Virus record (IMG/VR): IMGVR_UViG_3300024351_000643
Location: 1 to 63,721 of that record
From: a virus
Lineage: Duplodnaviria > Caudoviricetes
Strand: one strand, 5' to 3'
DNA length: 63,721 nt
Part shown: positions 1 through 63,721 of the stretch, piece after piece
Layout of the letters: every line of letters starts with the position of its first letter
Position numbering within the stretch: position 1 is the stretch's first letter
Position numbers and translations under genes: made by a program
Notes under the pieces: model-generated
What the model was told of the DNA's origin: nothing
The model's input: the letters and a program-made list of their open reading frames with translations, nothing else
Database searches by the model: none

Positions 1-184
1 CTGAACCAAGTACGTTGAAGAACATCTTATCATTTTCTGATTGTGCTCCTACTGGTTGTGTAACAAATAAAAGACCGTATAAAATTCCTACTGCTGTAAG
101 AAACAAAATAGAACCTAATGTGATTCCCAAAATAAATTTTAATCTAGCATCTAGATCTTGCGGAGTTAATCTTTCCTTAGCCAT
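1..184 (-). CDS. Partial membrane protein (MAKERLTPQDLDARLKFILGITLGSILFLTAVGILYGLLFV...), runs off the window; not in ORF track
   Basis: Manual translation; ATG at 184 overlaps the end of the upstream lipoprotein gene; long hydrophobic helix. Confidence 0.75.
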   Translation of the reverse strand, partial: MAKERLTPQDLDARLKFILGITLGSILFLTAVGILYGLLFVTQPVGAQSENDKMFFNVLGS

Positions 185-398
185 TCTTTACCTTTGATTT
201 CTGATACTCATCCCATACTGTTTTACCAACTAGATCTCTTGAACATGTTCCAGATGGCTCACAAATTGGTGGGTTGCACTCTGCTAACTCCCAATTTGCT
301 GGGTCCTGGCAGGAATAACGATAGCTTCCCTGAAACCCACAAGAGGTAAGGGTAACGGCTAACATCAAGCTTGCCAATGAGGCTTTAATTTTTCTCAT
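177..398 (-). CDS. Small Cys-rich lipoprotein
   Basis: Basic N-terminus, hydrophobic stretch, lipobox LTSC; TGCTATAAT 6 nt upstream of ATG. Confidence 0.7.
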   Translation of the reverse strand: MRKIKASLASLMLAVTLTSCGFQGSYRYSCQDPANWELAECNPPICEPSGTCSRDLVGKTVWDEYQKSKVKNG

Positions 399-416
399 AG
401 ATATATTATAGCATTT

Positions 417-611
417 CTATTCTTCTTTTCGAAGTGGTATAGTTATTAGCCATATAGCCGTAGCAACAATAGTAGCAATTCCAACTACATCTTGAGCAGT
501 CCCAGTAAGGGTTAGCCAAGCAATAAAGAAGCCAAGAAGGGTCCAAACTTGAGCTATACTCTCTTTAACAGCCTCCCAAAGCCAGCTAAATAAGCCTTTG
601 ATTATTTTCAT
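417..611 (-). CDS. Small two-TM membrane protein
   Basis: Two hydrophobic helices; TAATG coupling to the upstream gene. Confidence 0.7.
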   Translation of the reverse strand: MKIIKGLFSWLWEAVKESIAQVWTLLGFFIAWLTLTGTAQDVVGIATIVATAIWLITIPLRKEE

Positions 612-2605
612 TACGTCCTCCTTGTCATGGCTGCTGCCACAATATTACCTGCAATAATTACTGGCACAATTACTTCCTGCGCCTTTTCTCTTTGGTCATC
701 AGTCATGTCTGACCCCCAATTTGAAATATCAAACAATTCTTCTAAATTAATATCTGTTAATGCTCCGATTGGATCAGCCAAAAACGCTTCTGTGGCAACT
801 TCAGTAGTTGCATCTGCTAATGTATATGGCATAGGAGCCTGTGCATTCTCTTTAATTCTATCACCGAATTCTTCAAGGGCTTTTGCAACTGTTGGTTCTG
901 CCGCTGCTAATGCAGCAACCTTTGCTAATTCTTCTGTTTTAATTCCAAGACCCTGTGCTACTGCAGACTTTTGTTCTGGAGTTAATTTAGTTAATGTATC
1001 TTTACTTGTTAAATCTGCAATTAGATTTGCTGTCTCTTCTGTGATAACATTAGGTCGTGATGGTTTTTCAGAAGGTTCAGCAGGATTTGGCTCTGGTTCA
1101 GGAGTTGGCTCTGGATCTATATCCGATGGCAGAGGTGAAGGCTCAACAGTGGGCTCTGGATCAACAGTTGGTTCTGGCGTTGGTTCATCTGTGGTATCAG
1201 AACTTGGCTCTGGAGTGGGATCGACTGGTTTTGTTTGCTCAGGCGATGGCTCAGGAGAAGGCTCAGGCGTAGGAGCAATCGTTGGTTCTGGTGTAGGCTG
1301 TGGTTGATTTGCCATAGCTGCTGCGATTGCTGCTTGAACTCTTTGCTGCTCTTCTATTTGCCAAGTAGAATTATATGAATCCCAAGCATCATCTATTGCA
1401 TTATTCATATCAATAATTGATTGATCATATATTGCAATTGCGTTATTTTTATTTGATAATGCTGTTGTGAGGTTTGATTGAGCAGTTGTAAGGTTTTGCT
1501 CTTTTGTTGTGAGGTTTTGATTGGCAGTTGTTAGGTTTTGAACCTCTTGATTATATATAGATAATTTATCATTACGTACTTCTAATTTAGTGTTATAAGT
1601 TTGTTGTGCTACTACTTGTGCCTGTTGTGCAGAAGCTAAATTGTCTAGCTGTTGCTGTGTTGCGCCAGACCCATAGGAAAATGTATTTAAATTACAGCTA
1701 AATCCTACACCCCAGCCTCCAGTATAAGCACATCCTGCACCAGTCCACCCACCTGGAATTGACCAACCAAGGTGATAGGATCCTGGTCCTCCGCCGTTAT
1801 ACCACCATATTTCTACATCTAAAGTTTTATCTTGGCTTACATTATATATTGGAGAATATGCGCTCCACGTAGCGCCTTGTTCAACCCAGTTATTTATTGC
1901 AAGGTTGCCATCTACGTACATTTTAAATCCATCGTCTGTATACCCAGCAAAATATACACTTGTCCAACTTGATGGAACTGTAATTTTACCAGTAAATTTA
2001 ACAACAATGTCTTCGTAGTATCCGCAAACTGGAAGATTCATAGAGTTTGAATTCCATACACCAGTACATATAACAGAGCCAGGTACAGCTATATGCTGTC
2101 CATTAACATAACCATCTCTTAATAAATGATACACGGTATACTGAAGCCCTGCTGACCCAGCACTATTTACTGCCGATTGAGCTGTTTGAAGATTTGAATT
2201 TGCTGTATTTAAATTAATTGTGGCTACATCTAGTTCATCTTGAGCATTGTTTTTATTTGTTAATGCGGTAGCAACTGTTGCAGTTTGACCATCTACTGCA
2301 TTTTGTGCTGCTGTTTTTTCAGATAAGGCTGTTGCTTCAGCCTCAACTGCAGCATCATAAGCAGTAATTTTGCTATCTCTATCTGCCTTTGCAGCAACCG
2401 CTGAATCATATTTAGATTCTGCTATATCTATTAAATCTCTTGTGGCTTGCTCTTCATTAAGTCCGCCAACTTTTTCATTTAATTCCGCTATTTCTTGAGC
2501 GGCAATGCTTAATGGGTCATCGCTATAGGAAGCGGGTGTGAGAAATAGCCAACCAAACCCTAAAATGGCGGCTAAAGATAATCTCCATAACTTAGTCCTA
2601 GTCAA
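611..2605 (-). CDS. Secreted/anchored protein: signal peptide, coiled coil, PA14 domain, Pro-Glu-Thr linker, hydrophobic C-terminus
   Basis: PA14 motifs (VKFTGKI, YTDDGFKMYVDG, WWYNGGG); PEPT/PEPS linker; TTG start with AGGAG. Confidence 0.75.
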   Translation of the reverse strand: MTRTKLWRLSLAAILGFGWLFLTPASYSDDPLSIAAQEIAELNEKVGGLNEEQATRDLIDIAESKYDSAVAAKADRDSKITAYDAAVEAEATALSEKTAAQNAVDGQTATVATALTNKNNAQDELDVATINLNTANSNLQTAQSAVNSAGSAGLQYTVYHLLRDGYVNGQHIAVPGSVICTGVWNSNSMNLPVCGYYEDIVVKFTGKITVPSSWTSVYFAGYTDDGFKMYVDGNLAINNWVEQGATWSAYSPIYNVSQDKTLDVEIWWYNGGGPGSYHLGWSIPGGWTGAGCAYTGGWGVGFSCNLNTFSYGSGATQQQLDNLASAQQAQVVAQQTYNTKLEVRNDKLSIYNQEVQNLTTANQNLTTKEQNLTTAQSNLTTALSNKNNAIAIYDQSIIDMNNAIDDAWDSYNSTWQIEEQQRVQAAIAAAMANQPQPTPEPTIAPTPEPSPEPSPEQTKPVDPTPEPSSDTTDEPTPEPTVDPEPTVEPSPLPSDIDPEPTPEPEPNPAEPSEKPSRPNVITEETANLIADLTSKDTLTKLTPEQKSAVAQGLGIKTEELAKVAALAAAEPTVAKALEEFGDRIKENAQAPMPYTLADATTEVATEAFLADPIGALTDINLEELFDISNWGSDMTDDQREKAQEVIVPVIIAGNIVAAAMTRRT

Positions 2606-2656
2606 CTATAACTCCTAAACAAACACTTTGTTTGTTTAGTTAATTATATCATTGAA

Positions 2657-2845
2657 CTATTTAGCGTTATCTGTTTTATAAAAACCGTTTCCCTTAAACT
2701 GTATTCCAAAAGAAGAAAATGTCCTTACCATTTTTGCATCGCATTCCTCGCAACTGTAACCTGGATCATCCTCTGATATCGATCTAGTTACAGAAAGCAA
2801 TGCATGAGATTCATCTTCACTACACTTATACTCATATACTGGCAT
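2657..2845 (-). CDS. FmdB-family zinc-ribbon protein
   Basis: MPVYEYKC...CEEC...FKGNGFYKTD signature. Confidence 0.85.
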   Translation of the reverse strand: MPVYEYKCSEDESHALLSVTRSISEDDPGYSCEECDAKMVRTFSSFGIQFKGNGFYKTDNAK

Positions 2846-3057
2846 TATTTTCTACCCCACTGAGTTTTATCCCAGCCTCTTTCGTGCAGATAGTAAAGAA
2901 TTGTCTTTGTGATAACCTCAAGCCCAGCAATTGATGCTGCAGTTATGGGCTTATGCGTAATTAGATATGACAAAATAAATGTGTCAGCTGTACCAATTAT
3001 TCTCCAGCTTATTGCTTTTGCTGCTGATCTTGCTCTAGTTACTGTCATGAAGGCCAC
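2845..3057 (-). CDS. DUF2061-family membrane protein
   Basis: RSAAKAISWRIIGT...YYLHERGW signature. Confidence 0.8.
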   Translation of the reverse strand: MAFMTVTRARSAAKAISWRIIGTADTFILSYLITHKPITAASIAGLEVITKTILYYLHERGWDKTQWGRK

Positions 3058-3078
3058 TCCATGTTATCCACACCAAGC

Positions 3079-3840
3079 TTAGATACCCATTTCTTTACGC
3101 TTTTGAGTAGCTGATATAGCTTCGATTTTATCATCAAGCTTAACTTGCTCAATCTTATACCCCACATCTCTTCCATATACGATATTGGTTATATTAGGAA
3201 GTCTTAATACCATTGCATCTTTCATGTATTCATCTTTATCTATATAGCTTTTTACTTCATCAAACTTTAATGGATCCTTTTCACTAGTATTGTATGTATT
3301 TCTTACACCTAGCAAAACCTGTTTTGTTCTCTTGCCAGCCTCTTCGTACAGAGCATGATGTCCTTCATGCCACGGTTGGTACCTGCCTAGCATTAGTGTT
3401 GTTGGGGCAGACCAGTCGTGGAGACCAAACTGATTGATAATTGTTGATGCTTTTTGATCAGGATCAAGTAAATGACTTGGGAATCCAATGTCATATTCTG
3501 ATGGCTCTTCAAACATCTTATTGGTATCTTCAAATCTTCCTTGCTGAATTGTATACATGTAAACAAGAATATCTGGCTTACCAAAAGCCTCTCTTGTTTC
3601 TTTTGTTGGGCATACAAAGTCTACAATTACTGGAGCAACTCCCTGATTCGCAATAAGTCTTGCCATTTCCCCCATGCGTCTTGCTTGTTCAATTCTATCT
3701 TCTTTTGTAAATCCTAGATCTGAATTTACTGTAGCACGTACTTCATCTGCGTTTAGATGAATTGCATTAATTCTTTCTTTCAAAGCTTTAGCAAGAAATG
3801 TTTTGCCAGAACCTGGTAGCCCTATAATTTGTATGATCAT
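3079..3840 (-). CDS. cysC: Adenylyl-sulfate (APS) kinase fused to an HxGH nucleotidyltransferase domain
   Basis: GLPGSGKT P-loop, LNADEVR, DLGFTKEDRIEQARR; C-terminal GRYQPWHEGH. Confidence 0.8.
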   Translation of the reverse strand: MIIQIIGLPGSGKTFLAKALKERINAIHLNADEVRATVNSDLGFTKEDRIEQARRMGEMARLIANQGVAPVIVDFVCPTKETREAFGKPDILVYMYTIQQGRFEDTNKMFEEPSEYDIGFPSHLLDPDQKASTIINQFGLHDWSAPTTLMLGRYQPWHEGHHALYEEAGKRTKQVLLGVRNTYNTSEKDPLKFDEVKSYIDKDEYMKDAMVLRLPNITNIVYGRDVGYKIEQVKLDDKIEAISATQKRKEMGI

Positions 3841-3856
3841 TTATAATCTTTCTGTT

Positions 3857-3936
3857 TGGTGAGCAGTTTATTCACATGCTCAGGTGAATCCTAAGGCGTA
3901 ACTATTGCCCGTGTCTCTCCGAACTCGGATCGACAC
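3857..3936 (-). ncRNA. Candidate structured leader RNA with an H-type pseudoknot
   Basis: Two hairpins plus ATTCAC/GTGAAT and TGAGCA/TGCTCA stems, directly after TATAAT at 3941-3946. Confidence 0.55.
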
Positions 3937-3948
3937 TACAATTATACC

Positions 3949-4368
3949 TTACTTGATTTTAATTGTCTTTGGCTTCTTTTCTTCTGGAACAATGCGTTCT
4001 ACTGTAATAGAAAGCATTCCGTTTTTAAATTCAGCCGAAGTTACTTCCATATATTCACCAAGCGCAAATGTGCGTGTGAATTTACGTGTAGCAATTCCCT
4101 TGTGTAGGGCTTCAGAAGCATCCTCTGTTCCAATTTCACCTTTAATAATAAGTGTTCCATTATCTACAGATACTTCTACATCTTTCTTATCAAACCCAGC
4201 CAGAGCTAGGTCGACACGAAATACATCATCCTCGACCTTAAAAATGTTATAAGGCGGATATGATTGATTAATTGCTGCTGTGTGAACTGAATTTAAACGG
4301 TCCAATGTATGATTGAAACCAATAAAGAAAGGATCATTAAAAAGATCCAAAGTACGAGTTAGTACCAT
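3949..4368 (-). CDS. Small heat-shock protein (Hsp20/IbpA-like)
   Basis: YPPYNI, LALAGF, HKGIATRKFTRTF, NGMLSI motifs. Confidence 0.95.
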   Translation of the reverse strand: MVLTRTLDLFNDPFFIGFNHTLDRLNSVHTAAINQSYPPYNIFKVEDDVFRVDLALAGFDKKDVEVSVDNGTLIIKGEIGTEDASEALHKGIATRKFTRTFALGEYMEVTSAEFKNGMLSITVERIVPEEKKPKTIKIK

Positions 4369-4421
4369 TTTATTCCTCCTTTAAGCGAATAAATTAATAT
4401 GTGGGTCCCATATGGCAACCC
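4369..4421 (-). promoter_or_regulatory. Putative ROSE-like RNA thermometer in the hsp20 5' UTR
   Basis: TTTATTCGCTT can pair with AGGAGGAATAAA (SD); UCGCU motif; upstream hairpin; TGCTATAAT at 4428-4436. Confidence 0.55.
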
Positions 4422-4447
4422 ACATATATTATAGCAAATTTACTATA

Positions 4448-4855
4448 TTAGTGTCCAGATGCTTTCCTGGCTTTTGCAAGAACAGCAAAATCTTTTACCT
4501 TGGTCTCCCCCATATAGCTCCATGCATAGCCGTGCTCTATCATAATCTCGTTAATTGATTTTTCAGAACCGTCTATGTATATCCAGCCAAGTATTCTTCC
4601 ATATTTTTCAGAGGAATCTGGAAGTTCAGTTTTAATAACTATTGTTTGAGCGTCCTTGATATTTTTCTTCAAATATTCTTTTGATTCAAGACCTAACGTT
4701 TTTTCAAATTTATCAGAAGTTCTTGATTCTGGAGTATCAATTCCTGCAAGTCTAACTCTTTTTGACAACGAAATGTCAAACCCTAAATCAATGTCAACGT
4801 CAATTGTGTCTCCGTCTATAACACCTAATAATTTTTTTACACGATATTCGTACAT
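4448..4855 (-). CDS. Thermonuclease (SNase-like) family protein
   Basis: VIDGDTI, RVRLAGIDTPE, KYGRILG. Confidence 0.9.
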   Translation of the reverse strand: MYEYRVKKLLGVIDGDTIDVDIDLGFDISLSKRVRLAGIDTPESRTSDKFEKTLGLESKEYLKKNIKDAQTIVIKTELPDSSEKYGRILGWIYIDGSEKSINEIMIEHGYAWSYMGETKVKDFAVLAKARKASGH

Positions 4856-4863
4856 ATTTTCTC

Positions 4864-5916
4864 CTATATTCTACTATTGGATTCCAGCATAGACTGCGGT
4901 GAAACCTTTATAAATTTTGAATCTCTTCGTAAGGATTTGAGATCTTCGGCTCCGCAATAAGACATTCCGCTTTTAATATTATTAATTAGCTGTTGTATAG
5001 AATTTTTTACAGATCCTTTACTCTTTAGTATTCCTTCAGCTCCTTCGATATGAAGTCTGTCTATTGGAACATTTGCACCTTGAATTGTTTGAATTCCTAA
5101 AGAAGCTAACCCTCTAAATTTTAAATTTCCATCTTTATCTTTTTCACATTCTTCGTGGCCAGCAAAAAAATTACCCATCATAATTGCACTTGCTCCAGCA
5201 GCTAGGGCTTTTACTGCATCTCCATTATTTTTTATTCCTCCGTCTGATATCAAACCGTTATATTCATCTTGCTTGATTCTTTCGTAAATATCAATTACTG
5301 AACTTAAAACTGGCTGTCCGAACCCCGTTACAACTCTAGTTGTGCAAGCAGCTCCCCCGCCGATTCCAACTCTTACAGAATCTGCGCCAGCATCCATCAA
5401 ATCCCTGTAAGCCTCAAAAGAAGAAACATTGCCAGTCATTATATGGATGTGGGACGGACATAGCTCTCTTAAACCCTTAACTGCATTTACTGAAAAATCT
5501 GTATGTCCAAATGCAGTGTCTATTAATATTATTCTAACTCCTAATGATAATACTTTATCTATAAATTGTTTATCAACTGCCTCTGTATTACTGACAGAAA
5601 ATCCTATTCTATTAGGATATTTGCTATTTTTCATATGATATTCAATTTGCTCAAATCTAATTTCTGGAGCAGAAAATCTATGAACAAAAGCAATGCCTCC
5701 ATATTCAGTTATCTCTTCAACCATTTTTTTACTATTAATAAACTCCATAGGTGCGGACATAAATGGATTTGGCATATGTATTACAGCATCTGGATTTTTA
5801 GGATTTCCTAATTTTGTTTCAGCAGTAATATTTGATCTGCTTTTTATATTTGATCTAGATGGCAAAAGCAATATGTCATCAAAACATATATTGCTTACTG
5901 TTGTATCTAAATACAC
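4864..5916 (-). CDS. guaB: IMP dehydrogenase/GMP reductase family protein lacking CBS domains
   Basis: FDDILLLP, VRVGIGGGAACTTR, DGGIKNNGDAVKALAAGA, SGMSYCGA. Confidence 0.85.
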   Translation of the reverse strand: MYLDTTVSNICFDDILLLPSRSNIKSRSNITAETKLGNPKNPDAVIHMPNPFMSAPMEFINSKKMVEEITEYGGIAFVHRFSAPEIRFEQIEYHMKNSKYPNRIGFSVSNTEAVDKQFIDKVLSLGVRIILIDTAFGHTDFSVNAVKGLRELCPSHIHIMTGNVSSFEAYRDLMDAGADSVRVGIGGGAACTTRVVTGFGQPVLSSVIDIYERIKQDEYNGLISDGGIKNNGDAVKALAAGASAIMMGNFFAGHEECEKDKDGNLKFRGLASLGIQTIQGANVPIDRLHIEGAEGILKSKGSVKNSIQQLINNIKSGMSYCGAEDLKSLRRDSKFIKVSPQSMLESNSRI

Positions 5917-5919
5917 AAA

Positions 5920-6396
5920 TTAATCCTTTAGTGATTTCCAAGGATTCGGTGGAAGCTTCAAGCTTGACTCTAAAAACCAATTCCATTCTTGATGTTGACC
6001 CAACCTTGTTGATAAAAATTGAACTAACCCATGTTCTCTGTGAACAATTGCCTGCTCAATTAAAATTTTAATATCCTCAATCATGCGTTGATTAATTGGA
6101 ACTAAATGCTGAGCCATCTCTACACCGCAGTATGTATCTGGTTTTACATTACCCAAAGTTTGATTTTTTAAAAATTCTTCTAGAGTATAAGGAGCCTCAC
6201 CATTTAATCTTCTCAGCCAAACTGATACCTCATGGACAGCATTTTCTGCATCTTTATAAATTTCTTCGTATATAATTCTAGATTGTCTCATCAAAACAGA
6301 TTCAGTATTCCAATGAAATCCGTGTACTAGATGTGCAAAAATTATTGAATTTGCTTGAAACTCTTGCAATGATTTTATTAATTCATTTTTTTTCAT
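5920..6396 (-). CDS. dps: Dps/ferritin-like protein with a degenerate ferroxidase site
   Basis: HGFHWN motif; paralog of 7215..7664. Confidence 0.75.
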   Translation of the reverse strand: MKKNELIKSLQEFQANSIIFAHLVHGFHWNTESVLMRQSRIIYEEIYKDAENAVHEVSVWLRRLNGEAPYTLEEFLKNQTLGNVKPDTYCGVEMAQHLVPINQRMIEDIKILIEQAIVHREHGLVQFLSTRLGQHQEWNWFLESSLKLPPNPWKSLKD

Positions 6397-6405
6397 TTTT
6401 TTATC

Positions 6406-7203
6406 CTATCTAGAGTGCCAAGGGTTGGCTTTTGTAAACATTCCATCTAATTGGCGCTGATCTCTTCCAAATCCTCCAGTTACAGCATGAGCCAATTTAA
6501 ATAAGTCTGGTATCAAAAGGTCTCCTTTTTGCCATCTGTGAACTAACCTAATACCAGCATCTTCCCAAACAACCTTAAGAATATTTTTATGCAGAGTTTT
6601 GAACTGTTCTATTTGATCCTCTGTTGGACTTTCTCCATTAAACGTATACAGAGTTGTTGTTCCATAATCTCCTAAGAATGGCCTTAAAGTTTTTTCATTG
6701 GTTATCCAGTGTTTTTTTATATAGCTGTACTGATAATCTTTTCCTCTTGTATGCAAATTAACAATGCATTTGTCCAAAAAGTTTTTTTCTTCGTCAGACA
6801 ACCTACTATAAAAAGCAGTCATATCAACAAAACATGTGTTGCCTGTGTCATACTCACAGTCAAACTTTGTCATATTCCAAGTTGCACCATAGTAGGAATC
6901 ATTTTCAAGCTCTACCCATTCTATGTGCCACCCAAGCATCCATTCATCTTTTGTTGCAATGGATTGACCCATCATATGCTTATGATGGTCTTCTATATAG
7001 TCTGATCTATTTGGATTTTCAGTGTTTGGATACCATCCGAGATTATCTCCAAAAAATTTTGTAATATCTTCTTGCAAAGCAAAATCTGCATTTACATTTC
7101 TAAATGCTAAAATTTTTGAATCTAAAAATTTTTGCTTGTAATATGGGAAATTAGCTTTAATTTCTTCTAAACCAGGGAATTCTATAACCTCTATATACTG
7201 CAT
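6406..7203 (-). CDS. TauD/TfdA-family Fe(II)/2OG dioxygenase
   Basis: WHIE (HxE), GNTCFVDM, HRWQKGDLLIPD..LAH. Confidence 0.8.
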   Translation of the reverse strand: MQYIEVIEFPGLEEIKANFPYYKQKFLDSKILAFRNVNADFALQEDITKFFGDNLGWYPNTENPNRSDYIEDHHKHMMGQSIATKDEWMLGWHIEWVELENDSYYGATWNMTKFDCEYDTGNTCFVDMTAFYSRLSDEEKNFLDKCIVNLHTRGKDYQYSYIKKHWITNEKTLRPFLGDYGTTTLYTFNGESPTEDQIEQFKTLHKNILKVVWEDAGIRLVHRWQKGDLLIPDLFKLAHAVTGGFGRDQRQLDGMFTKANPWHSR

Positions 7204-7214
7204 ATTTATCCGTT

Positions 7215-7664
7215 CTAATTAATTGTTTGTTTTAAGCTTGCTTTAAGCCACCACTGCCATTTTTTATGGCTATTTTGTCTTTCAGAAATAAAATTAGCTA
7301 GGCCTTCTTCGCCTGCTTGTGTTGCTGCATTGAATAATGTTGTTAGGTCATTCAGCATTATTTCATTTGCATCAAATAAAATTTTTGTCATTGATATTGG
7401 AGAGTTGCTTGAGGTTAAAGTTTCTCCAATTGTTTGATTGACAATAAGCTGACTCAGTGTATACGGAGCCTGTGAATCAAATTTTCTTATCCATTCAGAT
7501 ATGACATCAATTGTGCTATCCACATCTTCATAGATTTTGCCAAAAAAATCGTGGTACTGTGTGAATAAAGGGCCTTCTACATTCCAATGAAATCCATGTG
7601 CTGCGCTGGACATAACAAAGGAATTGGCCTGCCATTTTTTAAGCAAATATATTAATTGATCCAT
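7215..7664 (-). CDS. dps: Dps DNA-protection/ferritin-like protein
   Basis: HGFHWNVEGPLFTQYH...IDVISE; HKKWQWWL. Confidence 0.9.
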   Translation of the reverse strand: MDQLIYLLKKWQANSFVMSSAAHGFHWNVEGPLFTQYHDFFGKIYEDVDSTIDVISEWIRKFDSQAPYTLSQLIVNQTIGETLTSSNSPISMTKILFDANEIMLNDLTTLFNAATQAGEEGLANFISERQNSHKKWQWWLKASLKQTIN

Positions 7665-7682
7665 TATTCTAGTATACCATTT

Positions 7683-8381
7683 CTATTGGTTTAAGGTTGG
7701 GTCTGAGGCTGTTGTTTTGGGCATTACTTTTCCCTCTTTCCACTCAGCCCTCTGCTGATATTGAATATCTTTTACAGAATCTTTGATTTTGTTTAAGTCT
7801 TCAGAATACTCAGAATCAATAAAATCATAAGATCCAAGCATCGTGTATCTCTCACCCTTTAAAACTTCTGTGACGGCATGAACATTCCCTATGCCGACAT
7901 CAAATACTACTACCGTTCCAGTCTTAGGCTTAATGGCTATATTGTGATCCCTAAAAGTTAACTTTCCGCCCTCATAATCATCGTTTAAATAAACTATAGA
8001 GACCAATTTGTTTTCTATCCATGCATTTGGTGTTCCATCTAATTCCGCATTATCTGCATGGTCTGCAGCAAAAGCACCTGGATCCCATTTGTGAGGGCTC
8101 AAACTAATTTGACGAAGCTCTCTTTCAAAAACTTTTTCTGCAAGATTCCATAATTTTAATTGAAAATTACGCAATTTCATTCCAGCTTCTGCTGATATTT
8201 GTTTTTGACCAGAGATTATGTACATTCCGTAAAAACAAGATGGAATCCAGTCTTCAAGGCTGTTCCAGTAATCCAATATATATTTGCACTCTGCTTCTGT
8301 AAAAACATTATGATATTCTACGATATCATGCTTATGCACAATCTCTACTAGATTACTGTTATGAACAACCTTTTCTTTCAT
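7683..8381 (-). CDS. 2OG-Fe(II) oxygenase, prolyl-4-hydroxylase-like
   Basis: HAD...YLNDDYEGG...HAV...RYT. Confidence 0.9.
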   Translation of the reverse strand: MKEKVVHNSNLVEIVHKHDIVEYHNVFTEAECKYILDYWNSLEDWIPSCFYGMYIISGQKQISAEAGMKLRNFQLKLWNLAEKVFERELRQISLSPHKWDPGAFAADHADNAELDGTPNAWIENKLVSIVYLNDDYEGGKLTFRDHNIAIKPKTGTVVVFDVGIGNVHAVTEVLKGERYTMLGSYDFIDSEYSEDLNKIKDSVKDIQYQQRAEWKEGKVMPKTTASDPTLNQ

Positions 8382-8396
8382 AAATACATTATACCA

Positions 8397-8909
8397 TTAC
8401 GCTGATAGAATCTTAGACAAGGCATTTATTGTTGCTGCAATTCTACCTATATCTCTTAATTGTTCTACAGAGTAACCCTCTTCTTTTAATGTTTCATAAT
8501 GTGCTTTAACGCAAAAATGACACTTTCCAATAATTGATGAAGCCAGGGAATAAGCCTCAAACTTTGCTTTTGTTGTTCCTCCGTGTGAGGCTATTGCATT
8601 CATTCTAAGTTGTGCAGGCAGTCCTTTAAGGCCTGCATCATCAGCCATCTCAATAAATGGATACCAAATATTATTTTGGGCCATGATAGAACCAGCTGTC
8701 AGGGCTGCATTTTTTTCAACTTCGTCTGATGCATTTGCTACAATAAATGCCAGAAGTTTAGAATTACCTGTGGCAAATGCTGCTGCAATTGAAAGATACG
8801 TAGCATGCTCTGGATCAATTGTTGATCTATTGATTACTGCATCAAGGTTTAACTTGATATCCTTAGCATATTCTGGAAGAGAATCCTTAAGCTGGTCTAC
8901 CCATGACAT
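8397..8909 (-). CDS. ahpD: Alkylhydroperoxidase AhpD (start refined to MSWVDQ)
   Basis: LPEYAKDIKLNL, MAQNNIWY, SIIGKCHFCVKAH; TAATG coupling to ahpC. Confidence 0.9.
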   Translation of the reverse strand: MSWVDQLKDSLPEYAKDIKLNLDAVINRSTIDPEHATYLSIAAAFATGNSKLLAFIVANASDEVEKNAALTAGSIMAQNNIWYPFIEMADDAGLKGLPAQLRMNAIASHGGTTKAKFEAYSLASSIIGKCHFCVKAHYETLKEEGYSVEQLRDIGRIAATINALSKILSA

Positions 8910-9484
8910 TATAGCGTTTCCCCGCCCAAAGGTCTGTTGCAGGCACAAAGCTCTCCTGTTTGAAGAGCATCTAGAACTCGCAATGCTTCTTCTGGATTAC
9001 GACCTACGTCAAGGTTGTTTACAGTTACATGTTGAATAATATTATCTGGGTCAACAATAAATGTAGCACGTAAAGCAACTCCTTGTGGAGTAATAATTCC
9101 TAACTGATCAGCAAGTCCAGATAGCGACCTATCATTTTCTTCATCGTAAGACCAGCCACGGATTTGATCAGCAAACATCCATGAGTTTGTTTTCTTCAAA
9201 TCTTCGTGTGCATTTCTCCATGCAATCTTACAAAATTCATTATCTGTTGATCCAGTTAGCAGTACTGCGTCTCTGTCTTCAAAATCTTTTGCAAGCTTAT
9301 CATATGCAACAATTTCAGTTGGGCATACAAATGTAAAATCTTTTGGATAGTAAACAATTACTTTCCACTTTCCAGGAAAGGAATTTTCTGTTAGCGTTTC
9401 AAAAACATCATCAGACGCATCTAGTCTCCCTGGCTTTACTCCGACGATTGCAAAACCGTCAATTTTATCTCCAATTGTTTTCAT
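8909..9484 (-). CDS. ahpC: Peroxiredoxin AhpC (start refined to MKTIGD)
   Basis: YPKDFTFVCPTE, GRNPEEALRVLDALQ, LCACN; AGGAG SD. Confidence 0.95.
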   Translation of the reverse strand: MKTIGDKIDGFAIVGVKPGRLDASDDVFETLTENSFPGKWKVIVYYPKDFTFVCPTEIVAYDKLAKDFEDRDAVLLTGSTDNEFCKIAWRNAHEDLKKTNSWMFADQIRGWSYDEENDRSLSGLADQLGIITPQGVALRATFIVDPDNIIQHVTVNNLDVGRNPEEALRVLDALQTGELCACNRPLGGETL

Positions 9485-9500
9485 ATTTCTCCTTTGTATC

Positions 9501-9529
9501 AGTTTACTATTTTTAAATAGCATTGTCAA
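9501..9529 (-). promoter_or_regulatory. Sigma70-type promoter for ahpC-ahpD
   Basis: TTGACA-17 nt-TAAACT. Confidence 0.6.
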
Positions 9530-9537
9530 TAGCTTAG

Positions 9538-9611
9538 CGATCCATAACGGACTTGAACCGTCGACCTCTTCCGTGACAGGGAAGCGCTCTAACCAACTGA
9601 GCTAATGGACC
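9538..9611 (-). tRNA. tRNA-Asp(GTC)
   Basis: Cloverleaf; anticodon arm CTTCC-CTGTCAC-GGAAG; GTTCAAG T-loop. Confidence 0.95.
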
Positions 9612-9612
9612 A

Positions 9613-9687
9613 TGGAGCCCCATAACAGATTTGAACTGTTGACCTGCCGCTTACAAGGCGGCTGCTCTACCACTGAGCTAACAGGGC
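9613..9687 (-). tRNA. tRNA-Thr(TGT) with encoded CCA
   Basis: Anticodon arm GCCGC-CTTGTAA-GCGGC. Confidence 0.95.
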
Positions 9688-9689
9688 AA

Positions 9690-9856
9690 ATGCCATTCGT
9701 GCTATCACAGTTCTATTCGCTGTCCTTAAGCCAATGGCTGTTATACCTAGTAGGTTGGCAGAGCAATCTCCTTCGGGCTGAACCCCTTCGTATGATGCGC
9801 CTACAGAGTCGGTTTCGGTATAACCTATCTCCACATAGATTGTTCAGATCTATATT
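9690..9856 (-). ncRNA. Candidate ~165-nt structured ncRNA with a kissing loop
   Basis: Nested stems (GTTATACC/GGTATAAC, GTAGG/CCTAC, GCCATT/AATGGC) and complementary loops CTGAAC/GTTCAG. Confidence 0.6.
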
Positions 9857-9861
9857 TTGAG

Positions 9862-9934
9862 CTGGACCACCAGGGCTCGAACCTGGGACATTAGAGTTAA
9901 CAGCTCTACGCTCTGCCAACTGAGCTATGGTCCA
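9862..9934 (-). tRNA. tRNA-Asn(GTT)
   Basis: Anticodon arm TAGAG-CTGTTAA-CTCTA. Confidence 0.95.
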
Positions 9935-10025
9935 ATACTGGTTAGCGGCGCAGCCAGTCTGCGTGTTGTTCCTACATAGCCGTTTGATCGTGTCCTAGGA
10001 CATACAGTGACGGTTCTACCGCATG
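9935..10025 (-). ncRNA. Candidate structured tRNA-trailer RNA
   Basis: GC-rich spacer with stems CCGT/ACGG, TGTCC/GGACA, CGCAG/CTGCG, ACTGG/CCAGT. Confidence 0.4.
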
Positions 10026-10098
10026 CGCCCCTGAAAGGAATCGAACCTCTGACGCAGGCCTTAGAAGAGCCTCGCTCTATCCGCTGAGCTACAAGGGC
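10026..10098 (-). tRNA. tRNA-Arg(TCT)
   Basis: Anticodon arm AGGCT-CTTCTAA-GGCCT. Confidence 0.95.
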
Positions 10099-10111
10099 AA
10101 ATTATTATATC

Positions 10112-10396
10112 TTATTCGTCTAATTCTATCAATCCTAATTCTCTTGCAACTCTTTTTCCCTCATCACTTAATTCCATATGTGCTTCTAAGTTTTCATCGT
10201 ATTCTACATTTAGTAAACCTTTTTCAAATAAATCTATAAGCGTTGCATCCACAAAACTTGTATGAGCTTCCCATAACTCTGGGGCAAGCTCTTGTGCAAT
10301 TGGATCAATTGTGAAAATAAACTCTCCGTTATCGTCTATACCAGACATTTTGATTACACCCATTTCAACATACATATTTAATAACTCTTCGTCCAT
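10112..10396 (-). CDS. Acidic hypothetical protein
   Basis: ORF with GGAGG SD. Confidence 0.75.
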   Translation of the reverse strand: MDEELLNMYVEMGVIKMSGIDDNGEFIFTIDPIAQELAPELWEAHTSFVDATLIDLFEKGLLNVEYDENLEAHMELSDEGKRVARELGLIELDE

Positions 10397-10408
10397 TTTC
10401 CCCTCCTG

Positions 10409-10482
10409 TGCGCCAAATAGGACTTGAACCTATGATTACCGAATTATGAGTTCGGGGCTTTAACCAACTAAGCTATTGGCGC
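10409..10482 (-). tRNA. tRNA with CAT anticodon (elongator Met or lysidine-modified Ile2)
   Basis: Anticodon arm CCGAA-CTCATAA-TTCGG; paired G1-C72, so not an initiator. Confidence 0.9.
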
Positions 10483-10492
10483 CTAGTTAGTA

Positions 10493-10522
10493 ATTATAAT
10501 ATATGACATTAAATATTGTCAA
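10493..10522 (-). promoter_or_regulatory. Consensus sigma70 promoter for the tRNA cluster
   Basis: TTGACA-18 nt-TATAAT. Confidence 0.75.
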
Positions 10523-10742
10523 TAGTTTTTTCAACAGCCTGCTGAACGTATTCAGAAAAATGTTTTCTTATACTTCCCATCGGCCTCTTGCCGTAAGACT
10601 TCCATATTCTTTTATATTCAACTATATTATAATAAGTTGTTGGACATACAGTCTCTCCGTTATACTCTTTCATAACTGTTGGGAGTGGAACATGTTTTGT
10701 GCAACATTTACATAACTTTGCTTGTTCTTGATATTCACTCAT
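10509..10742 (-). CDS. Hypothetical Cys-containing protein
   Basis: ORF overlapping the terL stop. Confidence 0.7.
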   Translation of the reverse strand: MSEYQEQAKLCKCCTKHVPLPTVMKEYNGETVCPTTYYNIVEYKRIWKSYGKRPMGSIRKHFSEYVQQAVEKTIDNI

Positions 10743-12553
10743 ATTATTTGCATCCTATCCATAGCTTCTTTTAAATGTTCTGGCATTTTGGGGGCACGAA
10801 TCATATTATAGTGATGAACCTCTGCGTCTGCCTTTTTGCCAAAATCATCATCATAAGACATAGACTCATATGTATGTATGTCTATTTCTTGATTTACATT
10901 TGGCCTTGTCATACTAATTGCATTAAATATTGACCCGCAAACTGCGTCAGCCAAGTCTTTTGATCCTTTGCGTGGGTGATCAACTTTATCTTTCATTATT
11001 TTTAATTGTAACAATTCATCTATAAGTAAAGGTATATATGGACCTTTTAATCTTTCTTCAAGCACAACCATTGCCATATCGTCATAATGTTTTTTTGCTA
11101 CAGACAATATCTCAGTATTAATTCCATATTGTTTTAATTGCTGCATCATGTCATGAGAATTCCATCTATCAAAAGTACATAGTCTTATTTTAAAGCCAGC
11201 AGTTCTCAAAGCCAAGATGTAGTCTTTTACTTCTGTAAAGTCTACAGACTTGTCTGGTGTTGGCGTCCAGTATCTTACGGCATCAACTTCAACTATTGGG
11301 GCAGGCTGAGAGTAGCTGTCTGTTACCTTTACGTTAACCCACTTTTGAACATGTGACATAGAGACAGCACAGTGGTCATGTTTTTGCGCCAAGTCAACGT
11401 GTATAAAATATTCTTTGTCTGGATCTGGCGCAAACCAATTCTCCAGTCTTCCAAAAGAATCTACTGCAAGAGCAGTATTGCTAAACGCTTTTTCTATTTT
11501 TTCACGAGATTTAAAAAATGCATCTATCATCTCTGGAGGCATACATGCAAATCTTCCCAGAGCGTCTGGCATATTTTTATAAAACTCTACTTTATAATCT
11601 TCAATCTTTTTAGTTGGATTAACTTCCCAGGATGGTCTTTTAATTGCGTATACTTTTGGTATAGCATATGAAACAATGTGGTCCTCTTCCCACTCAACAA
11701 CTACCTCGTTTCCTGGTGTACCCTCTGGCAGATCCTCGTCCATTTTTAATGTAGCAGATCTAATAATTGTTTCTTTATCTGCTATAACTGAGTCATAAAA
11801 TTTTTGAATAGGATCATTTTTAAAACGAGGGAAGGAAAGCAATATAACCTTGCCATAGTCTGGAAAACGGGAAATTACTGATGCACGATACATATCATAT
11901 ATAGCGTCAGCTGTTTTTGCTTGATCGTGTCCTGTTGTGTTCTCTATTGCAAATCCTGAAATCTCATCAAGGATTACAGCAATAACGTTATATCCTTCCC
12001 AAGCTTCTCTTTGAGAGTGACCTGAGTGTACTGTTATGCTCTTATCAAATTTAATTTCTGATGCTTTTGCTTCATATTTACCTGCAAACCAAGGGCATCT
12101 GTCAACACGAGTTTTAAATCCTTTAAAGAAAACGTTGTTTGCTTGTTGTGCGTTAATAGCAATATTTAGAATATCAATTGTATCGCCTGGTGGCTTACCA
12201 TAATATGTTGCTGGGTCTTTTAAGCATAACAGAAGATAAACCATATACGATACTGAAATGGTAGCCGTATAGTCTTTTCCAGAACCCTTTCCGAGTTGAG
12301 CAATTACTTCATTGCATGTTTGTTTAAACATGCGCTTTCCTTCTTCTTCTCCAAACAGTTTAACCAAGGTTGATTCTTTATATATCTGAGAAGACTTTTC
12401 AATAAGAGTATATTGATAATCAGATAAAGGGGGAAGCCCTAAATAGTCTGGGCTTGTTACAAATGTACGTAGATCTACTGGACGTTCATCAAATTCTTCA
12501 CCGTCTAGTATATCTATTATGTCATTAAAATTAAATTCCAAATTCGGCTCCAT
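10739..12553 (-). CDS. terL: Terminase large subunit
   Basis: GKGSGKD Walker A, VILDE Walker B, HVDLA nuclease Asp, DHP..GSKDLADA. Confidence 0.92.
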   Translation of the reverse strand: MEPNLEFNFNDIIDILDGEEFDERPVDLRTFVTSPDYLGLPPLSDYQYTLIEKSSQIYKESTLVKLFGEEEGKRMFKQTCNEVIAQLGKGSGKDYTATISVSYMVYLLLCLKDPATYYGKPPGDTIDILNIAINAQQANNVFFKGFKTRVDRCPWFAGKYEAKASEIKFDKSITVHSGHSQREAWEGYNVIAVILDEISGFAIENTTGHDQAKTADAIYDMYRASVISRFPDYGKVILLSFPRFKNDPIQKFYDSVIADKETIIRSATLKMDEDLPEGTPGNEVVVEWEEDHIVSYAIPKVYAIKRPSWEVNPTKKIEDYKVEFYKNMPDALGRFACMPPEMIDAFFKSREKIEKAFSNTALAVDSFGRLENWFAPDPDKEYFIHVDLAQKHDHCAVSMSHVQKWVNVKVTDSYSQPAPIVEVDAVRYWTPTPDKSVDFTEVKDYILALRTAGFKIRLCTFDRWNSHDMMQQLKQYGINTEILSVAKKHYDDMAMVVLEERLKGPYIPLLIDELLQLKIMKDKVDHPRKGSKDLADAVCGSIFNAISMTRPNVNQEIDIHTYESMSYDDDFGKKADAEVHHYNMIRAPKMPEHLKEAMDRMQII

Positions 12554-13142
12554 GCAGGTTAGTTTTTACAAAAGATTCTGGAACCTTTACCATTTTATAT
12601 ATATGATTAGAATGTGTATATCTAACTTCACTAAGCAGCTCATTTACTCCATGCAAACAATCTTGTCCCGCCCCATGTATTACAAGATCACCTTTTACTG
12701 GATGATACTCTATACCCTTTTCTGGATAAAAAAGTGATCCTCCTTCAAAATTATTAAAATAAAGTATCATTCCTGCTACATTTAATTGCTCAAGCTTAAA
12801 AGGCTCACCTTCTTTATATAAATATGCAGCTTCTTTTACATCAAGAAAATCATGCTCGTCTGTATGCACTCCCCAAGTTGAGCCCTTAAGCATTCTTATT
12901 GGGTTTACATTTGTTCCTACGTAATATCCCTCTTCAAGCAAAGATTGAACTCTTTCCCTGATTTTAGCTATTATGTCTATAGAGATAGTTCTTTTGTGCC
13001 CAGATCTTTCATCTCCAATCCAAGCATCTTCGCTAAGATTAGAAACAATATCTAAAATACTATTGCACTCTTCTTCTGTAACAAAATTATGATAAACATA
13101 AATATTTTCATGAATTTTTTCTGCGTTATCTGTTTTTAACAT
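12531..13142 (-). CDS. 2OG-Fe(II) oxygenase
   Basis: HTD...YFNNFEGG...HGV...RYT. Confidence 0.85.
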   Translation of the reverse strand: MLKTDNAEKIHENIYVYHNFVTEEECNSILDIVSNLSEDAWIGDERSGHKRTISIDIIAKIRERVQSLLEEGYYVGTNVNPIRMLKGSTWGVHTDEHDFLDVKEAAYLYKEGEPFKLEQLNVAGMILYFNNFEGGSLFYPEKGIEYHPVKGDLVIHGAGQDCLHGVNELLSEVRYTHSNHIYKMVKVPESFVKTNLHGAEFGI

Positions 13143-13681
13143 TATGCCACCCCGTTATCTTCATGTATTACTATTGGCTCAACTACACCCGTTATCTGGG
13201 AAAGTCTTTTTGCAACCTCTAGTTTACAATGAGAGCATTGGGCCGTTACATCTTTTAATATTCCGACCAAGACCTCTTGTTTTTTTTCATTTTCTGCTAT
13301 TTGTGCAGCAATTTCATTATTTTCTAAAACACCTACAGATTGAAGCATTGCAATTCTTTTTGTTTCTATATCCGCAATTAGCTTTAATGCGGTAGCCTTT
13401 ACATTTAAAGCATCTTGTATATCAGCTTGCTGTACAGTTTTCCATGCCTCATTAATTAGCATCGCATAGTGTTGGTCTGCTCCAGAGATTGCTTCTCTTG
13501 CTCTATCTCTTATATTGTTGTCATTATGGACAATAGACTTCCACTCGTCTACTAACTCCACCACTTCTTTTCTTGTAAGTCCAGTAATGGTGGCAATTTG
13601 TGTAGCAGAATTACCCTTAAGCAACTCCTCTACAACTTTATTCATTCGGTCAAAATGTACCGCTGGCTCAATTTCACTCAT
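13142..13681 (-). CDS. Probable terminase small subunit
   Basis: N-terminal HTH plus helical region; lies upstream of terL. Confidence 0.55.
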   Translation of the reverse strand: MSEIEPAVHFDRMNKVVEELLKGNSATQIATITGLTRKEVVELVDEWKSIVHNDNNIRDRAREAISGADQHYAMLINEAWKTVQQADIQDALNVKATALKLIADIETKRIAMLQSVGVLENNEIAAQIAENEKKQEVLVGILKDVTAQCSHCKLEVAKRLSQITGVVEPIVIHEDNGVA

Positions 13682-13712
13682 AAGTTTATTATACCATCTT
13701 AGTTGACTAAAA

Positions 13713-14042
13713 TCATTCAGACTTTGACTTGGCTATTTTAAGCAGCACCAAATATCCGATTAGGTCATCAATATCATTGTCTCCTGGATATTCTGTACCC
13801 TTCATAAGTCTATTTAGCTTATCATCAATACGAACGTGGAGCTGCTCTCTTGGCCCCGCCTTTGAAAATATACGCACAGGATCAAGTGCTGAGTTGCCAT
13901 AAGCAATATTCTTTTTTACCAACATGTGTGCAATTTCATGACAGGTTTCCCAAATTTCTTTTCCTGCTTCTGTGCCAACTGTAAGTAAATATAAATCCTG
14001 ACAGTTAAAATTTTCTACATCTGGAAATACTGGTTCTAACAT
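13713..14042 (-). CDS. DUF1599/nucleotide-modification-associated-like protein
   Basis: KKNIAYGNS...VRIDDKLNR...DDLIGY. Confidence 0.6.
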   Translation of the reverse strand: MLEPVFPDVENFNCQDLYLLTVGTEAGKEIWETCHEIAHMLVKKNIAYGNSALDPVRIFSKAGPREQLHVRIDDKLNRLMKGTEYPGDNDIDDLIGYLVLLKIAKSKSE

Positions 14043-14188
14043 TACCGCCTCTTTATCAATTTAAATTGTTCTAAGTATCTCTGTATCGTCATAGCAGAGA
14101 CATTGCATTCTTTTGCAATTTCTGTAACCGTTTTCTTCTGTACTATATACCTTCTATATAGCCACTCTTTACTTTGATATAGTTTCAT
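14042..14188 (-). CDS. Small HTH DNA-binding protein, 48 aa (MKLYQSKEWLYRRY...TEIAKECNVSAMTIQRYL); not in ORF track
   Basis: Manual translation; overlaps both neighbours; HTH pattern. Confidence 0.8.
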   Translation of the reverse strand: MKLYQSKEWLYRRYIVQKKTVTEIAKECNVSAMTIQRYLEQFKLIKRR

Positions 14189-14751
14189 CGTTTTGTAAGA
14201 ACCTCATTTGCATAATAAGCAATTCCAAAAGAATCTGCTACATCAAAATCCTCTAAATTAAGATTATATTTTTTATTAAAATAATCTGCTGTTCTTTGTT
14301 TACGCATATTTCTTAGTTGGTTTTTATACCATGATTCAGCATATCCTGGATTGGCCAACCTTATTGCAGACTTTTCATCTTTCGTCGGATTTTTGTTGCC
14401 AATGTGCGCCTGCCACGAGGTAGGGCTAATTGTAATAACCTTAGCGCCAGTAGACATAAGCTCAGCAATAACAACTCCATAGACATACGATAATTTTATC
14501 ACAGCATCTGGTGATCTGACAAGTACTGCACCCTCTACCGCAATATAATCAGACTTTAGCTCATCTAGCATTATAGACATTTTATTTTTTGCATCATATA
14601 TTTTTTCATATATGTCTGCACCTTCAATATTTATCTTTCCCCACTTTAAAGGAATATTGTTTTCAAGCAAACAAAAAGCAATAGAGTTTGTAGAAGCATC
14701 TATCCCTAAAACTCTGTAAGCTTTAGTTTTAATCAATTCGTTTAATCTCAT
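14185..14751 (-). CDS. ruvC: RuvC-like Holliday junction resolvase
   Basis: VLGIDAS, IAVEG, DVADSFGIA. Confidence 0.75.
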   Translation of the reverse strand: MRLNELIKTKAYRVLGIDASTNSIAFCLLENNIPLKWGKINIEGADIYEKIYDAKNKMSIMLDELKSDYIAVEGAVLVRSPDAVIKLSYVYGVVIAELMSTGAKVITISPTSWQAHIGNKNPTKDEKSAIRLANPGYAESWYKNQLRNMRKQRTADYFNKKYNLNLEDFDVADSFGIAYYANEVLTKR

Positions 14752-15016
14752 CGATTAATACTTTTACCTTTCCTTTAGACTTTGAATTAGATTTTTGCTC
14801 ACAGTCATGACATATATCAATGCTATTGTACCTGCTTAACTTTATTTTGCACTTTTTACATTTTCTTAAAGCGCCATTTTTAATTGCTTTTTTTTCATAA
14901 TATTTTTCCATGATTCTTTTATTTGTGGCAATTCTGCAGCAATCATCAGAACAATACTTTTGGTTATGTGTTTTTGGCTCAAACTCTATTGAACAGTCTT
15001 TGTTAAAACAAATCAT
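14729..15016 (-). CDS. Cys-rich zinc-binding hypothetical protein
   Basis: Multiple CxxC-like motifs. Confidence 0.7.
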   Translation of the reverse strand: MICFNKDCSIEFEPKTHNQKYCSDDCCRIATNKRIMEKYYEKKAIKNGALRKCKKCKIKLSRYNSIDICHDCEQKSNSKSKGKVKVLIDEIKRID

Positions 15017-15804
15017 AGCGCTGGAACCTCATAAAGTTCGATTTGAACTGTTCCATTTGGTGAGTCTTTAGCCCAACATTGTTTTTTAATTGGACAATAA
15101 GTGCAAGGCATCTTTGTTTTAGTTGCACCAGCTGGCCTCATTGGGAGATCGCCATCTTTAAAGTTATCATAAACCTCTTGCATCCAAAGGAATAGATCTT
15201 CTATAATCTTTTTATTTTTTTCATTCATGGAAATTGGAATGATTAAAATTTCTTGAGTGTTTTTATTTTCATACAGGAAAAAACCTTCTTTAGCGTTTTT
15301 TAATTTCATGTATGTCAATAACTGAAGGGTATGATTAACTGAGGGCTTCATTTCAGCTTGTCTTGTATCCCAAACTTCTTGTTTAGCCGTCTTTATTTCA
15401 CCAAGCACAATTTCATTATCATACTCCATAATTAAATCTATAAAACCACGAATTGGTGGGTACTCGTTTATAATCTCTTCTTCTTCTGCCCTAAACTGTG
15501 GCATTGTAGAGATTAGCTTTTGTAGTCTTTCATGAGCTTGTGTGCCCTGTGCCATATTAGCAACTGCTACTGCATCGTTGTCATCTATAAACATTGCCCC
15601 GCTAAATGCCATGTACCAGTATCTTGGACAATTGCCATGTCCGTATCCAAGCGAACTTGGGCTAAATGATTTTTTTGTCATCTCTCCATCTGCACGTTTA
15701 GTATTTCGGTAAGACTCATCAAGCAACTGTGCAAATAGTTCTGGATCAAAATGCTTGCCTGTATGCTTTTTAAACTTTAAATTCTTTACGATATCTCTAG
15801 CCAT
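15013..15804 (-). CDS. Cas4/RecB-like PD-(D/E)XK exonuclease (start refined to MARDIVK)
   Basis: CPR, GTQAHE, GFIDL, EIKT, QLLTY, C-terminal CxxCxxxxxC. Confidence 0.8.
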   Translation of the reverse strand: MARDIVKNLKFKKHTGKHFDPELFAQLLDESYRNTKRADGEMTKKSFSPSSLGYGHGNCPRYWYMAFSGAMFIDDNDAVAVANMAQGTQAHERLQKLISTMPQFRAEEEEIINEYPPIRGFIDLIMEYDNEIVLGEIKTAKQEVWDTRQAEMKPSVNHTLQLLTYMKLKNAKEGFFLYENKNTQEILIIPISMNEKNKKIIEDLFLWMQEVYDNFKDGDLPMRPAGATKTKMPCTYCPIKKQCWAKDSPNGTVQIELYEVPAL

Positions 15805-16297
15805 TAGTCGGCACCCATAATTTTTCTTTTCCCTTATTGTGGTATCTTGCCATAACAAATAGAAGGTCTGACAAACGATTTAAATACTTAGGTATATTAT
15901 GATTAATATTATTAAGCTTCCATACTTCTCGCTCTGCACGTCTTACTATGGTTCTAGCATTATGCAGTGGACCAGTAGGCAAAACAAATGACCTAAGTGG
16001 CTCAAGATATTCATTATAGTCATCAATAACATTTTCCAAATACATGATTCTATTTTCAGAAATACTGATTGTTTTTGCTCCAGATAATTCTGCACCTAGA
16101 TCAAAAAGGTCGCCTTGGACTCTTTCAAGGATGTCATTGTATTCGTCTGTTGCCATTCCGATAGCTGAGTTTGCCTCATCTACTGCACCAATTGCTTGCA
16201 TTACTGGGTCTGTTTTAGACAACCTCTCATTATTTGCATTTGAAGTCTGTCCATCATCACCAGTCTTAGTATAAATTTTAGTTAAATGTACCATCAT
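15797..16297 (-). CDS. pduO: ATP:cob(I)alamin adenosyltransferase, PduO type
   Basis: KIYTKTGDDG, GAVDEANS, ARTIVRRAER, YLNRLSDLLF. Confidence 0.93.
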   Translation of the reverse strand: MMVHLTKIYTKTGDDGQTSNANNERLSKTDPVMQAIGAVDEANSAIGMATDEYNDILERVQGDLFDLGAELSGAKTISISENRIMYLENVIDDYNEYLEPLRSFVLPTGPLHNARTIVRRAEREVWKLNNINHNIPKYLNRLSDLLFVMARYHNKGKEKLWVPTNG

Positions 16298-16629
16298 GAA
16301 TTATACCTAACGACATACTTAAGAGCATCTACAAGTTTGTCTATGGACTCCTTTACAGAATAATATACATTCTTTTTATTATTGTTTACTGTTCCAGCTT
16401 TGTCTTTAGCAATTGTTGAATAAACAGAAGCCATTACGGCAAACTTTGTAGACATGGCTTGAAGTTCCATAATAAGAATAGGTGCTTTGGCAGATGGAAC
16501 CTCTGGGTTCATTAAAATTTTTACCACTATGGCAAGTGCTTTATCAAGATGCTCATCCTTCATGTATTCATGAAGATCATTGAACTCTGTTATATCACTA
16601 ATTAATTGAAGTGTATTTTTATCTTCCAT
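16294..16629 (-). CDS. Hypothetical protein
   Basis: ORF in a tightly packed operon. Confidence 0.75.
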   Translation of the reverse strand: MEDKNTLQLISDITEFNDLHEYMKDEHLDKALAIVVKILMNPEVPSAKAPILIMELQAMSTKFAVMASVYSTIAKDKAGTVNNNKKNVYYSVKESIDKLVDALKYVVRYNS

Positions 16630-16723
16630 TTCCTTTTACCTTTCTATCTAACATATCAATAAATAACCCTAAAGGATATCCTATTATAAAGCCTATGCAT
16701 ATACCAAACAACAACATTGTCAT
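16619..16723 (-). CDS. 34-aa single-TM peptide (MTMLLFGICIGFIIGYPLG...); not in ORF track
   Basis: Manual translation; fills the gap with TAATG coupling. Confidence 0.55.
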   Translation of the reverse strand: MTMLLFGICIGFIIGYPLGLFIDMLDRKVKGNGR

Positions 16724-17493
16724 TAGAAATATAACCTCCATACCCCATCACATTTTTTAGCAAAAATTTGAACAGTAACTCTTCTATCTTTTATAGATAA
16801 ATTTGTTCCATGTGCAACTGCATGAAATTGTGGACCGTCTTGAACAATTGCTTTACCGACAGAGTATTCTACAACATTTGGAATTTTATTAACAATATTA
16901 CTGTTTAAATGATTTGCACTCTCTGGATTTAAATTAAAATCAGAGTACTTGACTGAATTTGCCCATTCTGAACTTGAATAAAATCCTTGATCTGGCTGAT
17001 CCCAAATAAACATTCCAGATCCACTTTTTGGTAACTCTAAAGCAATAGTAATTCCTATTACATTGTCGTGATCAACTTTTTTAAAAGTGTTCCAGTAGTA
17101 GTCGAGGTGCTCAAATCTTCCATCTTTATGAATTTTAGAAAATCCATTGTTTCTACTTTGAACCCCTTTGTGTTCCGTGTATATAAAAAACCCTGGTATT
17201 GGTACATCGGTTGCAAGTTCACATTTTCCGTACAGTTCTGAAAATTTTGAAATGATTGATGTATACATAAAATGAAAATTTTCTTTTAACATTTTATTGC
17301 TATTGTGTGTTAGACTTATTGTATTGTCATCATAATTAACACAATCGATAGAAGACTCTTGGCCTAATGTAAAAAAATTAACAGAATCAGTAATTATTCT
17401 TTTTGTCCATTTATCCTCTAAAGAATCAACAATATTTAAAATTTCAGCAACTTCTTGTTCAGTAAAGAAATTTATTAATTTATGTGTTGCCAT
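16723..17493 (-). CDS. Divergent 2OG-Fe(II) oxygenase (start refined to MATHKL)
   Basis: IHKD...TIALELP..GSG...FHAV...RRVTVQ. Confidence 0.7.
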   Translation of the reverse strand: MATHKLINFFTEQEVAEILNIVDSLEDKWTKRIITDSVNFFTLGQESSIDCVNYDDNTISLTHNSNKMLKENFHFMYTSIISKFSELYGKCELATDVPIPGFFIYTEHKGVQSRNNGFSKIHKDGRFEHLDYYWNTFKKVDHDNVIGITIALELPKSGSGMFIWDQPDQGFYSSSEWANSVKYSDFNLNPESANHLNSNIVNKIPNVVEYSVGKAIVQDGPQFHAVAHGTNLSIKDRRVTVQIFAKKCDGVWRLYF

Positions 17494-17651
17494 TAAATAA
17501 ACTTCCCCATAACTACTGCGCCTAACCAAAGGCCTACTATGCCCATAACTGCAGAAAAAACAGGTGGTGCTGGAACTGGTAATCTTAGCAATACAAAAAG
17601 GGCACCAATTGCTGCACCAGCTGCGGTTGTTTTTAAAATTTCAAATATCAT
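17493..17651 (-). CDS. XapX/DUF1427-like small membrane protein, 52 aa; not in ORF track
   Basis: GALFVLLRLPVPAPPVFSAVMGIVGLWLG signature. Confidence 0.75.
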   Translation of the reverse strand: MIFEILKTTAAGAAIGALFVLLRLPVPAPPVFSAVMGIVGLWLGAVVMGKFI

Positions 17652-17952
17652 TATGTTTTTCCCAACATTCTACTAATTGTTCTAGCATTGACCATTCGAT
17701 CACAGCTAACCGTGTTTTGCTACGGTCTGAGCCAAGTATGAGCTTGAGTACTGGATACTTATCCCTGCTGACCTTAAAAGTATCTGTACAAACTTTTGCC
17801 CAAATACTTTGCGTAATAGAGATTGATTTTTCGTACTCTTTATAATCCACCACAAAAGATCTCCACGTTGCGTCACCCTTTTGATAATCACCACGTCCAC
17901 TGTTCTTTTGTTGCTTTGCTCCATCACGCTTTGCCTCTGATCTTTCAGACAT
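17641..17952 (-). CDS. Hjc-like PD-(D/E)XK resolvase/endonuclease
   Basis: NSGRG..KGDA...VDYK. Confidence 0.6.
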   Translation of the reverse strand: MSERSEAKRDGAKQQKNSGRGDYQKGDATWRSFVVDYKEYEKSISITQSIWAKVCTDTFKVSRDKYPVLKLILGSDRSKTRLAVIEWSMLEQLVECWEKHNDI

Positions 17953-18143
17953 TACTTTAACCTATATTCATTTCTATGTCCGTCTGGACATGTCCAAAAC
18001 AAAAACATTTGTTCTGGGTCCCACCAAGCTTCGTTTGTATCTTTATCACAGACTGAACAAGGTTTTTGTCCTTCAACTTTTTGAGCATTTACTGGAATCT
18101 TGATTTCAGTTTCTTTTTTAAAGAATTCATTAATATCTGGCAT
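17952..18143 (-). CDS. Small zinc-ribbon protein
   Basis: CSVC...CPDGH. Confidence 0.65.
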   Translation of the reverse strand: MPDINEFFKKETEIKIPVNAQKVEGQKPCSVCDKDTNEAWWDPEQMFLFWTCPDGHRNEYRLK

Positions 18144-19134
18144 TTATTTCACCAGACAATGTGTCAACAACATCAGGATTTTCCTTTAAGTATTGAACTG
18201 CTTTTGCTCTTCCTTGTAAACGTTCTCCATTTACTGTGTACCAAGCTCCGCCCTTTTCAACTATGCCACACATTTCTGCAACATCTAAGGTCTCTCCAAC
18301 CTTATCTACTCCAAGGGTTTCTCCTTGATAGTAAAAGTCGTATTGTCCTGAAAGGTTAGGGGGGCCGAGTTTGTTGTAATCAATAATCCAATTGACTGGT
18401 CTGCCAACTCTTTGTTCAATGATCTTGTCACCAACCTTAATGCCCGCTTTAATTGCATTAGCTTCAGCTTCCGAAGACCATAGCTTAATGACTGTGGAAG
18501 AAAAGAATTTAACTGCCATTCCTCCTGTCGGAATGTGGGAGGCATGCATAGATCCAAATTGATTTCTTTGCTGTGAGATGAGAACCAGTAGTGTATTTTT
18601 GTTTGCATAATTTAACATTTTGACTGCGTGAGTCATATCCTTTGCTTCAGCGCCGATTTGCTTTGTATCTTGCAAATCTTTTAATTCATTTCCATCTTTT
18701 TCAAAATAAATTGCTGGAAGTAATGCTGAAATAGAATCTACAACAATTATGTCTACTTCTGCTTCCATCAATTTTGTTGCAACATCAACCATGTCGTTTA
18801 CTGTTTTAGCTGGTGAGTAGATAAGGGAAGATGAATCTACTCCTAAAGATTCTGCCCATTCTGCAGAATAAGAATGCTCAGCATCAATCCAAGCGCATGT
18901 CTTTCCATTTTTTTGTGCTTCTGCAATCATTTGTAAACAAAAGGAAGATTTTCCAGCGGATTTATTTCCCCAAATTAAAACTTGTCTGCCAAAGCCTAGT
19001 CCGCCTTGAAGAGCAAAATTTAATCCTATGCTTGGAGTTGGTTGCTTTTCTACAACTACATCCTGTGCTGACTGGACTCTTGCTCTTGTTTTTGGATCAA
19101 GCTTTGATAGTATATCATCTATCAATATTGTCAT
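18130..19134 (-). CDS. recA: RecA recombinase
   Basis: GNKSAGKS, WIDAEH, IVVDSISAL, PTGGMAVKF, KGGAWY. Confidence 0.95.
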   Translation of the reverse strand: MTILIDDILSKLDPKTRARVQSAQDVVVEKQPTPSIGLNFALQGGLGFGRQVLIWGNKSAGKSSFCLQMIAEAQKNGKTCAWIDAEHSYSAEWAESLGVDSSSLIYSPAKTVNDMVDVATKLMEAEVDIIVVDSISALLPAIYFEKDGNELKDLQDTKQIGAEAKDMTHAVKMLNYANKNTLLVLISQQRNQFGSMHASHIPTGGMAVKFFSSTVIKLWSSEAEANAIKAGIKVGDKIIEQRVGRPVNWIIDYNKLGPPNLSGQYDFYYQGETLGVDKVGETLDVAEMCGIVEKGGAWYTVNGERLQGRAKAVQYLKENPDVVDTLSGEINARY

Positions 19135-19164
19135 TTTTTCTCTTTCTTTTGTATTATTATATCA

Positions 19165-19521
19165 TTAAAAACGATTGCCGTGAAGTGCTGGTCTTCCCTT
19201 ATTTTTTTCTACCTTTTGAAATAAAATTTCATCAAGACTGTGTTCAATTTGATTTGTATCTCTCATGGCTGCATATAAATCTAGCAATCTAATAATTATG
19301 TCTGCCATCTCTTCTACAACCTCTTGAGACCCTTTGTCTTTACGGATAGCCTCCAAAACTTCAGTAACTTCCGAATGTACGAGAGCAAGTTTATTACCAA
19401 TTTTGTCATAGTTTATTTCTCCATCCCAGAATCCTTTTTCAATTGCTGTCTCATGCAAAATTGCTGCTAGGGCATCTAGGCCGTAGTCGGTCAATAGAAC
19501 AATATCATCCTGTCTACTCAT
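19165..19521 (-). CDS. mazG: MazG-like NTP pyrophosphohydrolase
   Basis: LVHSEVTEVLEA...EEMADIIIR. Confidence 0.8.
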   Translation of the reverse strand: MSRQDDIVLLTDYGLDALAAILHETAIEKGFWDGEINYDKIGNKLALVHSEVTEVLEAIRKDKGSQEVVEEMADIIIRLLDLYAAMRDTNQIEHSLDEILFQKVEKNKGRPALHGNRF

Positions 19522-19708
19522 TGCTCTCCTTTAATGAAAATACAAACAAAGTTCCATCTTCGTTTACGCTAACAACTAATTCTGAATTAGGAACATCTGC
19601 AAAAAATCCTACTGGTATCTCTACCTTTTTAATTTGCTGCAAAACACCAATTAAAATTTTATTTGGGTTTAATGATTTAAAATATTCCTCTAGCGGGACA
19701 TCTTCCAT
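19514..19708 (-). CDS. Hypothetical protein
   Basis: Coupled to the dnaE stop. Confidence 0.7.
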   Translation of the reverse strand: MEDVPLEEYFKSLNPNKILIGVLQQIKKVEIPVGFFADVPNSELVVSVNEDGTLFVFSLKESNE

Positions 19709-22700
19709 TACTTTATCTCCTTTATATTTAAAGTGCCATCTTCTAATTTAGATAAGATTGGCTTACATCTCATTCCTTCTCGCATTTTTGCAAGAGTTTG
19801 TTTATACATTGTTGGAAAAGCAATTGCTCTAACCAACTCTTTATCCTTGTTTGTCATTACTATGTGGCTCATAGTTTTACCAGCCTTTGTTTGATAAGGT
19901 GTAAAATTAATGACCATGTACTCGTCTTCCGATAAATCATATTGTTTTTGATACAAATACTTAACAAAAAGATCTTCAGAGTCTGGATTAATATCACTAA
20001 CCTTTACATATCGTGATATTCTATTGTCTCCTACTAATATAAAGTACATTTGTCCAGGCTCAATCTGTGTTTGCTCATGATGGAACAAACCAATAGAACC
20101 AGTTTCGTCTACTAGCTCGACACGTGCCCACCCAGTTCCTCGTTTAATTGACTTAACCATTCCAAACATAACAAATGATCCTAAGTCATCAAACTCTTCA
20201 ATAGGTCTAGCCTGTGCTTTAATTCTAGGAGGTATTCCATCAAGATTAAATGCTGGAATTCCTAGGTACTCGTAGTAATTATCTTTTTCGTTACCGCTTC
20301 TCTCATTGTCTTTAAATGCACAACCGCCGATAGAATTAAGTGCTTGTATAGCACGACTATTAATTCCAGAGCCTTTCTTTGAAGCAACCTCAACAAATTC
20401 AGCATAAGTTTTAAATGGACGTGCATCAATAATTTTATTTGCAATATTGTCTGAAATATATTTAACTTCCGCAAGTCCAAATCTGATTGCATTGTCTTTC
20501 AAAGAAAAATAAACATCTGACTCATTAACGTGTGGCAAAAGAACCTTTAAGCCCAAACGCTTTGCTTCAATTAAATATTCTGTTCTCGCATCTTTATCAT
20601 TTTCGTTTTTAAGAACTGAAAACATGAATTCAAGAGGATAATAGGACTTAAGCCAAGCAGTATAATAACTAAGCATAGAGTAAGCAACAGCATGGGAGCG
20701 GTTGAAAGAATAACCAGCATGAGCCTCAAACATATGCCAAAGTGTCTCTGCTTGTTTCTTAGAAATGTGCTTTGAAGCGCCATCAATAAACTTATCCTTG
20801 AACTGGTCGAACTCTCTCGCATCCTTTTTCTTACCAATGATCTTACGTACCTTATCGGCTTCAGACCATGTCATCCCTCCTAGGTGTACGCATGCCTGCA
20901 TAACCTGTTCTTGATATATGATAACACCATATGTATTTTCTGTAAAAGGCCTCATGATTGGATGAGTATAGGTGATGTCTTGTTGACCCTGCTTACGCTT
21001 AATGTATGCATCACCTACAGTCTTCATAGCTCCTGGACGAACTAAAGCATTAGATGCAGCAAGGTCTTCAAATTTGTCTACACCCATCTTAATCAATAGG
21101 TTTGTGTAAGGTGTTGCTTCTGCCTGAAAGATTCCCTTTGTGTATCCTTCATTTAACATCTTGTAAACATTTGCATCATCTAAAGGAAGTTCAGAAAGGT
21201 TGATATCTTTACCAGTTCTTTCTTTGATTGACTTTAATGTATCTGAAATAACAGACAAAGTTTTTAGACCTAGTGCATCAAGTTTAATCAAACCGATATC
21301 TGCAACTGTATCCATGTCATAAGCAACAACTGGGATACGTCCAGAAACCTTATCTTGAGCATCTTCTCTAGATTCAACTGGAGCATACTTTCTAATATCA
21401 TCTTTTGCAACCACCACACCTGCAGCGTGTACACCAACAGAGCGAATTCGGCCACGTAATCTTTCTGCAAGCCAAATTACCTCAGGATATTTAGCCCTAA
21501 ACTCTTTTGTATTTGGTGATTCCATGAAATCTTCAAAAGTATCAACCTGCTTTAATGCTCTATTTACATCTTGTAAAGGAACCATGAATACACGAGCAGC
21601 ATCACGTACAACACCCTTATCCTTAAAATAAGTAAATGTAGAAATAGAAGCTACGTGCTTGAACTTCTTCTTTAAATAATCTTTAACTTCTTTGCGACGA
21701 CGATCCTCAAAGTCTGTATCGATATCTGGAAAGTCATTTCGCTCTGGGTTAATGAATCGGAAGAACAGTAGATCATATTTAATTGGATCAACATCTGTAA
21801 TTCCTAATGCATAACAAACTAAAGATCCAGCTGCCGAACCACGGCCAGGACCCACTTTAATATTGTTTTCTTTTGCCCAATTAATCATATCTGCAACAAC
21901 AAGAAAATAGGATGCAAATTTTTTATCCTTAATCACAGATAGCTCTTCATTAAGCCTATCTACGTAGACCTTATCTTGATCTAGGGATAGGCGTTTAAGG
22001 CCTTCTGAGGCCATCTCAGCCAGTTTCTTGTCTGCATTGGTCTTAGGTACTGGCAAAAGGTCTAATCCGCTGTTAAACTCGTATTCGCCAATTTTAGAGG
22101 CTACCTCCATGGTATTGTCGAATATGTCTGTTCTATTTACGCCAGCTTTTTTAAAATCCGACTCAATTTCATCACGTGTCTGAATAAATAAATTATAATC
22201 TTGAAATGAAATTTTCCTATCTGGATAAAGATAATTAAATCTATCAAGCATATCCTGCTTAGTTCTAGAAATTTCAAAATCAGCCTCTTTGTCCATTTTT
22301 GGATTTGTGGACAAAATCAGCATTGCTTCTTCTAATACTTTATCTTCACCCTTAGCAAAATGTGCGTCTCCAGTTGCAACCGCTTTAATTTTTAATTCAT
22401 CTGCTAACTCAAGTAATTTTTCATTTATTTCTTGGGGGTTATGAGATTGAACCTCAACGTAAAAATCTTCGCCAAAAGTTTGCTTAAAATCTTTGAGTAT
22501 AAGTTTGGCTTCTGAGAATTCCTGACGTTCAATGCATTTACTAATAAGACCATTAAGACATCCGCTAAGTACAATAATACCTTCCGCATACTCTTTAAGC
22601 ACCTCCCTATCAATACGTGGCTTATGGTAAAACCCTTCGTTCCACGCAATTTCCTGTAAAGCATTTATGTTAGCTAATCCAACATTATTCTTAGCAAGAA

Positions 22701-22977
22701 GAATAATATGATTATATGCTTGAATAGATTTGTCTGTCTTAGAAGATTTATCAAATCTATCTGTTGGAGAAATATACGCCTCAACACCCAATATCGGCTT
22801 TATGCCCAACTCTTTTGCTGCAATTTGCATATCACGATGAGAAGACAAAGTTCCATGATCTGTAATTGCAATTGCAGTCTGACCAGCATCAATTGCTGCT
22901 TGGCATAATTCTTTTGGAGAATTTAATCCATCCATCAAACTATAATAACTATGTACGTGTAGGTGTGTAAAACTCAT
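19708..22977 (-). CDS. dnaE: DNA polymerase III alpha subunit with intact PHP domain
   Basis: HLHVHSYYS, TDHG, GRGSAAGS, PDIDTD, YSFNRSH. Confidence 0.97.
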   Translation of the reverse strand: MSFTHLHVHSYYSLMDGLNSPKELCQAAIDAGQTAIAITDHGTLSSHRDMQIAAKELGIKPILGVEAYISPTDRFDKSSKTDKSIQAYNHIILLAKNNVGLANINALQEIAWNEGFYHKPRIDREVLKEYAEGIIVLSGCLNGLISKCIERQEFSEAKLILKDFKQTFGEDFYVEVQSHNPQEINEKLLELADELKIKAVATGDAHFAKGEDKVLEEAMLILSTNPKMDKEADFEISRTKQDMLDRFNYLYPDRKISFQDYNLFIQTRDEIESDFKKAGVNRTDIFDNTMEVASKIGEYEFNSGLDLLPVPKTNADKKLAEMASEGLKRLSLDQDKVYVDRLNEELSVIKDKKFASYFLVVADMINWAKENNIKVGPGRGSAAGSLVCYALGITDVDPIKYDLLFFRFINPERNDFPDIDTDFEDRRRKEVKDYLKKKFKHVASISTFTYFKDKGVVRDAARVFMVPLQDVNRALKQVDTFEDFMESPNTKEFRAKYPEVIWLAERLRGRIRSVGVHAAGVVVAKDDIRKYAPVESREDAQDKVSGRIPVVAYDMDTVADIGLIKLDALGLKTLSVISDTLKSIKERTGKDINLSELPLDDANVYKMLNEGYTKGIFQAEATPYTNLLIKMGVDKFEDLAASNALVRPGAMKTVGDAYIKRKQGQQDITYTHPIMRPFTENTYGVIIYQEQVMQACVHLGGMTWSEADKVRKIIGKKKDAREFDQFKDKFIDGASKHISKKQAETLWHMFEAHAGYSFNRSHAVAYSMLSYYTAWLKSYYPLEFMFSVLKNENDKDARTEYLIEAKRLGLKVLLPHVNESDVYFSLKDNAIRFGLAEVKYISDNIANKIIDARPFKTYAEFVEVASKKGSGINSRAIQALNSIGGCAFKDNERSGNEKDNYYEYLGIPAFNLDGIPPRIKAQARPIEEFDDLGSFVMFGMVKSIKRGTGWARVELVDETGSIGLFHHEQTQIEPGQMYFILVGDNRISRYVKVSDINPDSEDLFVKYLYQKQYDLSEDEYMVINFTPYQTKAGKTMSHIVMTNKDKELVRAIAFPTMYKQTLAKMREGMRCKPILSKLEDGTLNIKEIK

Positions 22978-23000
22978 GTCGCTATTCTACTAAATAGATT

Positions 23001-23024
23001 AGGGGCAGTCAATAGACTGCCCCT
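23001..23024 (-). terminator. GC-rich hairpin after the SSB gene
   Basis: AGGGGCAGTC-aata-GACTGCCCCT; weak U-tract. Confidence 0.55.
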
Positions 23025-23037
23025 TCTCATTTTAGAT

Positions 23038-23709
23038 TTACCAGTCTACGCTGCTAGATGAAGCATCTGATTCCTCAGCAGATGAACCTTCACCTGCAAA
23101 AAATGCTTCTTGTTCTGTATAAGGCATATCACGAACTGCAGACTCTTCAAGTTTGTATAACTCAAGGCCTGATGCATCAAATGGTGTTTCATCTTTTGCA
23201 AGAGGAATAATTGTATAACTTGTATCTGTCTTCATTCCTGAACGCTTAATACGCCACATGAGGTTTGTAATTGAACCCATTTCTCCAGCGTATTCGATTA
23301 GGGTAGGTGTTACTGTTTTACCACTTGAACCTTGTGAAAGAATTGCAACATAAGGTTCTTCCTTGCCATCATCTACTAATACGTTAATATAAAGTCGTGA
23401 ACGACCCTTCCATCCCGCCTTGTAATCTTTGCGGTGCTGTTCGCATCCAAAACACTTACCCTGGTCGTCCATCGAGCACAATGCCTTACGACGGTAATCT
23501 TTTGGATTTGTATGTTCTACTGCAATAAAACCGAGACCTAGCGCCTCGTTATAATTTGGTGAATCTGGATCAAGTTCCTGAAGAAAACGAATCTTAATGC
23601 TTTCTCCGTCTTCAAGCTTTACCCAGCGACCCTTTGTTCCATCGCCACCAGTTGATTGTGGCTTGTCCATAACCTTGTTTAGGTCTTTTAGTCCTTTTAC
23701 GATACCCAT
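23038..23709 (-). CDS. Single-stranded DNA-binding protein (gp32-like)
   Basis: IRFL, His/Cys Zn site, KRSG..TDTSY, acidic tail ending DW; lies between primase and polymerase. Confidence 0.7.
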   Translation of the reverse strand: MGIVKGLKDLNKVMDKPQSTGGDGTKGRWVKLEDGESIKIRFLQELDPDSPNYNEALGLGFIAVEHTNPKDYRRKALCSMDDQGKCFGCEQHRKDYKAGWKGRSRLYINVLVDDGKEEPYVAILSQGSSGKTVTPTLIEYAGEMGSITNLMWRIKRSGMKTDTSYTIIPLAKDETPFDASGLELYKLEESAVRDMPYTEQEAFFAGEGSSAEESDASSSSVDW

Positions 23710-23762
23710 TTTTTCTCCTAGTTTATAGTTGACGGTATAGATCCGTCTGTATCTTTATTATA

Positions 23763-24761
23763 TCACGAATGCCAAGATTTGTATTCAATATCTGAAACAG
23801 CATTGTTAATACAAACCTTAATCTCTTCGTCTGTCATATCTCCTGCATCTTTTGCTTCGTGAGGATATATCTTACCATATTCATACGAAGCCCACAAGAT
23901 GTCTTTGTTACGTAATTTGTCTGCAATTGCTGAGCCTAGCTCTCTTCCAGCAACGTCTGCGTCTGTCATTATAATAATCCTATTAAAGTATTTATTTAAT
24001 AATGCATGCTGCTCTTTAGACAAAAACCCTCCTAGTGTTGCTACAACATTTGGAAAGCCTGCTTGATGAATCCTTATTGCATCAAAATTAGATTCAACAA
24101 CAATAACATTTCCACCAATCTTTTTTGCACGGTGAACATTAAATAATGTTTTGCTTTTTGGCAGGTCCGTGCTATTCTTAAAAGTTTTTCCTTCGATAGA
24201 TCTTCCAACAATGCCAATCGGGATTCCGTCTGGACTGTGAACTGGGGTAACTACCATCTTCATATTTTCTGAATAGCCTAGTTCAAAATATTTCATTGTC
24301 TCAATATTTATTTTTCTTGAAAGCAAATAGCTTTTTGCTTTTTCGTTTTGAGCAAGATCAAGATGTAGCCTATAAATTGTGTCATAAGAAAACTCTTTAA
24401 AGTCTGGTTTTTCTTCCATCATTGCTTGAAGCATTTCATCAAAACCATCCAAAGATTCCTGACCTTTTGCAGCTATTAATCTGAGGGCTTGGAAATTATT
24501 TTTATTAGACACCCTTCTAACCAATTCTATTAATGAACCAGATTCTCCACACGCTGGGTTATAGCAAAGCCATGCACCAGATACCTTGCTTATGCAACAG
24601 CTTGCACTATGTCTATTTGAATGAAATGGGCAGTAAAACATAAGGTCGTCGCCAGGCTCGCTAGTTATATCTAAACCCAATTCTTTTAGAATTGATTTGA
24701 TTTGACCTGGTGCGTACTGCGTGGAATTAACTTGCTTTGTTGTATTCCCTCGTATTCCCAT
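23763..24761 (-). CDS. dnaG: DNA primase (start refined)
   Basis: CPFH zinc finger, VVESNFDA, MTDADVAG TOPRIM. Confidence 0.92.
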   Translation of the reverse strand: MGIRGNTTKQVNSTQYAPGQIKSILKELGLDITSEPGDDLMFYCPFHSNRHSASCCISKVSGAWLCYNPACGESGSLIELVRRVSNKNNFQALRLIAAKGQESLDGFDEMLQAMMEEKPDFKEFSYDTIYRLHLDLAQNEKAKSYLLSRKINIETMKYFELGYSENMKMVVTPVHSPDGIPIGIVGRSIEGKTFKNSTDLPKSKTLFNVHRAKKIGGNVIVVESNFDAIRIHQAGFPNVVATLGGFLSKEQHALLNKYFNRIIIMTDADVAGRELGSAIADKLRNKDILWASYEYGKIYPHEAKDAGDMTDEEIKVCINNAVSDIEYKSWHS

Positions 24762-25009
24762 GACTTCTTCTTTCCTATATATATACCGTATAGTGTCATT
24801 AAAAACACCCACGTTTGACCATCAAATTCTACCGAAAAGCTTGGGTCTAAGTCAAGTACCCTTATGTAACCCTTGCCCCTCATATCTTGAGTTAATAAAC
24901 TTTCATATTGAGCACGTACTCTTATCATGTCAGAGTCATCTCTAAATTTAACTTTGACCTGAAATTTTTTTATATTCCTATGGTTGATTATTCTGGAATG
25001 GGTTTTCAT
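24686..25009 (-). CDS. Hypothetical protein
   Basis: ORF between dnaB and dnaG. Confidence 0.65.
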   Translation of the reverse strand: MKTHSRIINHRNIKKFQVKVKFRDDSDMIRVRAQYESLLTQDMRGKGYIRVLDLDPSFSVEFDGQTWVFLMTLYGIYIGKKKSWEYEGIQQSKLIPRSTHQVKSNQF

Positions 25010-26216
25010 AAATTTCTTTCACAATACCTCTATTGATATCCCAGTCTAAATAAAAATTAAAATCATTACCGTGTCTATTCTTTCTAGAAATAACTTCAAT
25101 CATATTTGTATTTGGATACCTGTGAATTGCCATAGCCATATCTGCATCGTACTCGATAGCCTTCGACCAAGCGACCTGGCTCATCATTGGAGGGTTGTCT
25201 TGATCTGAAATATCATCTGCAGTTGCAGCGGTAATATCAATAACTGGAATATTGTTTGTAACAGCAAGCAACTTAAACTCACGAGAAATATTTCTATTAC
25301 GTTCAACTTCAGAATTGCTTCTCTTGTTATCATTAAACAACTGATGGTAGTCTAATATTACAAGGTCTGGCTTGTGCTGATCAATTTTACCTTGAACGGT
25401 AGCTGGAGTAACCTCAGCAGTTCCTTCATTTGAAATTAGAATAAAACTATTTTTGCCTTCAAACTTTTTCTTTCCCCAAGATTTAAAATCATCAATATTA
25501 ATATCACCCTTGGACAAATCGCTTGCCTTAAATAATCCAGAACCCATCATTGTATATATACGATCACGCATATTTTCTGGAGACATTTCAAGAGAAATAA
25601 TCATTGGTTTAAATCCCTGTTCCCAAGCTTTACATGCTAGGTATGATGTAAACCATGTCTTACCACGGCCTGGCCATCCAATAGCTACAATGAGGTGTCC
25701 TGGGGCCATGCCAGTTGGGTATGCTTTATCGATAGCTTGAAAACCAGTAAGAATTCCTGGGCTTCCACCCATAATCGCTGAACGTTCTTTTACTGATAGG
25801 AAATGATTTTCTGCAGACTCAATATCAATAACATCTAAATCTCTTACATTGTTTGTAAACTTACTAAGACTCGCAAGCTTACTTTGCATTTCGGAAAGAA
25901 CACGAGCAGCAGCATCTTCCTTTAATGCCGAACCGCTTTGCAGAATAATTGACTTAAGTCTATTAGATAAATATTCATTCTTAAGCTTATCTAGATAATA
26001 CCCAGTTTCGGCTTTAGTTTCAACAACCTCAAAATCTTTAAACTTTTCAATTAGAACTCCAGCTTCTGGTACAGCCTTAAACTTATAGTAATATGACTTT
26101 AACCCATCCCAGATATCTCTATGTGATGTAAAGATTTCATCTACGTTATCTGCAAGTAATGTGCTAATGTCTTTATTTTTGCAAACTGCAGATATTAGTT
26201 CTGCTTCTGTATTCAC
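24978..26216 (-). CDS. dnaB: DnaB-like replicative helicase
   Basis: GWPGRGKT, SLEM, ILDY, IEYDAD, KNRHG. Confidence 0.93.
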   Translation of the reverse strand: MNTEAELISAVCKNKDISTLLADNVDEIFTSHRDIWDGLKSYYYKFKAVPEAGVLIEKFKDFEVVETKAETGYYLDKLKNEYLSNRLKSIILQSGSALKEDAAARVLSEMQSKLASLSKFTNNVRDLDVIDIESAENHFLSVKERSAIMGGSPGILTGFQAIDKAYPTGMAPGHLIVAIGWPGRGKTWFTSYLACKAWEQGFKPMIISLEMSPENMRDRIYTMMGSGLFKASDLSKGDINIDDFKSWGKKKFEGKNSFILISNEGTAEVTPATVQGKIDQHKPDLVILDYHQLFNDNKRSNSEVERNRNISREFKLLAVTNNIPVIDITAATADDISDQDNPPMMSQVAWSKAIEYDADMAMAIHRYPNTNMIEVISRKNRHGNDFNFYLDWDINRGIVKEIYENPFQNNQP

Positions 26217-26533
26217 TGGTTTCCGCCCTCTACCATTTCTTTAGTTTCTTTCAACAACCTTTGTCTGTTAAGTTTATCACGATCTATTTCTTTTTTTAGA
26301 GTATCCATTTTGTCAAAATTATAAAAGAAAAACTGAAGGGGGTGCCCATTCTTATTGATTACAAAATAATACTCTAATAGTTCTTTAGCCCTGTCAAAAC
26401 CTACGCTATCAATAACATCTTGCATAGCCCACTTTTCTCTAAACTTATTCATTGTTGGCATCTTGTTATATTTATCTTTATACAAATTTGAGTACAATGA
26501 AAGTAGTACGTAGGGCTCTTTGCTATTTGCCAC
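26213..26533 (-). CDS. Hypothetical protein (possible helicase loader)
   Basis: Overlaps the dnaB start. Confidence 0.7.
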   Translation of the reverse strand: MANSKEPYVLLSLYSNLYKDKYNKMPTMNKFREKWAMQDVIDSVGFDRAKELLEYYFVINKNGHPLQFFFYNFDKMDTLKKEIDRDKLNRQRLLKETKEMVEGGNQ

Positions 26534-26726
26534 GCTTGAGCTCTTCTTCTACTTCTTGAGTCTTTTCAATAAGCTTATTTTCTACAAAGCCATAGACTCT
26601 TTCTGTTGCAGCATCAACAGTCTCTCCTTGACGAACATCATCTTCTACGCCTACGCCAATTTTAATGCTCTCGTAGTTTCCTAAATTTCTAGTAAAAGAT
26701 AGGTCAACCTTTACTCTTGTTGTCAT
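26523..26726 (-). CDS. Hypothetical phage protein
   Basis: TRNLGNYES motif. Confidence 0.75.
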   Translation of the reverse strand: MTTRVKVDLSFTRNLGNYESIKIGVGVEDDVRQGETVDAATERVYGFVENKLIEKTQEVEEELKRGK

Positions 26727-26829
26727 GTTCCGCCTTTCTATGTCTAGCTAAAGTTTCGTGAGCAAATATGCCTGAACGAACTTCAATTTCCTTTTTACAA
26801 ACCTCACAAATAACTACTCTACCAGCCAT
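26704..26829 (-). CDS. 41-aa C2H2-like zinc peptide (MAGRVVICEVCKKE...HETLARH); not in ORF track
   Basis: Manual translation; TGATG coupling. Confidence 0.6.
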   Translation of the reverse strand: MAGRVVICEVCKKEIEVRSGIFAHETLARHRKAEHDNKSKG

Positions 26830-27311
26830 CAGTCCGCCTTCCATACTGGCACAAATCCGCTATCTGTCTTAGTATACAATATAATATTGTTTTTGAGAAT
26901 AGCCTGAAGCTCAGTTTTTGAAGGAACATTTTTTGAATGTCCTGATTCTAGAATATGTTCATGGATGTCATAAATGTTTTTATGACTAAACATATATCTA
27001 AACCATGTGTAATTATCCTGCCTGCTTATTGGATATATTATATGTGGCGTAAGGACTTTACCCTCAATAATATAATCCTGAATTGTAACTCTGTGCTTAT
27101 TTAAAATTTCAGAGACTTCTAAAATAGAATAAGCTTTTTCCATATTCTTTTTTACTTGTGAGTATGAATACAGAACTCTTTTCTTATCTGGATAGCACCA
27201 AGCAACAAGCTCATCTTTTGATCTAGATGCTTTTAAAACCTTATGTATTTTATCGTTTAAGAAGAAATACTGTAGGCTTTTCTGTTTAACTCTTCTTTTT
27301 CGTTCAGCCAT
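26829..27311 (-). CDS. Hypothetical protein with an HTH-like segment
   Basis: YSILEVSEILNKHRVTIQDY. Confidence 0.7.
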   Translation of the reverse strand: MAERKRRVKQKSLQYFFLNDKIHKVLKASRSKDELVAWCYPDKKRVLYSYSQVKKNMEKAYSILEVSEILNKHRVTIQDYIIEGKVLTPHIIYPISRQDNYTWFRYMFSHKNIYDIHEHILESGHSKNVPSKTELQAILKNNIILYTKTDSGFVPVWKAD

Positions 27312-27448
27312 CTTCCAAACCTACTCGTTTCTTTGCTAACCATCCATCTCTTACCGCACATGATACAAAAAAGCTCCATGCTTGTTAATTGAGAAAATAC
27401 TCTATCAACAAATACTCTGCCATTACATTTTTGGCATCTCATCATCAT
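27257..27448 (-). CDS. Zinc-ribbon protein
   Basis: CQKC...CIMC. Confidence 0.7.
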   Translation of the reverse strand: MMMRCQKCNGRVFVDRVFSQLTSMELFCIMCGKRWMVSKETSRFGRWLNEKEELNRKAYSISS

Positions 27449-28245
27449 AAGCTAAACACCTTCCCGTCTACAACGCATGTGTAATCTGGAGAAATATGAA
27501 TCATTTGAATATGAGGATAATCATTTACAATGTGTGCCACCGCAAATCCTTTTTGCCAATCGTGGTGCTGCGAGTACTTCATACCGCTTGACTTCTCATC
27601 ACACATGTGACCAATCTCATACCCACGGATTGTTTCCCCTTTGCCATTATTTCTTAATTCATAAGTCTGCAAATGAGATGCAATTCTGTGAGAGTGACCA
27701 CGGATTAAAGAAACCTGTAAATCATTCATGTCTGCACGTACAGCACCAGTTGTGGCTACTGATAGTCCATGGTGTACGTGTATGTCTCCAAACCTACGCT
27801 TAGGTAATTCATTATAATAAATATATTCATACCCTAATGAGTCAAGTGACCACAGGGCTTCTGGGGTTACTTGATCAATATAATCTGGAAGCTTTGCATC
27901 AACATAATTAAAAATTCTAATGTCGTGATTTCCTAAAGCAGAAAACAATTGTGCATCTGGTAACATCTCACGAGTTTTTGCATAAAAATCTCTTGCACCT
28001 TTGGCTTCGTGTCTCATTGTTGGAAGAATTAAATCTTTGCTGTCTGTTTTATGTAAATTTAAAAATTCAGCAGATCTTCCTTCAGTATACTTGCTGTAAC
28101 AAGCTTGGTCATCAGTATCTCCTAAGTAGTCTACCACATCAGGTTTAAACCACTTCATTACCTTAAACCAAAGCTCAATTGCTTTATCATCTTGATATGG
28201 GAACTGCTGATCTGATGACAGCATCCACTTTAAATCGTTTGCCAT
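27445..28245 (-). CDS. Calcineurin-like metallophosphoesterase
   Basis: SDQQ, LGD, GNHD, HHG, GHSH. Confidence 0.88.
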   Translation of the reverse strand: MANDLKWMLSSDQQFPYQDDKAIELWFKVMKWFKPDVVDYLGDTDDQACYSKYTEGRSAEFLNLHKTDSKDLILPTMRHEAKGARDFYAKTREMLPDAQLFSALGNHDIRIFNYVDAKLPDYIDQVTPEALWSLDSLGYEYIYYNELPKRRFGDIHVHHGLSVATTGAVRADMNDLQVSLIRGHSHRIASHLQTYELRNNGKGETIRGYEIGHMCDEKSSGMKYSQHHDWQKGFAVAHIVNDYPHIQMIHISPDYTCVVDGKVFSL

Positions 28246-28266
28246 TTATTTCCTCAAAATATACAA

Positions 28267-28330
28267 AAAGTCACGAGGTCGTGACTTTGGTGCTACACGG
28301 AAAGTGTAGCATATTAAAAAATTGTGTCAA
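28267..28330 (-). promoter_or_regulatory. Promoter (TTGACA-16-TACACT, 28303-28330) with a downstream hairpin (28267-28288) at the head of the replication operon
   Basis: AAAGTCACGA-gg-TCGTGACTTT inverted repeat. Confidence 0.5.
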
Positions 28331-28335
28331 TAGTC

Positions 28336-28788
28336 TTAGCTAGTTGTTGGTGCTAAAGTTCCTGCTGCAAATAAAATAAATGTTACGTTTCCAGCAGTTG
28401 CTCCCGCCCCTGATCTAATTTCATATTTTACAGAAGTTTCGCTTACGCTAACAATTGTAGGATGAACTCGTAACTGTGTCTCTGCCTGTCCACTTGTTGA
28501 CTTTACTGCAATCCAGCAAGCTGGCACACCAGTAAATCCGTTGCCTGGAAATGTCCAAGTTCCGCTTGCAGAGGGTTTATTGGTAGGCTTAACAGCCTTT
28601 ACAACTTCTTTAGAAATAACAGTATTTGCACTCTTTACAATTGTTTGCTCATTTGTATTTGTAAGCGCAACAACTGAAGATGTTTCTCCCTTTGCAATTA
28701 GATTAATATTACTAACTATTGTTTTTAACAACTCAGCAGTAACAGGGTCTCCGTCATTAATCTGCATTGGGTCAATTGTTATTCCCAT
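28336..28788 (-). CDS. Probable minor tail/virion protein
   Basis: End of the tail module; beta-rich. Confidence 0.55.
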   Translation of the reverse strand: MGITIDPMQINDGDPVTAELLKTIVSNINLIAKGETSSVVALTNTNEQTIVKSANTVISKEVVKAVKPTNKPSASGTWTFPGNGFTGVPACWIAVKSTSGQAETQLRVHPTIVSVSETSVKYEIRSGAGATAGNVTFILFAAGTLAPTTS

Positions 28789-28791
28789 AAA

Positions 28792-28941
28792 CTACTCCTT
28801 ATTTTCCTCTTGCTTTTCTGCTAGAGAATTTGCTAGACTTGTTATTTCTGCACGAAGAACTGCAATGTGTGTCTCATATTGTGAGACTAACTGACCGATT
28901 CTTTCCTGTAATGCTTGAATAACTAATTCTTGTTTTTCCAT
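28792..28941 (-). CDS. 49-aa coiled-coil protein (MEKQELVIQALQERIG...); not in ORF track
   Basis: Manual translation; AAGGA SD; TGCTATAAT upstream. Confidence 0.75.
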   Translation of the reverse strand: MEKQELVIQALQERIGQLVSQYETHIAVLRAEITSLANSLAEKQEENKE

Positions 28942-28979
28942 TATATTCCTTTTCTCTCTATGATATTATAGCAATAATC

Positions 28980-29189
28980 CTATGGGTTGTCTAGTCCATT
29001 TAGCATATTATAATGCTCTAAAGTCAACATTTCTTCCGACGGATTGTCTGGCCTTGTATAGGTTGTTTGCATCTCTGATCCACATTCTGGACAATTTAAA
29101 TAAGCATCATCTCTATCCATTCTTGTAGGATGCCCCACCCTGTCCTCTATGCATACCGAACAAAAAAACATTAAGCCTTGATTAGCCAT
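28980..29189 (-). CDS. Small zinc-ribbon protein
   Basis: CSVC...CPEC. Confidence 0.65.
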   Translation of the reverse strand: MANQGLMFFCSVCIEDRVGHPTRMDRDDAYLNCPECGSEMQTTYTRPDNPSEEMLTLEHYNMLNGLDNP

Positions 29190-31830
29190 TTTCTAGTGCC
29201 TCCAGTCTAGATTTGATAGATACAAGTTCGTCTTTTATATCACGAACTATTGGAATTAATAACTGTGGTAATTCATGAATATTCATAAGTTGAGTTGGTT
29301 CTCCATTCATATTTCTTTCAACAAAATATCCAAGTCCTGCTTCTTCTAGGTCTTCAGCAATTATACCAAAAGAATGTACACCAGCAAGTTCTGGTGACAT
29401 GTCTGGATGCTCTTGAACATAGCTGAAGAATGCTGGCTTTATATTTAAAATTCTTTCATAGTATCTTGATGGAGCATATGTAATATTTTCCTTAAATCTA
29501 CGAGAAGATGTTGGACCAGTTAGGCTTGTAATATAATATATGTCTCTTGCTCTAAATCCATTTCTTACCTCGCCAGCATAAGTTCTTGAAGACGAGTCAG
29601 CAGCAAATCTAAATACGTTTGTATTTGTATTTACATAAAACGAAGATCCTGTGTCAGAATAAGGGTTTCCTGCTGATATTGTATATGGCCCTCCATCATA
29701 ACCTATAAGTATCTTAGATCCAAATATAATTCTTGGTAATTTTGATGTACTTGCTGTTAAATCTGCATTTGATAAATCAAATCCACCTATCTGACCAGAC
29801 GTAGAATAAATAGAGCCAGTTAGGGCAACAGATCCTGCAGAAGACACATTGAATGTTTGCGTACCACCACTATAGGCTCTGATTCCACTAGTGTCTATGA
29901 CCAATCCTGTTGTTGTATTTCCGACAACTTCTAACTTTCCTAAAGATATTGTTCCTGTAGTAATCTTTGCGCCATTAATTGTCGTTGTATTATTATTAAT
30001 TGCAGTTGCAACATCGGCTGCTGCAACTTTTAAATCAGCGGTATCTTGAGCCTGTTGAGCTTTAGTAGCTGCAGCAGTAGCATCATTTTGAGCAGCAACT
30101 GCTTTATTGTAGGCATTTGTAGCGGTTGTCGAAGCGCTTGTGGCTGTATTCGAAGCATTTGTAGCTGTAGTTGAAACTGTTGCTAAATTATTATTTGTAG
30201 TAGTTAATTGTGCAGATGTTGCATATCCATCTATTGAAGATGAACTAAATACAGCTCCTGTTGCATACAGTACACCTGCTTTTGTTACTCTAAACGGAGC
30301 GTTTGAAGCAGTTTGGCTGCCTACCCATAACCTGTATGTGGCATCTGTTGAGCTAAGTTTAACAATTGATGCAAGTGTTCCAGTGGTATCTCCTAGGGTT
30401 ATATTTCCACTAGAATCAAGTATTGTTCCGTTTTTAGAAATTGATCCCGTAGTTGTATTGCTTCCTTGAATATTCCATCCGCCAATGTAACCGCTTCGTG
30501 CATCTAATGCTCCAGTTGCAGAGGATACTGAAAACACTTGATTGTTATTTGAATCATAAGCAAATAATCCAGCAGAGTTCATTCTTACTCTTGCACCAGA
30601 ATCTGGTGATGCGCCTGCATATATTGTTCCTGTTGAAACCTGTACGTTTCCAGAAAATACTCCACCAGTTGCATTTATCTTACCTGTTGTGTAAAGATCA
30701 GAACCGTCCCAATACAAAAATGCTGTTGAGCTTCCTACTCTAAATTGGCCTGTATTGAGCCAATAATTGTGTCCAACATTTGTTGTAGATTTATTTAATA
30801 TAATTCCACTATAGGTCCCACTCGTCATGCTTGGTGTTGTTGTGGTAGAAGTATTTATATCTTGAGAAATACCAGTTCCAAATTTAAACAGATCTGCAGT
30901 TTTACCGCCAATTGAAATTATTGATTTGAGTTGTGCCCATGCGTCTGAAGGCATTGTGGGATCAACAATTGGTCCGACTGTTCCTGATTGCGGTGATGTC
31001 CAAGAAATTGCATTGTACGGACTCTTTGCTGTCACTTGCCAATAGTATAGTGTATTTGGAACAAGGCCAGTAATTGTAAATGTAGTTGTTGCCTTTCCTT
31101 CAACCTGACCATACTCCCAGACTGGATTTTGTGTGGTAGCTGGATTTTGTGTAGTCCATCTAATTACATATCCAGATGTGTTGCTGTCTGTATTTGCTGT
31201 CCATGATGCAGTTATTCCTGCTTTGAATCCAGTTACATCTTTTGGATCAAGAAATCCTGAAACCGAAGCTCCAGCGGGTGCTGTTGGCGGAGTTGTGGTA
31301 TCTGGATCTGCATTAAGTGGTGTTACTGGTCCAGCAATAACATCGCTTTTATTTTCATCCTCCCACTGGTCTCTTGTTCTTATTTTTACCCATCTAGGTG
31401 CAAAATTTGAAGTTGGTATTGTTACAGATGTTGATGTTCCTGTATAAACTATATACTCTTCTCCCGCAAATGCTCCTGTTAAACTTTCAAAAATAATTAT
31501 ATCTGCGTGTTCGCTTGCGCTTTGCAAAGTAAATTTTATTCCATATGATTTTATAGCTGCAGTTAAAACTACATTTGTTACTGGTAATGTTTTATTTGGA
31601 ATATCAAAAGTAAAACTTAGCCATGGGGAGGGTCCACTTAAAGACATTTTTTTTGTCTCTGGATCTTCATACTTATAAGCTGCTGCAATTTGATATCTTT
31701 TATATGCTACAAGTGAAATATCTATTGTTTCTGTAAATGAATCCGCTGATGTAGCTGATGCGGCAGCTGCAGCATCAGTAGCATCTTTTTGTAAATCTGG
31801 CGGAGTATACCCCTTGTAATTATCTGGCAT
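29182..31830 (-). CDS. Tail fibre/spike with FN3 domain, coiled coil and C-terminal S74 intramolecular chaperone
   Basis: TITGLVPNTLYYWQV (FN3); SSRRFKENI...GIIAEDL (S74). Confidence 0.8.
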   Translation of the reverse strand: MPDNYKGYTPPDLQKDATDAAAAASATSADSFTETIDISLVAYKRYQIAAAYKYEDPETKKMSLSGPSPWLSFTFDIPNKTLPVTNVVLTAAIKSYGIKFTLQSASEHADIIIFESLTGAFAGEEYIVYTGTSTSVTIPTSNFAPRWVKIRTRDQWEDENKSDVIAGPVTPLNADPDTTTPPTAPAGASVSGFLDPKDVTGFKAGITASWTANTDSNTSGYVIRWTTQNPATTQNPVWEYGQVEGKATTTFTITGLVPNTLYYWQVTAKSPYNAISWTSPQSGTVGPIVDPTMPSDAWAQLKSIISIGGKTADLFKFGTGISQDINTSTTTTPSMTSGTYSGIILNKSTTNVGHNYWLNTGQFRVGSSTAFLYWDGSDLYTTGKINATGGVFSGNVQVSTGTIYAGASPDSGARVRMNSAGLFAYDSNNNQVFSVSSATGALDARSGYIGGWNIQGSNTTTGSISKNGTILDSSGNITLGDTTGTLASIVKLSSTDATYRLWVGSQTASNAPFRVTKAGVLYATGAVFSSSSIDGYATSAQLTTTNNNLATVSTTATNASNTATSASTTATNAYNKAVAAQNDATAAATKAQQAQDTADLKVAAADVATAINNNTTTINGAKITTGTISLGKLEVVGNTTTGLVIDTSGIRAYSGGTQTFNVSSAGSVALTGSIYSTSGQIGGFDLSNADLTASTSKLPRIIFGSKILIGYDGGPYTISAGNPYSDTGSSFYVNTNTNVFRFAADSSSRTYAGEVRNGFRARDIYYITSLTGPTSSRRFKENITYAPSRYYERILNIKPAFFSYVQEHPDMSPELAGVHSFGIIAEDLEEAGLGYFVERNMNGEPTQLMNIHELPQLLIPIVRDIKDELVSIKSRLEALENG

Positions 31831-31831
31831 T

Positions 31832-32782
31832 TTAGAAATTTAACCCCAAACGATATTCTATGTCCATTTGTTTTCCAAGAGACTTTGTTTGTGAATTAGT
31901 CAAAGCTGATCTACTTATCATTCCATAGTCTACTCTAAAACTATCTTCGTCATTTATTCGCAATCCATCAAATAAAACAGTAGAGTTTTGCGAAGTGTTA
32001 GCTTTGACGCCTACTGAGATTTTAATTATATTTTGTGTAGGAGTTCCAACATTATGAGATGCTGTATTTTCATAAAGATCTTTTAATTCAACCTTTTGAA
32101 CCTTATCTCCTATTGACGTTCCACTAAACCTTGTTTCATAGTAATCTGTGTCAGAAGAATAAAGTCTAATAAAAACATAATTTAATTTTGTGTCAACTTG
32201 TCTATAGGCTAACGTTATGCTATCTAGCGAGCTATATCCTTCTAAATCAAGATTAGATACATATGAATATTCTTTTTCTGCACCCGAAGTCGAAACAACA
32301 GACATTCGAGAAGATCCAATTGGTGGGACTGGTGTTGTAGCAAGCGATGCTCTATTACCGCTTGAATCTGTCCACTGAGTTGTGTTTTCAAAAGTTGAAA
32401 TAATTTTGCTTTGATAATCAGTTGTGCCAAAAGTTACTGACGGAAATAGACCAATTTCTTTTATAACCCCTGCAGAATCTGTTGGCAAAGTACATTTATA
32501 AATAACTCCATATGTTGTAACGCCAGTTGCTGGATCTGTATAGATATCTATGCTTTGCATTTCTGCCTGTGCTCTATAAAATTCAAATTGAAGTTGAGTG
32601 TCATTTACTGTAGGAGCAGTTGAACCTATGCCAATAGCTATATCTTTTTTATCATTTTGATTAATGCCAGCCAGTGCTTGGGTTATATATCTTTTACCAA
32701 ATTTTGTAATTAAATTTGATTGACGATAAACTTCCTTTCCGTCTTCATAAAATATATAAGTACCTGTAATATTATTGTCCAT
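31832..32782 (-). CDS. Tail tip/baseplate structural protein
   Basis: NLITKFG...IAIGIG...EIGL pattern; position. Confidence 0.6.
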   Translation of the reverse strand: MDNNITGTYIFYEDGKEVYRQSNLITKFGKRYITQALAGINQNDKKDIAIGIGSTAPTVNDTQLQFEFYRAQAEMQSIDIYTDPATGVTTYGVIYKCTLPTDSAGVIKEIGLFPSVTFGTTDYQSKIISTFENTTQWTDSSGNRASLATTPVPPIGSSRMSVVSTSGAEKEYSYVSNLDLEGYSSLDSITLAYRQVDTKLNYVFIRLYSSDTDYYETRFSGTSIGDKVQKVELKDLYENTASHNVGTPTQNIIKISVGVKANTSQNSTVLFDGLRINDEDSFRVDYGMISRSALTNSQTKSLGKQMDIEYRLGLNF

Positions 32783-33119
32783 AAATCTGAACTCCTTTTA
32801 CTGCTTCTCCTACGTGATTTTTTACATTTACTGTAACTCTTAAAAAATCATTTCCGTTTTTATCTCTTATCTTTTCTTTTTTTACAATTGTAATATCTGA
32901 CAAAAATGGTGCTTCTAGTGCCGATTCTACCGTTTCGTCTGTTACTTCAGATGTATCATCTTCATCTCCGCCGTCCGATGAACTAGAATCTTTACTTTTT
33001 GAGTATAGGGAATCTCCCTTGATGACCGTAACAAACTCAGGCTTTAATATATCTATTAAGGGGTCTCCCTCTTTTAATAAATATTTAGCTTGACGCACAT
33101 AATTATTTTTATCTGTCAT
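32772..33119 (-). CDS. Hypothetical tail-region protein
   Basis: ORF with a leaderless TGGTAGAAT promoter. Confidence 0.65.
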   Translation of the reverse strand: MTDKNNYVRQAKYLLKEGDPLIDILKPEFVTVIKGDSLYSKSKDSSSSDGGDEDDTSEVTDETVESALEAPFLSDITIVKKEKIRDKNGNDFLRVTVNVKNHVGEAVKGVQIYGQ

Positions 33120-33136
33120 AATTCCATTCTACCATT

Positions 33137-36100
33137 TCATCCAGTAAAAATCGACCTTGCCCGAACCTTAGTGCCAGAGCCTAGGTCTGACGAATTGGAT
33201 ACTTGAATAACAACATATTTGCCCACAGATTGTCCTGAAGGCACTGTGTCCTCTGATGAATATAGGCCATTGTCTGGATATGATATTTCAATAAGATCGC
33301 CTATTTCCAATAACGGATTAAAGAATGACTCTATGTCTACTACCCTTTGCTGCTTAGACCATTGTTTTCTTATCCAATCGTGTAGGGACTTTGCCTCTGA
33401 GTCTTTTTGTATCCATGTCGAATCAAAAACAATTCCTTGCTTCTTATCCTCTTCAGAAAGTGTTGGATCAATGTATTCAAAAGCATCTTTAGTTTGTATA
33501 CTATCTCCAACAATTGAAAATCTTTTTTCTGTTCCGTCTGATAAAGGAGTAAATGCACCGCTGTTATTTATAACAAATACATCTGCGGTAAACGAGTCTA
33601 ATGATTGTCCAACTACAGAAACATTTGGGTTTAAGATAACCTGACTAAATTTTGGAAACCCTGGGTTAGAATATCTAAAAGTTATTCTTTTTATTTCTCT
33701 TGCCACTGGGCCAAATTCTTTTAGCCAAAGCGGCTTGGACTGTGTGCCTGATTTAGAAAATACAAAATCGGAAAAATATTGAATGATTTTAGAATTAATT
33801 CCCAAGAAGCTTTTATAAGGGTCGTAGGAAAGATCTTTTGCAAATTCTGAATCATTTATTGATGTTGCATAGACATAATCAAATGTTGTAGCTCCTTGCA
33901 TTGAGCATAAAGCAAGTTTTGAAGTTATTGGTAATGGATTTACATCTTTTATAACAATTCTTGTTCCATTAAATATTACTTTGAATATATTTGCTGTAAC
34001 ACCGTCTGAAGTTACTCTTGCAACCTTAATATCAATTTTATACAATTCTCCGCCGTCAATACCAGTTATTGGGGTTGCGCCTTCTCCTGTTTGAGTATCT
34101 CCCAAGGCTTGTAGTTTTCCGTTTACAATTTTATACATTGTGACGTCTTTGTAGTTTTTATCTTTTGTCACATTTTGTGTTGTGTTAACTTCTAGAAGGT
34201 ATCCGCTTTTATTATCTGAACCCAAACAGAATGCTATTGCTCCCTTTGTTCTTTGTTCCCCAGTATCCTGGCCAGAAGCATTTTTTATTAGCGGAAAATA
34301 CATGCTAGTTCCTATAAGGAAATACTGTGGGGATCCAGTTGTATAGTCTGGAGATATTGTATTTGGTGAAACCATTGTGTACTTTTTGTTATCTGTATAA
34401 ACATATGTTGTTGCACCACTCTCATCGGTAGAAGTTGTTTTTTGTGTATCTGGTGCAAAAATAGTCATCATTGATCTAGGTACATCATTTGCAAATTTTA
34501 TACCGAAGGTGTTTGCTTCTTTTGCAATATCGTCTAACGTAAATTTAGTATTGTCTACGGATGTAGTTTGTGTAGACTCATCTAATATTGTTGCCGTCCA
34601 CTCTGCTTTTAAACTAGCAATATTAACTTCATGGGCCACTGGCTCTGGTAAAACATTAAAAGCATTTCTTGTTTTAATTCTATATTCAAATTCTGGCTTA
34701 AATGAATTTGGTTTTGACAAACCTTCCCATTTACTTACATCGGCATCAGAAGTAATCCATCTATACTTGATTGCTCCAGTATCTACATCCGCATATTGAT
34801 ATTTAATTGCATCGTATTCTATGACTTCTTGATTTACAACAAAGTACCCAGAGAATGAATTAAACTTGGTTGCATACCCATCAATAAGAATTGGCTTTAG
34901 GCTTATTACTCCTAGTGGTGCCGCTCCAGATCCGTTTAAATCTGGTTGAGCTGGTGCTGATGCTGGCAATGTGCTTTGTAATGAAGCGGCTCCAAGTATA
35001 AGAACGGGAGCATCGTATAGCGGATCTGAGTTTTGATAATATGAAGCAGAAAGTCTTGGAGCGTACATTATTTTTACTGACTTAACGCTAGGGACATCTA
35101 CTGAATTTAAATTAATTATATTTGCTAGATTAGATCCATTTGCGTTAAATCTAAATTTAAAGTCTGAAGTTCTGTTTCTAAAAATATAATCTCTAGTATA
35201 AAACTGCAAAATATTATTCTCATCAAACGTAGCAATTGTTTGAGTATCTTTACAAATATCCTGAATATGCTCCCACACAGTCTTGCCTGGATCTGTGTAC
35301 CAGTAATACGGTCTAATGCTAGATGTATCTGTATCTGCAGAATTAAAATTATAATTTGTAAATCCTATAGAATCTAGTAGTCTTCTTATGATTGCTTGTG
35401 AAGAAGATTCTTGAACTAAAATGTCTGGAGGGAATATTTCTTGAAGCTCTTTTGCTCCGTCCTGTGCTTGTACTGTTACATTTCCAAATTCGTCTGCAGA
35501 ATATTCTGTCATAAAGAATGTCCCTTGAGAAATTTTATCAGAACCTATTTTAAAGAATGGGCTTACAATTACATCTTTATAAAAATTTGTTTTTGTAGAG
35601 TCAAAATTATTATAAGATTTGTCGTACAAAACAAAAGATTTATCGTAATAATTAAAATTAATATTTGCTAGATTAGATGTAACAAGACTAACTGGTATCA
35701 CACTATCATTTTGATCTGATGCTGATTTTGTAGTTTCAAAAGAAATTAAATCAGAAGAAACATTTTTAACGTACCTGCCAGATATTTCTATAATTCCTAC
35801 GTATCCGTTGGCTACTGTTACGCTATTTATTTCTAATGTTATTTTTGTAATAGAAATTGGAGATGATGGATTTGTAAATTCTGTTGTGCTCCACGATGAT
35901 CCATTGTAGTAAAGGTTTAACAATCCGTCACTAGGTACGCTTGCGTTTGCGTGTGTTGCTAATGTTATTTGTCCAGAACCTGTCGTTGCTTTAACCGACC
36001 ACGTCGCTGGCAATCCGTGTGAAGGTTCAAATTTAATTGCAACTTTATTTATAGAAGCATTTTTACTTGAAGGATAATTTACATCTATTACGCATCCAGA

Positions 36101-36508
36101 TAGGGATGTGCCTGAGGCCTTAGGAGTTACCCAATATTTATAAGATGTTTTGACTCCTGGGAAATACATTCTAGTGTTAAATTTAGTGTCCGCCGAATAC
36201 ATAATTGTTTTTTGTGCACCTGGATCACCTAATATAAAATATTGAACTCCTGCTTTTTTAGGTCTTCTTGGTTCAATGATTGATGTTAATGGAAAAAGTT
36301 TTGTAAATGGCTTATAAGTACTGCCGTCGCTTGCTGTTTTAATAACAGTCAAACTACCTTCTGGATTAGCCTCTGTTCCATTTGGGCCTCTAACAGTAAC
36401 TCCGCTAATTAAATCATTCATATTATATTCAAACCAGCAGCCAGGTTCTGCGGTTATAGATGTTGATTGGTTTAAAGCGTCTAGCGTTGACTGGCTAACA
36501 GATATCAT
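33137..36508 (-). CDS. Large minor tail protein (tail tip/hub; start refined to MISVSQ)
   Basis: Follows the distal tail gene; NPLLEIGDLIEI motif. Confidence 0.7.
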   Translation of the reverse strand: MISVSQSTLDALNQSTSITAEPGCWFEYNMNDLISGVTVRGPNGTEANPEGSLTVIKTASDGSTYKPFTKLFPLTSIIEPRRPKKAGVQYFILGDPGAQKTIMYSADTKFNTRMYFPGVKTSYKYWVTPKASGTSLSGCVIDVNYPSSKNASINKVAIKFEPSHGLPATWSVKATTGSGQITLATHANASVPSDGLLNLYYNGSSWSTTEFTNPSSPISITKITLEINSVTVANGYVGIIEISGRYVKNVSSDLISFETTKSASDQNDSVIPVSLVTSNLANINFNYYDKSFVLYDKSYNNFDSTKTNFYKDVIVSPFFKIGSDKISQGTFFMTEYSADEFGNVTVQAQDGAKELQEIFPPDILVQESSSQAIIRRLLDSIGFTNYNFNSADTDTSSIRPYYWYTDPGKTVWEHIQDICKDTQTIATFDENNILQFYTRDYIFRNRTSDFKFRFNANGSNLANIINLNSVDVPSVKSVKIMYAPRLSASYYQNSDPLYDAPVLILGAASLQSTLPASAPAQPDLNGSGAAPLGVISLKPILIDGYATKFNSFSGYFVVNQEVIEYDAIKYQYADVDTGAIKYRWITSDADVSKWEGLSKPNSFKPEFEYRIKTRNAFNVLPEPVAHEVNIASLKAEWTATILDESTQTTSVDNTKFTLDDIAKEANTFGIKFANDVPRSMMTIFAPDTQKTTSTDESGATTYVYTDNKKYTMVSPNTISPDYTTGSPQYFLIGTSMYFPLIKNASGQDTGEQRTKGAIAFCLGSDNKSGYLLEVNTTQNVTKDKNYKDVTMYKIVNGKLQALGDTQTGEGATPITGIDGGELYKIDIKVARVTSDGVTANIFKVIFNGTRIVIKDVNPLPITSKLALCSMQGATTFDYVYATSINDSEFAKDLSYDPYKSFLGINSKIIQYFSDFVFSKSGTQSKPLWLKEFGPVAREIKRITFRYSNPGFPKFSQVILNPNVSVVGQSLDSFTADVFVINNSGAFTPLSDGTEKRFSIVGDSIQTKDAFEYIDPTLSEEDKKQGIVFDSTWIQKDSEAKSLHDWIRKQWSKQQRVVDIESFFNPLLEIGDLIEISYPDNGLYSSEDTVPSGQSVGKYVVIQVSNSSDLGSGTKVRARSIFTG

Positions 36509-36966
36509 TATACCTCTTCCAAAGATATACTGACGTCCCAAAATTCTTGTGGAGTTGTTATGCCGTGATCTTTAACGTTTCTTTTTGTCATTGTCATTGA
36601 AAATGATGCAAAAAATGCTGTAAAAATTTCATCTCTACCAGCAACGCCATTGTATGAGATCTTAACCTTAAATGAACCTTTACCTTTGTTCAAGTAAAAA
36701 GTTCTTAAATCTTCAGCTCCATAACCGCCATCTACAGTCATTGTTGTGTAAGACGGAAGAGTGCTCCATGAAGTAGATATTGCTTTTTTGTCTGCAATAT
36801 AAAGTTTACGCAAAGAACCGTTTGCCATTCTTTGAGTTTGTTCATGTCGATATGGGTCCATACTTATAGGCGCTCTATTGTGCTCTGAAAGCTTTTGCCA
36901 CGTTGGGGTTGATGTTGAGGATGTATCAATATATAACGCAGATCCTACGGGTAAAGTTATTGTCAT
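36508..36966 (-). CDS. Distal tail-like protein
   Basis: Directly after tape measure; RMANGSLR. Confidence 0.6.
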   Translation of the reverse strand: MTITLPVGSALYIDTSSTSTPTWQKLSEHNRAPISMDPYRHEQTQRMANGSLRKLYIADKKAISTSWSTLPSYTTMTVDGGYGAEDLRTFYLNKGKGSFKVKISYNGVAGRDEIFTAFFASFSMTMTKRNVKDHGITTPQEFWDVSISLEEV

Positions 36967-39900
36967 GATTTCCTCACTTTAATATTTTTATTAACGCCTA
37001 CGCTTAATTGCGTTGATTTTGTTGCATCTCTCAAAACATCTGTAGCTGCAATTTTTGCTAAATTAATTAGCTGAGCTTCATTCATCCCATCTGATGCATG
37101 GATATGTTGTTCATATGTAATATTACCATATGATGGCTGCTTGACGCTTCCAATTTGAAGTGCGGCCTTATTCACATCATATCTTGGAGAGCTGAATGGT
37201 ATATTTGCTAAGTTAGGAATAATCATTCCTCCAAATGCCATTTCTGGACCACGGTCTCCAACGATTGTAGGAATATTTGGATTAAGCTTCATTGTTCCGT
37301 ACCCAGCTTTTTCAACCCTCATTGTTCTAAGGTATGGGTTATCAACTCCAGTAATTCTATACTTTTGTTTACCTTGTGTAAACACACTTCCAATTGAAGT
37401 ACTTATGCCTTGATTATATAAAGCCATTGAATCTATTGTCATTATTGTTTTAGCTGCGGATCCTGTGCCAATAGTTGATGATTGTACTCCAGGATTTGAT
37501 CTGGATGCTTTAAACTCTGTATTAACTGTTCCCTTTGCGCCCATGTCAACTTTTTTACCGTTAATAATAATGTCTCCAGAGCCCATCTGAATTCCATTTT
37601 TTTCTAGTCCATCTGCTATGGCAGAAACAATACCGTTCTTAGGATCTGTAATTAGTGAAAGAGCTGAATCTACTGCAGACTTACCCTTAGTTGCTGGAGT
37701 CACCACTAAGCCGCTTGTTGGGCTATATGTTACAGTTTGAGGTTTTGCTCCCTCTCCAGCTGTAGTTTTAATTCCTGCAGCTCTTGCTCCAGCTTCAATT
37801 CTTGCTAATTCTTTTTTACCAGCAACTGTTGTTGCATACTCTTCTAGGCTCTTACCTGCAGCTTTTGCATTTAATGCATATGCAGTCATTGCATCATTTA
37901 CTTCTTGAATCTTTGATTTTTGTGAAGCAATCTTATCGTTTAGTTTGCTTAGGCTTTCTCCAGCCAATGCTGCGTTATCGGCAAGTTTTTCATTTGCTGC
38001 ATTAATTGCATCAATCTTAGCCTGTAAAGGTTTATTTGCAGCATCTCTTGCATTTTCAATAGCAGCTCTTTGAGAGTTATATTGCATATCACTTTGAATA
38101 CCCTTAATGTCAAGTGATAATTGTTGAGCTTCTGCAGTATTTCCTGTTGCTACTGCAGCATCGTATGCAGCTCTCTTCTTTTCAAGTTCTCTAGCAAGAT
38201 CGCCTTCTTGTTTTGCAAGATCTAATGCTTTTAATCTAGACTCTGCAAGCTTATTGTTTAAATCAATCTGCTTCTGTAGTCCCTTTAGTTGATCTCTTGT
38301 ATTTATTTGTTGCTGTACAGATTGTCCCTTTTGTGCAGCAAGCAATTTTTTCTGTTGTGCTGTAAGTTTATCTAATGCATCATATTGATTCTTAAGTAGT
38401 CCAGACTTGTTTGCAGCTTCTACTGAAGCACTAATACTGTTGGCCATTGCTAACAATGCAGCAGTTTGCTTAGCATTTAGTTGAGAAAGATCTCCGCTAT
38501 ATCCCTTTGCCTGCAATCTAATTTTTTGCCACAAGCTAAGTACTGTATCCTGGGTATTAGCAAACTTTTTAATTAATGGATTTTCTTTTGCAAGCTCATT
38601 AATTGTTTCTTGAGTTATCTTGAATCCAGTTCCCTTAGCGCTGTTAATCTTTTCAGTTAATTGCTGTTCGGCCTGAAGCTCTGATAATACTTTAGTTTTT
38701 CCAGTTTTATCTTTTGCTGCGGCTTTTCTGCTCTTCTTAATCATTTCTTCTACAGCTGTATCCATTGCTGTCATTGAAGTTAGTGCTGCTCCAGCACCTT
38801 CCTTGCCGCCTTCTCTTGATGCTCGTCCGTAATTAGAAATTGCAGATACTGCTGCTGTTGGAGCATCTACAACTTTATTAAATGCAGGATTATTTACAGT
38901 AGCAAGCAATGCACTAGCAGATTGCTTTGAAACTTTAAACATGGCATAAATTTTCTTTGTGGCTTCTTCTGAGCTCATACCTGCAGCAATAAACTGGTTC
39001 TTCAAATCTAGAGCGACATTCTTTAAGTTCTTGTCACCCTTTGTTTGATTAATTAGTTTAATCTGATCTCCAAATACGCCCTTGACCTCTGCCTTAAGCT
39101 TCTTATACTCTTCAATTGTCATTTCAATTGGTTGATTTGCAGACATTAAACTTTCATATGCCAACTGATTCTTTTCTCTTAGAGCTTTGGCATTTTCAAT
39201 TGTAGCCTTCATTACATCATTATAATTTTTAAACTTAAGTCCTGCTTTTTGTGCAGCTTCAGCAGTTAAAGAATATTGAGTCATTCCAACTCTTAGGTGC
39301 TCATTGTGATCTCCCCAACGCTTTATTCCTATTGCTACAGCAGCAGTTACTCCTGCTATCGCTAAACCTGCTGGATTCATTAACATTGGTAATTTGCTTA
39401 ATAGGCCACCCATTCTTCCAAGAACTCCAGCAAACTTACCTCCGTTTGCTCCTAGCGAAGCAAATTTTGTAGAAAGCTTCTCCATCCCTGGAAGCGGTTT
39501 TGTCATAGCTGATTGATTTGAGAAGAAAGATCCATTTTCCATCCTTGGACCTTCCATTCCTCTTGAACTTCTCATAGAAGGCATTTTGGCGCCAGCAAAT
39601 GGAATTCCTCCAAGTATTGTTGAAAGAAGCATGCCTCCCATCATACCGCCCATGTCTCCGCCAACCTTGGAACCCATTGAAGAACCTAGTGGAAATCCTA
39701 CTGAGGACAATACGCCAGAGAGTATCATCTTTCCTATTGCTCCGCCCATGTTATATCCTACAGGACCTCCAGCATTAAATCCAAACATTTCTTTTCTAAT
39801 TTTTCTTGTAGAAGGAGTCCAGTCTGAATTTGACCAGTTTGCATATTTTTCTCTTAGAATTTCTCTATCAATTCTAGAAAGTCTTTTATCTCCGCTAGAA

Positions 39901-42900
39901 AGAGTTGCACTTGCTGCTGCACGTACCATGCTGTCCACTGTCTCTGGTTCTACAGCTCTTAATAATTGTCCTTTTGCATTTTTCATATAGCCGTAAGGCA
40001 TTTCTTTTCCTAGCGCTTCGGCAAGATGGTTATACATAAGATTTTGAGCTCTTGGAGTTAATCCAGAAGAACCAAATAACTTTTTGCCCATTCCTAAGGT
40101 AAGTGATGTTACTCCCCAAGGAGCGGACTGGAATGAAGATGCTGCCTTTTCTCCAGTAGGTCCAAATCCAGCACCAATCTTTTTCATCAAAATTGATTTA
40201 GTTAGTGGGCCTCCGCCTGCATAACCTGGAATCATTCCTCCAGAGTTAGCAGCAAATCCAGTTGCAAATCTAGATGTTCTTGCAGCAAGTCCACGTCTCA
40301 TCATCCTGAAAAGTGGAGGCATTGATGTTATTCCTTTTGCAGAAATTGACTTTACATCTGAAGCTCCTAAATCAACACCGAATCTCTTCTGGAATGACTT
40401 CAAATAAGATTTTAATCCTGCATTAGATTGAATTACTTCATCTGGCCAATAGGAGAAATTGTTGTTTGCTTTACCCAAAGATAACCCTGTACGGACTTGG
40501 TTGGTAATTGAGTTTATATCTGTTTCTCCCCACATAGCCTGTCCAAAATTTCCAACAGCCTTGTACAACCATTTTGCAGCAGGGCTAGTATGTTCACTTA
40601 CATACTTACCTACAACTTTGCCATACTTGTCAACTTTCCATTTGCCATCTAAATCTTTTTCAAATTGTAGTCTTTCAAAAATTCTTCTAACGGTTGCTTT
40701 CCCGCCGTACTCTTGAGGGTTCTTCCAAATATGATCAAGAATTTCTGGTGTTGGTCTTGCTTTATCTGCACCAATTCTTGCCTCAGCTTCTGTTCTTAAA
40801 GTTCTACGATTTTTTGGATCAACTGGTTTATTTAAAATATCTATTTTTAAAGCAGCTCTTTGAAATTGCGCTTTTCTAATCTGTCTCCATTGAGCTTTGT
40901 TAATCATTCCAGTTGTTGGATTTTTTGAAAAAGCTACTGCAGAATCATAATCTCTTGTAGCCCATACTGTTGCTTCATTAAAAGGCATTCCTCTGCTTGC
41001 CAAGACTGTAGCATCGTGCATGATTACTCTTGATCTTATTTCTTGCTCCCAGTTTGGAGAACTTGTATATCTTTCTGAAGCAGTTAATAAATTCTTCCAA
41101 ACCTTCCAGTCTTGTGAAGATGCTGATTGAACTCCATATCCAAACTTATTATAAATGACTCTACCGCCCGCCTTATATCCATTATTTGCGGCATCTACTC
41201 TAGCAAGAAGTTCTGGGTTATCTTGAATCTTAGGACCAAATACTGTCTCTCCTGGAGTAAGTGCTGCATCGATTTTTCCTCCAGAATTAAATGTATTCTT
41301 TGCTTGATCGACTAACGGTTTATTTGCAGGATCCATTGATGCTGCTTGATTTAATACGTATCCTCCAATTGGAACGGATCCCATTCTGTCATCATACTTA
41401 ACTGAAGTTGGTCCAGATACTCTTGTTTTTCCTGGGCCGAATGTTTCAATTCCTCCACCAGCATTGTATCTACGCATGTTTTTTGGAACAGTAGTTTCAA
41501 TACTAAAGCCTCCGCCTGATGTTCTAACACCTAGGTTTCTTGCAATTTCATCTACTAACTTTGCTGTATCAGATTTATGGAACAACTCCTTCATATTTGA
41601 TTTTCCGCCAGGGCCAACAACTGGTTGTTTTGTCAAAGGAACAGTAGTCAAATTAATAGTTCTGCCCATTCCAGTTGCAACCTGTGTTGCTGTTTCAGCC
41701 ATCATTCTTTCAATTACAGCATTCAATTCCATTATCTTCAAACGAGCCTGATCGACAGTCATTTTGCCAGCTTGTAATTCTTTAACAATTAAAGAAGATT
41801 CCTGTGCTGCAAGAGCAGTAAGCTCTGTCATTTGTGGCAACATTGCTTGATAAGCATCTGACAAAGATGCTGTAATTGTTCCAGTTGCACTTATTTCTGT
41901 TCTTAGTAGAGCCAATTCTTGTTCTGATTGAGTTGCAATTGCTGCAGTCATTGCATGCCATTTTGCAGCTTCATCTGCAACAATACCCGTACTTACTCCT
42001 CTTATTGATGTAAGTCCTGCAATATGCGGCATTTCGCCCTGCATATACATTTGAGGATTTTTACCAATTCTTACATTTACTGGTCCTGGTCCAGGCACCA
42101 CACCGAATATAGTTCCTGGTTGCTCTGACTGAGCAGGAATTAAATGAGACATCTGTCTTGAATATGGTTTTCCAACTAATGGGTGATCCTTATCCGCCAT
42201 TCTTTCTCCAACAACAGCTCTTGCCGCTGGACTTTGAACTAAAGGAGTTCCTGACATTGTGCTGAAAGATTGAGATACTGCTACGCTAGAAGCTAATGCT
42301 TTATCTTTTAATACATCAAATGATTGTGCAAGAGATTCAACTGCACTCTTTAATGTTGCGGTAGCTTTTGCATCGCTGTAAAAAGAAGTTTCTAATAAGG
42401 ATCCAGCTTTTGAAGCAGCCAATATCTCTGGAGTTAGGAGCTTAAATCCTTGTCCGCCTTTAAATAGATTCTTTAAATGGAATACTCCCTTAATAACATA
42501 TCCAAAGAAGTTGCCAAGAACACCTGTAAGCATAATTAGCGGACCTGCTAGAGCTGTAATACCGCCCATTAATGTCAAAAGGTTTTTAACTGGCCCAGGC
42601 AGTTTATCTACAAACTTTACAATTCCATCAATAGTCTGAAGTACAAATGTATTAATTTTTAAGAAGGATTCGCCTACTGCTGCAAGGTCAGCCTTAACTG
42701 TTTCTAATGCTCTCTTGTATTTACCAGAGGCAGACTCTGTCATTGCTGATAATTCTCGTGCAGATATGTTTGCTAAATCTGTTGTGCTTGCCTTCATCAA
42801 GTCAATAACTTGTAGTGTTTGAGATCCTTGCTTACCTAGATTTTCAAACAAAGCAGACATTCTTGCATATTGGAACTTTCCAAATAATTGCTCAATTGCT

Positions 42901-44192
42901 CTAGACTTGCTCAATGGATCAAGGTTATCTAATGCTGCTTGTAAATCAAGAATTGTTGCTGTTAAATTTCCTGCGTTTCTACTAACAATACCAGACAGGT
43001 CTATGCCCATATCGTTAAACATTCCTATTGCAACTTTTGTTGGGTTAATCAAAGAAGCCATTGCTGACTTAATTGCGTTTGCTCCTTCTGCTGCATTTAC
43101 TCCGCCTTCTTTCATTGCGGTTAAGTAAAGAGCAAGATCTTTTATGTCTCCACCTAATGATTTAACAACAGGTCCCGCTTTTGGAATTGCTTCAACTAAA
43201 TCAGCAAGCGATGTTGATGTTTGGTTTTCCACTGCGTTAAGGAAGTCAATTGATTGAGTTAACTCTTCTGTATTTTGCTTAAATGCAGATTGAATTGCAA
43301 GTGTTGCTTTCATAGCTTCTTGTCTATCTACTTCACCAAGTACGGCTAATCTTGTTGTTTCAGCTGTTGAAGCTATTAAATCTTTTCCCTCTTTGCCTGT
43401 TGCTGCAATATCAGCAGCTAATCCAATAGTTTCTTTATATGAAACTCCATACGCTGATGCTAATTCTTTTGCTGTATTTTTTACATCTTCTCTAACTTGT
43501 GCAAGCTGTTCTTGTGTTGTTGCACCTAATCCGCCGTACACCTTTGTCAATCTTACAAGTTCTGCATCTGCTTCTCTAAATGCTTTTGCAGCTGCTGATC
43601 CAAATGCCGCCATCGGTACAGTTAGACCTACTGTTAACTGACGACCTGCCCACTGTGTATTCTTACCCCAGTTAATAAGTTGGTTTGCACCGTCCTGCAT
43701 AACCTTATTAAGGATTGCAGCTTCTTGTCTAGCTAATGCTGTTTTATTTTTAATAGCATCAAGGCCTTGTGCAACATGCACATTGTACTGCATAAGACCT
43801 TGAGCATTTTTACCTAGTGGTTGGAGAATTGCATTCTCCATTAAAACTTGCTGTTTTGCTAAATCTTTTACTAAAGAATTTGTTTTCTTTGCATGACCTT
43901 GCCATACATTAAAGTACTGGCTAAGCTTCATTCTTCCAGCGTCTAGGTTCTTTCCGAACTTATCAACGTCTGATGTTAGCGTGACAAAGTGTGTTGCAAA
44001 TTGACCAGTAGATCTTAGTGTCTCAGCAAAAGAACGATTCATTATACCTATCTGATTAGATAGGTTTTTATTAAGTCCGATTGTAGTTGTCTGAAGCTTT
44101 ATAAGTTCAGCAGTAATGCCCTGTAACTGCGCTGTTAAGCTAGAAAAATTAGCCGTCGCAGTTATGTTGGTATTAATATGTTGCTCTGCCAA
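36963..44192 (-). CDS. Tape measure protein
   Basis: 2409 aa, Ala-rich helical, TP901-like TMP core; follows the tail chaperones. Confidence 0.92.
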   Translation of the reverse strand: MAEQHINTNITATANFSSLTAQLQGITAELIKLQTTTIGLNKNLSNQIGIMNRSFAETLRSTGQFATHFVTLTSDVDKFGKNLDAGRMKLSQYFNVWQGHAKKTNSLVKDLAKQQVLMENAILQPLGKNAQGLMQYNVHVAQGLDAIKNKTALARQEAAILNKVMQDGANQLINWGKNTQWAGRQLTVGLTVPMAAFGSAAAKAFREADAELVRLTKVYGGLGATTQEQLAQVREDVKNTAKELASAYGVSYKETIGLAADIAATGKEGKDLIASTAETTRLAVLGEVDRQEAMKATLAIQSAFKQNTEELTQSIDFLNAVENQTSTSLADLVEAIPKAGPVVKSLGGDIKDLALYLTAMKEGGVNAAEGANAIKSAMASLINPTKVAIGMFNDMGIDLSGIVSRNAGNLTATILDLQAALDNLDPLSKSRAIEQLFGKFQYARMSALFENLGKQGSQTLQVIDLMKASTTDLANISARELSAMTESASGKYKRALETVKADLAAVGESFLKINTFVLQTIDGIVKFVDKLPGPVKNLLTLMGGITALAGPLIMLTGVLGNFFGYVIKGVFHLKNLFKGGQGFKLLTPEILAASKAGSLLETSFYSDAKATATLKSAVESLAQSFDVLKDKALASSVAVSQSFSTMSGTPLVQSPAARAVVGERMADKDHPLVGKPYSRQMSHLIPAQSEQPGTIFGVVPGPGPVNVRIGKNPQMYMQGEMPHIAGLTSIRGVSTGIVADEAAKWHAMTAAIATQSEQELALLRTEISATGTITASLSDAYQAMLPQMTELTALAAQESSLIVKELQAGKMTVDQARLKIMELNAVIERMMAETATQVATGMGRTINLTTVPLTKQPVVGPGGKSNMKELFHKSDTAKLVDEIARNLGVRTSGGGFSIETTVPKNMRRYNAGGGIETFGPGKTRVSGPTSVKYDDRMGSVPIGGYVLNQAASMDPANKPLVDQAKNTFNSGGKIDAALTPGETVFGPKIQDNPELLARVDAANNGYKAGGRVIYNKFGYGVQSASSQDWKVWKNLLTASERYTSSPNWEQEIRSRVIMHDATVLASRGMPFNEATVWATRDYDSAVAFSKNPTTGMINKAQWRQIRKAQFQRAALKIDILNKPVDPKNRRTLRTEAEARIGADKARPTPEILDHIWKNPQEYGGKATVRRIFERLQFEKDLDGKWKVDKYGKVVGKYVSEHTSPAAKWLYKAVGNFGQAMWGETDINSITNQVRTGLSLGKANNNFSYWPDEVIQSNAGLKSYLKSFQKRFGVDLGASDVKSISAKGITSMPPLFRMMRRGLAARTSRFATGFAANSGGMIPGYAGGGPLTKSILMKKIGAGFGPTGEKAASSFQSAPWGVTSLTLGMGKKLFGSSGLTPRAQNLMYNHLAEALGKEMPYGYMKNAKGQLLRAVEPETVDSMVRAAASATLSSGDKRLSRIDREILREKYANWSNSDWTPSTRKIRKEMFGFNAGGPVGYNMGGAIGKMILSGVLSSVGFPLGSSMGSKVGGDMGGMMGGMLLSTILGGIPFAGAKMPSMRSSRGMEGPRMENGSFFSNQSAMTKPLPGMEKLSTKFASLGANGGKFAGVLGRMGGLLSKLPMLMNPAGLAIAGVTAAVAIGIKRWGDHNEHLRVGMTQYSLTAEAAQKAGLKFKNYNDVMKATIENAKALREKNQLAYESLMSANQPIEMTIEEYKKLKAEVKGVFGDQIKLINQTKGDKNLKNVALDLKNQFIAAGMSSEEATKKIYAMFKVSKQSASALLATVNNPAFNKVVDAPTAAVSAISNYGRASREGGKEGAGAALTSMTAMDTAVEEMIKKSRKAAAKDKTGKTKVLSELQAEQQLTEKINSAKGTGFKITQETINELAKENPLIKKFANTQDTVLSLWQKIRLQAKGYSGDLSQLNAKQTAALLAMANSISASVEAANKSGLLKNQYDALDKLTAQQKKLLAAQKGQSVQQQINTRDQLKGLQKQIDLNNKLAESRLKALDLAKQEGDLARELEKKRAAYDAAVATGNTAEAQQLSLDIKGIQSDMQYNSQRAAIENARDAANKPLQAKIDAINAANEKLADNAALAGESLSKLNDKIASQKSKIQEVNDAMTAYALNAKAAGKSLEEYATTVAGKKELARIEAGARAAGIKTTAGEGAKPQTVTYSPTSGLVVTPATKGKSAVDSALSLITDPKNGIVSAIADGLEKNGIQMGSGDIIINGKKVDMGAKGTVNTEFKASRSNPGVQSSTIGTGSAAKTIMTIDSMALYNQGISTSIGSVFTQGKQKYRITGVDNPYLRTMRVEKAGYGTMKLNPNIPTIVGDRGPEMAFGGMIIPNLANIPFSSPRYDVNKAALQIGSVKQPSYGNITYEQHIHASDGMNEAQLINLAKIAATDVLRDATKSTQLSVGVNKNIKVRKS

Positions 44193-44198
44193 CTGTCA

Positions 44199-44564
44199 TT
44201 ACTCCTTGCGGTATCCGAGTCCTGCTCCAATACCAAATCCAGCTTCTGCTGCAAAATCTCCTTGTAATGATACCACATCATCTCCTCTAGCGTGTATCCC
44301 AAGGGCCTTTCTTTTTATGTCATCAAAAGTTTTATTTTCTCTGACAGGTTCATCTAGTTCAACACCTTGCAGTGATGCTAGAAACTTTCTCTCTTCCATC
44401 TCCTTATCTCTTTTAGAGTTAAGTGTTTGTAAGAGTTCAGGCATTGAAAGATTTTCTTCTAACTCCTGGTAATTCTTCCAATGTCCTAGGAGAAATACTT
44501 CTCCCTCTAAAGCGGCAAGATCTAGATCTGACCAGCCAGAGCCGCTGCCGCTGTTAGGTTTGGG
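44199..44564 (-). CDS. Tail assembly chaperone GT extension (-1 frame)
   Basis: Frame is open from the slippery site CCCAAAC to the stop at 44199. Confidence 0.75.
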   Translation of the reverse strand, partial: PKPNSGSGSGWSDLDLAALEGEVFLLGHWKNYQELEENLSMPELLQTLNSKRDKEMEERKFLASLQGVELDEPVRENKTFDDIKRKALGIHARGDDVVSLQGDFAAEAGFGIGAGLGYRKE

Positions 44565-44854
44565 TCGTCAAGTTTAATTCCACCGCAAACTTCAAGGATC
44601 CTATTAATTGTAGGAACATCTAATGCATCTTCTAGTGCATCTCTATCTGCAACCAAGTCTGGTAGCTGTTTTTCTAGTGCAACCGCACATGCATCAATTA
44701 GAATATCTAAAGTTTTTTCTTCTTCGGTAACTTGTGCAATACCTTGAATTGAAACCATAAATCGTCTTAGCTCTTTAATTGAAAGAGGTTTTAATTTAAC
44801 GGTCTTCCCGTTTTGTAACGTAATTTCTTCTACGTCGTATACTGTTGTTGCCAA
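44522..44854 (-). CDS. Tail assembly chaperone G
   Basis: Between the major tail and TMP genes; contains the slippery heptamer. Confidence 0.8.
   Translation of the reverse strand: MATTVYDVEEITLQNGKTVKLKPLSIKELRRFMVSIQGIAQVTEEEKTLDILIDACAVALEKQLPDLVADRDALEDALDVPTINRILEVCGGIKLDDPNLTAAAALAGQI
44558..44564 (-). other. -1 programmed ribosomal frameshift site C CCA AAC
   Basis: X XXY YYZ heptamer in the correct frame. Confidence 0.8.
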
Positions 44855-44916
44855 TTTATCCTCCTAAGGATCGTCTCATTTATTGTATCATAATGTATTT
44901 ACGAGCACAAGTAGAA

Positions 44917-44940
44917 GGCCCCCTAATTTCTTAGGGGGCC
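44917..44940 (-). terminator. Intrinsic terminator after the major tail gene
   Basis: GGCCCCCTAA-tttc-TTAGGGGGCC. Confidence 0.7.
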
Positions 44941-44961
44941 CCTTAAATAACTATTTAGTTA

Positions 44962-45681
44962 TTAGTTTGCTACAAGAATACGGTCTACAATAAATCCATA
45001 TTCCTGACCTTCGTTTCCTGCCATACCTGATGGGAGCAAACGGAAAGTTACTGGGAATGTTGTTGCTGCGTTACGAGCCAAAGAGAACTGTGACTGTTGT
45101 ACAGAAAGAACACGACGTGCATAGTATACACGCTCAGTCTTTGTTGCTTCAGATGTTGGAGCTTGTCCAACTGCAATTAGCTGACGCTCTGTTGGAGCAA
45201 CTCCAAGTGCACCTGCTGCAATACCCAATTTATCGATCTGTGCATCTCCAGTACCTGAATTTGTGATAAGTGTGTTTGCTGAAGAAATTGTTGATCCACC
45301 ATTTGATGGCTGACCAAATACTGCAAGAACGTTTTCAAGAGTACCTTCTGCCATTTCTGTTGCAATCATAACTTCCATAGATTCCTTGAAAAGCTTTGCT
45401 GTGTCAAGGAGCTGATCAACTGTAACTGAACCGTATGATGGGTTGTATGTTACCTGAAGACCGTTATTGGTATAACCAACGTTACGATATCCAAATTGTC
45501 CTGCTACCTGATCAATGTCGTTAAGAGTCTTTGTAAAAGATTCACCAGATATAAAAGCATAGTCGCCTGTACCTGGTTCGGCATTGTCTTCGTATCCAGA
45601 AGCTGTCACGTCAATGTTTGAAAGAAACAATGGTGAAGCACCGACAAGAATATTTTTGGCATTACCTGTATTTTGTGCCAT
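44962..45681 (-). CDS. Major tail (tube) protein
   Basis: VGYTNNG...VDQL...TEMAEGTLEN; strong SD; position. Confidence 0.8.
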   Translation of the reverse strand: MAQNTGNAKNILVGASPLFLSNIDVTASGYEDNAEPGTGDYAFISGESFTKTLNDIDQVAGQFGYRNVGYTNNGLQVTYNPSYGSVTVDQLLDTAKLFKESMEVMIATEMAEGTLENVLAVFGQPSNGGSTISSANTLITNSGTGDAQIDKLGIAAGALGVAPTERQLIAVGQAPTSEATKTERVYYARRVLSVQQSQFSLARNAATTFPVTFRLLPSGMAGNEGQEYGFIVDRILVAN

Positions 45682-45795
45682 GTTTTACTACCTCCTGTAA
45701 AATGAATATATATATATATTTATTTCCAAATTCAAAAGCTGGCTAGGCTTTTTTCCTCTTAGCTAATTTTAGTGTATAATCTGCCACAAAGCAAA

Positions 45796-46302
45796 CTAGT
45801 CAAATCGTCCTAGTTGACCAGTTGTCCTTGAGTACTTGACCTCTAAAATTACATCTGAGGCCAGGAATCCCTGCATCTCCTCTGAAGGGTCTGTGGGGGT
45901 TATTTCGGCAACATATGTGCTATGAAACTTAAGCTTATCTGTAGATCTTGAATCATTTAGGTCCCTAGCAGAATCGTCCATTCTTCTAAATACGTCTATC
46001 ATTAAATTTCTAATTATATTGATTTGATTATAATCTGTTGAGTATATTGTAAATAGCATCTTTTCAGTGCAGATCATCCAATTTTCTTCATAGGATGTGC
46101 TTATTTTGTCATATACAATGTGAGTCTTACCGCTCAAAAATTGATCCATTTCTGCCTGTTGCTGTACTGGCAAAATTGGAATTATTTCTGATGATATGTT
46201 TTCAAGGTAGTAATCTGATGGATCTATAATATCATTTGAAACAAGCTCATCCCATAGATGTCTTCTGATTTCATACATTGCGTCTATTGAATAGTCTGCC
46301 AT
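45796..46302 (-). CDS. Tail terminator-like protein
   Basis: Synteny. Confidence 0.55.
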   Translation of the reverse strand: MADYSIDAMYEIRRHLWDELVSNDIIDPSDYYLENISSEIIPILPVQQQAEMDQFLSGKTHIVYDKISTSYEENWMICTEKMLFTIYSTDYNQINIIRNLMIDVFRRMDDSARDLNDSRSTDKLKFHSTYVAEITPTDPSEEMQGFLASDVILEVKYSRTTGQLGRFD

Positions 46303-47093
46303 TATAGGGCCCCTCCAAATTCTTTCATCAAAGCTGAATCAGCTTCTGTTCTAATAGTATTTGGGGAAAAGGAATATCTAACCTTTTTAATTGATGCTGG
46401 TGCATTTAAAGATTTAATAATTTTTGTACTAAATATCTGTTGAAATCCTGAATTTTTAATTGCTGAATTTACAAGTTCTCCAGAGAAGTATCTGGAATAA
46501 GCTAAATCAAATTGATTCTTTACTCCGCTTCCGCCAGGTCTTTTAACGAGTACTGAAGCTCCCTTAGGCATAAATACAGTTTGTCCATTCATTTCAAATA
46601 CTAAGCGTTCTGCGGATTTAGGTCTAATAACAATAGGCATTCCTGTTTCCATGACTCTAGCCTTGTTTGCAAACTTATATTTATTTCTTTGCATTTTGTT
46701 TTTTGATGGAACATTTGATCTTGATAGTTTAAATTCATAATTAACCTTAAAAGCAAGACCTGGAGCATTTGTAGAAGTTAATTTAAACAAACGAGAAGTT
46801 GGCTTTCCAGTTCTATTCCATTCGTACACGTGGTGGAGCGATCTTGGAGATATTCTTGCTTTTGCATCAACATACTCACCAAACTCTTTTTCAATTTGAT
46901 TAAATATTGTTGTTTTAAATAATTTTTGAAAACCTTTGTTTTGTTCAAGCTTTGCAAGAACATTTGCTTGATAATAAAGCAATGCAGATACTTGTGCAAC
47001 CGTACTATCTTTTATTGGACCATTTTGTGGCACTCCAACCATCAGTCTTTCTAGACCGCTGGCTGCTTGAAGTAAAGCCACATTAGATTCCAA
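46302..47093 (-). CDS. Neck/tail completion protein
   Basis: Synteny; basic protein. Confidence 0.5.
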   Translation of the reverse strand: MESNVALLQAASGLERLMVGVPQNGPIKDSTVAQVSALLYYQANVLAKLEQNKGFQKLFKTTIFNQIEKEFGEYVDAKARISPRSLHHVYEWNRTGKPTSRLFKLTSTNAPGLAFKVNYEFKLSRSNVPSKNKMQRNKYKFANKARVMETGMPIVIRPKSAERLVFEMNGQTVFMPKGASVLVKRPGGSGVKNQFDLAYSRYFSGELVNSAIKNSGFQQIFSTKIIKSLNAPASIKKVRYSFSPNTIRTEADSALMKEFGGAL

Positions 47094-47508
47094 TTTGCTG
47101 ATTCTCCGATCTCTTTGCGCTGCTGTTATATCCTAATACGTTTCCAAAAGGATCCATTATTGGAGTAGAACCGACAATTTCAAACACAGTTGGTGTGTCT
47201 GAAGGATAGTCTAATTCAGTCCAAAGATACTGACCATTTTTATTTCTTATATTAGTTATTTTTTGTCTTAAACTTAACTTAGACACTGTTCTAATTTGTA
47301 AAGTTTGTTCGTTTTTGTATTTGTTATTTATAACCTGCTGATCGCTTCCTCTAACAGAAGTTGAATTTCCTATGACAGATTTGACGTGGCAATCTATTGT
47401 TGATGAATAATTCCACTCACGTTTAATTGCTCCAGTGTTTATATCTTGTGTGTCAGATTGAACATACACGTCCAACTGCATAGGCATTACAGAGGTTATG
47501 ATGTCCAT
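47083..47508 (-). CDS. Head closure/stopper protein
   Basis: Synteny; beta-rich. Confidence 0.55.
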   Translation of the reverse strand: MDIITSVMPMQLDVYVQSDTQDINTGAIKREWNYSSTIDCHVKSVIGNSTSVRGSDQQVINNKYKNEQTLQIRTVSKLSLRQKITNIRNKNGQYLWTELDYPSDTPTVFEIVGSTPIMDPFGNVLGYNSSAKRSENQQIGI

Positions 47509-48498
47509 TTAGAATGCCACCATGCCATTGAGGACATATGGTGATAACAACTGATCTGCATACAGATTTCCAGTTCCTCTGTGAGCATCTTCCATAAAAT
47601 CAAATTTCCAATCAAATGTACTTATTGATTTTACATATTTATTTCTCCATGCCGAGTCTTTTTCGAAGAACTGACCTATTAAAACTATACATGCTTCTTC
47701 AACATTGTCTGGAACTGAACTCCACCCAAATCTTCCTGCAACGGTGTATCTTGCATCTTTTTTAAATGCTCCGTGAAATCCTCTATCGTTTATTGATGGA
47801 GGAATATATCCATTAGCGGTGTAAATTGTATTGTCGTATAAATCCTGTTTATTTACCCTTACACCAAATCCAGACTCTGAGATGATTGGATCATATATCC
47901 AGTTGTTTACATTATTTATTTTATCAACAAGGAGTATGTCATTTTCATACAACTCATGCACTTCATGTACCTTAAATGGCATAGGCAAAATGTCAGATCC
48001 GTAACCATAAACTATCTGCGTGTCGTCATATAGATAAAAAAATTGAGCTGTATAAATTTCAATTAATTTTCTTGCATACTTTTCTGCCATTTGTATCTCA
48101 TGATACGTTCTGTAATTTGGATCAGATGGGTCTGTACCAATATTTAAATCCTCCCAAACGTCTGAAAGGTTTGCATACGGAGTTACCACATCTGTATAAT
48201 ATGTGTGAGCTGCATCGTTTCCGTCAACAGAATAAGACCATACGATCTTAAACTTTCTATTTCTTAAACAATATTCAAGAGGTATAACAATTTGATACGT
48301 TCCTGCATCTGTTTCTAGTTTGGTTGCTTCCAATACAGTTACGGGCGTATTTGGATTAACAGCTGGATTTATTGTATTGTCCTCTGTTATATCATATATT
48401 GTTGCTATAACGTCATCATTATCAGCATCAACTATCTCTCCGCCCCAAAATATTTTTGTTTTTATTGGAGCTGTTTGGTCCTTATAAATCTCAGCCAT
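47509..48498 (-). CDS. Head-tail adaptor
   Basis: AGRFGWSSVPDNVEEA; synteny. Confidence 0.65.
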   Translation of the reverse strand: MAEIYKDQTAPIKTKIFWGGEIVDADNDDVIATIYDITEDNTINPAVNPNTPVTVLEATKLETDAGTYQIVIPLEYCLRNRKFKIVWSYSVDGNDAAHTYYTDVVTPYANLSDVWEDLNIGTDPSDPNYRTYHEIQMAEKYARKLIEIYTAQFFYLYDDTQIVYGYGSDILPMPFKVHEVHELYENDILLVDKINNVNNWIYDPIISESGFGVRVNKQDLYDNTIYTANGYIPPSINDRGFHGAFKKDARYTVAGRFGWSSVPDNVEEACIVLIGQFFEKDSAWRNKYVKSISTFDWKFDFMEDAHRGTGNLYADQLLSPYVLNGMVAF

Positions 48499-48507
48499 TT
48501 AAAATGC

Positions 48508-48903
48508 TTAGCCGTAGAACTCCTGTACTTCTTTAGGCGTTGCTAAACGGAAGCCCCCCTCTTTATCAAAAATTTTCTGAGCTTGGTCTTCAGGCATTGC
48601 AACAAATGGATGGTCCTTTGTAAAAGTATGACCCATAATGTCATAACGCATGTTTGCTCGTGTCATTCTAACCAATACAGAATCTGCTGGAACCTCATCC
48701 TTAACATTAAACTTAGGCAAAATCTCGATCTCCTCTGTATTTTCAGCAACCTCTTTAATTGTTGCTTGATATACGTCCCATGTGACGCCCTCTTCAGCCA
48801 TCGCTGCAATTATATCTTGTTTGTTCTTTAGGCCTTCCGTGTCAACAGCAAATTCGGTTGCTATTGTTTTCAGCTCTGCTACCTTTAGTTTGTCAAATGA
48901 CAT
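48508..48903 (-). CDS. Capsid-adjacent protein with an N-terminal Rho-N/HeH-like motif
   Basis: KLKVAELKTIA...KQDII. Confidence 0.65.
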   Translation of the reverse strand: MSFDKLKVAELKTIATEFAVDTEGLKNKQDIIAAMAEEGVTWDVYQATIKEVAENTEEIEILPKFNVKDEVPADSVLVRMTRANMRYDIMGHTFTKDHPFVAMPEDQAQKIFDKEGGFRLATPKEVQEFYG

Positions 48904-48958
48904 ATTTTCTCCTTACTCTAGGTACATTAATTATAGCATTAACAAATTAAAATGAAAA

Positions 48959-48982
48959 GCCCCCTAATTTTATTTAGGGGGC
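48959..48982 (-). terminator. Intrinsic terminator after the capsid gene
   Basis: GCCCCCTAA/TTAGGGGGC followed by TTTTCATTTT; near-identical to the 44917 hairpin. Confidence 0.75.
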
Positions 48983-49005
48983 CTCCAATGGTTATCTTAA
49001 ATTAA

Positions 49006-50055
49006 TTAAGAAGCAACCTTGACGTTCTTTACAACGACCCAAGCGTCTGCCTGCTCGATCTGAACACCAACACGAGTATACATTGTGTACTCGATTGAGT
49101 CCTTACGAGGCCAGAAGAAGCGGTAAACAGTTACGTCACGCTTGATACCAATAACTACGTTATTTGGGAATGTCAAGTGGATGTCACCGTGTGAACCAGC
49201 TGCGCCTGAATAATCGCCAGACTGTGTTTCTGGTAGAAGAGGAACTTCTACAATTGGGATACCGAATGCGTATGGTGCAACGTATCCTGCTGGGCCACCA
49301 AGAACAGGAACATCACCACGGATGATGCCAGAAGCAATATCCTGTGGGTTAACGTTCTGAATGTTCTGTGATGTGCTGTATAGATAATCCTGGATCAAGT
49401 TTGAGCCAGAAAGGAAGCGAAGGTCTGTACGACGTTGCTTGTACTTACGTGGAAGTGCCTTCAATGCGCTGTTAAATACAGCACGAGAAATATTAGCACC
49501 CTCTGCGTCAACTACGTGACCATAAGACTTAGCCTTCTTAACTGCGCCATCAAAAGACTTGTAAAGTGCATCGCCTGTAAGATCCTCATCACCGTTAAGG
49601 ATAACATCTTCGATGTCATTTCCTGCCTGTGTTGCCATCATACGTGCAATGTGATCTTCTAGATCTGCACCCTCAATATTGTCTTCGAGTGACTCTGTTG
49701 AAAGCTCCCAGTCCATGCGTAGCTTCTTAGTTGTAAGAGAGATCTTTGAGAAAGTTACTCCGCTATTTACAGCAGTGTTCTCTCCTTCAGATGCAAGCTT
49801 TACAAGCTTCTCTCCGATTGACATACGATCAATCTCTGTTGTATCAGCTTTCATTCGGACAGTACGTGCAACCTTACCAATTACGGTAGCATCGAACATA
49901 TAGTCTAGGAATCTAGCTGACTGTTCTGGGTTAAGGAGACCACCATTTCCGTTTTCGGAAGCTGTGTGAACGCCTGAACCACCTGTTGATGAGCCGAAGC
50001 CTGTTGATACTGTTGTACCAGCTGCTGCAGCCTTTTCTAACAATTCATTACTCAT
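49006..50055 (-). CDS. Major capsid protein (HK97 fold)
   Basis: GGLLNPEQ, ELSTESLEDNIEG, ILNGD; follows the protease. Confidence 0.9.
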   Translation of the reverse strand: MSNELLEKAAAAGTTVSTGFGSSTGGSGVHTASENGNGGLLNPEQSARFLDYMFDATVIGKVARTVRMKADTTEIDRMSIGEKLVKLASEGENTAVNSGVTFSKISLTTKKLRMDWELSTESLEDNIEGADLEDHIARMMATQAGNDIEDVILNGDEDLTGDALYKSFDGAVKKAKSYGHVVDAEGANISRAVFNSALKALPRKYKQRRTDLRFLSGSNLIQDYLYSTSQNIQNVNPQDIASGIIRGDVPVLGGPAGYVAPYAFGIPIVEVPLLPETQSGDYSGAAGSHGDIHLTFPNNVVIGIKRDVTVYRFFWPRKDSIEYTMYTRVGVQIEQADAWVVVKNVKVAS

Positions 50056-50073
50056 TTATTTTCACCTACCCTA

Positions 50074-51444
50074 TTAGTTGAAGATTTCATTTACGGAACC
50101 GAGGAAAGCACCGTGCCATTTTGAATTTGACTTTGTTACTACCTCTGATCGGCCAAGATCTGAGGACTTCTTAATTGCGGTTTCGCCTTCTACAGCATCC
50201 ACACGCTTTTGAACACCTTCGATGGTGCCCTTGATTTCTGTCACAGCTGCACTAAGTGCAGTGTGCTTTTCTGCTAACTCTGTGATTTGAGCATTTACAC
50301 TCTTGCTGAATGCCTCAACAGTTTCTTTGATTTCTGAAACCTGAGCAGCATTAGCTTCTGTTGCTTTTGTCACTGTCTCTGAGAAAAAGCCCTTTAGGTC
50401 GCCTAGCATTTTTGCAAAATCAGGTTGTTCAACCTCTTCTGTTGTTTCGGCTGCTTTTTCAACGGAGTCGGCAGGAGTTGTTTCTTCTGAAACGATATCA
50501 GATTTTTCAAGATCTGCTTCTGCTACTGCATCCGCAGGAGTTGAATCTGCATCAGTTGCCTCTGCAACTGGCGCCTCTGATACTGGTAGAGCTTCTTCTA
50601 CTACAGCTGGAGCTTCTACTACAGCTTCAGCTTCTTTGTTAACATTAAGCTTTTCCATCTCATTACCTCCTTCTACGTTTGCCTGTTTTGCTATTTGTAC
50701 TTCAGGCAACGGTAATCTTGACTTCTGAAATGAAGCAAGAATCTTATCTATTTCTTTCGCTTTATTTATATCTGAACTTTCTACCCAACCAATTAATGTT
50801 GCAGGCTTACCGCTGATTGGTGAGTTAAAAGTTTTTTCTGTTGACATGAAGATTGAATCGCTATCTTCACAATAAAAAATATTTTCTGTAACAACTTCTG
50901 CAGCCATTCCTTTAAAAACAAGTTGTCCATTTGATTTAGAAATTGAAAGAACATTGCAAAGCTGGTTTGCTGGAGAGTCAACAATTGACAATTCAATTAG
51001 TTCATAGTTCTTGATAAATCTAACTTGCTCTCCTGTTGACTTGTTCATTTCGTTATCTGCTTCTAGAATCTTTCCGCCAATTGAAAAACCAGAAAGAGTG
51101 CCATCAAGAACTTTTTCCCAAGTATCTTGTGCACCCTTTGAAACGTATACGTCTACGTATACTCCGTTATAAAACTCTTTTGTGTCTTGATCATAGTAAG
51201 TTTCTGGTCTGAATGAAACCATCTTACCGACAGCTGTTGCGCTGTGCATCTCACGAATATTGCCTCTGAAATTTTCAAAAGCTTTTATGCTTGCTTCAGC
51301 AAGTACAACGTCACCTGTCTGGTCAACATTGTCTAATGTTGCAAATCCAGATACGGTTCTTTTTTCTTTATTGACCTTAGCAAACGGAACCGACAAATAT
51401 ACATTGTCGCCATTGCTAGACCAATGGGCCTTTTCAATATTCAT
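50074..51444 (-). CDS. Prohead protease with a C-terminal scaffold
   Basis: REMH, GFSIGG, ELSIVDSPAN; acidic linker and coiled coil. Confidence 0.9.
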   Translation of the reverse strand: MNIEKAHWSSNGDNVYLSVPFAKVNKEKRTVSGFATLDNVDQTGDVVLAEASIKAFENFRGNIREMHSATAVGKMVSFRPETYYDQDTKEFYNGVYVDVYVSKGAQDTWEKVLDGTLSGFSIGGKILEADNEMNKSTGEQVRFIKNYELIELSIVDSPANQLCNVLSISKSNGQLVFKGMAAEVVTENIFYCEDSDSIFMSTEKTFNSPISGKPATLIGWVESSDINKAKEIDKILASFQKSRLPLPEVQIAKQANVEGGNEMEKLNVNKEAEAVVEAPAVVEEALPVSEAPVAEATDADSTPADAVAEADLEKSDIVSEETTPADSVEKAAETTEEVEQPDFAKMLGDLKGFFSETVTKATEANAAQVSEIKETVEAFSKSVNAQITELAEKHTALSAAVTEIKGTIEGVQKRVDAVEGETAIKKSSDLGRSEVVTKSNSKWHGAFLGSVNEIFN

Positions 51445-51497
51445 ATGCTTAATTTTATACGGTTATTTACTATAACGCAAATAGCAGTTGAGTAAAC

Positions 51498-53087
51498 CTA
51501 TTTGACTTTAGGTCCGTCCCCCTTGGCATTTCTTCCTTCGCCAGATTTGTCTGGGGCATTATTTGCACGAGCTCTGTCACGAGCTCTATTTCCAGTGGAC
51601 TTAGCTTGCTGATCTGCCACCTGCTGTGGCTTTAATTCTACTGGCTCGTCTCCACCTTCAATTGGAACCATTCCTTTTCTGATACGAATTTCATTTGGAA
51701 CAACTACCTTCATTCTCAAATAAATTTCATCAATGCGGCTTTGTGTCTCTTCGTCTGTCAAACTTAATTCATTGAATTTTAATTCAACAACGTCTGTCTT
51801 TTCAGCAATTAAATAATTAAGCTTTTTCTCAAGTCTATCCTGTGCAGGTCTGCAAACTTGCTCTTTAAATGTTTTATCCGCATCACGAGCATTTGCTAAT
51901 GAAGCGCCTTCAGGTAAACCAATTTTATTTATTGGAACACGATGTGCTAATAGTATTTCATCTCTATTTGTCTTACGATAAATGTTAAATGAAGACTCTT
52001 GCTCTCCCGCCTCAATAGGCTCCATCTTAAATTCAACTTTTGAATCAGGGCTATCTGCAGGCAAAGGAATATAAAGTGATCTATGGTTTTTGCCCTTAAG
52101 ACCTACCTGGAAAAATTCAAGCAATTTTCTTTCTGATTCTGGTGAAAGTTTTGCACCCTTTACCGTAATAATATATCTTGGTACGGCTTTATTTTCAAAA
52201 TAATCAAGGTTATATCTTCCAGCAAATTCATTTCCTGCAAGAGCTTGCTGAGCAGCAATAATATCTGGAACACCGTAATAATTATTCATTGGAGTATATT
52301 TCTTTAAATGAATAATTTCATTTGGACGATCTTCTTGTCCAGCAATTGGATTTGGTGTTTCTAGGTCGCCAAAATTTCTAAAATATACAGCCTTGCCATA
52401 AAGCAATTGAACAAATCCATCACGCAAACGTCGTACACGCATTGTTTTTGCTGGTATATGACCGATATAGCCTATATCTCCAGCTGTGGTACGTCCGATC
52501 TCTATGTAACCGTTTCCAGTCGCCTCAAGGTCGGTGTAGGCCTTTATAAGGGTTTCTGTAAACGACTCTTCCTCATTACAATCGTCAAGCCATTTATCTA
52601 AGCCCATTTTAATTCTATTAATTTTTGCACGAGCTCTCTCAAGTTGTTTATCATCTGTAATTTGATCTAATGCATCTTTTGCTTTTGATGTTTCATGAAA
52701 AGTATAACCTAGTCCAACTATATTTGAAACCTTGGCATTAACTGCAGCATAATTATATGTTGATATTTCATAAACTTGTGAAAGATATTCTAAATTGTAA
52801 GTTGGTTCAACGAGGTCAAACATTGCATAGCCAGTGATTGCCTGTTGTAATAGATTTTGTTGAGTTGAAACTCCGCCTACGCCAGTAAATGCTTTTGAAA
52901 AATCTCTGCTAATTTTTCTTCTAAATGTGGGGCCAAGTCCTCTTAGTTTTTTAACATCTTCAATGCCTATTTTAAATGGGTCGTCATGCTCTTTTTCTTT
53001 TTTAAAAGAAAACCAATCTCCAGTGTTTGAGATCTCAATTGTATTATCATCTTGAGAATAATCGTCTTCTACAAACTCTGCTCTCAT
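51498..53087 (-). CDS. Portal protein
   Basis: TGNGYIEI, EIIH, YYGVP, YFENKAVP, PNEIR. Confidence 0.92.
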   Translation of the reverse strand: MRAEFVEDDYSQDDNTIEISNTGDWFSFKKEKEHDDPFKIGIEDVKKLRGLGPTFRRKISRDFSKAFTGVGGVSTQQNLLQQAITGYAMFDLVEPTYNLEYLSQVYEISTYNYAAVNAKVSNIVGLGYTFHETSKAKDALDQITDDKQLERARAKINRIKMGLDKWLDDCNEEESFTETLIKAYTDLEATGNGYIEIGRTTAGDIGYIGHIPAKTMRVRRLRDGFVQLLYGKAVYFRNFGDLETPNPIAGQEDRPNEIIHLKKYTPMNNYYGVPDIIAAQQALAGNEFAGRYNLDYFENKAVPRYIITVKGAKLSPESERKLLEFFQVGLKGKNHRSLYIPLPADSPDSKVEFKMEPIEAGEQESSFNIYRKTNRDEILLAHRVPINKIGLPEGASLANARDADKTFKEQVCRPAQDRLEKKLNYLIAEKTDVVELKFNELSLTDEETQSRIDEIYLRMKVVVPNEIRIRKGMVPIEGGDEPVELKPQQVADQQAKSTGNRARDRARANNAPDKSGEGRNAKGDGPKVK

Positions 53088-53422
53088 TGTACTTTACCGT
53101 CCCTTAAAATAGAATCTTTGTATACGCCAATATCCAAAGGATCTGGGGTCAATCCCCACTCAAGTCTTTGTTTTTGATATTCGTACTCTTCGTCGTCAAT
53201 CTTTCTGCGTCCAGAAAGAAATTTAGGCCTGCCCTCATATATACCGTACGAGCGAACCTCTCTAGCCAAAGCATCCATTCTTGATTTGTTTCCTTTTTTG
53301 GATGTGACTGACAAGAAGTTTCCATCGTCGTCTCCTATCCAACGTCCGTCTGGCATTTCCCATACGTATATGCCTAGCGTTGTTTCTTCAATATACTGAG
53401 ATTTCTTATTTAATATTTCCAT
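53084..53422 (-). CDS. Hypothetical protein upstream of portal
   Basis: ORF overlapping the portal start. Confidence 0.75.
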   Translation of the reverse strand: MEILNKKSQYIEETTLGIYVWEMPDGRWIGDDDGNFLSVTSKKGNKSRMDALAREVRSYGIYEGRPKFLSGRRKIDDEEYEYQKQRLEWGLTPDPLDIGVYKDSILRDGKVQ

Positions 53423-53488
53423 ACTGTCTCTATTCTACCATTAAATACTATCAAAGTCCATCTTTTTGTCAGGCTAAGTGACAAAAAA

Positions 53489-55300
53489 CTATATATTTGT
53501 CGCTAGAGGTTGTCTTTCTACAATGTAAAAAGCTGTTCCGTCCTGTCCAGCAACACTCTCTGCTAGTGACAGGCTGGTATCATTAATTCTTGTCGAATAT
53601 CTATCCGTATATAGTAGGTAATGATTATATAGCTCAGACTCTAGCAGTTCAGAATCATATAGGGCTATGTTAGTATATACATTGGCCCCGCCGTACTGAG
53701 AATCATCTTGATTTTGATTAAACTTTATATTTAAACCGCAGTCGTCTTCAAGCACAATAGCCACGTGATGCTGGTACCCACTGATAAAATGATCTGAGAT
53801 ATTTGTGTGTGATGTAACATCTATTCCATTTATATGTACATTTAATACATTTGTCGAATAGATATTCCCGCTTGAGTCCCATCCATAAATTGCATCTTGC
53901 GTACTAAATAGTACGTTGCTGCCACCATCTGGCGTAAATATCATTTCAATAGTTTTTACATTTTCTGAATAGTCTGTACTAAACCCATGTCCGTCATACA
54001 TCTTTAACCCATTCATTTTGCAATAAGATAGGTTTAAATGATTTTTATGAGGTAATCCATAATCATAATCTGAAAAAACTCTTGCACCAGAGTTGTCTGA
54101 ATAGCAGTCTTTATCGCTGAAGAATAACAATCTAATTTTTCTCAAAGTTGGAAAATATTTACTTGTATCAGAAGATGTCATAGTGACCCTAATATATAAA
54201 ACGTTTTCTATTTGATTATCGTTTTTATTAAAAAATGGAAGTGGCATAGAATTTTCACACTCAATCCAATTTGTTTCATCTATGCTTGCTTCCACAGTTA
54301 TGCCGTAAGAATCGTCATCAAAAAATATTAAAGATGAGGATATGTTTAAATAATCTGGAACAACAATAGAATCTGTAAAACTAAAATTTGCTGTAGAAGG
54401 AATATCTGTTTGCTTTATATAAATAGACTGTTGATCTAAAGATACCTCTACATTTGAATCTGCAAAATAATTCCATGGTTTAGCTTTGGGATATTCGTAC
54501 TCAAAAACAGTTGTTGTTTTATTTGTATTCATTGAGAACAATACACCACCGTCTGGATTAACAATTTGCGTTGTTGGTGTTTCTACATTGCCTGCGTTGT
54601 AATGATTTAATATTTGAGACTGAGATAATGTTTTTTTATAAAATGCTAATCCATCAATTACAAAAGTTTCATTAGATGGGCCACACGCAAAATTTACAAC
54701 ATCATTTGTAAATAAAAAATTATTTAAAGATTTATTTTGCTTTAAAACTCCATCTATATATAAATAAATGCTAGAAGCTGTAAATGATGCAACTATATAA
54801 AGTGCTTCTGTTGTTACAACTGTTTGAGATATGCTTTGTCCTTGCACTGAAAATGTTATTGTTCCATTTTCATAAAATAAGCCTATATTATTTGTACTAT
54901 CTGCAATAAGTGGAATTGACCCATTTGTTGTTTGTGGTAAAGATGCCCAAACCTCTATGGAAAACTCATCATCAGCATATGTGCTATTTGCTATTCCTTT
55001 TACTGGAAAATGTAAAATTGTAATAGGACGAACCTCAGTTCCTCTTATAGCTCCTGATATAATTGGAAATATTTCTTTGTCTGAGGCGTCTGTAGCAAAA
55101 CCATCAAAACCGTTTCCTGAAGAATCCCACACGGGCATTCCGCTTAATGTAGCATAAGAAACGCCATTATCCTTTAAGTCTTGATATGTTGCAAATTGTG
55201 ACAATATACTTGTATAATTTGAAGAGTCGCCTGAACGAACTTCTTCCAACATGTAAAGCGCTAAAGGATTGTCTTTTAGTATTTTATACTTATAAGACAT
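53489..55300 (-). CDS. LamG/concanavalin-like virion protein
   Basis: FSIEVW, LYIDG, IDGLAFY..LS..QILNHY. Confidence 0.75.
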   Translation of the reverse strand: MSYKYKILKDNPLALYMLEEVRSGDSSNYTSILSQFATYQDLKDNGVSYATLSGMPVWDSSGNGFDGFATDASDKEIFPIISGAIRGTEVRPITILHFPVKGIANSTYADDEFSIEVWASLPQTTNGSIPLIADSTNNIGLFYENGTITFSVQGQSISQTVVTTEALYIVASFTASSIYLYIDGVLKQNKSLNNFLFTNDVVNFACGPSNETFVIDGLAFYKKTLSQSQILNHYNAGNVETPTTQIVNPDGGVLFSMNTNKTTTVFEYEYPKAKPWNYFADSNVEVSLDQQSIYIKQTDIPSTANFSFTDSIVVPDYLNISSSLIFFDDDSYGITVEASIDETNWIECENSMPLPFFNKNDNQIENVLYIRVTMTSSDTSKYFPTLRKIRLLFFSDKDCYSDNSGARVFSDYDYGLPHKNHLNLSYCKMNGLKMYDGHGFSTDYSENVKTIEMIFTPDGGSNVLFSTQDAIYGWDSSGNIYSTNVLNVHINGIDVTSHTNISDHFISGYQHHVAIVLEDDCGLNIKFNQNQDDSQYGGANVYTNIALYDSELLESELYNHYLLYTDRYSTRINDTSLSLAESVAGQDGTAFYIVERQPLATNI

Positions 55301-55301
55301 T

Positions 55302-56438
55302 TTAAGCCTCTAAAGCTTCAACTCTTGCTGTAAGCTCTTGAACTGCTTTAATTAGTGGTGCAATGAATTCTTCATATCTAAGCGCTTGTTCTGAATTTGA
55401 ATCAGATTTATCTAAAAGAACCCAACCAGCAAAATCTTCTACGCCTGTGGTATCTATTACAGATTTTACTTCTTGTGCAATTAACCCCCAGTGTGTTCTA
55501 GAACCTGGAATAATGTCACCGTATTGATCTCTTCCGCCTTCTATAAATTTATAACTTACTGGACGTAAAGAATTTATAAAATCAAGTCCGAGGGTGGAAT
55601 CTTGTATATCTGTTTTTAATCTTAAATCTGAGGTGTTAATTGTTCCAGTGTTGGAATAAATTGTTTTCCAAAATTTGTTGGTAGTTACCCCTAATCCAGC
55701 GTCAATCGGCTGTCCTATAGAAACATAATTATTTGCTACTGGAAACCAATTTGAGTTAACGCCGTACGATGAACCTGGAATTGGAGCTGGAAATGAAGCA
55801 AGACCATTAATTGGATCAAGTGTTGCAGCTGCACCATCTGCTCCAGCTGGACCTTGGGGTCCTGTTGCACCTGTTGCACCTCGTGGTATTGTAAAGTTTA
55901 ATACAACAGCACTTGATGTTCCAGAATTTGTAACTGATGCATTGGTTCCAGCAGCACCAGTTGTAGTTGATCCAACATTTATTGTTGCTGCTGCATCACC
56001 CTTTGGACCCTGTGGCCCTGTTGCTCCTGTTGCACCTGTATCACCTTTAGGTATAACAAAATTTAATGTTTGCGATGGAGATGTACCAGTTATTGTTGCG
56101 ACTGCTGAAGAACCTGCAGCTCCTGTTTGAACTGTTCCAATTTGAAGTACATTTGATGGTCCTGCTGGACCGTCACCACCAATTATTCCATCTACGCCTC
56201 TAGGCAATGTAAAATTAAATATTGCATCTGTTTCTGTTCCAACGTTTGTAACTGCTGCAGGAACCGTTGATGCAACCGTAGTGATTGTTCCTATTTGAAT
56301 TGTTGCAGCAGGACCTTGAGGGCCTGGATGAGCGTCTAAGTAAGCATCAACATCTGCTGCTAAATACGAAAGATCTCTAGGCACGTCTGGCGTGTCTGAA
56401 TATTGTGGATATCTAAATCCTTTTCCTGTTGTTCCCAT
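55302..56438 (-). CDS. Collagen-like fibre with a C-terminal S74 chaperone
   Basis: Gly-X-Y runs between beta repeats; TSDLRLK...GLIAQEV...LIKAVQEL. Confidence 0.85.
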   Translation of the reverse strand: MGTTGKGFRYPQYSDTPDVPRDLSYLAADVDAYLDAHPGPQGPAATIQIGTITTVASTVPAAVTNVGTETDAIFNFTLPRGVDGIIGGDGPAGPSNVLQIGTVQTGAAGSSAVATITGTSPSQTLNFVIPKGDTGATGATGPQGPKGDAAATINVGSTTTGAAGTNASVTNSGTSSAVVLNFTIPRGATGATGPQGPAGADGAAATLDPINGLASFPAPIPGSSYGVNSNWFPVANNYVSIGQPIDAGLGVTTNKFWKTIYSNTGTINTSDLRLKTDIQDSTLGLDFINSLRPVSYKFIEGGRDQYGDIIPGSRTHWGLIAQEVKSVIDTTGVEDFAGWVLLDKSDSNSEQALRYEEFIAPLIKAVQELTARVEALEA

Positions 56439-56459
56439 ATCTTTAAATTATACCACCTT

Positions 56460-57047
56460 TTATTTACGCCAGAAACCTGGGGCCATGTATTTGATGCCGC
56501 TTTCGACTGGCAAAGACTCATGATAATATGGTTCTACCGAAGGAAATATAACTATACTTCCAGCTTCTGGTTTTATTTTAACGCCTTGCTCTCTAAAAAA
56601 CAGTTCTCCACCCACATAGTCGTCATTAAGATATAAAACAACTGAAATATTAGGGTCATCACCATTTCCGTAATCGTCTACGTGGGGACCCATTGATTTT
56701 CCAGTTGAGTATTTGCTTACTGAAAGAGGAGTTAACGTGCCAATATTTATAGAATGCCGATTTGCATAGTCTTGAGATGCACCAACTATTGCCATGTTTA
56801 GTATCGTAATAATTCTTCTTACATCTGAATTTGAATCATTTTCAAGGTTGTCTTTAAATCTTTTTTGATATCCAAAAATATATGGAGTATCTCCACTTGC
56901 AGACCACTCTGTCCACTTGGGTATTTTTGAATTTTCGTCTAAGCTCTCGTCAGATCTTTCTATTAAAGATATAAGAAATTTTGGGTCGTCAATAACATTT
57001 TTATAATAAGAAATTTTTTCAAAATCTTCATATAAAAAATTAGGCAT
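56460..57047 (-). CDS. 2OG-Fe(II) oxygenase, P4H-like
   Basis: HVD...YLNDDYVGGE...HES...KY. Confidence 0.9.
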   Translation of the reverse strand: MPNFLYEDFEKISYYKNVIDDPKFLISLIERSDESLDENSKIPKWTEWSASGDTPYIFGYQKRFKDNLENDSNSDVRRIITILNMAIVGASQDYANRHSINIGTLTPLSVSKYSTGKSMGPHVDDYGNGDDPNISVVLYLNDDYVGGELFFREQGVKIKPEAGSIVIFPSVEPYYHESLPVESGIKYMAPGFWRK

Positions 57048-57879
57048 ATTTGTTACCCTTTAACCATTCTTCTTTTTGTTTTGCCTGTTCAATTCTTACT
57101 TGCTTTTCTTCTTCTTTCCATCTTTCTAATGTTTCATCATCATAAACTAGATCTGCAAAATCCCAAAATGATACCATTGTATATCTTGTACCTTTTGTTA
57201 TTTCTGAAACCCCATGTATATTTTCATATCCGCCAGGGAAAACGTAGTATGAGTACGCATTTGGCTTAAATGACAAATATGGCTTCATTTCATTGTCTTT
57301 ATCACAAAAATATAGTTCTCCGCCTTCATAATCATTATTAAGATATAAAATTCCAACATATTTATTTATTTCAAAAGCATTAGGCTTGCCTTCGTTATCT
57401 GAATTATCTGAATGTGGGCTTGCAAATCCGCCCACGTCCCATTTTTGAGCATGTGAAGTATTTGCCCTAACTTCTCTTCCAAAGATCAACTCTACTGATT
57501 CTTTGTATTTATTTTTTAACTTTTCAAAAAACTCATCTGGTAAACCAAATTTTTGCATTGTTTCAGAATCTGTTTTTATTCCTTTTCCTGAAGAACCGTA
57601 AAATGCAATATCTCCCCATTCGACATCGCAATTTTCAAAAAAGTTTATCATTTTTGGCACAATGTCTGGATCTATAAAGTTTGGTATCTCAACAATTTTA
57701 TTTGTATATACTCCTAGCTTACCTGCTTTTTCTTGTGGCACTTCTTCGTCCTGAAGAACAACAAATTTATCTTTATCAAGTATTTCAATAATTCCGTCTT
57801 TCATATTTTTCCTTTTCATTTTATGTGTGCCGTCGCAGTATGGGTATGCATTTGACCTTCCGCATGTACACTGTCTCAT
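57040..57879 (-). CDS. CDGSH [2Fe-2S] domain fused to a 2OG-Fe(II) oxygenase
   Basis: CTCGRSNAYPYCDGTH; HSD...YLNNDYEGGE...HGV...RYT. Confidence 0.85.
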   Translation of the reverse strand: MRQCTCGRSNAYPYCDGTHKMKRKNMKDGIIEILDKDKFVVLQDEEVPQEKAGKLGVYTNKIVEIPNFIDPDIVPKMINFFENCDVEWGDIAFYGSSGKGIKTDSETMQKFGLPDEFFEKLKNKYKESVELIFGREVRANTSHAQKWDVGGFASPHSDNSDNEGKPNAFEINKYVGILYLNNDYEGGELYFCDKDNEMKPYLSFKPNAYSYYVFPGGYENIHGVSEITKGTRYTMVSFWDFADLVYDDETLERWKEEEKQVRIEQAKQKEEWLKGNKYA

Positions 57880-58688
57880 AAATATTTACCGTTATCTTTT
57901 CCAAAATGGTGGTGTAACGACTCTGCTATAAACTGACCATTAAATTTTTCTGACTTGTATCTTTCCTTTTCCATTTCTTCCCACACTTCTGGACCATACT
58001 TTTTTTCATTGTCTAGCCATTCTTCTGATCCTTCGTATTGAAATTGCCAAAATGACCTAATCATATATCTGTCATTTCCTGTATTTTTTCTTACAGCATG
58101 ATAATATGGTGGAGTTGACGGGAAAACTATAACGTCTCCCTTTCTAGGTTTATGAGAAACATACTCATCATTTATCTTAAAACAAATTTCTCCATTTTCA
58201 TAGTCTTCATTTAGGTAGAACGTTGTAGTAATTCCAAACTTTATACCTGGATTATCTTTAAGTGGTTGAATAAAATCAGTATGGTAGTTCATTGCATAAT
58301 TTTCAGATATACAAGCATCAGCAAAATATTTATTAACTGATGCAGAATTCTTAATCCAGTTTTGCAAAGACTCGTCTGGATATTTTTCAATGTAATTCTT
58401 TGTTACATTATAAAATATATCGCCTAGCTCTTTACATAGCTCTCCACGTAAAACGCTATTGCTATCTCCTAGGTCCCAAGCACGAGCATTATCATATTCT
58501 TCTTTTGTTGGAAAATTTTGAAAAGATATTGGGGATTCCTGTAAAGATAACATTGTTCCAAATGTATACCATTCTTCCCATCCTTCACACTCTAAAGATT
58601 TTTTTAAAAATAGATCTGGATCTTCAAAAACGTTTCTATATACAATTATTTTTGGATAAATTTCTATGTATTCTATATCTTTACTCAT
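57876..58688 (-). CDS. 2OG-Fe(II) oxygenase, P4H-like
   Basis: HTD...YLNEDYENGE...HAV...RY. Confidence 0.9.
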   Translation of the reverse strand: MSKDIEYIEIYPKIIVYRNVFEDPDLFLKKSLECEGWEEWYTFGTMLSLQESPISFQNFPTKEEYDNARAWDLGDSNSVLRGELCKELGDIFYNVTKNYIEKYPDESLQNWIKNSASVNKYFADACISENYAMNYHTDFIQPLKDNPGIKFGITTTFYLNEDYENGEICFKINDEYVSHKPRKGDVIVFPSTPPYYHAVRKNTGNDRYMIRSFWQFQYEGSEEWLDNEKKYGPEVWEEMEKERYKSEKFNGQFIAESLHHHFGKDNGKYL

Positions 58689-59368
58689 GGCTGTCTATCT
58701 CCAGTGTGTTTAAGTATTGTCCAAAAAAATGGAATTACGTATCTTATTCCGCTTGTAATTTCCGTTACACCATGTATAAAGTTCATATCTCCTGGGAAAA
58801 AGTACGCTGCGCCAGGCTTTGGTTTAAATTTAATATCTTGATTTGGAAAATATAATTCTCCGCCCTCATAGTCATCATTTAAATAAAACAACCCCGCTAG
58901 GTCGTACCAAGGAAAATCGTTTGGCTTGCCAGCATCTGGTCCTACATGTAATTCTTTGTCAGCATGGGGTTCTTGTCTATACCCCTCCATCCATCTAACA
59001 ATAGCTGGACTAGTTGGCAATGCATCCACATCAAAAAATTTATCTACTTCTAATTTTAACCTTTGAACCATATCCTCAATGACTAAAGATATCTTTGGAT
59101 CTATTTTATCTAGTATTGGCCTTGAAGCAACCCTGTTATCCCAATATGATGAATCGTATATAATTGTTCCGTTTTCATTATAGTGTGTTTCTGTTCTATC
59201 CCAGGTCGTTATACTCTTTGCAGCATCTAATAAAAAATCAAGTTCTTCTTTGGTCATAAAATTTTCTCTTGACTGAATCATTTCGACAGAGCTTCCAAAA
59301 AACCCAGAAGGCGTAATTGACTTTCTGTTATCCCAGTTTGACATATCGTTAGCTAGGTTGTTATCCAT
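58685..59368 (-). CDS. 2OG-Fe(II) oxygenase, P4H-like (start refined to MDNNL)
   Basis: HAD...YLNDDYEGGE...HGV...RY. Confidence 0.9.
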   Translation of the reverse strand: MDNNLANDMSNWDNRKSITPSGFFGSSVEMIQSRENFMTKEELDFLLDAAKSITTWDRTETHYNENGTIIYDSSYWDNRVASRPILDKIDPKISLVIEDMVQRLKLEVDKFFDVDALPTSPAIVRWMEGYRQEPHADKELHVGPDAGKPNDFPWYDLAGLFYLNDDYEGGELYFPNQDIKFKPKPGAAYFFPGDMNFIHGVTEITSGIRYVIPFFWTILKHTGDRQP

Positions 59369-59379
59369 TATATCTCCTA

Positions 59380-60108
59380 TTAAGAGTAGGTCCTTTTTGA
59401 CCATACTAAATTCTTATACACTCCACCGTCGGGAACTCTATACTTTTTTGAATTTTCTATATTTTTTTTATATAGAGCAGAAGGCTTTTCTATTATAATT
59501 TCACTTTGCCAGTCTTCTCTTTTAAAAGGAATCATTTGTGCTATTGGAGTACCAGCAGGTAAAACTCCTGAAAATCCCTCTCTGATAAAAAATGGCATTG
59601 AACCCATTAGATTAACCTTATCATTATCAATGATACCGCTTGTGGTTAAAAATGGCAACTCAAATCTATTAAAAGGTTGAGTATAAAGAACACTATAACC
59701 TTCTGGAGTTTCTACTGCCCAGTCTGGCATCCAAGCAAAATGAGTTCTGTAATATCCTTCTGGATGTTGAAACTGAGGCATTGGATCACGTTTTGTAACA
59801 AAATCTTCATACTTTTTTTCAGAAACCTTTACAGAAATTGATTTAAAATCACCTAAATAAAATTCTATATCGCATGGAGTTTTTAATGTGTATCCAGTAC
59901 CCATAATATCAAATATAGCTGGGCATGCCTTCCAGGTAGGAACCTTGCCTCCATCTGGGCCTATCCAATACTCTCCATCTGGTTTTTTTGCAAATCTATC
60001 TGCTTCACGAAACCACGAAGGTATGGTTTTTATTATTGGCTCTGGTTTCGAAATACTATCTTTCGTTAGCCAATCTCTGTTTGTAACAAATTTTATTATA
60101 TTTGTCAT
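59380..60108 (-). CDS. DUF6065-related protein (possible dUTPase-like beta fold)
   Basis: TWKACPA, TPEGYS, SGIIDND, GTPIAQMIP. Confidence 0.55.
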   Translation of the reverse strand: MTNIIKFVTNRDWLTKDSISKPEPIIKTIPSWFREADRFAKKPDGEYWIGPDGGKVPTWKACPAIFDIMGTGYTLKTPCDIEFYLGDFKSISVKVSEKKYEDFVTKRDPMPQFQHPEGYYRTHFAWMPDWAVETPEGYSVLYTQPFNRFELPFLTTSGIIDNDKVNLMGSMPFFIREGFSGVLPAGTPIAQMIPFKREDWQSEIIIEKPSALYKKNIENSKKYRVPDGGVYKNLVWSKRTYS

Positions 60109-60806
60109 TTAACCACTACACCTAGCTTTAAATTTTTAACTTCGTGTTCCCCAACCTTTTCGCCTTTTTCGTTTACCGCATCTCTATACCAGTCTGTCCA
60201 CTCTCCGTTTTTTGTATGCTCAAAAGATGCTTCACCGTAGCTTCTTTGTGCATCGGCATATTCTTGTGTCATAATAAAATTTTCGACTTGAATATATTGA
60301 TCTTTTAAGGCGGTTAAAGATATTGGCAAAATAGCTGCAATTGGAGTTCCTGCGGGAATTAAAACCTCCTCATTTGCAACACGTACTTGTATTGCAAGAG
60401 GCAACTCATTTGGATAAAAAGATGTAGATATAAGTGAGCTTATAACTTCAAAGTTTTTATTAAAATAATTTGGTGGATTGACAGCAAGCAGGCTTGTTGT
60501 TTGATTTGATCTAAATAGCAATCCAGTTTTAAAACTTATTGATGCTTGTCCTCTGCCTGTATAACACCAATCTTCTCCTTTTAATATTTTTACAGTAGAG
60601 TCAGTAGTGTCAACAACTCCATTCCAAGTAAAAACTATATCTTCTGGACAGGATAAATACCAACCAATTGTATTTGCTGTTGTTACTGGATAGCAATGAT
60701 AAGCATGTTTATCTGGAGTTGCATCCATCCATTCTCTTCTTACTGGAAGTGGATCAAGATTTAAAAACTTTGTTCCCATCCTGTAAGCTTTTAAAATCGG
60801 CTCCAT
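60105..60806 (-). CDS. DUF6065-family protein
   Basis: REWMDAT..HAYHCYP...ANTIGW; GTPIAAILP. Confidence 0.7.
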   Translation of the reverse strand: MEPILKAYRMGTKFLNLDPLPVRREWMDATPDKHAYHCYPVTTANTIGWYLSCPEDIVFTWNGVVDTTDSTVKILKGEDWCYTGRGQASISFKTGLLFRSNQTTSLLAVNPPNYFNKNFEVISSLISTSFYPNELPLAIQVRVANEEVLIPAGTPIAAILPISLTALKDQYIQVENFIMTQEYADAQRSYGEASFEHTKNGEWTDWYRDAVNEKGEKVGEHEVKNLKLGVVVK

Positions 60807-61516
60807 TAATCGCCAGTCTCCCTATATAGCTCTGGTGTGTGATATTTTTCACTATAATCAAGCATTGTTACAATTGAATACTTAGTTCCATTATGAACCT
60901 TTTTTGCCTGATGAGGATACATGTAGTTTGAAGGGAATATGTATAGATCTCCAGCTTGCGGTTTAATGTCTAGCTTTTGGAGTCTAAAATACAACTCTCC
61001 GCCCTCGTAGTCATCGTTTAAATAACCAACCAATGATACTACACAGTTATAAGAAAATCCATTATCGTGGTGCTCCATGAAGTGATGTCCTGGCTCATAT
61101 TTAATGTAGTTAAACGCTTCCCAGTATCTTAGCTGATAAATATTATACATTTTTGCATAGTCTTGTACAGCTGCAACCTGTGCATCAAAGCATTCTTGCC
61201 AAATTTCTTGTAGCTTTATTGAAGGTTCAGTTGGATCTTGGACAATATCAGTTCTTTTAAATTTAATATCCATGCAGTCTCTATAGTCTGGCATTCTTTC
61301 TTGATATCCAACATACGCTGGAGACCACTTATACTGATGTGATTCGTCAGCTAAAATATTTTCAAGTCTTTCAGGGATCCCTGGTTTAAAAACATTTCTA
61401 TAACACCATATTCCATCGCCCAAATCAATTTTTTCTGTCCATGTAGGTGCGTTAAATGCCTGCATTTTATCACGCATCATTTGTTTTACTTCTGCTTCAG
61501 TTTTTAATATTTCCAT
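60806..61516 (-). CDS. 2OG-Fe(II) oxygenase, P4H-like
   Basis: HHD...YLNDDYEGGE...HQA...KYS. Confidence 0.9.
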   Translation of the reverse strand: MEILKTEAEVKQMMRDKMQAFNAPTWTEKIDLGDGIWCYRNVFKPGIPERLENILADESHQYKWSPAYVGYQERMPDYRDCMDIKFKRTDIVQDPTEPSIKLQEIWQECFDAQVAAVQDYAKMYNIYQLRYWEAFNYIKYEPGHHFMEHHDNGFSYNCVVSLVGYLNDDYEGGELYFRLQKLDIKPQAGDLYIFPSNYMYPHQAKKVHNGTKYSIVTMLDYSEKYHTPELYRETGD

Positions 61517-61525
61517 TTTTATCCT

Positions 61526-62269
61526 TTAGTATGTCGATGATCCGTAGCCTGGTTGCTCGGTAAATAGTTTTGCAGCTTGTGGTTGATGGGCAATATCATT
61601 TAAATCCATCATGATTACTACACAATATTTTGTTCCTGACTTAATTGGTAAAGATGCGTGTTCGTAAATGTAGTTGGATGGGAATATTGCAATATCTCCA
61701 TATTCTGGTTTTATTACTTTGTTGTCCAATCTAGGGAAGTATATCTCGCCACCCTCGTAGTCATCGTTTAAATAAATAACAGCTGAAACTGTTGCGCTAT
61801 ATACTGGACCATGATCAGCATGAATCTTAAACTCTTTGCCCTCACCCTCATACTTTACAAAGTTAAATACTTCGTAATATTTAACTTCAATACCCCAATA
61901 CTGACAATAATCATTAACACATTTTTTTAACTTTTCATATATTTCAGAATAAACTTCATGCAATTCTTTATTTTTATCATTTATTGGTCCAAGGGATTTT
62001 GTATTCATTTTAAAATCAACACAATCTCTTGCTTTTTTAATTGGAGTCGCAGAATTAGTTACTCTAGCTTCGCTCCACGAATACTGAGTTCCGCTTACTA
62101 AATTTGATTCAAGTGTGTCTATGTATCTTTTTATATCTTCTTTAGAAAAAACATTTTTATAAACATCAAGACCTAGTGCTTCATTTACCACAGTTATTCC
62201 TTCAAATAACTTATTTGGCCTTCTATTTACTGTGGTCTCTGATCGATCTTTGTCAAACCAGTCATTCAT
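61526..62269 (-). CDS. 2OG-Fe(II) oxygenase, P4H-like (start refined to MNDWF)
   Basis: HAD...YLNDDYEGGE...HAS...KY; TGGTATACT at 62295-62303. Confidence 0.9.
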   Translation of the reverse strand: MNDWFDKDRSETTVNRRPNKLFEGITVVNEALGLDVYKNVFSKEDIKRYIDTLESNLVSGTQYSWSEARVTNSATPIKKARDCVDFKMNTKSLGPINDKNKELHEVYSEIYEKLKKCVNDYCQYWGIEVKYYEVFNFVKYEGEGKEFKIHADHGPVYSATVSAVIYLNDDYEGGEIYFPRLDNKVIKPEYGDIAIFPSNYIYEHASLPIKSGTKYCVVIMMDLNDIAHQPQAAKLFTEQPGYGSSTY

Positions 62270-62327
62270 TTTATTCCCCTTGCTATGTATTAAAAGTATA
62301 CCATTTTTTATTATTAAGAACAAGATG

Positions 62328-62360
62328 CAATAAGGGGGCAGATTGTCTGCCCCCTTATTG
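62328..62360. terminator. Perfect 15-bp inverted repeat (terminator or processing stem)
   Basis: CAATAAGGGGGCAGA-ttg-TCTGCCCCCTTATTG. Confidence 0.65.
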
Positions 62361-62369
62361 TTTATATGT

Positions 62370-63698
62370 TTAGGCTATTGTTAAGAAATTACCTGCAATA
62401 TACCATGGATTTGGAGTTGTTCTTACATCATATACATCATGTAGGTCTTCTGTCTTTGTTATATTAACAATCTCTACATATGAGACCTCTGACATTTCGC
62501 TTATCATGACTAATACGTCTCCAATTTTGACCTCTCCAGTATCTTTATAGGTTATTCCGTTTTCAGTCTTAACGAATACTGGCTGCCCGTCTGAGAATGT
62601 AGCTTCAAGGTCATTAAACTTAAGTAATGTTTTTTGACTCTTTTCAATTTTTACAATCTCTGACTCAACAAATGTAACATGGTCTGAAATCTTAAAGTCT
62701 TTTAAGTTTTCTCCATTATTCATATATTCTGGGCTTACGGTTAGAATTTTATCTCCAACCAACAGCATGTGTGCTGGAACCCATCCATTTGTTGCGGTTA
62801 GTACCTTTGTATCTGATCCAAGACACTTGTATCCCTTGAATCCTGGTGGGAAGAACGGACCGAATGAAGGTGGGAAGAACGGACCGAATGAAGGTGGGAA
62901 GAATGGTGGGAAGAATGGGAAGTAAGGGAAGTATGGCGGGAAGTATGGTGGGAAGAATGGGAAGAATGGGAAGAACGGTGGGAAGTATGGTGGGAAGAAT
63001 GGGAAGAATGGGAAGTAAGGTGGGAAGTAAGGTGGGAAGAATGGGAAGAATGGGAAATACGGCGGGAAGAATGGGAAGTAAGGTGGGAAGAACGGCGCCG
63101 TAGTAGTAATAGAATTTGAACTAGCAGAATAAGTAGAATTACCGTTAGCATTTTTAGCTAAAACCTGGTAAGTTTGTGCTGTCCCTGCAGTTTCTGAAAT
63201 TGTTGCCGATGTTGTGTTTGCATCGTAATTATACGTTGGACCATCACTTGACTTTAATGTGTATCCAGTGATAGCCTTGCCTCCATTATTAGCTGGAGCT
63301 GACCATGTAACAACATCCTGGTTTGCGTTTGGCGAAGATGCCTGAGGCGCTGATGGTGCTTGCGGAACAGTAGTAATCGCTGTAGACGCAGAAGTTGTTG
63401 GCTGGCTATTTCCAGCATTATTTGAAGCAACTACAGTAAATGTATACGAACCTGCTGTTAAACCAGTAAATGTATAGCTAGTATTTGTTGTAGTTTGTGT
63501 TGTAGATGCAGGTGTTGTTGTAATTGTATAGAGTGTCGCTGGTGGAGAGGCTGCTGGTAAAGACCATGAGAGCGACGCTTCGCCGCTCCCATAGGCCTTA
63601 TTTGTTCCAACATCTGTCACTGTCAGCGATGTTACTGCATTTGGCTCAAGAAAGTTGTCTTGTGCTGATGATTTAATACCTATCTTTTTATTTGCCAT
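62370..63698 (-). CDS. FN3-FN3 + Pro/Phe/Tyr repeat + C-terminal Hint domain protein
   Basis: Two FN3 domains (LSWS..YTFTV; VTWSAP..NGG..ITGY); 84-aa PFF/PPYF tract; CLGSDTKV...VGDKI...VYDV Hint blocks. Confidence 0.85.
   Translation of the reverse strand: MANKKIGIKSSAQDNFLEPNAVTSLTVTDVGTNKAYGSGEASLSWSLPAASPPATLYTITTTPASTTQTTTNTSYTFTGLTAGSYTFTVVASNNAGNSQPTTSASTAITTVPQAPSAPQASSPNANQDVVTWSAPANNGGKAITGYTLKSSDGPTYNYDANTTSATISETAGTAQTYQVLAKNANGNSTYSASSNSITTTAPFFPPYFPFFPPYFPFFPFFPPYFPPYFPFFPFFPPYFPPFFPFFPFFPPYFPPYFPYFPFFPPFFPPSFGPFFPPSFGPFFPPGFKGYKCLGSDTKVLTATNGWVPAHMLLVGDKILTVSPEYMNNGENLKDFKISDHVTFVESEIVKIEKSQKTLLKFNDLEATFSDGQPVFVKTENGITYKDTGEVKIGDVLVMISEMSEVSYVEIVNITKTEDLHDVYDVRTTPNPWYIAGNFLTIA
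62844..63095 (-). repeat. In-frame 9/12-nt unit repeat array encoding PFF/PPYF/PPFF
   Basis: Tandem gggaagaat, ggtgggaagta and variants on the + strand. Confidence 0.95.
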
Positions 63699-63721
63699 TT
63701 ATTATGCTCCAATCTTATGCT

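What the first reader, a model, noticed from the sequence alone, without database searches (positions are those of the whole stretch)
9690..9856. Unannotated ~165-nt structured RNA with a kissing loop inside the tRNA operon
Seen on the minus strand: hairpin ATAGAT-CTGAACA-ATCTAT; an 8-bp stem (9817-9824 with 9740-9747) enclosing GTAGG/CCTAC and a junction with hairpins GGG-TTCAG-CCC and GAG-ATTG-CTC; and a 3' domain closed by GCCATT/AATGGC. Loop CTGAAC (9842-9847) is exactly complementary to GTTCAG (9778-9783). It fills the Asn-Thr spacer, so tRNA processing would release it. Known: phage tRNA clusters host structured ncRNAs such as manA and GOLLD. I cannot assign this one to a family.
Basis: partly seen in the sequence, partly recalled or inferred. 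Interest (0 to 1): 0.75.

Follow-up and report, generated by a model that had tools for sequence, protein, structure and literature searches.

The report
New structured RNA in phage tRNA arrays
The gap between two tRNA genes of this uncultured freshwater phage holds a roughly 170-base folded RNA with a loop-loop contact, one member of a recurrent and so far unnamed RNA family of unknown function that sits in phage tRNA gene arrays as if it were a tRNA gene.

Summary

The single-sequence fold is not better than shuffles (z -1.17). Comparative evidence is strong. A covariance model found 99 copies (73 distinct) in viral and metagenome contigs. Of all cells, 98.9% form pairs. 28 of 45 pairs show compensatory changes, against 7-14 in slid controls and 0 of 500 shuffles. 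The one variable kissing-loop pair reads C-G 64, U-A 4, U-G 3, and is never mismatched.

In 68 of 78 contexts tRNAs lie within 2 nt on both sides, with 28 different tRNA pairs. One copy stands alone.

There is no Rfam 15 match even at E<=10. T4 rnaC/rnaD do not match the model, and manA has a different consensus structure.

Best reading: a new family of stable, trans-acting structured RNA, co-transcribed with tRNAs and excised by tRNA processing. It has an invariant three-way-junction core. Its function is unknown.

The parts
9688..9860 (-). Whole element, 173 nt, filling the tRNA-Asn/tRNA-Thr gap
   Evidence: covariance model R1 hit 166.9 bits, model positions 1-168 of 168
9856..9860 (-). 5' single-stranded tail UCAAA, directly after the tRNA-Asn discriminator; no CCA is encoded
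   Evidence: most copies begin UC(A/G)
9833..9855 (-). P1 hairpin: 8 bp (9848-9855 with 9833-9840) and 7-nt loop CUGAACA (9841-9847)
   Evidence: 7 of 8 pairs have changes on both sides; loop nearly invariant
9842..9847 (-). Kissing-loop strand 1, CUGAAC
   Evidence: pairs with 9778-9783; variable pair C-G 64, U-A 4, U-G 3, 0 mismatches
9825..9832 (-). J1/2 linker GGAGAUAG; AGAU nearly invariant; repeats the GGAGAU word of P5
9817..9824 (-). P2 5' strand
   Evidence: pairs with 9740-9747; 4 of 8 pairs have changes on both sides
9805..9816 (-). J2/3 asymmetric internal loop, starts with conserved GA
9800..9804 (-). P3 5' strand GUAGG
   Evidence: pairs with 9750-9754; 5 of 5 pairs have changes on both sides
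9796..9798 (-). P3b 5' strand GCA, closing the three-way junction
   Evidence: pairs with UGC 9758-9760; G-C 64, G-U 6, A-U 2 and C-G 70, U-G 2
9787..9795 (-). Junction strand UCAUACGAA, invariant
   Evidence: identical in every aligned copy, including those found by a pattern that does not contain it
9775..9786 (-). P4 hairpin: 3 bp with 6-nt loop GUUCAG (9778-9783), the second kissing strand
   Evidence: 2 of 3 pairs compensatory (U-A 24, G-C 22, C-G 21 at the inner pair); variant contigs in RNA libraries carry 9777 G>C together with 9784 C>G
9771..9774 (-). J4/5 GAAG (GAWG in the family); could extend P4 by non-canonical pairs opposite CGAA
   Evidence: the non-canonical extension is my inference
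9761..9770 (-). P5 hairpin GAG-AUUG-CUC, invariant
   Evidence: no covariation possible; one G-U variant keeps the pair
9758..9760 (-). P3b 3' strand UGC
9750..9754 (-). P3 3' strand CCUAC
9740..9747 (-). P2 3' strand
9692..9738 (-). P6 3' domain: 9 bp with two conserved bulges, enclosing a variable insert (9703-9729) that sets the two size classes (145-159 and 160-174 nt)
   Evidence: 8 of 9 pairs have changes on both sides; size classes
9688..9691 (-). 3' tail AUUU ending at the first base of tRNA-Thr
9861..9934 (-). tRNA-Asn(GTT), upstream neighbour
9613..9687 (-). tRNA-Thr(TGT), downstream neighbour
10104..10132 (-). Promoter-like site TTGATA-17-TATAAT (11 of 12) just upstream of tRNA-Arg; probable start of the transcript that carries the element
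   Evidence: consensus match only; 5 sites found against 4.3 expected in the region

Best explanation
Window 9688-9860 (minus strand) encodes a member of a previously unnamed family of 145-174 nt structured non-coding RNAs. These RNAs occupy a gene slot in the tRNA arrays of uncultured freshwater siphoviruses whose nearest cultured relatives are actinophages.

Inferred expression: the RNA is transcribed with the tRNAs from a promoter upstream of tRNA-Arg. It is cut out without signals of its own. 3'-end processing of tRNA-Asn (no CCA is encoded, so an RNase Z-type cut after the discriminator is expected) makes its 5' end. RNase P cleavage at the 5' end of tRNA-Thr makes its 3' end. This is the same logic as mitochondrial tRNA punctuation and as T4 species 1 and 2 RNAs.

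Shown structure: a 5' hairpin P1; a long arm P2-P3-P3b ending in a three-way junction with hairpins P4 and P5; and a separate 3' hairpin domain P6 with a variable insert. The P1 loop (CUGAAY) pairs with the P4 loop (RUUCAG).

Inferred role: this contact folds P1 back onto the junction and fixes the invariant junction strands (UCAUACGAA, GAWG, the P5 hairpin) as a binding surface for a protein, RNA or small molecule. The released RNA then acts in trans as an accessory factor during infection. Given the company it keeps, its most plausible field is translation, tRNA metabolism or defence against host attack on tRNAs. The actual function is not known.
For: Shown:
- Exact fit between two tRNAs on the same strand.
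- 99 model hits, 73 distinct, at 80 to 182 bits.
- 68 of 78 de-duplicated contexts have tRNAs within 2 nt on both sides, with 28 different flanking pairs, so the unit moves as a cassette.
- Structure: 98.9% of cells paired and 28 of 45 pairs compensatory, against 7-14 in slid controls; 0 of 500 shuffles as high. The result is similar on a MAFFT alignment. The top 14 mutual-information pairs are all model pairs.
- 156 of 3176 cells are G-U (my sum). These would be A-C on the other strand, so the transcribed strand is that of the tRNAs.
- Kissing loop: the variable pair is never mismatched. U-A arose in at least 3 lineages. L201 is 98.2% identical to L192 yet differs from it at both partners.
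- Core invariance was cross-checked with two non-overlapping search patterns.
- The element spans phages whose terminases are only 53-84% identical to the window's.
- One copy per genome in 4 of 4 complete genomes.
- One copy (L170) lies in a 12-kb contig without any tRNA, so the element is more than a tRNA spacer.
- Contigs of four metatranscriptome libraries cover the element with 0 differences.
- A contig in one of them joins 9687 to 9861 with 3 other letters, a variant lacking exactly the cassette.
- Promoter-like sites of 12 of 12 and 11 of 12 lie before tRNA-Met and tRNA-Arg, and no minus-strand terminator-like site lies inside the array.

From established knowledge (recalled): RNase P and RNase Z define tRNA ends.
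Against: - No direct evidence of transcription level, RNA ends or stability. The runs were contigs, and an RNA library can hold DNA.
- The single-sequence fold is not unusually stable (z -1.17).
- Five of the six kissing pairs and all of P5 never vary, so they are supported by conservation only.
- The element is dispensable. Only 3 of 160 related loci carry it (L010, L159 and a partial weak match in L102), and the four closest terminase relatives (92-95%) do not. An empty-site variant coexists in one sample.
- No partner protein was identified. Ro60/TROVE is absent from the window record and from 4 complete carrier genomes.
- The field of action (translation, tRNA, defence) is guilt by association only.
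Confidence: 0.7

Rival explanations
1. RNA-only multimer. The CUGAAY and RUUCAG loops pair between molecules, not within one, chaining copies into dimers or larger assemblies, as found for the much larger phage tRNA-island RNAs ROOL and GOLLD.
For: The two loops are complementary and covary, and covariation cannot tell intra- from intermolecular pairing. In ROOL and GOLLD, kissing loops first read as tertiary contacts proved to be intermolecular bridges, and both RNAs lie near tRNA islands in phages (passages read in bioRxiv 10.1101/2024.12.08.627333, and PMC5737381).
Against: The RNA is 3 to 5 times smaller than ROOL or GOLLD and has a single complementary loop pair. An 8-nt J1/2 linker leaves room for the intramolecular contact. 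Nothing here measures oligomeric state.
Confidence: 0.12
2. Cis-acting processing element or self-cleaving ribozyme. The fold serves maturation of the neighbouring tRNAs, as the HDV-like theta ribozymes found after tRNAs in gut phages are said to (recalled, not read here).
For: It sits flush against tRNA ends in 68 of 78 contexts. An invariant junction core is typical of catalytic RNAs.
Against: Of 418 same-strand tRNA gaps in these arrays, 220 are under 20 nt and need no such element. The flanking tRNAs vary (28 pairs). One copy has no tRNA nearby. No ribozyme family of Rfam 15 matches at E<=10. The first 5 nt are unpaired and the covariation-supported fold is not a nested double pseudoknot.
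Confidence: 0.1
3. Ligand-sensing aptamer (riboswitch-like) that controls expression or processing of what lies downstream.
For: It has a pseudoknotted fold with an invariant junction. manA RNA, filed by its discoverers as a riboswitch candidate (PMC2864571, passages read), sits in the same arrays.
Against: There is no consistent downstream gene: ten different tRNA genes (by anticodon) follow it. No expression platform is present. P6 is followed by 3-4 nt of varying sequence, not a U-tract, and no terminator-like site was found on that strand.
Confidence: 0.06
4. No function of its own: a decayed tRNA or other relic, a small protein-coding ORF, or a selfish cassette.
For: ORFs of 55 and 68 codons overlap the region on the minus strand. 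The element is dispensable and patchy.
Against: Both ORFs run into tRNA genes. Copy lengths range from 149 to 173 nt without regard to frame. Compensatory changes at 28 pairs and an invariant core persist across phages with terminases 53-84% identical to the window's, which indicates selection on RNA structure. ARAGORN and the Rfam tRNA model find no tRNA in it.
Confidence: 0.02

Closest known systems
Bacteriophage T4 species 1 and species 2 RNAs (rnaC, rnaD)
   Same: Both are small stable RNAs of unknown function placed head to tail with tRNA genes in a phage tRNA cluster. In the T4 record, rnaD (119 nt) ends 1 nt from tRNA-Arg and rnaC (139 nt) follows after 6 nt. Both are presumably released by the tRNA-processing enzymes.
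   Different: No detectable homology. Model R1 run without filters gives 1.5 bits on rnaC and nothing significant in 5 kb of T4. By eye, T4 rnaC ends in a T-arm-like hairpin, which this RNA lacks.
manA RNA (Rfam RF01745)
   Same: Similar size (about 185 nt), pseudoknotted, found in aquatic phages. In relatives of this window it occupies tRNA-array slots: L176 reads tRNA, manA, tRNA-Asp, this element, tRNA-Leu.
   Different: Different sequence and architecture. The window has no manA hit. Rfam types manA as cis-regulatory, and its discoverers saw it mostly in 5' UTRs (PMC2864571, passages read).
GOLLD and ROOL RNAs
   Same: Orphan structured RNAs of phages and prophages, often near tRNA islands and possibly co-transcribed with them (PMC5737381, passages read). 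Kissing loops are central to their architecture.
   Different: They are many hundreds of nucleotides long (many GOLLD members exceed 800 nt) and form 8- to 14-mer cages. There is no Rfam match here. This RNA has one loop-loop pair.
Bacterial Y RNA-like RNAs (YrlA, RF02553)
   Same: Structured RNAs found with tRNA-like features, also in phages (recalled).
   Different: The only YrlA match is 23 bits against a cut-off of 69, and it lies over tRNA-Thr/Asp, not the element. The 5' and 3' ends do not pair with each other. No Ro60/TROVE gene is present in the window record or in 4 complete carrier genomes.

Membership tests
Any Rfam 15 family | Covariance-model score at or above the curated gathering cut-off | tested here: not met
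   Window at gathering cut-offs: only 5 tRNAs. 9300-10800 at E<=10 with permissive filters: no match overlapping 9688-9860.
manA RNA (RF01745) | Match to the manA model (cut-off 55.2 bits) | tested here: not met
   No hit in the window. True manA hits (64-74.7 bits) lie in other spacers of related arrays.
T4 rnaC / rnaD | Sequence and structure homology | tested here: not met
   R1 without filters on T4 69000-74000: rnaC region 1.5 bits, E 8.8; nothing reported (E<=10) within rnaD (2054-2172); best hit elsewhere 10.8 bits.
T4 rnaC / rnaD | Placement flush with tRNA genes in a phage tRNA cluster, same strand | tested here: met
tRNA / tRNA-like / tmRNA | Cloverleaf or tmRNA detected by ARAGORN or by the Rfam tRNA clan | tested here: not met
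   No gene called within 9688-9860.
YrlA / Y RNA | Model match; terminal stem formed by the 5' and 3' ends; Ro60 (TROVE) partner gene | tested here: not met
   23 bits against 69, and not on the element. Ends unpaired in the covariation-supported fold. TROVE found in 0 of 5 records while the control genomes gave hits.
GOLLD / ROOL | Model match; length of several hundred nt | tested here: not met
   No hit; the element is 173 nt.
Known self-cleaving ribozymes (hammerhead, HDV-like, twister, pistol, hatchet and others) | Model match or the family's core fold | tested here: not met
   No Rfam hit at E<=10. The fold is not a nested double pseudoknot. Catalysis itself is not testable with these tools.
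Structured ncRNA (general) | Compensatory base changes exceeding controls | tested here: met
Candidate structured RNAs predicted from IMG/VR (Fremin et al. 2023, PMC10690425) | Listed among the 8495 candidates | not testable with these tools
Only passages of the main text were read.

The most novel reading that the evidence does not exclude
This is a new class of functional RNA whose invariant junction is an active or recognition site: a ribozyme, an aptamer, an RNA-only assembly, or a decoy for host nucleases that attack tRNAs. The tRNA arrays of this freshwater phage lineage would then be a general plug-in expression and processing platform for unrelated structured RNA cassettes. At least five such families were seen here: this one, manA and three unnamed ones. 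They are shuffled among arrays like tRNA genes.
Probability: 0.25. Interest if true: 0.8.

Novelty: new member of a known kind. Interest (0 to 1): 0.6.

Why it matters
Phage tRNA clusters have been known since T4 to carry extra stable RNAs, and their roles remain unsolved. GOLLD, ROOL and manA share the same association with tRNAs.

This element adds a compact, well-defined family with about 100 copies, a covariation-supported fold including a loop-loop contact, and an absolutely conserved junction. At about 150 nt it is small enough for structure determination and biochemistry.

Its cassette behaviour points to a general principle: the host's tRNA-processing enzymes serve as a free excision system for phage non-coding RNAs. 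The evidence is 28 different tRNA neighbour pairs, an empty-site variant in one sample, and several other structured families in the same arrays. If its target proves to be the translation apparatus or a tRNA-directed host defence, that would help explain why phages carry tRNA arrays at all.

Tried and rejected
- Single-sequence thermodynamics: z -1.17, not informative.
- blastn of the element against 50,697 cultured-phage records: only four 24-nt chance matches, E 7.
- nhmmer and blastn in 160 loci fetched through the neighbouring terminase and peroxiredoxin genes: 2 hits only. The model adds one partial weak match, L102 (23.4 bits).
- Genome collection scan with a 17-base pattern: 27 stretches. 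Only 1 (L242, a 10.7-kb contig of a MAG labelled Methylococcus) is confirmed by the model; the other 26 are taken as chance.
- L213 matched the second pattern but not the model.
- T4 rnaC/rnaD homology: none.
- Streptomyces phage Gilson whole genome: no match.
- Y RNA idea: no TROVE gene.
- Extra tertiary pairs: the mutual-information scan gave nothing beyond the model.
- Neighbour genes of the three copies without an upstream tRNA (L170, L207, L185): listing their ORFs showed no obvious common gene; no family search was run.
- Depth figures from the laid runs are per-contig and were not used to rank expression. Stretches without cover in those runs are not evidence.
- The 141-nt spacer at the equivalent place in the closest relative L002 is unrelated.
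- Earlier findings of this scan were not open.
- One literature query was rejected for a too-short term.
- Four literature searches and passages of six papers gave no description of this motif.

Full report
**Setting**

The window is a 63.7-kb viral contig, estimated 59% complete. Almost all its genes are on the minus strand. Between a large-terminase gene (10739-12553) and an AhpC-type peroxiredoxin gene (8909-9484) lie five minus-strand tRNA genes:
- Met 10408-10482
- Arg 10025-10098
- Asn 9861-9934
- Thr 9613-9687
- Asp 9537-9611

The finding is the 173-nt gap between Asn and Thr, 9688-9860.

The nearest cultured relatives by terminase are Streptomyces phages of the Stanwilliamsviridae, at 60-63% identity. 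They have the same layout, with the terminase followed by a tRNA region. Portal, protease, capsid and tail proteins fit a siphovirus. A freshwater actinobacterial host is a guess from this and from the habitat labels of the runs that hold the sequence. It is not shown.

**The observation**

The minimum-free-energy fold recovers most of them, but it is not more stable than shuffled sequence (z -1.17). The sequence alone therefore proves nothing.

**Homologues**

- blastn against cultured phages found nothing.
- Among 160 loci fetched through the two neighbouring protein genes, nhmmer found two copies. Each fills a gap between different tRNAs: L159 between Gly and Leu, L010 between Arg and Met.
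- Their alignment gave a conserved core, which I used as a pattern. It returned 48 viral loci.
- A second pattern that shares no position with the first returned 52 viral loci, 6 of them new.
- A third pattern returned 44 metagenome loci.
- The genome collection gave 27 pattern matches. Only one is real by the model: L242, a short MAG contig.
- Covariance model R1, built from 38 sequences with my structure, confirms 99 copies, 73 of them distinct, at 80-182 bits.
- Each pattern fixes part of the core, so the invariance of that part could be an artefact of the search. However, copies found by one pattern are invariant in the part used only by the other, apart from a few single changes.

**Structure**

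On the 73 distinct sequences:
- 98.9% of 3176 cells are standard pairs.
- 28 of 45 pairs have changes on both sides.
- With partners slid by 1-3 columns, the figures are 31.5-42.0% paired and 7-14 such pairs.
- None of 500 column shuffles reaches the observed values.

The MAFFT alignment, which was not fitted to the structure, gives 96.7% paired and 27 of 45 pairs. A mutual-information scan blind to the structure puts 14 model pairs in its top 14 places.

G-U pairs make up 156 cells (my sum). They would be mismatches on the other strand, so the RNA is read in the direction of the tRNAs.

The helices are:
- P1: 8 bp with a 7-nt loop.
- P2: 8 bp.
- P3: 5 bp.
- P3b: GCA with UGC.
- P4: 3 bp with a 6-nt loop.
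- P5: GAG with CUC, invariant and therefore untested.
- P6: a 3' hairpin of 9 bp with two conserved bulges and a variable insert, which makes two size classes.

P3b, P4 and P5 form a three-way junction. Its strands UCAUACGAA and GAWG never vary, apart from W, which is A or U, and two copies (L210, L212) that read C at its first position.

**The kissing loop**

Five of the six pairs never vary. The sixth reads C-G in 64 sequences, U-A in 4 and U-G in 3, and is never mismatched. U-A occurs in at least three lineages. L201 is 98.2% identical to L192, and the two partners account for most of the difference. This supports the contact. It cannot say whether the contact is within one molecule or between molecules.

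**Context**

After removing duplicates (element plus 300 nt each side), 78 copies have at least 80 nt of sequence on both sides.
- A tRNA lies within 2 nt upstream in 74 copies, downstream in 70, and on both sides in 68.
- There are 28 different flanking pairs.
- The exceptions include five related copies with 57 nt before the next tRNA.
- One copy (L170) sits in a 12-kb contig with no tRNA at all.

Further context:
- Complete carrier genomes hold one copy each, 4 of 4.
- The element is patchy. Only 3 of 160 related loci have it, one of them a partial weak match, and the four closest terminase relatives (92-95% identical) lack it.
- Carriers have terminases 53-84% identical to the window's.

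**Expression**

Sixteen runs recorded as RNA hold part of the stretch. I laid four riverine metatranscriptome runs from four studies.
- Contigs with no differences cover the element, for example 9533-9891 in X3.
- These are contigs, and RNA libraries can contain DNA, so this is weak support.
- One contig in X1 joins 9687 to 9861 with three other letters. This is a variant that lacks exactly the cassette.
- Variant contigs in X1 and X7 carry 9777 G>C together with 9784 C>G, a compensatory change in P4.

Promoter-like sites of 12 of 12 and 11 of 12 lie just before tRNA-Met and tRNA-Arg. No minus-strand terminator-like site lies within the array. These are consensus matches only.

**What it is not**

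- There is no Rfam 15 match, even at E<=10.
- T4 rnaC and rnaD are annotated flush with tRNA-Arg and are the nearest analogue in placement. The model does not match them.
- manA RNA occurs in the same arrays of relatives but has a different fold.
- There is no Ro60 gene that would suggest a Y RNA.
- The overlapping ORFs run into tRNA genes, and copy lengths ignore reading frame.

**Literature**

Four full-text searches found no description of the motif. I read passages of six papers. A 2023 survey predicted 8495 candidate structured RNAs from IMG/VR (PMC10690425). Its list is in supplements that I could not open, so prior cataloguing cannot be excluded.

**Mechanism**

Shown:
- a discrete, mobile, strand-specific, structurally constrained RNA gene placed between tRNAs.

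Inferred:
- co-transcription with the tRNAs;
- excision by the 3' processing of the upstream tRNA and by RNase P at the downstream tRNA;
- a compact fold in which the loop-loop contact presents the invariant junction;
- action in trans.

The function is unknown. I rank a trans-acting accessory RNA first (0.7). The rivals are an RNA-only multimer, a cis processing element or ribozyme, and an aptamer.

**Verdict**

This is a real and, as far as these tools and searches show, unnamed RNA family. It is a new member of the known kind "orphan structured RNAs of phage tRNA clusters".

Noticed in passing
L176:10702-10886; L175:90-271; L211:1453-1634: manA RNA (RF01745, 64-74.7 bits) lies flush between tRNA genes in arrays of related phages. 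In L176 the order is tRNA, manA, tRNA-Asp, this element, tRNA-Leu. Rfam types manA as cis-regulatory; here it looks like a tRNA-punctuated cassette.
   Followed up: partly
L159:2533-2696, L163:602-761, L167:5063-5200 and 6 more distinct copies: A second unnamed spacer family of 138-164 nt sits between varying tRNAs (12 copies). The RNAalifold consensus has 33 pairs, 9 with compensatory changes. No Rfam hit at gathering cut-offs.
   Followed up: partly
L159:2337-2460, L002:5259-5387, L194:3628-3758 and 5 more: A third unnamed spacer family of 124-131 nt. Its consensus fold has 36 pairs, 13 with compensatory changes. No Rfam hit.
   Followed up: partly
L082:1303-1482, L169:659-838, L203:8933-9109: A fourth spacer family of 177-180 nt (3 copies) sits between different tRNA pairs. 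Not analysed further.
   Followed up: no
all viral loci fetched (L002-L215 and the window): Same-strand gaps between tRNAs are bimodal: 220 of 418 are under 20 nt and about 90 are 120-200 nt. The set is enriched for loci chosen because they hold the element, so the second mode is overstated.
   Followed up: partly
window 10112-10396 (minus): A 94-codon ORF fills the tRNA-Met/tRNA-Arg gap. The 300-360 nt spacers at this place form a family of 24 loci; the three copies I read begin with a Shine-Dalgarno-like AGGAGG. This is a small protein gene inside the tRNA array, with no Pfam or PHROG match.
   Followed up: partly
L195:3508-3783, L196:6114-6396, L204:1424-1706: Another 276-287 nt array cassette encodes a small protein with paired cysteines (possible zinc ribbon).
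   Followed up: no
window 9935-10024 (minus): A 90-nt spacer lies between tRNA-Arg and tRNA-Asn. Its fold is no better than shuffles (z 0.48). It has weak homologues in L164 and L166. Contigs in two RNA libraries join 9934 to 10023 and so lack it, which makes it also a presence/absence cassette.
   Followed up: partly
window 10493-10522 and 10104-10132 (minus): A perfect sigma-70 consensus (TTGACA-18-TATAAT) lies 10 nt before tRNA-Met, and an 11 of 12 match lies before tRNA-Arg. A third site (10 of 12, 9501-9529) sits between tRNA-Asp and the peroxiredoxin gene.
   Followed up: no
window 7683-9484 and 12531-13142 (minus): Auxiliary-type genes flank the array: an AhpC/TSA peroxiredoxin, a CMD (AhpD-like) domain protein, and two 2OG-Fe(II) oxygenase-like proteins.
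   Followed up: no
L175:1998-2083: A tRNA in a 22-tRNA array scores just over the tRNA-Sec cut-off (47.8 against 47 bits). It is probably a long-arm tRNA; not examined.
   Followed up: no
L244 (Streptomyces phage Gilson 68830-70446): The cultured relative has a 538-aa gene annotated 'RNA-binding protein' within its tRNA region. I did not check whether it is a Ro60 homologue.
   Followed up: no
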